From: a virus
Direction: 5' to 3' (one strand)
Virus genome (UHGV): UHGV-1337774
Length of the DNA: 12,236 nucleotides
Shown here: piece after piece, positions 1 through 12,236 of the stretch
Numbering within the stretch: position 1 is the first letter of the stretch
Layout: the number at the start of each line of letters is the position of its first letter
The notes under the pieces: generated by a model
Database searches by the model: none
What the model saw: only the letters and a program-made list of their open reading frames with translations
What the model was told of the DNA's origin: nothing
Position numbers and translations under genes: made by a program

Positions 1-2
1 AT

Positions 3-875
3 ATCTTCCCTCATATCGGTTCGTCCGACATTCGCCAGCTCAAAACCAGCCACCTATTAGCCCCGATTAAAAAAGTTGATGCCAGTGGTAAACACGACGT
101 CGCTCAGCGCCTACAACAGCGCGTCACGGCCATTATGCGGTATGCGGTACAGAACGATTACATCGACTCAAATCCAGCAAGTGACATGGCCGGTGCGTTA
201 TCGACAACCAAAGCACGACACTATCCAGCTTTACCCTCTAACCGTTTCCCTGAGTTTCTTGCACGTCTTGCTGCATATCGTGGCCGTTTAATGACACGGA
301 TTGCAGTCGAGCTTTCCTTACTAACTTTTGTGCGTTCCAGTGAGTTGCGTTTCGCTCGCTGGGATGAATTCGACTTCGATAAATCTCTTTGGCGTATACC
401 GGCAAAACGAGAAGAAATTAAAGGTGTCCGTTACTCGTACCGTGGGATGAAGATGAAAGAGGTGCATATCGTTCCGCTTAGTCGGCAGGCGATGATTTTG
501 TTAGAGCAGCTTAAGCAGATTAGTGGTGATAAAGAGCTACTGTTTCCGGGAGATCATGACGCAACTAAAGTTATGAGTGAAAACACGGTTAACAGTGCTT
601 TGCGCACAATGGGGTATGACACAAAAACCGAAGTTTGCGGGCATGGATTCAGAACTATGGCGCGCGGTGCTTTGGGCGAATCAGGGTTGTGGAGTGATGA
701 CGCGATAGAACGTCAGCTAAGCCACTCTGAGCGTAATAGCGTTAGGGCTGCTTATATTCATACTTCAGAGCATTTGGATGAGCGTCGTTTAATGGTTCAG
801 TGGTGGGCCGATTATCTTGATGCTAACACTCAGGAATATATAACCCCCTACGACTTTGCAAAAAAAACTATCTAG
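3..875 (+). CDS. int: Tyrosine recombinase/integrase, P4 family, C-terminal ~291 aa (5' end lies outside the window)
   Basis: The frame is open from position 3 with no upstream stop, so the 135 start in the ORF track is internal. Translation (IFPHIGSSDIRQLKTSHLLAPIKKV ... HGFRTMARGALGESGLWSDDAIERQLSH ... RAAYIH) resembles the catalytic C-terminal half of P4-type integrases. Stop TAG at 873-875. Confidence 0.85.
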   Translation: MFPHIGSSDIRQLKTSHLLAPIKKVDASGKHDVAQRLQQRVTAIMRYAVQNDYIDSNPASDMAGALSTTKARHYPALPSNRFPEFLARLAAYRGRLMTRIAVELSLLTFVRSSELRFARWDEFDFDKSLWRIPAKREEIKGVRYSYRGMKMKEVHIVPLSRQAMILLEQLKQISGDKELLFPGDHDATKVMSENTVNSALRTMGYDTKTEVCGHGFRTMARGALGESGLWSDDAIERQLSHSERNSVRAAYIHTSEHLDERRLMVQWWADYLDANTQEYITPYDFAKKTI

Positions 876-891
876 CTTTAAAAATTTTAAA

Positions 892-910
892 GTAGGGTCA
901 AAGACCCTAC
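892..910. terminator. Candidate bidirectional hairpin terminator between convergent int and HerA-like genes
   Basis: Inverted repeat GTAGGGTC-aaa-GACCCTAC (892-910) inside the 38-nt gap between the int stop (875) and the HerA stop (914). A/T-rich runs flank it on both sides (ctttaaaaattttaaa upstream, taattatttttt downstream). Confidence 0.45.
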
Positions 911-913
911 TAA

Positions 914-2635
914 TTATTTTTTCCATATATTGCAATAGCCTGGAGAATCAGATTCTGGTGGATATATTGGCTTATCTATCTGGATGGTCATAGGAATAGG
1001 GAAGTCAACCCCTACAAGAGCAACTTCACCTTGTTTGAGACTTGGTAGAAAAGATGCTGCAGATTTATCAATTTCACTGCATGCACGCTCAACGACTTCT
1101 CGATCTCGGTCGTTTGTTAAGCGATGAACCAATAAGGTTCCAATTTGACTAAGCACACCTTCAGTGATATCTCTGGGTCTTTGAGTTGTTAAGCATATAT
1201 TAAGGCCATATTTCCTGCCTTCTTTTGCAATCATCTCAAAAGCGTCAAGTTTAATTGCATGATCTTCAGAACCAACCCGTTTGCCAAGGAAGTTATGGGC
1301 TTCATCAACAATAACTAACAGCGGTCTTGTTCTGAATTTTTCAAGCCTAGCTAAAGTTAAAAGTTTTCTGCCGATTACATTGGCTAAAATTTCTCTAGCA
1401 TAAAACTCATAGCTAACATCACTTAGGCATAACCTTAGGACTCGTTTATCAGATTGTAAAAAAGTTTCTAATATTTCACCTAGTGTGGATATATCCTCGT
1501 TACTATTAAAAACAGACCTTAACGAGTTGGCATACGTTACTGCTTGAATTCTGGTTAACAAAGATGAGCAATAGCTTAAGTCTTGAGTTGCAGCGTTTCC
1601 CCAAGTATTATCTCCATTATCGTAACAACATTCTTGTACAATCTGTTTTATAAGTTTTGTTATATCAAATGGTTGTGATGGATTATCAACAAGTTTAGAG
1701 TTGTCTCCAGTATTCATTGCGCGTCGATAATCTGTTTTAGGTTGATTGATTTTTTTTAAAATACCATCGGTTGCTATCCTAGGTTCTAAAGCTACTAATC
1801 TAAGGCTTTTTATCGCTTCTTTTAGCTTAGGACCCTGTACTTTTCCAGAAGGATCGAACATGGCAATAAAGTCTGACTCAACAAAGTCGGTAGGTGGAAT
1901 TCTAAATTCTAAAGAATTTATGTTTTTATTTATTGGGGCACCTAAATGGTAATGTAAACAATAATCAGATTTAAACGATCTATACTCACTGGTTGCATCA
2001 ATTATTATAGTTTTAGAGTTTTCGTAATTCGAACACTCTTCAATTAACTTGGAAGTTGTCCAACTTTTTCCACCGCCTGTAGCTCCTAAGATAGCACAAT
2101 GACGACCGAAGAGTTTATCAGGTTCAACAGTTACTATACTTGTTGCCCCTCCAGATATAATGCCTAATACAATACCTATTCTTTCTTCCTCGTTATCTTT
2201 AATTCCTTTATTAATTAATTCTGGTATTAAAGAAATAAAATCTAAGGGAGCAGAATAAACTCGATCTCCTAATCGAGGATATGATTTGATTCCTGAATCA
2301 ATTCTAAAATTTGAAGGATCAATAGTTCCAAGAAGTTGTATAATGCCGATAGCATCAACTTTGAAGTTTCCTTGAGACCCGACAGATATTTCACCTCTAT
2401 CTCGCTCTGGTAATTTAACCTCTATTAAACGGCCAAGAACAATAGATTGTTGTCCTTCTATTAATAATATTTCACCAACTTCTCCTTTTCCATATCTACA
2501 ACCTTCTATATATGTTCCGCTGAGTTCCCCTGCATAGATTAAATTTGCTCTAACTGTTTGAGCAAAAATTGATGAGACTACTCCAACCTTAAGGTCGCCC
2601 CTCAAAATACCAAGCTGTAGTGTTGTATTAATCAT
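914..2635 (-). CDS. herA: HerA-like (DUF87/FtsK-HerA superfamily) P-loop ATPase, partner of a SIR2-like protein
   Basis: 573 aa ORF. Walker A GATGGGKS (in ILGATGGGKSWTTSKL) and Walker B-like LLVIVDEAH. Its ATG overlaps the upstream gene's TGA (ATGA at 2632-2635), indicating an operon. Confidence 0.75.
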   Translation of the reverse strand: MINTTLQLGILRGDLKVGVVSSIFAQTVRANLIYAGELSGTYIEGCRYGKGEVGEILLIEGQQSIVLGRLIEVKLPERDRGEISVGSQGNFKVDAIGIIQLLGTIDPSNFRIDSGIKSYPRLGDRVYSAPLDFISLIPELINKGIKDNEEERIGIVLGIISGGATSIVTVEPDKLFGRHCAILGATGGGKSWTTSKLIEECSNYENSKTIIIDATSEYRSFKSDYCLHYHLGAPINKNINSLEFRIPPTDFVESDFIAMFDPSGKVQGPKLKEAIKSLRLVALEPRIATDGILKKINQPKTDYRRAMNTGDNSKLVDNPSQPFDITKLIKQIVQECCYDNGDNTWGNAATQDLSYCSSLLTRIQAVTYANSLRSVFNSNEDISTLGEILETFLQSDKRVLRLCLSDVSYEFYAREILANVIGRKLLTLARLEKFRTRPLLVIVDEAHNFLGKRVGSEDHAIKLDAFEMIAKEGRKYGLNICLTTQRPRDITEGVLSQIGTLLVHRLTNDRDREVVERACSEIDKSAASFLPSLKQGEVALVGVDFPIPMTIQIDKPIYPPESDSPGYCNIWKK

Positions 2636-3930
2636 AATTGATTGTTAACTCCTACTTGTTTTATTACCTTAGCCAACTGTTCTGCTGGGGTTAATGCTTT
2701 AAGATTGGGAACTAATTTAACAAAATCACTGAAAGATGCATTTATGAAGTGAATGTCATAACCTGATAGTGAGAGTTGTTTTAGTAAATCCCAATATTTA
2801 CTAGAACCGTCCCCCCCTTTATTCCGAATATGAGTTGCACATTTGAAATCTACTATAATCAACCTCATGCTTGGATTGGATTTTATTGCTGAGTAAATTG
2901 GTTCAGAAAGATGGTCATCATTGAAACCAAATCCAGATATAACTAAACAGTTATTTCTTTTTCTCAAGAAATCTAACAATCTTGAAAGTAATTCTAAGTG
3001 AGGTTGAATAAAGGCTTGCTGATATTTACCTTTCGCTGGATATATTAGACATGCGTTTGTTGCTGTTGGTTGGCTGGATTCATATATTTGCCCATCCTTT
3101 CTTATCCAACTTACAGAACCGTGGAGTTTAAATAACTGGAATACGCCCTCTACAAACTCATGCTCGTTTTCATCTCTTTTAACAACATCGTAGTTAAAAT
3201 ATTTACCATCGAATCTGCGAACTCCTGTATATGAAAGACCATCAACTACCATCATTCCTAATTCAGAAGCAGCTGTTTCAAAGGCTAAATCATAGTTAGT
3301 TGTGAAAACTTTTAGTCTAGGATCTCTGACTCTCCTCCTCCCCATTTTTTGTAATAAATTGATGTAAGCTGAAAGATCACAGTTGCCATCATCAATAAAT
3401 GAGCGACATTTGTCTAAAATAATTGTTTTAACTTTATTTAAAAAATTCAACACTTCTTCATCATCATGAAATGCTAAATATGCTTCACAATTAGAAAGAA
3501 AGTGTTCTATGTTAGGATACTCTCGCTCTTTATATTTTACTTTATCACAAACAATTTGAGCATCAGGTTTTAATTGACCATCCTCGTTTATAGAAGATTC
3601 ACTCCACATTGCACACTTCCAGAGATCCCACATGCTTGGCCCTCCAACGTCCCCAAGCGAAGTACCACTCCCAGCGAAGAATGCAAGATTTGGGAATTGT
3701 AATGATTTTAGTAATAGTTCGTTTATATATGCCTGATTGTCTTTCAACTCCTTCTTTTCACCATCAGTAAGAGATTGTGCTGGAGAAATAGAATCTCCTG
3801 ACTCTTCTAAACTTTCATTCGTTATGTAGTCTCGCCAATAAATAAACGATTTACTATCTAATGCTTTCCAGTCGTTACTACCGGGTTTTAAAAATGAGAT
3901 GTATCCGTCCGGATTTGTAGTCATAATCAT
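2632..3930 (-). CDS. SIR2-like (SIR2_2 family) putative NAD+-consuming defence effector
   Basis: 432 aa ORF. Rossmann-like FFAGSGTS motif near the N-terminus, TTNYD motif and a downstream KLHGSVSW motif (candidate catalytic Asn/His as in defence SIR2 domains such as ThsA), plus GFGFNDDH near the C-terminus. Stop overlaps the HerA start. Confidence 0.7.
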   Translation of the reverse strand: MIMTTNPDGYISFLKPGSNDWKALDSKSFIYWRDYITNESLEESGDSISPAQSLTDGEKKELKDNQAYINELLLKSLQFPNLAFFAGSGTSLGDVGGPSMWDLWKCAMWSESSINEDGQLKPDAQIVCDKVKYKEREYPNIEHFLSNCEAYLAFHDDEEVLNFLNKVKTIILDKCRSFIDDGNCDLSAYINLLQKMGRRRVRDPRLKVFTTNYDLAFETAASELGMMVVDGLSYTGVRRFDGKYFNYDVVKRDENEHEFVEGVFQLFKLHGSVSWIRKDGQIYESSQPTATNACLIYPAKGKYQQAFIQPHLELLSRLLDFLRKRNNCLVISGFGFNDDHLSEPIYSAIKSNPSMRLIIVDFKCATHIRNKGGDGSSKYWDLLKQLSLSGYDIHFINASFSDFVKLVPNLKALTPAEQLAKVIKQVGVNNQL

Positions 3931-4412
3931 TATCCATTGATGTCATTAAGAGTTTGTTCCCAATAATTTACTACACCACGGCTGGAAGAAAAAGTAATCA
4001 CAATCACTATCTTTGACTACAGTGCGCACAATTATCTTCCCGCCACGCTTGCCCACCTTTAATACACGTGCATGTTTGATCTGAGGTCTTACGATATCTT
4101 GTACAGGTAGAGGTTATAAGAGTGAGAACCATGCTCACTAAGGATGACAAATCTATAAATATTACCCGTAGCGCCGCTCAGTTTACGTGTGCTGCATCGA
4201 TACACTGCAGTTCTTGAATCATTGCGGAGATTTCAGCAACTGCCAGCCAGTATCTCGTCAATCATTGTCACCGCCTGCGCGGCTGAGTTTGCTATTTTCT
4301 CCCTTAGCGCGAGCAGCCCCGCCCGCCTGCCCGCTTCGCTTAACAGACTGGTTTTCATGCACCCCGTAAATCGTCTCAGAAGCCACCACACAAGGGCTTT
4401 CGCGTCAAAAAT

Positions 4413-4443
4413 GGCGCATGAGACTCATGCGTTTTCATGCGCC
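4413..4443. repeat. Perfect palindrome with an extra direct half-site (GGCGCATGAG a CTCATGCG ttt TCATGCGCC)
   Basis: CGCATGAG (4415-4422) is the exact reverse complement of CTCATGCG (4424-4431). A second copy, TCATGCGCC (4435-4443), is the reverse complement of GGCGCATGA (4413-4421). Read directly from the sequence. Confidence 0.5.
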
Positions 4444-4488
4444 ATAGATATGCACTCATACGCTCTCAGGCCAGCCAGGGAAAAGGCG

Positions 4489-4513
4489 TAAAAAATCCCG
4501 GTACTGGACCGGG
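4489..4513 (-). terminator. Rho-independent terminator of the sid-psu-delta late operon
   Basis: On the minus strand, 23 nt after the delta stop (4537-4539), a hairpin TCCCGGT-ccagt-ACCGGGA is followed by ATTTTTTAC (plus-strand stems cccggt 4497-4502 and accggg 4508-4513, A-run 4490-4496). Confidence 0.6.
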
Positions 4514-4536
4514 ACTTCGTGGTCGTATTTTGCTAA

Positions 4537-4809
4537 TCAGACAGGAATTTGCTGACGGTTTGACAGCTTTGATGCGGAGCCATAGCGATTGAGAGTTTGC
4601 TGTTGTTTTTCCGGTATTTTTGCTTTGTCTGATTCCTGTTCATTGCACCGAGGCTTCATAATTATCGTATCCACGCTTTCCAGTGCGGTAAATGTGCAGG
4701 AACATTCCAGATTCTGGCACTGATACCATGAGCGTTTAACCGACGGAGCTTCATAGGCGCTGGTTCTGGCGTGAGCGACCGCGCCACATTCAGGACACTT
4801 CAGGGCCAT
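4537..4809 (-). CDS. delta: Ogr/Delta-family zinc-finger late transcription activator (single domain, ~90 aa)
   Basis: MALKCPECGAVAHARTSAYEAPSVKRSWYQCQNLECSCTF has the C-x2-C-x22-C-x4-C spacing and the AHARTS/YxQCxNxxCS motifs of P2 Ogr and P4 Delta. Start chosen at ATG 4807-4809, 1 nt after the upstream gene's stop at 4811-4813; the longer track ORF (to 4911) would overlap that gene. Confidence 0.8.
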   Translation of the reverse strand: MALKCPECGAVAHARTSAYEAPSVKRSWYQCQNLECSCTFTALESVDTIIMKPRCNEQESDKAKIPEKQQQTLNRYGSASKLSNRQQIPV

Positions 4810-4810
4810 A

Positions 4811-5365
4811 TCAGCACACTCCTTTTTCATTAAGTCGGTTAAGGCGGGCCAGGAAAACTTTATGTTGTGCCGGGGTGAAACTGGCTGAAGCATCAGCGCG
4901 CATTGATGCATCCACCGTTAATCCGGTTTCGTCGATAATGCTCTTATATGCTGCTGAAATTACCGGAGTACGGACTTCCGTTTGTCGGGCTACAGCGGTT
5001 CGTAATATTTTCATTGCCGCCTCAAGCCCGTATGGTGCACAAAGAAAAGGAGCCAGAGCGTCAGTGAGTGCATCACCATGCTCGCTCATGAAGTTTTCAG
5101 TTGCGCTTGTAACACAGCTTTCCAGCACAATCTGGTGAGCATAAAGACCATCCCGGGCGGCACAGTTAATCTGCCATTCGAGGAGTGCAAGACGCTCACG
5201 AAGATCCTCAAGTTGGCTGGCATATGCTGCGGGTTTTTCTTCAGTATCCAGCAAAGCAGCCAGACGAAGCTGGCTGGTACTTTGCACATTACGTAGTGTC
5301 AGCCAGCTTTTTATTGCCGCGCGGTAATCGTTGAGAGCTTCCTGAGTAATGGTTCCGGTATTCAT
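4811..5365 (-). CDS. psu: Psu-like (polarity suppression / capsid decoration) protein
   Basis: 184 aa; size and position fit P4 Psu. Recalled similarity in blocks such as HGDALTDALAP and the C-terminal FTPAQ motif. ATG at 5363-5365 overlaps the upstream TGA (ATGA coupling). The family call rests on memory and synteny. Confidence 0.55.
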   Translation of the reverse strand: MNTGTITQEALNDYRAAIKSWLTLRNVQSTSQLRLAALLDTEEKPAAYASQLEDLRERLALLEWQINCAARDGLYAHQIVLESCVTSATENFMSEHGDALTDALAPFLCAPYGLEAAMKILRTAVARQTEVRTPVISAAYKSIIDETGLTVDASMRADASASFTPAQHKVFLARLNRLNEKGVC

Positions 5366-6114
5366 TCCTTCTCGCCCCCTTTAGCCATGTCACGCTGTTT
5401 AAGCATCCGGGAACGTGCTGCAGGGCTGGGTGATTGTCTGGCATCCTGTATGGCTTTATCGTCCGCATAAATGCTGATCCCCGGCAGGGCAATATCATCC
5501 GTTGAAGATACGTTACAGAACAGTGCCGGAGTGGTGAGTTGCTCGCTGATAAATTGCTTCAGCACACTTTCGGGGTCGTTTACGGTATGAACTACACCGA
5601 TAACAGAAGATGCGCTTCGGCCCAGAGTCATTTTCAGCAGTCCAAGGATCTGAATAAGTTTCTGGCCGTGTTCCTTCATAAACTCATTCCAGAGCCACAC
5701 TGCATGAGTTTCAATCAGGTGATTATGTTCGCTGATGTAGCGGTTTGCAGCATCCGCAGTTTTCCATGGCAGGAATTCATTTTCTGCAGCCTGAGCAGCC
5801 AGCAAATCTTCGAACTCATCTAGTGTTTCGCGTCCGAGGGCGATTTCTGCCCGCAGTTTTTTCATTCGTGGCGTCATATTCCCCTGATTCTCACGAAACA
5901 GGTTTCGCCATTCATCATTAAGCGCCTGCGTCTCCGTTTTTGTATCTTCCTGACGTTTACGGATAGTTTCAGTCATTGCAGCAGCTTCGGTTTGTTTTCG
6001 CCGTTCTTCCTGCCAGACAGCTTTTGCTGCCTTAACTTTTTCCACCGCTTCGCGAATTTTCGGCGGGAGGGTGGGGGTAATGTTTGCATCAGAGATCTGG
6101 TTAACAGTTGTCAT
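5362..6114 (-). CDS. sid: Sid-like (external scaffold / capsid size determination) protein, first gene of the late operon
   Basis: 250 aa from ATG 6112-6114, which has a GGAG Shine-Dalgarno 5 nt upstream; the track's 6147 start is a TTG with no RBS. Helix-rich, charged N-terminus; size and position match P4 sid. Product call is from synteny only. Confidence 0.45.
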   Translation of the reverse strand: MTTVNQISDANITPTLPPKIREAVEKVKAAKAVWQEERRKQTEAAAMTETIRKRQEDTKTETQALNDEWRNLFRENQGNMTPRMKKLRAEIALGRETLDEFEDLLAAQAAENEFLPWKTADAANRYISEHNHLIETHAVWLWNEFMKEHGQKLIQILGLLKMTLGRSASSVIGVVHTVNDPESVLKQFISEQLTTPALFCNVSSTDDIALPGISIYADDKAIQDARQSPSPAARSRMLKQRDMAKGGEKE

Positions 6115-6140
6115 GGCTGCTCCGGTAGTGTTTTGTTGTT

Positions 6141-6207
6141 GTGTCAATTGTGCCGGGGTCCATACAAGCGCACTACCGAGGAGGATTGTGTCAGTGACTG
6201 AACAATG
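6141..6207 (-). promoter_or_regulatory. Candidate Delta/Ogr-activated late promoter (Psid-like) with a TGT-N12-ACA dyad
   Basis: TGT (6187-6189) - 12 nt - ACA (6202-6204) inside the near-palindrome TTGTgtcagtgactgaACAA, centred about 85 nt upstream of the sid ATG. P2/P4 late promoters carry this dyad at about -55. The -10 element could not be pinned down. Confidence 0.4.
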
Positions 6208-6270
6208 ACCTTGGTCTGGCTAGCCAGAGAAAGGTGTCATGTCTGATCTACACGCTTCCTTTAATACATA

Positions 6271-6480
6271 CTATTCACTACTGTTCACTTCAATAAAAAT
6301 ATAGTAAATACATGTGGTTAAGTGGTGTAGTGTTTTAATTAAAGTGATCATCTACTGTTCATGACTGTTCACAGAGATAAAATTAAACATATATTTCTTT
6401 TTCATATAAGTCGCGATATTTATTTCAGTTTATTACTGGATCTTTTCTCCTCACCAATATTCACCAGTATTCAATACATA
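6271..6480. repeat. Iteron-like direct repeats with a TTCAC core at 10-bp spacing (candidate alpha-binding ori-like region)
   Basis: Three clusters: ctaTTCACTactgTTCACTtca (6271-6292), tACTGTTCAtgACTGTTCAcag (6353-6374), and TCACCAATAT TCACCAGTAT TCAATACATA (6451-6480). P4 alpha protein is reported to bind TGTTCACC-type iterons in ori and crr. Confidence 0.4.
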
Positions 6481-7019
6481 TTCTATGTAAAGAATAAAAG
6501 ATGTCTTATATCTGTTTAATAATTGAACATTCAACCTCCCTGCACTCAGTTGCATTTCAGGAAAATATTCATAAAAATGAATTTGTCTGATGTTCATTAA
6601 ACACATTCGGATACATGCGGAAGTAAGATGGTAATTTAATTTCTTTAATCATCAGATTTATTGATACATATGGTGAGCTGTTTATTTTTGGCCGTTTTTG
6701 GCTCTTTTATTAATCAGGTGTTGTCTTAGTGCTTATGATGTAAAGCCCTGAATGATATGGGCTGGTTCAGATTTGAGCTGTGATCCTGCCTAGTGTAATA
6801 GACTTTTTTATTATTGATGCTCCTTATTATATTCCATAAAGGAATTGTTTGTTTTTGTTCGTTTCATACGGTTTTTAGCTGTTTTATTTTTTGAGAAATC
6901 AACATTTCACACAAAATAAATAAAGCATGCGCGAGCCGCTTATATAAACATAATAAGGAGCTACCTGAATCCGCATGGAATTGCCCGGACTGTTGTAAAC
7001 ATATTAGAGAGGTAGCCAG

Positions 7020-7280
7020 ATGAATAGTATTTCCGTTTCCACCCCGGCACCAGCTGCTCCGGTGCTCCCGGTTCCGGCTCAGCAGGAGCGCTTCATACGA
7101 TTACCTGAAGTGATGCACCTTTGCGGGCTATCCCGTTCAACCATCTACGACCTTATCAGCCGCGATGCCTTCCCGCAGCAGATATCCCTGGGTGGAAAAA
7201 ATGTGGCTTGGGTACAGTCGGAGGTCAGTGCATGGATGGCGGCGCGAATTGCTGCCCGCGAGCAAGGAGGCCATGCGTGA
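7020..7280 (+). CDS. alpA: AlpA/Vis-family helix-turn-helix regulator/excisionase
   Basis: 86 aa; [50 protein letters not shown] matches the AlpA family signature. AGAGAGG Shine-Dalgarno 7 nt before ATG 7020. Divergent from the sid operon, as for P4 vis. Confidence 0.85.
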
Positions 7281-7373
7281 AACTTGCTTTGCAGTCTCAT
7301 CTCCTTTTTTCTGGCTTGCGTCCTGATATCTTTTCCAGGTATAGTTTTCCCGCTGCCGCAAAATCGGCTGCCG

Positions 7374-7623
7374 GGCGTAGGAACCCGAGTTACTTATTGG
7401 CGACACCAGACGCGCCGTGCGTCTTTTTTTACGTCGTTGCTCAGGCACACCCATTTTTCGGGCTGCGGTGCTTATACCTTAGCCCCTTTCAGATAATGGT
7501 GGTCCGGGCGGGGCAGCCTTCGGGCTGGCCGGTTTCCAATAAGGCCGGTATTCCTACCCCCGTTCGGGTCACCACCCATGAGCGTAGGAACTCCGGTGGT
7601 GGCATTTACCGCTACTTATTGGA
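7374..7623 (+). promoter_or_regulatory. Candidate P4-type RNA immunity / attenuation region (CI-RNA-like): direct repeats flanking a partly complementary segment
   Basis: Direct repeats GCGTAGGAAC...TACTTATTGG at 7374-7399 and 7583-7623. Between them, 7536-7569 carries CCAATAAG and TTCCTAC, complementary to the TTATTGG and GTAGGAA blocks. Also a UUCG-type hairpin CAGCC-TTCG-GGCTG (7514-7526) and CACCACC/GGTGGTG pairing (7571-7577 with 7596-7602). Complementarity is patchy, not collinear. Confidence 0.3.
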
Positions 7624-7633
7624 GGTTGCCCTT

Positions 7634-7825
7634 ATGGCTACGATCCTCGCCCCGTCACATCCTCAATTTATATTTGTTTTTGCCGCCGTTCGTCGTGCAG
7701 AACGTAAACCACGTATCAGTATGCTGCGTATCATCGCCAGCAATGAGCATCATGCACGTCTTTCACTGGTCCATGAGTATGTGCTTTGTCTTGCTGCTCG
7801 CCTGCCTGTCCGGGAGGTGATCTAA
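7634..7825 (+). CDS. Hypothetical small protein (63 aa), first of three coupled genes upstream of alpha
   Basis: ATG 7634 with a GGAGG Shine-Dalgarno 8 nt upstream. Stop TAA 7823-7825 overlaps the next ATG (TAATG). It is the in-frame 3' part of the long 7121-7825 track ORF, which I do not believe as a whole. Confidence 0.4.
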
Positions 7826-8049
7826 TGAATCACGCCGCAATCTCTTATGACGATATTCTCCGCCTGAAGCATCTTCGTAACGTGGGAGAGTTTGTCACTG
7901 GAATGGCTGTTCTTCAGGATTGCTACGAAAAACCTGCCAGTGCTCAATGTGAACAACTGGTTTCCCTGATTTATCTGATGACAGAGCAGCTTGATGGCGT
8001 GGTACAGCGTTGCCAGGATGACCTCATGAACATGGAGGTGGTGCAATGA
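7825..8049 (+). CDS. Hypothetical small protein (74 aa); position equivalent to P4 eta/epsilon
   Basis: ATG 7825 preceded by GGGAGG (7812-7817). Its stop overlaps the next start (ATGA at 8046-8049). Start is internal to the 7786 track ORF. Confidence 0.5.
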
Positions 8050-8369
8050 AATCACGCACTCTTTCCCTTTCACTTCGGGTAGCGTTGTATCGCCGCGCGG
8101 TAGCCTGCGCCTGGTTGAGTGCCTGCTATCAGCAAAACCGCCATCTGCAGCTCACTCTGGATGAAATTGAAACCGCTATTGCCCGTGAGCTTGAAGGATT
8201 TTATCTGCGACAGCACGGGCAAACAAAAGGCATGGAAATCGCCTGCGCCCTGCTTTCAGACCTGATGGAATACGGCCCTCTAATGTCCTGTCCCGCACTC
8301 TCCCAGCTCGGAATAGCCGTAATGGATGAGTTATGCGTCCGTCACATCAAAAAGCCGGTTTTACACTGA
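8046..8369 (+). CDS. Hypothetical protein (107 aa) immediately upstream of alpha
   Basis: ATG 8046 overlaps the previous stop. Ends TGA 8367-8369, 14 nt before the alpha start. No recognisable motif. Confidence 0.55.
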
Positions 8370-8383
8370 GGGAGAACTGCGTC

Positions 8384-10717
8384 ATGTCAGGAATGAAAGT
8401 CAGTCAGGCCGTGAAGGCTGCCCGCGGTCACTGGGCTCAGATTCTGCCAGCGCTGGGCGTGAATATATTGAAAAATCGCCATCAGCCTTGCCCGGTCTGT
8501 GGCGGTAAAGATCGTTTTCGCTTCGACGATCAGGAAGGACGCGGAACATGGTTCTGCAATCAGTGCGGAGCCGGGGATGGTTTAGCGCTTGTCACCAGGG
8601 CACTGAATGTGGATATCAGTGAAGCAGCTGACAGGATACATGGACTGACACATGATCTGTCTATAGTTAATTCCGAGGTCAGGACGTTAACCGCCGATAC
8701 CGATAGCGGGAAAGATGCAGCGGCAGCACTTGCCGCGCGACTGCTGCAAGCCTCGCGTGAATCTGCCGGAAACACTTATCTTACACATAAAGGTTTCCCG
8801 GAGCATATTTGCCATGAGCTGACTTCAGCTCATAAGGCCGGTGGTGTGATGTTCCGCCCCGGTGATTTGATCGTCCCACTCTATAACGCTGACGGGGAGC
8901 TGGTGAATATTCAGCTTATCAGTGGCAATGGTAGCAAGTGTTTTCTTAAAGGAGGTCAGGTTAAGGAGGCCTATCATCTGATAGAAGGGGGCGGGAGTTC
9001 TGTAAGAAGGATTTGGATTGCGGAAGGTTACGCCACGGCGCTTACCATTCATTATTTGACAGGAGAAGCCGTCATGGTGGCATTTTCGTCGGTCAACTTT
9101 CTTTCTCTGAGCAGCGTTGCCCATAATAAGTATCCTGGATATCAGTTAATTATTGCAGCGGACCGCGATCTGAATGGTTCAGGCCAGAACAGGGCTGAAA
9201 CTGCTGCAAAAGCGAGTCAGTGTGACATTGTGCTGCCACCGGTTTTTGGTGACTGGAATGATGCGCTTACCCAATACGGAGAGGAATCCACCCGGAAGGC
9301 AATTCTTGAGGCTTTGAAGCCACATAACGCCAGTCCTTTCGACACAATGAGTGAAGCAGAATTCACAGCGATGAGTGTCAGCGAAAAAGCTCAGAGGGTT
9401 CGGGAGCATTACAGGGATGCACTGGCGGTTGATCCGAACGGGCAGCTTTTATCCCGCTACGAGTCTGGAGCGTGGAAAGTTATTTCTCAGTCAGATTTTG
9501 CCCGAGATGTCGCAGCCCTTTTCCAGCGCCTCGGGGCACCGTTTTCCTCAGGAAAAATTGCCTCACTGGTGGAAACATTAAAGTTAATTGTTCCGCAGCA
9601 GCAAAATCCGTCACGTCATCTGATTGGTTTTCGTAATGGCGTTCTCGATACGCGAACAGGGCTTTTTAGTCCGCACTGTAAAGAGAACTGGCTGCGTACC
9701 CTGTGTGAAGTCGATTTCACGCCACCGGTAAAGGGGGAAACGCTTGAAACTCATGCCCCGGCATTCTGGCGTTGGCTGGACCGGGCCGCCGGACACAAGC
9801 CAGCAAAACGCGACATTATTCTTGCAGCGTTATTTATGGTGCTGGCGAACCGTTATGACTGGCAGCTCTTTCTGGAAGTGACTGGCCCTGGTGGAAGTGG
9901 CAAAAGTATTCTGGCTGAAATTGCGACCATGCTTGCTGGAGAGGATAACGCCACCTCTGCGACCATTGAAACGCTGGAGTCCCCGCGAGAACGTGCGGCT
10001 CTGATAGGTTTTTCTCTTATTCGCCTGCCTGATCAGGAGAAGTGGAGCGGCGACGGCGCCGGGCTTAAGGCTATAACTGGTGGCGATGCAGTATCTGTGG
10101 ACCCCAAATATCAGAATGCTTATTCAACACATATTCCGGCGGTTATCTTGGCCGTAAATAATAATCCTATGCGCTTCACTGATCGCAGTGGTGGTGTGTC
10201 CCGCAGGAGAGTTATTCTGCATTTTCCTGAGCAGATAGCACCGGAAGAACGCGATCCGCAGTTGAAAGATAAAATTGCACGAGAACTGGCTGTGATTGTT
10301 CGTCAGCTCATGCAGCGTTTCAGCGATCCGATGAGCGCCAGAACATTGCTTCAGTCGCAGCAGAATTCTGATGAGGCTCTCACCATCAAGCGTGATGCTG
10401 ATCCAGCATTTGATTTTTGTGGCTACCTTGAGGCATTACCTGACACCAACGGCATGTTTATGGGGAACGCCAATATTGTCCCGCGCCAGCCACGTACGTA
10501 CCTTTACCATGCCTATCTCGTATACATGGAGGCTAATGGCTTTAAAAATACCCTTAGCCTGACAATGTTTGGCAAAGGGCTACCAGTTATGCTGAAGGAA
10601 TACGGGCTAAATTATGAGAAGCGGCGAACTAATCAGGGAATGCAGACTAACCTCACTTTAAAAGAGGAAAGTAATGCAGACTGGCTTCCCAAGTGTGATG
10701 AGCCAACAATCAAATAA
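8384..10717 (+). CDS. alpha: P4 alpha-type bifunctional primase-helicase (zinc-binding primase + TOPRIM + SF3/D5-like helicase)
   Basis: Zinc-binding CPVCGGKDRFRFDDQEGRGTWFCNQCG, TOPRIM-like IWIAEGYATALT, Walker A GPGGSGKS, about 777 aa. Start placed at ATG 8384 with a GAGGGAGAA Shine-Dalgarno; the track's 8333 start would overlap the upstream gene. Stop TAA 10715-10717. Confidence 0.9.
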   Translation: MSGMKVSQAVKAARGHWAQILPALGVNILKNRHQPCPVCGGKDRFRFDDQEGRGTWFCNQCGAGDGLALVTRALNVDISEAADRIHGLTHDLSIVNSEVRTLTADTDSGKDAAAALAARLLQASRESAGNTYLTHKGFPEHICHELTSAHKAGGVMFRPGDLIVPLYNADGELVNIQLISGNGSKCFLKGGQVKEAYHLIEGGGSSVRRIWIAEGYATALTIHYLTGEAVMVAFSSVNFLSLSSVAHNKYPGYQLIIAADRDLNGSGQNRAETAAKASQCDIVLPPVFGDWNDALTQYGEESTRKAILEALKPHNASPFDTMSEAEFTAMSVSEKAQRVREHYRDALAVDPNGQLLSRYESGAWKVISQSDFARDVAALFQRLGAPFSSGKIASLVETLKLIVPQQQNPSRHLIGFRNGVLDTRTGLFSPHCKENWLRTLCEVDFTPPVKGETLETHAPAFWRWLDRAAGHKPAKRDIILAALFMVLANRYDWQLFLEVTGPGGSGKSILAEIATMLAGEDNATSATIETLESPRERAALIGFSLIRLPDQEKWSGDGAGLKAITGGDAVSVDPKYQNAYSTHIPAVILAVNNNPMRFTDRSGGVSRRRVILHFPEQIAPEERDPQLKDKIARELAVIVRQLMQRFSDPMSARTLLQSQQNSDEALTIKRDADPAFDFCGYLEALPDTNGMFMGNANIVPRQPRTYLYHAYLVYMEANGFKNTLSLTMFGKGLPVMLKEYGLNYEKRRTNQGMQTNLTLKEESNADWLPKCDEPTIK

Positions 10718-10725
10718 TTACAACT

Positions 10726-10752
10726 AACCCGGCTGATGCCGGGTTTCTTATT
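10726..10752 (+). terminator. Rho-independent terminator after alpha
   Basis: AACCCGGC-tgat-GCCGGGTT hairpin (10726-10745) followed by TCTTATT, starting 9 nt after the alpha stop. Confidence 0.55.
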
Positions 10753-10777
10753 GGAAACGTACGAATGTAGAGATAGC

Positions 10778-10990
10778 AGTTCACTCTTCACCTAACTGTT
10801 AATACATAACCAATTGATATATAAATTAAAAGTTGCAGAGTGAATAGTGTGCATGGTTTTGCGAAAAAAAAGTATTTTTTGTTGAGTCAAGTCCCGGTTT
10901 GGATCCGTTTAACGGAACCTAACTGGATTGACTATTTCTTCGATAATTTTTGGATAAATAATTAACAAAAATCAAAATGTGAACAGCGAA
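10778..10990. repeat. Scattered TTCAC-type motifs in both orientations (candidate crr-like cis replication region)
   Basis: aGTTCACtcTTCACCtaactgtt (10778-10800), gagTGAAtag (10839-10848), and aaaatGTGAACAgcg (10975-10989, TGTTCAC on the minus strand). This lies about 4.5 kb from the iteron cluster at 6271-6480, the ori-crr spacing I recall for P4. Weaker than the upstream cluster. Confidence 0.25.
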
Positions 10991-11068
10991 TGGAGGGGGC
11001 ACAAAAGGGGGCATAATTGAATTAATTATTAATAAAATCCATTTTTTACAACAATTTAAATGAATATG

Positions 11069-11088
11069 CGAGTCCGGCCTTCGCACCA
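11069..11088 (+). other. att core: 20-nt copy of a tRNA-Leu (leuX-type) 3' end, candidate attR
   Basis: CGAGTCCGGCCTTCGCACCA matches the 3' end of E. coli leuX as I recall it (…GTTCGAGTCCGGCCTTCGGCACCA), apart from one missing G. The upstream sequence is AT-rich and shows no D or anticodon arm, so this is a fragment, not a tRNA gene. Confidence 0.55.
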
Positions 11089-11277
11089 TACAAAGCTTTT
11101 TGCAAGTCTACTAACGTCTACTTTAGTCCATAAAAACAGTAAGTTAGGCAGGTTTCTGGCTTTTCTTAGTCTGTACGCGTCTACTCAATTCCTTGAACAT
11201 ATACCAACTGATGATGGTATAACTGATAGTATTCTCGGTTCGATTGATTTTGGTACCAACACTGGAGGTATCAACTG

Positions 11278-11530
11278 ATGGCTTTCACCGATATCAAAGT
11301 TAGGACTACCAAGCCCTCCGACAAACCCTTCAAACTCACAGATGGGTAGGGTATGCACCTGCTGATCAATCCCAATGGTTCAAAATACTGGCGACTTCAA
11401 TACCGTTTCGAGGGGGGCAACAGAAAGTTTCAGCATTGGGTGTTTATCCATTGGTCTCTCTTGGTGAAGCCGCAGGAAGCTAGATGAAGCCAAAAAGTTG
11501 GTATTTGATGGTATCGACCCTTCTGAAAAG
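11278..11530 (+). pseudogene. Decayed P4-family integrase, N-terminal fragment with a premature stop and at least two frameshifts
   Basis: GGAGG Shine-Dalgarno then ATG 11278: MAFTDIKVRTTKPSDKPFKLTDG*GMHLLINPNGSKYWRLQYRFEGG (in-frame TAG at 11347-11349). Downstream, integrase-like ALGVYPLVSLGEA and RRKLDEAKKLVFDGIDPSEKKK appear in two other frames. It sits about 190 nt after the tRNA 3'-end repeat, as intB does after leuX in E. coli K-12. Confidence 0.6.
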
Positions 11531-12236
11531 AAAAAGTGTTAGGTAAGCGAAGCGAGTTGTGCCGGACGGGTTTAGCGACATCCAGGCGAAGCATTTTTGT
11601 AGTATTAAATTCAGCGATCAAATCTTTAGCTGCATTCCCAACTATTATTATGTTTCCACCTATCACGACAGGAGCTTTTTTATGTTGAGAACTGGCCTAA
11701 ACGCATAGAGAACGGCACCAGCAAAACTCTTTCCCCTGCGAATTTTTTGCATCCCTTTCAATGTTTATCACCGACAGATCGAGTTGCTGACAGAAGGGTA
11801 TCTCTCAGTACTTTTATTCTTTTTTGCGCCGTATAAATTTCGGTGAGGGTAAAGGAGCTGTTGTGTGATTTGGTATCGAGATGCTGAATAAGTTTATGTA
11901 GATTCTGAGCTTGCTTTTGTAAGCTCTTTCCAAACAGTTAGATTTATTTCAGAAATTTTGGGTGGGAGATACTTCAATGCTGACATACGTATCCAAACAG
12001 TACGGTTGAGATCTTTTCGTAAGCCATCAACGTAGGAGAATTCGGCATCTCATTTAATCTGATACTAATACAATGATTACGTGTCTGTTGGGAGGGTAAT
12101 TTAGCACGAGTGAAATTTTCATAGCTACAGCTTCTAAATGACTTGATGTTATTAAGACTATGATTTCTATCATTCATATGAACTGATCCTACCCACGTAA
12201 TATGGACACAGGCCTAAGCGAGGTTCTTGTTTTCAA

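Follow-up and report, generated by a model that had tools for sequence, protein, structure and literature searches.

A very probable P4-family satellite at Escherichia coli leuX with SIR2-HerA genes in its cargo slot

The window (the whole stretch of 12,236 nucleotides of DNA that was analysed) very probably comprises, from position 1 to 11089, a P4-family satellite of ~11.64 kb that was inserted by a P4-type integrase at the 3' end of leuX in E. coli. The left 0.55 kb of the satellite, with attL, the tRNA and the 5' end of int, is outside the window. The element is one instance of an already described satellite class, with a SIR2-HerA pair in a known variable cargo slot; the value of the finding is that the remainder of the window can be read in its correct context. 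A preliminary description had taken 1-11088 to be almost wholly one P4-like satellite, and this view holds, all of the parts that it listed being present where it had placed them or close by (Table 1).

Table 1. Features of the satellite and its flank in the window
Feature	Position	Strand	Basis
int, P4-type tyrosine integrase, 3' two-thirds	1-875	+	frame from position 3; stop codon 873-875
Variable cargo slot (defence hotspot), int stop to cos	876-4300		homology breaks among relatives
HerA-type ATPase, 573 aa	914-2635	-	PADLOC HerA PDLC04103, 551 bits, full length
SIR2-family protein, 432 aa	2632-3930	-	PADLOC SIR2 PDLC04075, 273 bits; Pfam SIR2_2
cos-like packaging site	4290-4360	-	aligns with P4 and P2 cos junctions
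Candidate terminator of sid-psu-delta operon	4490-4513	-	hairpin CCCGG-TCCAGTA-CCGGG, then ATTTTTT
delta, 90 aa, zinc-finger activator of late genes, single Ogr/Delta unit	4537-4809	-	Pfam Ogr_Delta, 61.5 bits
psu, 184 aa, polarity suppression and capsid decoration	4811-5365	-	Pfam Psu, 122 bits, full length
sid, 250 aa, scaffold determining capsid size	5362-6114	-	phrog_6165, 306 bits
Two TGT-N12-ACA dyads, candidate Delta/Ogr-activated Psid	6149-6204 (6149-6166, 6187-6204)		P4-like spacing
ori-like type-I iteron cluster	6272-6464	+	TRTTCAC at 6272, 6282, 6366, 6458
Variable AT-rich (31% GC) non-coding segment	6477-6895		differs between otherwise homologous satellites
vis/alpA, 86 aa, excisionase and regulator	7020-7280	+	Pfam Phage_AlpA, 71.8 bits; 64% identity to P4 ORF88
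eta-like long ORF, 182 aa	7277-7825	+	Pfam Phage_ASH, 114 bits
Leader RNA (Rfam isrK)	7352-7429	+	72.1 bits (gathering score 50)
CI / C4-type antisense immunity RNA	7492-7579	+	Rfam C4 RF01695, 83.4 bits (gathering score 45)
Downstream antisense targets	7584-7623 (7584-7596, 7615-7623)	+	inverted repeats with CI RNA
kil/icd-like gene, 63 aa, in-frame within eta	7634-7825	+	NCBIfam phage_ICD_like, 67.7 bits (cutoff 25)
74-aa ORF	7825-8049	+	phrog_10110, 138.8 bits
cnr, DUF5375, 107 aa, copy-number regulator homologue	8046-8369	+	Pfam DUF5375, 162.9 bits
alpha primase-helicase, 777 aa	8384-10717	+	73% identity to P4 alpha over 773 aa
Terminator-like hairpin past alpha	10726-10745	+	8-bp stem, 6 GC pairs, then T-rich tail
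crr-like region	10780-10985		iteron copies at 10840 and 10979
Integrase arm-type repeats AGGGGGCACAA / AGGGGGCATAA	10994-11016	+	direct repeat
attR core: leuX 3'-end copy minus one G	11070-11089	+	four-way att alignment
Chromosomal flank outside satellite	11090-12236	+	100% identical to post-leuX sequence in ATCC 8739

Integration Site and Distribution

The same 11.1 kb is present at 99.6-99.9% identity in 20 complete E. coli genomes, the source strains being from human, dog, pig, frog and wastewater, with matches that run from window position 1 and end at 11087-11089. In E. coli ATCC 8739, where the site is empty, an intact leuX is followed directly by the sequence of window 11090 onward, the match to the window starting at 11069. 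Together, these match ends place the right boundary of the element within a few bases of 11088. Strain XDL, which carries a copy that is 99.9% identical across window 1-11088, has a downstream flank differing from that of the window; the occurrence of a 99.6-99.9% identical element beside different downstream flanks across strains fits recent site-specific insertion. Of 5,426 genomes, 22 have the cargo and 227 the backbone, the latter counted at a threshold of at least 80% coverage.

A tRNA-Leu gene and an att repeat had been predicted upstream of int, and in XDL tRNA-Leu does end 163 nt before the int start (548 nt before window position 1), with the core of window 11070-11089 recurring in its 3' end. 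The layout in strain YA-1 is the same, and in the genomes examined tRNA-Leu (leuX) is ~160 nt upstream of int. The att cores of XDL are separated by 11,637 bp, compared with 11,624 bp in P4 (11.64 versus 11.62 kb, a length difference of 13 bp). The integrase, previously described as 5'-truncated at position 1, is cut by the window edge, but the genomic gene is not truncated, a complete int CDS of 419 aa being annotated in XDL.

The tRNA-Leu 3'-end repeat reported at the right end of the element is real, but is a fragment only, ARAGORN finding no tRNA gene in the window; 11070-11089 (GAGTCCGGCCTTCGCACCAT) aligns with the leuX 3' end and the P4 attP core. A four-way alignment of attB (ATCC 8739), attR (window), attL (XDL) and attP (P4) gives a common core of 20-21 nt with exact flanks, in which attR is without one G that is present in attL, attB and P4 attP; the missing G could lower excision. 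The attR core variant in the window contains CTTCGCACCA. The arm repeats and those annotated in P4 attP (GGGGGCACAAAAGGGGGCATA) are near-identical, and 54 nt separate arm repeat and core in both elements. The window element and P4 (NC_001609) share leuX integration and the same core and arm repeats.

The flank beyond the satellite contains a decayed second integrase (~11278-11521), in which similarity to the N-terminal part of P4 Int is broken into pieces, as well as a relaxase remnant; an IS3 begins at 12184. This neighbouring leuX island is, within the window, clearly decayed.

Gene Order and Core Proteins

The partial int is followed by the HerA and SIR2 cargo, the cos-like site, delta, psu, sid, the Psid dyads and the ori iterons, then by vis/alpA, the eta/kil region with its embedded CI (C4) RNA, the 74-aa ORF, cnr and alpha, and finally by a terminator, a crr-like region, the integrase arm repeats and the attR core. 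The orientation is that of integrated P4, as had been proposed, and the proposed P4-like order stands except in that psu and delta are swapped, the operon being sid-psu-delta here and sid-delta-psu in P4. As in P4, int, vis, eta/kil with CI RNA, cnr and alpha have the same order and orientation, the late operon faces int with sid as its first gene, and cos is between the late operon and the cargo. By contrast, the cargo is SIR2-HerA here and gop-beta-cII in P4, and epsilon and orf151 are missing, the 74-aa ORF being in their position; no homologue of P4 epsilon, orf151, gop, beta or cII was found in the window.

Amino acid identity to P4 is 95% for Int (fragment 3-875, aligned with P4 Int residues 134-414), 73% for alpha, 70% for Cnr (P4 ORF106) and 64% for Vis, but only 23-43% for the late-operon proteins (Delta 43%, Psu 27%, Sid 23%). 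The earlier assignment of the core proteins to the P4 family is borne out by the agreement of pairwise BLASTP with Pfam and PHROG profiles; the int fragment, for example, gives Pfam matches to Phage_integrase and Phage_int_M. The core genes are all full length, with intact ORFs, and substitutions in the core ORFs show third-codon-position bias; vis, kil, the 74-aa ORF and cnr are under purifying selection.

Late Operon and Packaging Site

At 90 aa, window Delta is one unit, half the length of the 166-aa P4 Delta, and matches both halves of the latter (43% and 26% identity). The matches of Psu and Sid to their P4 counterparts have E values of 3e-12 and 4e-7, respectively, and Sid has weak Psu-family similarity. 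From the hairpin and T-run directly past the delta stop we infer a candidate operon terminator. Measured from the sid ATG, the dyad centres are 43.5 and 81.5 nt upstream, distances identical to those in P4 (dyads at 9531-9548 and 9493-9510, sid ATG at 9583), and by analogy the dyads are candidates for a Delta/Ogr-activated Psid.

The cos core, which aligns with the 19-nt cohesive end of P2/P4, is at ~4331->4313 (GGGCAGGCGGGCGGGGCTG). In this cohesive-end segment 12/19 positions match P2/P4 and 7/19 differ; a search for a helper phage with the same cohesive-end variant found none. Within a Burkholderia P2-like phage, the portal-proximal intergenic region aligns with the site as well. Even in satellites of only 74% overall identity the cos core does not vary, and homology stops just beyond cos.

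Replication and Immunity Regions

The TRTTCAC iteron, which also marks the annotated ori and crr of P4, is present in 9 copies in the window versus 3.15 expected, and none of 200 shuffles reached 9. The Pfam domains of alpha are Zn_Ribbon_Prim, Toprim_3, D5_N, DUF5906 and Pox_D5, and the hairpin past alpha has the position of the annotated t-alpha of P4. In translated comparison, the similarity of the crr-like region to the crr region of P4 (P4p05) is weak (E 9e-6); by contrast with P4 crr, the window region is without the 120-bp duplication. The 74-aa ORF has no match in Pfam or NCBIfam and a strong coding signature, and is common in P4-like satellites, although absent from P4. It fits the ~75-aa family that 61% of the elements of Moura de Sousa & Rocha 2021 (PMC8628076) have between 'epsilon' and alpha; 90% of those elements have the cnr family in this location. 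As in those P4-like satellites, the seven marker components are present in the window element, alpha is preceded by the cnr and 75-aa families, and there is extra variability between sid and alpA.

It is in the last respect that the proposal of one variable slot needs amending, since the cargo slot does vary, but there is a second, smaller variable segment, at 6477-6895. The alignments of three satellite loci (L004, L010 and L024) flank this segment, all ending on its left at 6476 and resuming at 6859-6896; in a fourth (L038), alignment extends to 6385 and resumes at 6812. All four have instead an unrelated segment of 398-439 nt, which is homologous among them. No conserved ORF was found in 6477-6895.

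Of the three small genes proposed after vis/alpA, ORFs at 7277-7825, 7825-8049 and 8046-8369 are present, but the first is mostly an RNA immunity locus. This eta-like ORF has a GTG start overlapping the vis stop (GTGA), is 63% identical to the old P4 'cI 137 aa' ORF, and contains both the RNA immunity region and a nested kil/icd-like gene; the eta/kil model is summarised in PMC10111431. The ORF is open in six homologues, yet there is no third-position bias over codons 1-119. The kil/icd-like gene, with an ATG and GGAGG 7 nt upstream, does have third-position substitution bias (p = 0.004 and 0.0003), and the phage_ICD_like match covers residues 131-178 of the long ORF.

The C4 RF01695 match extends over the full model (E 1.3e-15), and the same model matches the P4 cI locus; indeed P4 gives the same trio of Rfam matches, with C4 and isrK in the same order. 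Two segments of the CI RNA, 7535-7543 and 7545-7562, show complementarity to targets that flank it upstream and downstream. The upstream targets (7372-7383 and 7393-7400) are inside the leader RNA, the 3' end of which has a terminator-like hairpin (7408-7424) and T-run. The downstream targets form inverted repeats with the CI RNA, one of 13 nt (85% complementary) and the other of 9 nt (100% complementary), with the target at 7615-7623 abutting a GGAGG Shine-Dalgarno at 7622-7626. The locus thus resembles P1 c4-icd-ant and P4 CI immunity, in which the antisense RNA is processed from the transcript under its control, two short segments pair with upstream and downstream target pairs, and the downstream pair is at the ribosome-binding site of a small icd/kil-type gene. 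By contrast with P1, the window locus is, as in P4, inside a long eta-type ORF starting at the stop of an alpA homologue, and replication genes come next, rather than an antirepressor. It differs from the P1 and P4 loci in that the upstream-target Rfam model (c4-a1b1, 7339-7391) is just under its gathering score (43.8 versus 46.7 bits).

Cargo Genes

Homology among relatives breaks off at 869 when followed from int and at 4284-4316 when followed from cos; past the slot, it picks up again at 4294-4316. GC content is 34% in the slot versus ~50% in the core. At the same position YA-1, the backbone of which is 93% identical, has an S8 peptidase and an AAA ATPase. The window cargo (914-3930) is two overlapping minus-strand genes, with the SIR2 stop and HerA start sharing 4 nt. 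HerA matches Pfam DUF87 and HerA_C, and has Walker A GATGGGKS at 184-191 and Walker B LVIVDE at 440-445; the SIR2 motifs GSGTS, TTNYD and KLHGS align with SIR2 of the solved SIR2-HerA complex 8j4u. The NAD-binding, catalytic and Walker motifs are intact.

The pair is similar to known SIR2-HerA systems (PADLOC; solved complexes 8j4u and 8wiv) in being a two-gene operon with a stop/start overlap and the same SIR2 and Walker motifs, and in giving full-length PADLOC profile matches. Compared with the solved complexes, however, it is a distant subtype, with matches at E 1e-20 to 1e-31: the window SIR2 aligns with solved SIR2 chains at E 2e-20, and only the C-terminal part of the window HerA aligns with solved HerA chains (E 1e-31). 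The scores of SIR2 and HerA are far below the NCBIfam equivalog cutoffs (123 versus 500 bits and 150 versus 800 bits, respectively). Given these sub-cutoff scores and distant structural matches, SIR2-HerA activity is assumed from family membership.

Discussion

It may be asked whether the element is an active satellite or a P4-derived island that is no longer mobile and that the host retains at leuX as a fixed defence locus. We regard the latter as improbable: the core genes are all full length, with purifying selection on vis, kil, the 74-aa ORF and cnr, the length is within 13 bp of that of P4, the cos core does not vary among divergent satellites, and the 99.6-99.9% identical element is beside different downstream flanks in different strains. 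Loss of mobility would nonetheless accord with the 1-nt deletion in the attR core, which is also in the XDL copy, with the lack of a homologue of epsilon, the P4 helper-derepressor, with a cos cohesive-end segment unlike that of P2/P4 and no matching helper found, and with the clear decay of the adjoining leuX island in the window. P4-type integrases and D5/P4-type primases are found in many unrelated islands, as exemplified by the second integrase remnant at 11278-11521, and a generic tRNA-linked island or other type of satellite (PICI-like, or a primase-carrying integrative element) could share only these two with P4. That Sid, Psu, Delta, Cnr, the CI RNA and its targets, type-I iterons, a P2-type cos-like site and Psid dyads are all present, in a P4-like arrangement, makes such an origin exceedingly improbable.

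The likely working of the P4-family satellite can be outlined from established P4 biology, the present analysis being of sequence only. In the prophage state, CI RNA would terminate transcription of the left operon. A P2-like helper, via Ogr or Delta, would be expected to activate sid-psu-delta and the late left promoter, and translation of eta to lead to read-through of the terminator. Alpha would replicate the element, Sid would shift helper capsids to small size, and the helper terminase would cut at cos. By depleting NAD+ or damaging DNA, SIR2-HerA may shield both host and satellite against other phages.

In P4-like E. coli satellites a psu-int defence hotspot adjoins cos, and SIR2 and HerA are named among its contents (Rousset et al. 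2022, PMC9122126); the window element has the same hotspot position beside cos and a SIR2 and HerA cargo. There is no substantive difference between it and the satellites of PMC9122126 and PMC8628076, and near-identical copies are already in RefSeq.

A P4-like satellite at leuX

The element is a member of a well-described and already known class, the P4-like satellites, which is defined by seven components lying fewer than 10 genes apart in a conserved order (Moura de Sousa & Rocha 2021). The components identified here all lie within 11.1 kb and in the P4 order, except for a swap of psu and delta. The late operon thus reads sid-psu-delta, as is common to the close relatives examined, by contrast with sid-delta-psu in P4; order and orientation are otherwise those of integrated P4.

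Layout of the satellite (window positions)
Feature	Position	Strand	Basis
Partial tyrosine integrase	3-875	+	ORF list, composition, family scans
Gene pair with overlapping ends, 34% GC	914-2635, 2632-3930	-	ORF list, composition, family scans
Three abutting genes (sid, psu, delta)	4537-6114	-	ORF list, composition, family scans
Gene-free stretch, 905 nt	6115-7019		ORF list, composition, family scans
Five ORFs, the last a 777-aa primase-helicase	7020-10717	+	ORF list, composition, family scans
Non-coding DNA of ~350 nt, then a 20-nt tRNA 3'-end copy	10718-11069		
Terminator-like hairpin 3' of alpha	10726-10745		

Products were compared one by one with the P4 reference genome (NC_001609). Int is 95% identical to P4 Int at the amino acid level over 281 aligned residues (Pfam Phage_integrase and Phage_int_M), and Alpha is 73% identical across 773 residues, with the full Pfam domain set; Cnr and Vis are 70 and 64% identical to P4 ORF106 and ORF88, respectively, the latter also matching Pfam Phage_AlpA at 71.8 bits. 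The late proteins were related to P4 by BLASTP: Delta at 43% identity (E 2e-10; Pfam Ogr_Delta, 61.5 bits), Psu at 27% (E 3e-12; Pfam Psu, 122 bits), and Sid at 23% (E 4e-7; phrog_6165, 306 bits). The 90-residue Delta aligns with either half of the 166-residue P4 Delta. When the full set of P4 proteins was searched against the window by tblastn, gop, beta, cII, epsilon, and orf151 had no match. The preliminary description of one satellite with the core of P4 is borne out by the family profiles and the P4 comparison, with corrections of detail, and the P4-like gene order that it proposed stands apart from the exchanged psu and delta.

Near-identical copies of the element are already in RefSeq, and a sizeable fraction of E. 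coli genomes carry P4-like satellites. The element brings no new biology; its main value is as context, in that it assigns each part of the window. Mobility and helper range are presumed. The loose ends are a cos-core variant, the absent epsilon, and a 1-nucleotide deletion in attR.

Window position 1 to 11087-11089 is found in 20 complete E. coli genomes at 99.6-99.9% identity. ARAGORN found no complete tRNA gene in the window. The prediction that a tRNA gene and attL lie just upstream of the window is confirmed in the near-identical copy of E. coli strain XDL, where the int coding sequence is complete (419 residues) and tRNA-Leu ends 163 nt upstream of int, which places it 548 nt beyond the left edge of the window. 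From 11090 onward the sequence is 100% identical to the DNA that comes after an intact leuX gene in the E. coli strain ATCC 8739, which is therefore an empty site. In a four-way alignment of attB, attR, attL, and P4 attP there is a common core, GAGTCCGGCCTTCGGCACCAT, and the flanks are swapped exactly as site-specific recombination predicts. In both P4 and the window, 54 nt separate the arm-type repeats (GGGGGCACAAAAGGGGGCATA) from the core, and the core-to-core distance is 11,637 bp in XDL, compared with a P4 length of 11,624 bp. According to the proposed integration model, the DNA left of the window would hold the 5' end of int, P' arm repeats (TTGGGGGCATAATTGGGGGCAT), and an intact leuX ending in GAGTCCGGCCTTCGGCACCA.

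The tRNA-Leu 3'-end repeat proposed to close the element is present as a 20-nt copy at 11070-11089, albeit with one G missing. This attR core reads CTTCGCACCA, compared with CTTCGGCACCA in attL, attB of ATCC 8739, and P4 attP; the same deletion is present in the XDL copy (L001, 14070-14089), and may be useful to annotators. Positions 11090-12236 are chromosome outside the satellite, as in ATCC 8739, and represent an older, decayed leuX island. They include pieces of a decayed second P4-type integrase (11278-11406 and 11468-11521, located by a search with P4 proteins), a relaxase remnant, and an IS3 element from 12184; in ATCC 8739, fimG and fimH come immediately after the IS3.

Variable modules

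The proposal of a variable cargo slot in a P4-like core is upheld by comparison with relatives, homology to which stops at 869 toward int and between 4284 and 4316 at the opposite end. At leuX of strain YA-1, the backbone is 93% identical and genes for an S8 peptidase and an AAA ATPase replace the cargo. Among 5,426 genomes, the cargo block (876-4200) is present in 22, compared with coverage of at least 80% of the backbone (4201-11068) in 227 and partial coverage in 1,529.

The cargo consists of adjacent HerA-ATPase and SIR2-domain genes that form one operon, on the same strand and with a 4-nt overlap. Both are matched over their full length by PADLOC models (HerA, 551 bits; SIR2, 273 bits). 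Both Walker motifs of HerA are intact (A, GATGGGKS; B, LVIVDE), as are the catalytic and NAD-binding motifs of SIR2, of which GSGTS, TTNYD, and KLHGS align with the solved SIR2 of complex 8j4u. The NCBIfam equivalog cutoffs are missed, with 123 bits against 500 for SIR2_antiphage and 150 against 800 for HerA_antiphage, and solved structures are matched at E values of 1e-20 to 1e-31 only. The pair is a distant, divergent subtype of SIR2-HerA, outside the two NCBIfam models but inside those of PADLOC. Its activity in defense is presumed. The low-GC block (914-3930) is putative defense cargo in a known hotspot and not a separate island. Both the hotspot and this type of cargo are already published: the psu-int hotspot adjoining cos in P4-like satellites was reported from 26% of analyzed E. 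coli genomes, with SIR2 + HerA named among the known systems in it (Rousset et al. 2022, PMC9122126).

The slot between int and cos is not the only variable one. Positions 6477-6895, ~420 nt of AT-rich (31% GC) non-coding DNA sharply bounded on the left at 6476, form another, small variable module, which lies between ori and vis. In four related satellite loci (L004, L010, L024, and L038) this is replaced by an unrelated segment of similar length, which is homologous among the four and has no conserved ORF. These observations agree with the extra variability between sid and alpA reported for P4-like satellites (PMC8628076). Within the sid-vis intergenic region there was no ORF of more than 52 residues and no PHROG match. 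A weak Rfam match to tsr24 (22.7 bits, E 0.12) was attributed to chance.

Replication and putative late promoter signals

The type-I iteron TRTTCAC occurs nine times in the window, compared with 3.15 expected, and none of 200 shuffles reached nine. The copies cluster at 6272-6464, with others at 10840 and 10979 in a crr-like region; the same motif marks the annotated ori and crr of P4, although the window has fewer copies than P4. The centers of two TGT-N12-ACA dyads (6149-6204) lie 81.5 and 43.5 nt ahead of the sid ATG, and the P4 dyads (9493-9548 in NC_001609) have identical distances to the sid start codon, even though the dyad region has no detectable DNA similarity between the window and P4. 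It is this matching geometry, and not the motif count (5 in the window, compared with 3.1 expected, which is not significant alone), on which the tentative assignment of the dyads to Psid is based. Near vis, no late left promoter (PLL) dyad was found with the exact TGT-N12-ACA pattern, and a σ70 scan of the window gave fewer matches than in shuffles and was set aside.

The eta/CI immunity region and small genes

The preliminary description listed three small genes following vis, the first of which is overlaid on a region with RNA matches. Rfam isrK (7352-7429, 72.1 bits) and C4 (7492-7579, 83.4 bits) were matched above gathering thresholds, and c4-a1b1 (7339-7391, 43.8 bits) slightly below; the P4 cI locus has the same three matches in the same order. 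The C4/CI RNA has two segments, 7535-7543 and 7545-7562, with complementarity to paired sites on either side, namely 7393-7400 and 7372-7383 upstream, and 7615-7623 and 7584-7596 downstream, in agreement with the seqA and seqC targets of CI RNA immunity in P4. The downstream target at 7615-7623 adjoins a GGAGG ahead of an in-frame ATG at 7634, and an Icd-like NCBIfam domain is confined to the region downstream of this ATG.

The long frame, annotated in RefSeq as an 'Icd-like' coding sequence and matched by Pfam Phage_ASH, is open in all six homologues, including P4. In a codon-position test comparing the window with the six homologues, substitutions in 7277-7633 were evenly distributed, at 34/26/25 by codon position (p = 0.42), and 43/40/37 (p = 0.8) against P4. 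A third-position excess was found for 7634-7825, vis, the 74-residue ORF, and cnr, with p values from 0.004 to 8e-9. Codons 1-119 of the long frame, i.e. those without substitution bias, overlap the isrK, seqA, and CI RNAs. As related in PMC10111431 (citing Forti et al. 1999), translation of eta from the late promoter is needed to stop termination, a promoter within eta yields the CI RNA, and Kil is a nested short product. On the unbiased codons and RNA matches, together with this model of eta, the GC-rich 'ORF' spanning 7277-7633 represents an RNA immunity locus under a read-through ORF and not a conventional protein-coding stretch. Thus, the first of the three small genes is mostly an RNA locus.

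The same region bears on the absence of epsilon. Pfam Ash is used as the 'epsilon' marker in the satellite literature (PMC8628076), and the Ash profile (PF10554) matches 7277-7825 at 114 bits, so that the published marker is matched; the P4 epsilon protein itself (NP_042039) had no match in the window (tblastn, E < 1). The Ash profile tags the eta/CI immunity region and not the epsilon protein, which is possibly useful to annotators.

The 74-residue ORF (7825-8049, phrog_10110) has a strong coding signature and stands in the place taken by epsilon and orf151 in P4. The ORF fits a family of ~75 residues that was found in 61% of P4-like elements and is absent from P4 (PMC8628076); in the same study the cnr family was found in 90%.

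The cos-like site and possible helper use

On the minus strand, positions 4360 to 4290, between the candidate delta terminator and the slot, align with the P4 and P2 cos junctions, and likewise with the intergenic DNA near the portal gene in a Burkholderia P2-like phage. The blocks common to the cos alignments are GTGCATnAAAACC, AAGCG, and AGGCGGG, with a less conserved CGCGC-type block downstream. The stretch aligned with the 19-nt cohesive end (4313-4331, minus strand) reads GGGCAGGCGGGCGGGGCTG, in which 12 of 19 positions are as in P2/P4 and seven differ. This variant is unchanged in satellites that are just 74% identical overall, and homology ends directly after it; as a cos-core variant of the sub-lineage, it too may be of use in annotation.

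It is conceivable, though in our view rather unlikely, that the sub-lineage uses helpers differently from P4, by way of the GGGCAGGCGGGCGGGGCTG cos variant and with the conserved 74-residue ORF as a new helper-activation factor replacing epsilon. No helper phage sharing this cos variant was found in the collections searched. A blastn search with 4270-4420 against a phage collection gave no match. An exact 22-mer retrieved from IMG/VR two copies of the same satellite and no helper, and a 17-mer retrieved other P4-like satellites and chance matches in coding regions of high-GC phages; among the matches listed for the 17-mer against genome contigs, there were chance ones in high-GC genomes only. 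A 61-nt blastn query (E <= 10) matched the cos regions of P2-like phages of Burkholderia and Klebsiella; the one from Klebsiella was rejected as a helper with the window variant, as it has a P2-type end.

A 41-residue hypothetical protein annotated by RefSeq at 4233-4358 on the minus strand (WP_001402809.1 in XDL) spans the cos-like site and, having no family match, is probably not a gene. Three further short reading frames (4007-4150, 4233-4391, and 4189-4491) were likewise without family matches. In the P2-like Burkholderia phage vB_PL2b, a toxin-antitoxin pair (within positions 93-1203) separates the portal gene from the cos-like region and so has the position of the cos-proximal defense hotspot of P2.

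Follow-up and report, generated by a model that had tools for sequence, protein, structure and literature searches.

A probable P4-type immunity region with two regulatory RNAs in a satellite prophage of Escherichia coli

Between the vis gene and the replication genes of a P4-like satellite prophage, two short motifs are repeated on either side of a segment that is complementary to both of them. The question raised by this locus is whether such an arrangement represents an RNA-based immunity region like that of phage P4, in which an internal antisense segment pairs with flanking target copies, or whether the repeats and their conservation belong to a protein gene that crosses the same DNA. The window, i.e., the whole stretch of 12,236 nt that was analyzed, is an E. 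coli chromosomal P4-like satellite prophage located beside a tRNA-Leu gene.

Repeats, complements and RNA families downstream of vis

The gene context was taken from the RefSeq annotation of an identical copy of the element and from Pfam matches. On the plus strand the order is vis/alpA, the module under study, an Icd-like kil gene, a 74-aa ORF, a DUF5375 gene and the gene for an alpha-type primase-helicase; delta, psu and sid are found on the minus strand, and the element also carries an integrase and SIR2 and ATPase cargo genes. The vis/alpA-type excisionase-regulator gene (7020-7280, plus strand; Pfam PF05930 Phage_AlpA, E = 4e-20; an HTH regulator in RefSeq) is directly upstream of the module. 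The position of the module, after vis and before the small genes and alpha, is that given by an earlier reading of this DNA made without database searches (hereafter the sequence-only reading). The 421 nt around the module were present in 1,181 of 5,426 complete E. coli genomes, with 160 records at an identity of at least 99%.

Two 10-mers are exact direct repeats: GCGTAGGAAC occurs at 7375-7384 and 7582-7591, and TACTTATTGG at 7391-7400 and 7613-7622. The combined pattern GCGTAGGAAC-N(4-24)-TACTTATTGG had two matches in the 12,236-nt window and none in 200 dinucleotide-preserving shuffles, and hence the repeated motif pair of the sequence-only reading was borne out. The complementary blocks were also found where that reading had located them, between the two copies. 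The first, CCAATAAG (7536-7543), grows to a 9-nt complement (7535-7543) of positions 7615-7623, and the second, TTCCTAC (7551-7557), grows to 12 nt with 92% complementarity to positions 7372-7383. The description of this pairing as partial and not collinear was wrong, because the targets read 5′-a..b-3′ and the antisense segment reads 5′-b′..a′-3′, which is the collinear order that antiparallel pairing demands. For the antisense segment and its own two targets, the predicted duplex energies were -28.9 kcal/mol (upstream) and -29.1 kcal/mol (downstream). Neither value was attained in 500 shuffles of the antisense segment, which averaged -14.2 and -16.9.

The sequence-only reading had suggested a search against RNA families and a folding and covariance analysis as checks of an RNA-based element, and the outcome of both was favorable. 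The C4 model of Rfam (RF01695) matched the plus strand at 7492-7579 over the full model (positions 1-87) with 83.4 bits (gathering score, 45), and the isrK model (RF01394) matched the same strand at 7352-7429 with 72.1 bits (gathering score, 50). The two target copies (7375-7400 and 7582-7623) flank the C4 RNA, lie on the same strand as it and belong to the same putative transcription unit. This C4/CI-type antisense RNA consists of a 17-bp closing stem, a UUCG hairpin (CAGCC-UUCG-GGCUG, 7514-7527), which had been noticed before, a second hairpin with a 12-nt loop that holds b′ (CCAATAAG), and an unpaired junction that holds a′ (TTCCTAC). Its minimum-free-energy fold (-47.2 kcal/mol, z = -3.25) equals the family structure. 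Among 70 distinct relatives, 99.9% of the cells of this structure were paired, versus 23-50% when the partners were slid, and the closing stem covaried, with two-sided changes at 5 pairs; hairpins 1 and 2 were invariant because the loci had been picked by an exact 23-nt C4 core. A tRNA-like C-CCA is found after the closing stem (7575-7578), which is the one hint at a release of this RNA from a longer transcript by RNase P.

The leader RNA (isrK/seqA type, 7352-7429) presents a1 in a hairpin loop, followed by b1, and ends in an intrinsic terminator. Its seqA-type target copy (7375-7400) is made of a1 GTAGGAA (7377-7383) and b1 CTTATTGG (7393-7400), separated by a gap of 9 nt. The terminator, detected by a terminator scan at 7408-7430 of the plus strand (AGACGCG-CCG-CGCGTCT and then a T run), is nearly identical in sequence in P4. 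A third Rfam model, c4-a1b1 (RF03163, 'a1, b1 targets of C4 antisense RNA'), matched 7339-7391 with 43.8 bits (E = 6e-10), short of its gathering score of 46.7; P4 also falls just short (44.1 bits), and the same element is already covered by the isrK model. The fold stability of the leader was that of shuffled sequence (z = -0.05), so that thermodynamics give the leader no support. From the 72-bit isrK score and the terminal intrinsic terminator, a discrete leader RNA of ~78 nt is expected. Since this terminator is upstream of the C4 RNA, production of the C4 RNA needs read-through.

A putative PLE-like promoter (7316-7345, plus strand) was assigned upstream of the leader, with a -35 hexamer TTGCGT (7316-7321), an 18-nt spacer and a -10 hexamer TATAGT (7340-7345). 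These hexamers align with the TTGCCT/18 nt/TATAGT arrangement of P4, where the -10 is annotated as 'consensus -10 sequence' (X02534). A consensus promoter scan of 6800-8400 returned no sigma-70 site anywhere, the PLE-like site included, and only 3 of the 6 positions of its -35 hexamer match; the assignment was made by homology to the P4 PLE only and is a candidate one. We infer that transcription would start at ~7352. In the same scan of 6800-8400 no separate promoter for the C4 RNA was supported, and a -10-like GATAAT (7492-7497) was rejected as a C4 promoter, because it has no -35 and the start would fall within the closing stem. Also observed was a direct repeat of 30 nt with 73% identity. 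Its first copy (7303-7332) takes in the -35 region of the putative promoter, and its second (7451-7480) falls within the terminator-C4 spacer, where no promoter is supportable.

Downstream of the C4 RNA, the seqC-type target copy (7582-7623, plus strand) contains a2 GTAGGAA (7584-7590) and b2 CTTATTGGA (7615-7623) with a gap of 24 nt. The a2 word is in the loop of a 3-bp stem that was paired in 100% of 101 sequences, with covariation, and b2 overlaps the Shine-Dalgarno sequence of kil (GGAGG, 7621-7625), 8 nt before the kil ATG. Between a2 and b2 there is a segment, here called X (GGTGGTGGC, 7595-7603, plus strand), whose complement is found in the 3′ strand of the closing stem of C4 (GTCACCACC, 7568-7576), and both could form a 9-bp alternative helix. 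This helix was 99.2% paired in 101 distinct sequences, versus 22-70% in slid controls, with two-sided changes at 3 of the 9 pairs, and its P4 equivalent is GCTATCGCC/GGCGATAGC. The alternative helix would compete with the C4 fold and would put a2 in an 18-nt loop. To our knowledge, a switch between CI maturation and exposure of the kil start by such a helix has not been described.

Comparison with P4 and the word code among relatives

P4 matches the region at ~70% identity, and the mean column identity of the pairwise alignment is 81%. This alignment covers the promoter hexamers, the leader, the terminator, the CI core, seqC and the start of kil. The Rfam matches in P4 come in the same order, isrK at 1915-1992, C4 at 2100-2187 (the CI RNA gene) and the c4-a1b1 match mentioned above, and the order, spacing and strand of the elements are alike, as is the context (sid, psu, delta, vis, alpha). 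In both elements the eta-type start overlaps the vis stop, with ATGA in P4 and GTGA here. In contrast, the pairing words differ. Word a is GTAGGAA here and GTGAGAA in P4, with the complements TTCCTAC and TTCTCAC, respectively; word b is CTTATTGG here and TTCACAGG in P4, with the complements CCAATAAG and CCTGTGAA. The differences between the window and P4 cluster in these words, and they are concerted in all three copies. Furthermore, the terminator-CI spacer is 45 nt shorter in the present element, and the interval between kil and DUF5375 holds epsilon (PF25738) and orf151 in P4 but a 74-aa ORF without a family match here.

The duplexes predicted between the antisense segment of the window and the two targets of P4 had energies of only -7.2 and -15.4 kcal/mol. 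Because the words differ from those of P4, and because the non-cognate duplexes are much weaker than the cognate ones, the present element is predicted to be heteroimmune to P4. The P4-like phage phiR73 is experimentally heteroimmune to P4; it was not among the matches listed from the phage collection.

The matches to the C4 and isrK families, the alignment with P4 with its concerted words and the gene order bear out the P4-like CI RNA design that the sequence-only reading had put forward, in which an internal segment pairs with flanking copies. We therefore hold with high confidence that a P4-like satellite prophage has its immunity region here, and that this region is built as in P4. IsrK has been described as a structural homolog of the P4 SeqA RNA, and CI as pairing with seqA and seqC (PMC4825925), and an 'IsrK-C4 immunity system of P4' has been named in P4-like prophages (PMC3632133). 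Hence, the correspondence of IsrK and C4 to the seqA and CI RNAs of P4 is already in the literature, and the present module is a further member, with a predicted heteroimmune specificity, of a known system.

Relatives were obtained by scanning two public collections for the 23-nt C4 core, which gave 240 loci, of which 195 unique full-length segments were used; this sample is biased by the exact-core selection and its members are phylogenetically related, so that the counts given below are not counts of independent events. About 170 of the 195 relatives have the same gene neighbors as the present element. In a profile search of 190 loci, 178 had a homolog of the leader ahead of C4, among them every one of the 164 loci with P4-type neighbors, and in 171 the match also covered the terminator part of the profile. 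A strict hairpin-plus-T-run rule recognized leader terminators in only 87 of the 190 loci, which is an undercount when compared with the profile search.

The 195 relatives combine 48 b′ loops with 15 a′ junctions in 75 different ways. An exact complement (7 nt or longer) of the b′ loop was found in the element's own upstream flank in 89% of cases, versus 5.6% for the flanks of elements with other loops, and in its own downstream flank in 92%, versus 8.4%. For the a′ word, the mean match was 6.2 nt, compared with 4.1 nt for non-cognate pairs. Both words were concordant on both sides in 162 of the 195 relatives, with fixed gaps of 9 nt between a1 and b1 and 24 nt between a2 and b2, and the b2 match usually reached one base into the GGAGG Shine-Dalgarno sequence.

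The a and b words in the C4 loops and junctions of the relatives assort almost freely. The loop TTTCCAATAAGG, for instance, pairs up with five different a′ words, and every one of these combinations is concordant at all three sites. For words to be re-assorted in this way, three sites that lie apart must change in concert, and this points to gene conversion or multiple crossovers. A bolder proposal, which we put forward only tentatively and consider rather unlikely as a whole, is that the words form a modular two-word immunity code with frequent concerted re-assortment, giving rise to many mutually heteroimmune types, and that the alternative helix may in addition act as a switch between CI maturation and the kil start.

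Reading frames, proposed mechanism and competing explanations

An eta-like long ORF (7277-7825, plus strand), which is the RefSeq CDS, spans both RNAs, and its last 63 codons are kil. AAGGAGG (7264-7270) precedes its GTG start (7277), which shares bases with the vis stop (GTGA). This frame, which ends at 7825 and has kil nested in it, corresponds to eta of P4. In P4, eta is translated only to prevent termination, and Kil is a truncated form of eta translated from an internal promoter (PMC10111431). Past the module, the first gene to be translated is kil (Icd-like, 63 aa; 7634-7825, plus strand; NCBIfam NF033153 phage_ICD_like, E = 9e-20), whose product is ~71% identical to P4 Kil. Over the C4 RNA and the leader, the eta-like frame is open in 94% of 171 relatives, and the other frames in 6% and 0.6%. 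The sequence-only reading had taken the long ORFs over this region as possible artefacts of structured RNA. This does not hold for the frame ending at 7825, which is eta/kil, but it is probably right for the ORFs 7284-7496 and 7578-7820, which belong to another frame that is open over the 5′ side of C4 in 9% of the relatives.

The same reading had named a conserved synonymous-substitution pattern across the segment as evidence against an RNA element, and the variability by codon position revealed no such pattern over the RNAs. The values for the three positions were 0.36/0.39/0.39 in the C4 RNA and 0.86/0.80/0.70 in seqC, i.e., without codon periodicity, whereas the kil part had a third-position excess (0.55/0.47/1.10). 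The eta-like frame is therefore kept open, yet the sequence over the RNAs is shaped by constraints on the RNAs.

RefSeq presents the whole module as one CDS of 182 aa, 'host cell division inhibitor Icd-like protein', without ncRNA features; in the identical genome copy this CDS is at 7998-8546. Of these 182 residues, only the last 48-63 belong to the curated Icd-like domain.

The mechanism of P4 and P1 immunity is reportedly found in work by Citron and Schuster in 1990, Deho in 1992, Sabbattini in 1995 and Forti in 1995, 1999 and 2002. The steps proposed here for the present element were drawn by analogy from secondary summaries (PMC4825925, PMC3632133 and, for P4 eta, kil and CI, PMC10111431) together with what is known of P4 and P1. 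By analogy with these phages, transcripts that start at the PLE-like promoter and continue past the leader terminator would be processed to a stable CI-type RNA, which a cut by RNase P at its 5′ side would free. The CI-type RNA would then pair in trans with nascent left-operon transcripts, a′ and b′ meeting their a and b words in two short kissing contacts. Pairing with a2/b2 would occlude the ribosome-binding site of kil and block its translation, and the untranslated RNA would be terminated by Rho before the replication genes (DUF5375/cnr-like and alpha primase-helicase). As a result, the prophage would be kept silent and incoming elements with the same words would be excluded. Transcripts from an upstream vis promoter, in which eta is translated across the region, would escape from termination.

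Three other explanations were weighed against this model. The repeats and complements could have come together by chance in GC-rich sequence, for which nothing speaks beyond the shortness of the words (7-10 nt); the pattern with two occurrences in the window and none in the shuffles, the duplex energies that no shuffled antisense segment attained, and the recurrence of the same geometry with different words in the 162 concordant relatives already refute it, and chance was rejected as having practically no probability. The conservation and the repeats could also be due to a protein gene ('Ash' family/Icd-like CDS 7277-7825) and not to functional RNAs, as would agree with the single RefSeq CDS over the whole segment, with the frame kept open in nearly all relatives and with the match of residues 22-131 of the ORF to Pfam PF10554 Phage_ASH (E = 5e-33). 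However, codon periodicity is lacking over C4 and seqC and clear in the kil part, to which the curated Icd-like domain is limited as well, and neither the compensatory substitutions in the stems nor the concerted change in three separate copies of the words is predicted by protein constraint. In addition, the former 'cI/ash' ORF of P4 is now taken as an RNA gene (PMC10111431). The protein-only reading based on PF10554 was thus rejected on the codon-position evidence, and we regard it as very improbable.

The third explanation bears on the leader and could coexist with the P4 model, as the two are not exclusive. As in the IsrK system of Gifsy-1, the terminated leader would be an RNA acting in trans. 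By pairing either with free CI RNA or with the C4-like part of transcripts that run past the terminator, it would activate translation downstream and would thus be an anti-immunity or induction switch and not a passive target. The high isrK score together with the intrinsic terminator, by which a discrete RNA of ~78 nt is expected, and the complementarity of a1 and b1 of the leader to the C4 loops are in line with such a role. In Gifsy-1 the short IsrK binds the read-through transcript and turns on translation of orf45-anrP, and IsrK and the C4-like STnc1160 share complementary sequences according to the same authors (PMC4825925); moreover, TraDIS indicated that the IsrK-like element is required in P4-like prophages of S. 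Typhi (PMC3632133). The likeness of the IsrK-orf45/STnc1160-anrP region to the present one thus extends to an isrK-family leader, a read-through terminator and complementarity to a downstream C4-like RNA. On the other hand, the Gifsy-1 leader activates an antirepressor operon, which leads to AntQ toxicity, and the present module leads only to replication genes, with neither an antirepressor nor an antQ-type gene among them. Binding of Hfq, as well as activation in trans of the read-through transcript, is known for Gifsy-1 only (PMC4825925). The P4 seqA copy is described, in contrast, as the target needed for CI-dependent termination and for the establishment of lysogeny (PMC4825925, PMC3632133). 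An active role of the leader is therefore a minority option that we deem rather unlikely, and the role of the upstream target copy is less settled than that of the downstream copy.

Related systems and neighboring genes

The immI region of P1/P7 shares with the present module the RNA family (C4, RF01695), the two-word logic, the target copies on both sides and the placement of the downstream copy over the ribosome-binding site of an Icd-like gene that directly follows it. The link between a block of translation and termination is known from P1 and P4. The two arrangements differ in what lies downstream, a satellite replication operon here and the antirepressor (ant) there: past the Icd-like kil no antirepressor gene was found, and the 74-aa ORF without a family match, DUF5375 and the primase-helicase are encountered instead. 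Phage phiKO2 and Klebsiella phages have the leader and C4, and Stx phages have C4 and seqC beside Ant or Icd-like genes, in both cases with 70-80% DNA identity to the module. This identity indicates that the same RNA cassette circulates among satellites and helper-independent temperate phages; N15/phiKO2-type and Stx phages are of the latter kind, and in them the module controls anti-repressor operons. A similar cassette was seen in the phage records of phiKO2, KpLi5, PY54 and Stx1/Stx2 phages, those of the phiKO2 type being linear plasmid prophages.

P4-like satellites, which bring anti-phage cargo with them, inhabit a large share of enterobacterial genomes, and the immunity words decide which of them coexist or exclude one another in one cell. 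A catalogue of the word combinations could predict heteroimmunity groups and help to test the role of the seqA/IsrK leader. What is new here is not the module itself but the combinatorial assortment of the a and b words and the conserved alternative helix. For this locus the gain is in annotation, since one RefSeq CDS hides two regulatory RNAs, two target sites and a nested kil.

In P4 as in the present element, PF10554 (here window 7340-7669, codons 22-131) matches the translation, in the eta frame, of the DNA that encodes the isrK and C4 RNAs. In P4, where the regions 1840-2439 and 2432-2719 were compared, the epsilon/ash protein proper belongs to another family, PF25738, and between kil and alpha of the present element there is no PF25738 gene. 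A survey of P4-like satellites lists PF10554 as an epsilon marker (PMC8628076); this marker may track the immunity RNA region instead.

The 74-aa ORF (7825-8049) has a start that overlaps the kil stop (TAATG), and it gave no match in Pfam or NCBIfam. A 75-aa protein that P4 lacks has been reported in 61% of P4-like elements (PMC8628076), and this ORF may encode that protein.

Between the integrase and delta/psu/sid, the minus strand carries at 914-3930 the cargo genes for a 573-aa HerA-like ATPase (DUF87, HerA_C) and a 432-aa SIR2_2 protein, which by their domains look like an anti-phage system of the SIR2-HerA type. This cargo sits where P4-like satellites are known to have a defence hotspot. 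Past alpha there is a second tyrosine integrase gene, from ~11287 to the end of the window, and in the identical genome copy (12008-16421) genes for a Ser/Thr kinase, a hypothetical protein and a HerA-domain helicase come after this second integrase, which suggests that another island is integrated in tandem after alpha.

Follow-up and report, generated by a model that had tools for sequence, protein, structure and literature searches.

The DNA from position 11069 to the end of UHGV virus genome UHGV-1337774 very probably marks where two generations of mobile elements meet at the leuX tRNA-Leu gene of E. coli: one that came first and decayed in place, and a P4-like satellite that arrived later. 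All positions refer to the window, by which we mean the whole 12,236-nt stretch that was analysed. A P4-like satellite prophage fills positions 1-11088, and its right boundary is fixed to the base at 11088. The 1.1 kb beyond this point is dead chromosomal baggage that lies outside the satellite and its cargo, and the boundary matters for the annotation of the element and for integrase counts. The features on either side of it are listed here.

1..875, plus strand: satellite P4-type integrase, C-terminal 290 codons (Pfam Phage_int_M and Phage_integrase)
914-3930, minus strand: SIR2 and HerA defence pair, cargo between int and the psu/delta genes
7352-7429, plus strand: isrK (Rfam, 72 bits)
7492-7579, plus strand: C4 antisense RNA (Rfam, 83 bits)
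8384-10717: alpha primase, with a terminator at 10726-10745
10993..11016, plus strand: two adjacent 12-bp putative arm-type Int-binding repeats of the P arm (GAGGGGGCACAA, AAGGGGGCATAA), direct repeat
11069..11088, plus strand: attR core, a displaced copy of the leuX tRNA-Leu 3' end minus one G
11089..11277, plus strand: what was the int-proximal arm of the older island, with the region upstream of its int
11278..11535, plus strand: integrase pseudogene remnant, codons 1-85 of 415, Arm DNA-binding domain only
11536..11538: internal deletion junction between two blastn blocks, int codon 85 fused to relaxase codon 74
11541..11761, minus strand: probable relaxase (MobA/VirD2-type) pseudogene, codons 1-74 of ~395, frameshifted
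11764..12177, minus strand: decayed copy of the 137-aa gene found upstream of the relaxase in the intact island (blastx)
12184..12236, minus strand: terminal 53 nt of IS3, where the older island is truncated

The satellite and its right attachment site

Matches to the satellite occur in 20 complete E. coli genomes at 99.6-99.9% identity, and all of them end at 11087-11089, where the core ends. Its integrase gene is 99.9% identical in nucleotide sequence to that of satellites in which a 419-aa integrase lies directly 3' of an intact leuX, and 90% identical to that of P4. In strain 23AR1101, the 419-aa integrase of the satellite adjoins the intact tRNA gene and the far end of the element carries the same core with a single G. 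The cargo consists of a HerA-type ATPase (573 aa) and a SIR2 protein (432 aa), which match the PADLOC SIR2-HerA models with E values of 5e-166 and 7e-82, respectively. Sister satellites with an identical alpha protein carry other cargo at this spot, for example an OLD-type ATPase with a UvrD helicase. Homologues of psu, delta and sid are also present, and isrK together with the C4 antisense RNA is the P4-type immunity RNA region that a P4-like satellite would predict. The same backbone, again recognized by its identical alpha protein, precedes at least six other right flanks, several of which hold an intact or split second integrase. When positions 10700-12236 were scanned for promoters and terminators, only the alpha terminator exceeded shuffled sequences. 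Between this terminator and the repeats of the P arm, ACCTAACTG occurs twice, 127 nt apart (10790-10798 and 10917-10925). The corresponding position in P4 is occupied by the crr replication region with its 120-bp direct repeats, and the ACCTAACTG pair may be a diverged crr.

At the right end of the satellite, the original prediction had placed a 20-nt copy of a tRNA-Leu 3' end. The 20-mer CGAGTCCGGCCTTCGCACCA is indeed found at 11069-11088, and it occurs only once in the window even when up to three mismatches are allowed. A chance origin was rejected, as the expectation from 200 shuffles with three mismatches allowed is 0.00. The match is to leuX, with one amendment: the copy holds 20 of the last 21 nt of the tRNA (CGAGTCCGGCCTTCGGCACCA), and one G of a GG pair is absent. 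In ATCC 8739, the intact leuX tRNA-Leu ends in ...GGTTCGAGTCCGGCCTTCGGCACCA. ARAGORN finds no tRNA gene in the window, so positions 11069-11088 represent a fragment rather than a gene. Homology to strains without the satellite begins at 11069, inside the tRNA 3' end, and homology to the satellite itself stops at 11087-11089.

Integration of P4 at leuX through a 20-bp core reportedly goes back to Pierson and Kahn in 1987. It is annotated in the P4 record X51522, where a pair of repeats (GGGGGCACAA and GGGGGCATA, 4151-4174) labelled 'attP arm sequence repeat' matches the pair at 10993-11016 in the window; the spacing to the core is 53 nt in both. By this resemblance, the window repeats are putative Int-binding arm sites like those of P4. 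With such repeats, such a spacing and an integrase gene 90% identical to that of P4, positions 10993-11088 are the attR of the satellite. The two elements thus share the leuX target, the 20-bp core region and the P-arm repeats. They differ in that the core of the satellite is one G short (19 rather than 20 nt within GAGTCC...CACCA), in the SIR2-HerA cargo of the window, and in the rest of the P arm, which has no detectable similarity. A search of the phage collection, P4 among its records, with positions 10720-11100 found nothing even in distant mode, so the case for a P4-related attR is made by the core together with the arm repeats and the int gene.

The other attachment site, attL, and the tRNA gene would lie upstream of window position 1, with the direct repeat confirmed only in close relatives. 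All 17 related loci with an element between leuX and a distal copy of the core have the integrase of that element after an intact leuX, which ends in the same core. If this reading of attL and attR is true, the leuX upstream of the satellite integrase is expected to end in GAGTCCGGCCTTCGGCACCA. The satellite can presumably still excise.

The remnant of an older, probably mobilizable island

Beyond the core, the original prediction had described the N-terminus of an integrase about 190 nt further on, in the same orientation and interrupted by an in-frame TAG and frameshifts. All of this was recovered. The ATG of the remnant (11278-11280) lies 189 nt 3' of the core on the same strand, and the frame it opens translates to MAFTDIKVRTTKPSDKPFKLTDG, then a stop, then GMHLLINPNGSKYWRLQYRF and onwards. 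Alignment to the intact homologue of strain MSI001 mapped the lesions to a nonsense mutation (CAG>TAG at 11347-11349), a gain of two nucleotides in a G run near 11411-11418 and a loss of one nucleotide in a C run at 11470-11471; beyond 11535, homology to the MSI001 int is lost. When repaired, the 85-aa translation matches Pfam Arm-DNA-bind_3 (PF13356) with 88.4 bits against a cut-off of 27, and frame by frame it corresponds to codons 1-85 of a 415-aa P4-family integrase, with 93% amino acid identity to its intact counterparts in MSI001 and Rb-50. The intact MSI001 integrase has all three P4-type domains (Arm-DNA-bind_3, Phage_int_M and Phage_integrase) and shares 57% identity with P4 Int along the entire protein. 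The remnant ends at codon 85 without the central and catalytic domains and without an open frame. It is a pseudogene fragment of a member of the P4 family of tyrosine integrases, not a functional member.

RefSeq annotates the same stretch of ATCC 8739 as 'Arm DNA-binding domain-containing protein; frameshifted; internal stop; missing C-terminus'. Positions 11090-11545 are present at 99% identity or more in 28 complete genomes. As the lesions are common to at least 28 independent complete assemblies, they are not sequencing errors in an otherwise intact integrase, a possibility against which the original prediction was to be judged. In the region between the core and the remnant, GTCTACT occurs three times (11106-11112, 11116-11122 and 11179-11185), the first two copies being 10 bp apart just past the core, and these repeats are unchanged in ATCC 8739 and in the intact island of MSI001. 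Comparable pairs with 10-bp spacing lie at the corresponding place beside other leuX integrases, namely AGACGTC and GGACGTC at one locus (L003) and AGACCTC and TGAGGTC in Rb-50 (L005). The GTCTACT repeats are probably arm-type sites of the old integrase.

The remnant is followed by further debris of the same island. In blastn, positions 11089-11535 correspond to 5380-5825 of the Rb-50 locus L005 and positions 11539-12184 to 16001-16644, and this separation of the two blocks in Rb-50 points to an internal deletion of about 10.2 kb (L005 5826-16000). Past the junction, blastx identifies a probable relaxase remnant with 64-72% amino acid identity to the Rb-50 relaxase in two frames. The intact Rb-50 relaxase matches Pfam Relaxase PF03432, and the 74-codon fragment has no Pfam match of its own. 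In ATCC 8739, RefSeq likewise annotates a relaxase pseudogene on the opposite strand, frameshifted and missing its C-terminus, and then an IS3 element. Positions 11764-12177 align by blastx with residues 1-137 of an Rb-50 hypothetical protein, split over two frames; the intact 137-aa protein has no Pfam match, and from its location its gene would occupy the position of a relaxase accessory gene.

The stump is closed by IS3. Positions 12184-12236 are 100% identical to IS3 ends in MSI001 and at one other locus (L011), and an IS3 transposase is annotated just past this point in both ATCC 8739 and CUVM53. What follows IS3 is fimG-fimH in ATCC 8739 (L001 5147-6842) and, almost directly, uxuA in CUVM53 (L002 15227-18154), so the island has lost its distal end and the chromosome some of its genes. 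The difference between the two strains suggests that IS3-associated deletions of differing extent took part or all of the fim cluster. The distal tRNA fragment of the older island is absent, with IS3 from 12184 and then chromosomal genes in ATCC 8739 and CUVM53. Without an integrase and without a distal att site, the stump cannot move. This stretch of about 1.1 kb has no function.

Intact or nearly intact relatives of the old island were found at leuX in Rb-50 (NZ_AP025682) and MSI001 (NZ_CP076645). Their layout comprises a 415-aa integrase, a DUF6387 protein, an HTH protein, a three-gene recombinase module and, on the minus strand, a relaxase with its upstream gene. In both strains, int, the relaxase and its upstream gene are arranged and oriented like the fragments in the window. 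From these relatives, the older element is predicted to have been an integrative mobilizable island with a P4-family integrase, a MobA/VirD2-type relaxase and cargo, and not a satellite. In nucleotide comparison, positions 11536-12183 are 85% identical to Rb-50 and have no match in the MSI001 island, so the content of the lost part is an extrapolation. By this extrapolation, the window differs from the relatives in the deletion of the DUF6387 and HTH genes and the recombinase module, as well as the further cargo seen in Rb-50.

The order of the two insertions

The sequence from 11089 to 12236 is 100% identical in CUVM53, ET82 and 21AR0133 and 99.9% identical in ATCC 8739. In 30 complete E. coli records, including ATCC 8739, an intact and unoccupied leuX is followed directly by the stump at 99.9-100% identity, so that in strains free of the satellite the tRNA gene adjoins exactly this remnant. 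The proposal that the remnant was the tRNA-integrase junction of an older island, displaced by the satellite, is thereby supported. In other strains, the stump lies behind three different elements, which are unrelated or only distant relatives: a different but related P4-like satellite in the finished chromosome of CUVM53, a prophage-like element with an integrase at its far end in ET82, and another satellite-like element in 21AR0133. Across strains, then, one fixed stump neighbours the landing site of at least four different elements.

Identities, boundaries, lesions and the same stump at unoccupied leuX elsewhere were observed directly, and from them we infer the order of events. As the stump is immobile and yet adjoins an empty leuX in 30 records and follows three other elements elsewhere, it would have been there first and the satellite would have come later. 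An integrative mobilizable island would first have occupied leuX, and its integrase would have acquired the nonsense mutation and the two frameshifts in place. A deletion of about 10 kb would have joined codon 85 of the integrase to codon 74 of the relaxase. Insertion of IS3 and an adjacent deletion would then have removed the rest of the island together with its distal att site, leaving a fixed 1.1-kb stump directly after the tRNA. The integrase of the P4-like satellite with its SIR2-HerA cargo would later have recombined attP with the 3' end of the tRNA. This would have regenerated the tRNA gene beside the satellite int (attL, upstream of the window) and created attR (P arm and core, 10993-11088) about 11.5 kb downstream, abutting the stump. 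In different strains, different elements would have entered the tRNA in front of the stump independently.

The architecture of the window alone gives no order, and arrays of this kind can grow at more than one point: a second element may use either restored core of an array (TIGER, PMC7192596). The mobilizable island could accordingly have entered the attR core of a satellite already in place and decayed afterwards. This reverse order is very unlikely. It has to account for an immobile stump that is found, lesions included, at the empty leuX of 30 records as well as behind three other elements, and it would need decay behind the satellite followed by repeated precise excisions and re-occupations.

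Two further explanations concern the integrity of the window itself. The window opens inside an integrase without its N-terminus, and an integrase N-terminus lies near the other end in the same orientation, which would fit a circular permutation of a single element with the sequence from 11278 as the missing start of the integrase at position 3. The original prediction had dismissed this possibility, rightly so, and we consider it next to impossible. Between the remnant and residues 1-83 of the Int encoded by the satellite itself, as taken from satellites of 99.9% identity, the identity is only 48%; the remnant breaks at codon 85 into an opposite-strand relaxase fragment and IS3 with no further integrase; and the DNA from 11089 onwards is chromosomal-context DNA beside leuX in satellite-free strains. 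By these three findings, a circular permutation is refuted. An assembly artefact, in which the shared 20-nt core led to the joining of two unrelated contigs, would explain why this satellite and this stump are paired in none of 5,426 complete E. coli genomes. The exact 53-nt junction also had no match among the GTDB species representatives, a weak test as there is one genome per species. However, a separate 599-bp metagenome contig (L019, ENA ERZ27229669 k119_83305) is 100% identical to 10866-11464 and spans the junction; it is the only other record of the exact junction and could share the sample of the window. In addition, the identical stump is preceded in the finished CUVM53 chromosome by a P4-like satellite related to this one, and the arrangement is what site-specific integration into a stump-bearing leuX allele predicts. 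An artefact is therefore extremely improbable, and the reading in which the satellite integrated in front of an older stump is the one adopted here.

The single-G core and other arrays at tRNA genes

The attR core without one G (GAGTCCGGCCTTCGCACCA, 11070-11088) is not peculiar to the window. It is also found at L002:14083, L003:17070 and L005:23450 and at loci L010-L012, L014, L016-L018, L020 and L021. Such cores lie behind at least three P arms, those of this satellite, the CUVM53 satellite and the Rb-50 mobilizable island, and precede at least seven different right flanks. The GG pair is found in all 17 attL tRNAs examined, in unoccupied sites with the same right flank and in the attP of P4; two copies of this satellite's attR (L013 and L022) keep it as well. 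The missing G thus travels with the element and not with the flank, for which the simplest explanation is a variant in attP to the left of strand exchange.

It is conceivable, though we regard it as rather doubtful, that the missing G is a heritable attP marker instead of a sign of decay, and that P4-family leuX integrases exchange strands within the last six or fewer nucleotides of the tRNA (GCACCA), 3' of the G run. If so, the 15 nt to the left of the exchange would only be a binding site and free to drift, and a defective attR core might steer arrivals to the tRNA-proximal site, which would place the newest element nearest the tRNA. The attP junction would be expected to read P arm, GAGTCCGGCCTTCG(single G)CACCA, TTAGTAC, and the restored attB would have GG and then TACAAAGC. 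Two patterns for the attP junction of the excised form (P arm, core with G or GG, P' arm) had no matches in IMG/VR, and a third pattern returned only attR copies in prophage form. A footnote to Islander gives the crossover subsite as the junction of the T and acceptor stems (PMC4383910); the missing-G marker would put the crossover further 3'. This placement of the crossover is a modest lead and not a finding.

Tandem arrays at tRNA genes are established, and the arrangement described here is therefore correct but ordinary and already known in kind. Islander defines islands by a regenerated tRNA gene and a displaced fragment and counts 125 tandems among 3919 islands (PMC4383910). According to TIGER, the core is restored at either end upon integration, and tandem arrays arise when a second element enters one of the two copies (PMC7192596). 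A survey of P4-like satellites mentions tandem elements and the pseudogenization of these, as well as extra integrases that cluster at hotspots (PMC8628076). The window shares with the Islander and TIGER arrays a tyrosine-integrase element in the 3' end of a tRNA gene, the regeneration of that gene and the displaced fragment left behind, as well as a later element that reuses the restored site with the earlier occupant distal to it. In contrast to them, the older member in the window is an 85-codon integrase pseudogene whose own distal tRNA fragment was removed by IS3. With neither its own tRNA fragment nor a working integrase in the older member, the arrangement falls short of a full tandem array as Islander defines it and is a degenerate one. 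It offers a clean example of how leuX layers mobile DNA and leaves current understanding unchanged.

The leuX-intB region of E. coli K-12 (the KpLE2 cryptic element), which the original prediction had named for comparison, likewise has a P4-family integrase directly 3' of leuX in the same orientation and a cryptic element fixed in the chromosome. It proved to be related to the remnant but not its orthologue (72% nucleotide identity over 218 nt), and intB carries no pseudogene flags in RefSeq whereas the copy in the window is an 85-codon stump. Among the relatives of the older island, the one in MSI001 lacks a distal copy of the core within the stretch read, and the one in Rb-50 spans about 18 kb between two core copies. 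The Rb-50 island (L005 5295-24451) has a single-G attR core of its own (23450), followed by another truncated integrase (23669-24451), which adds another layer to the serial integration at leuX.
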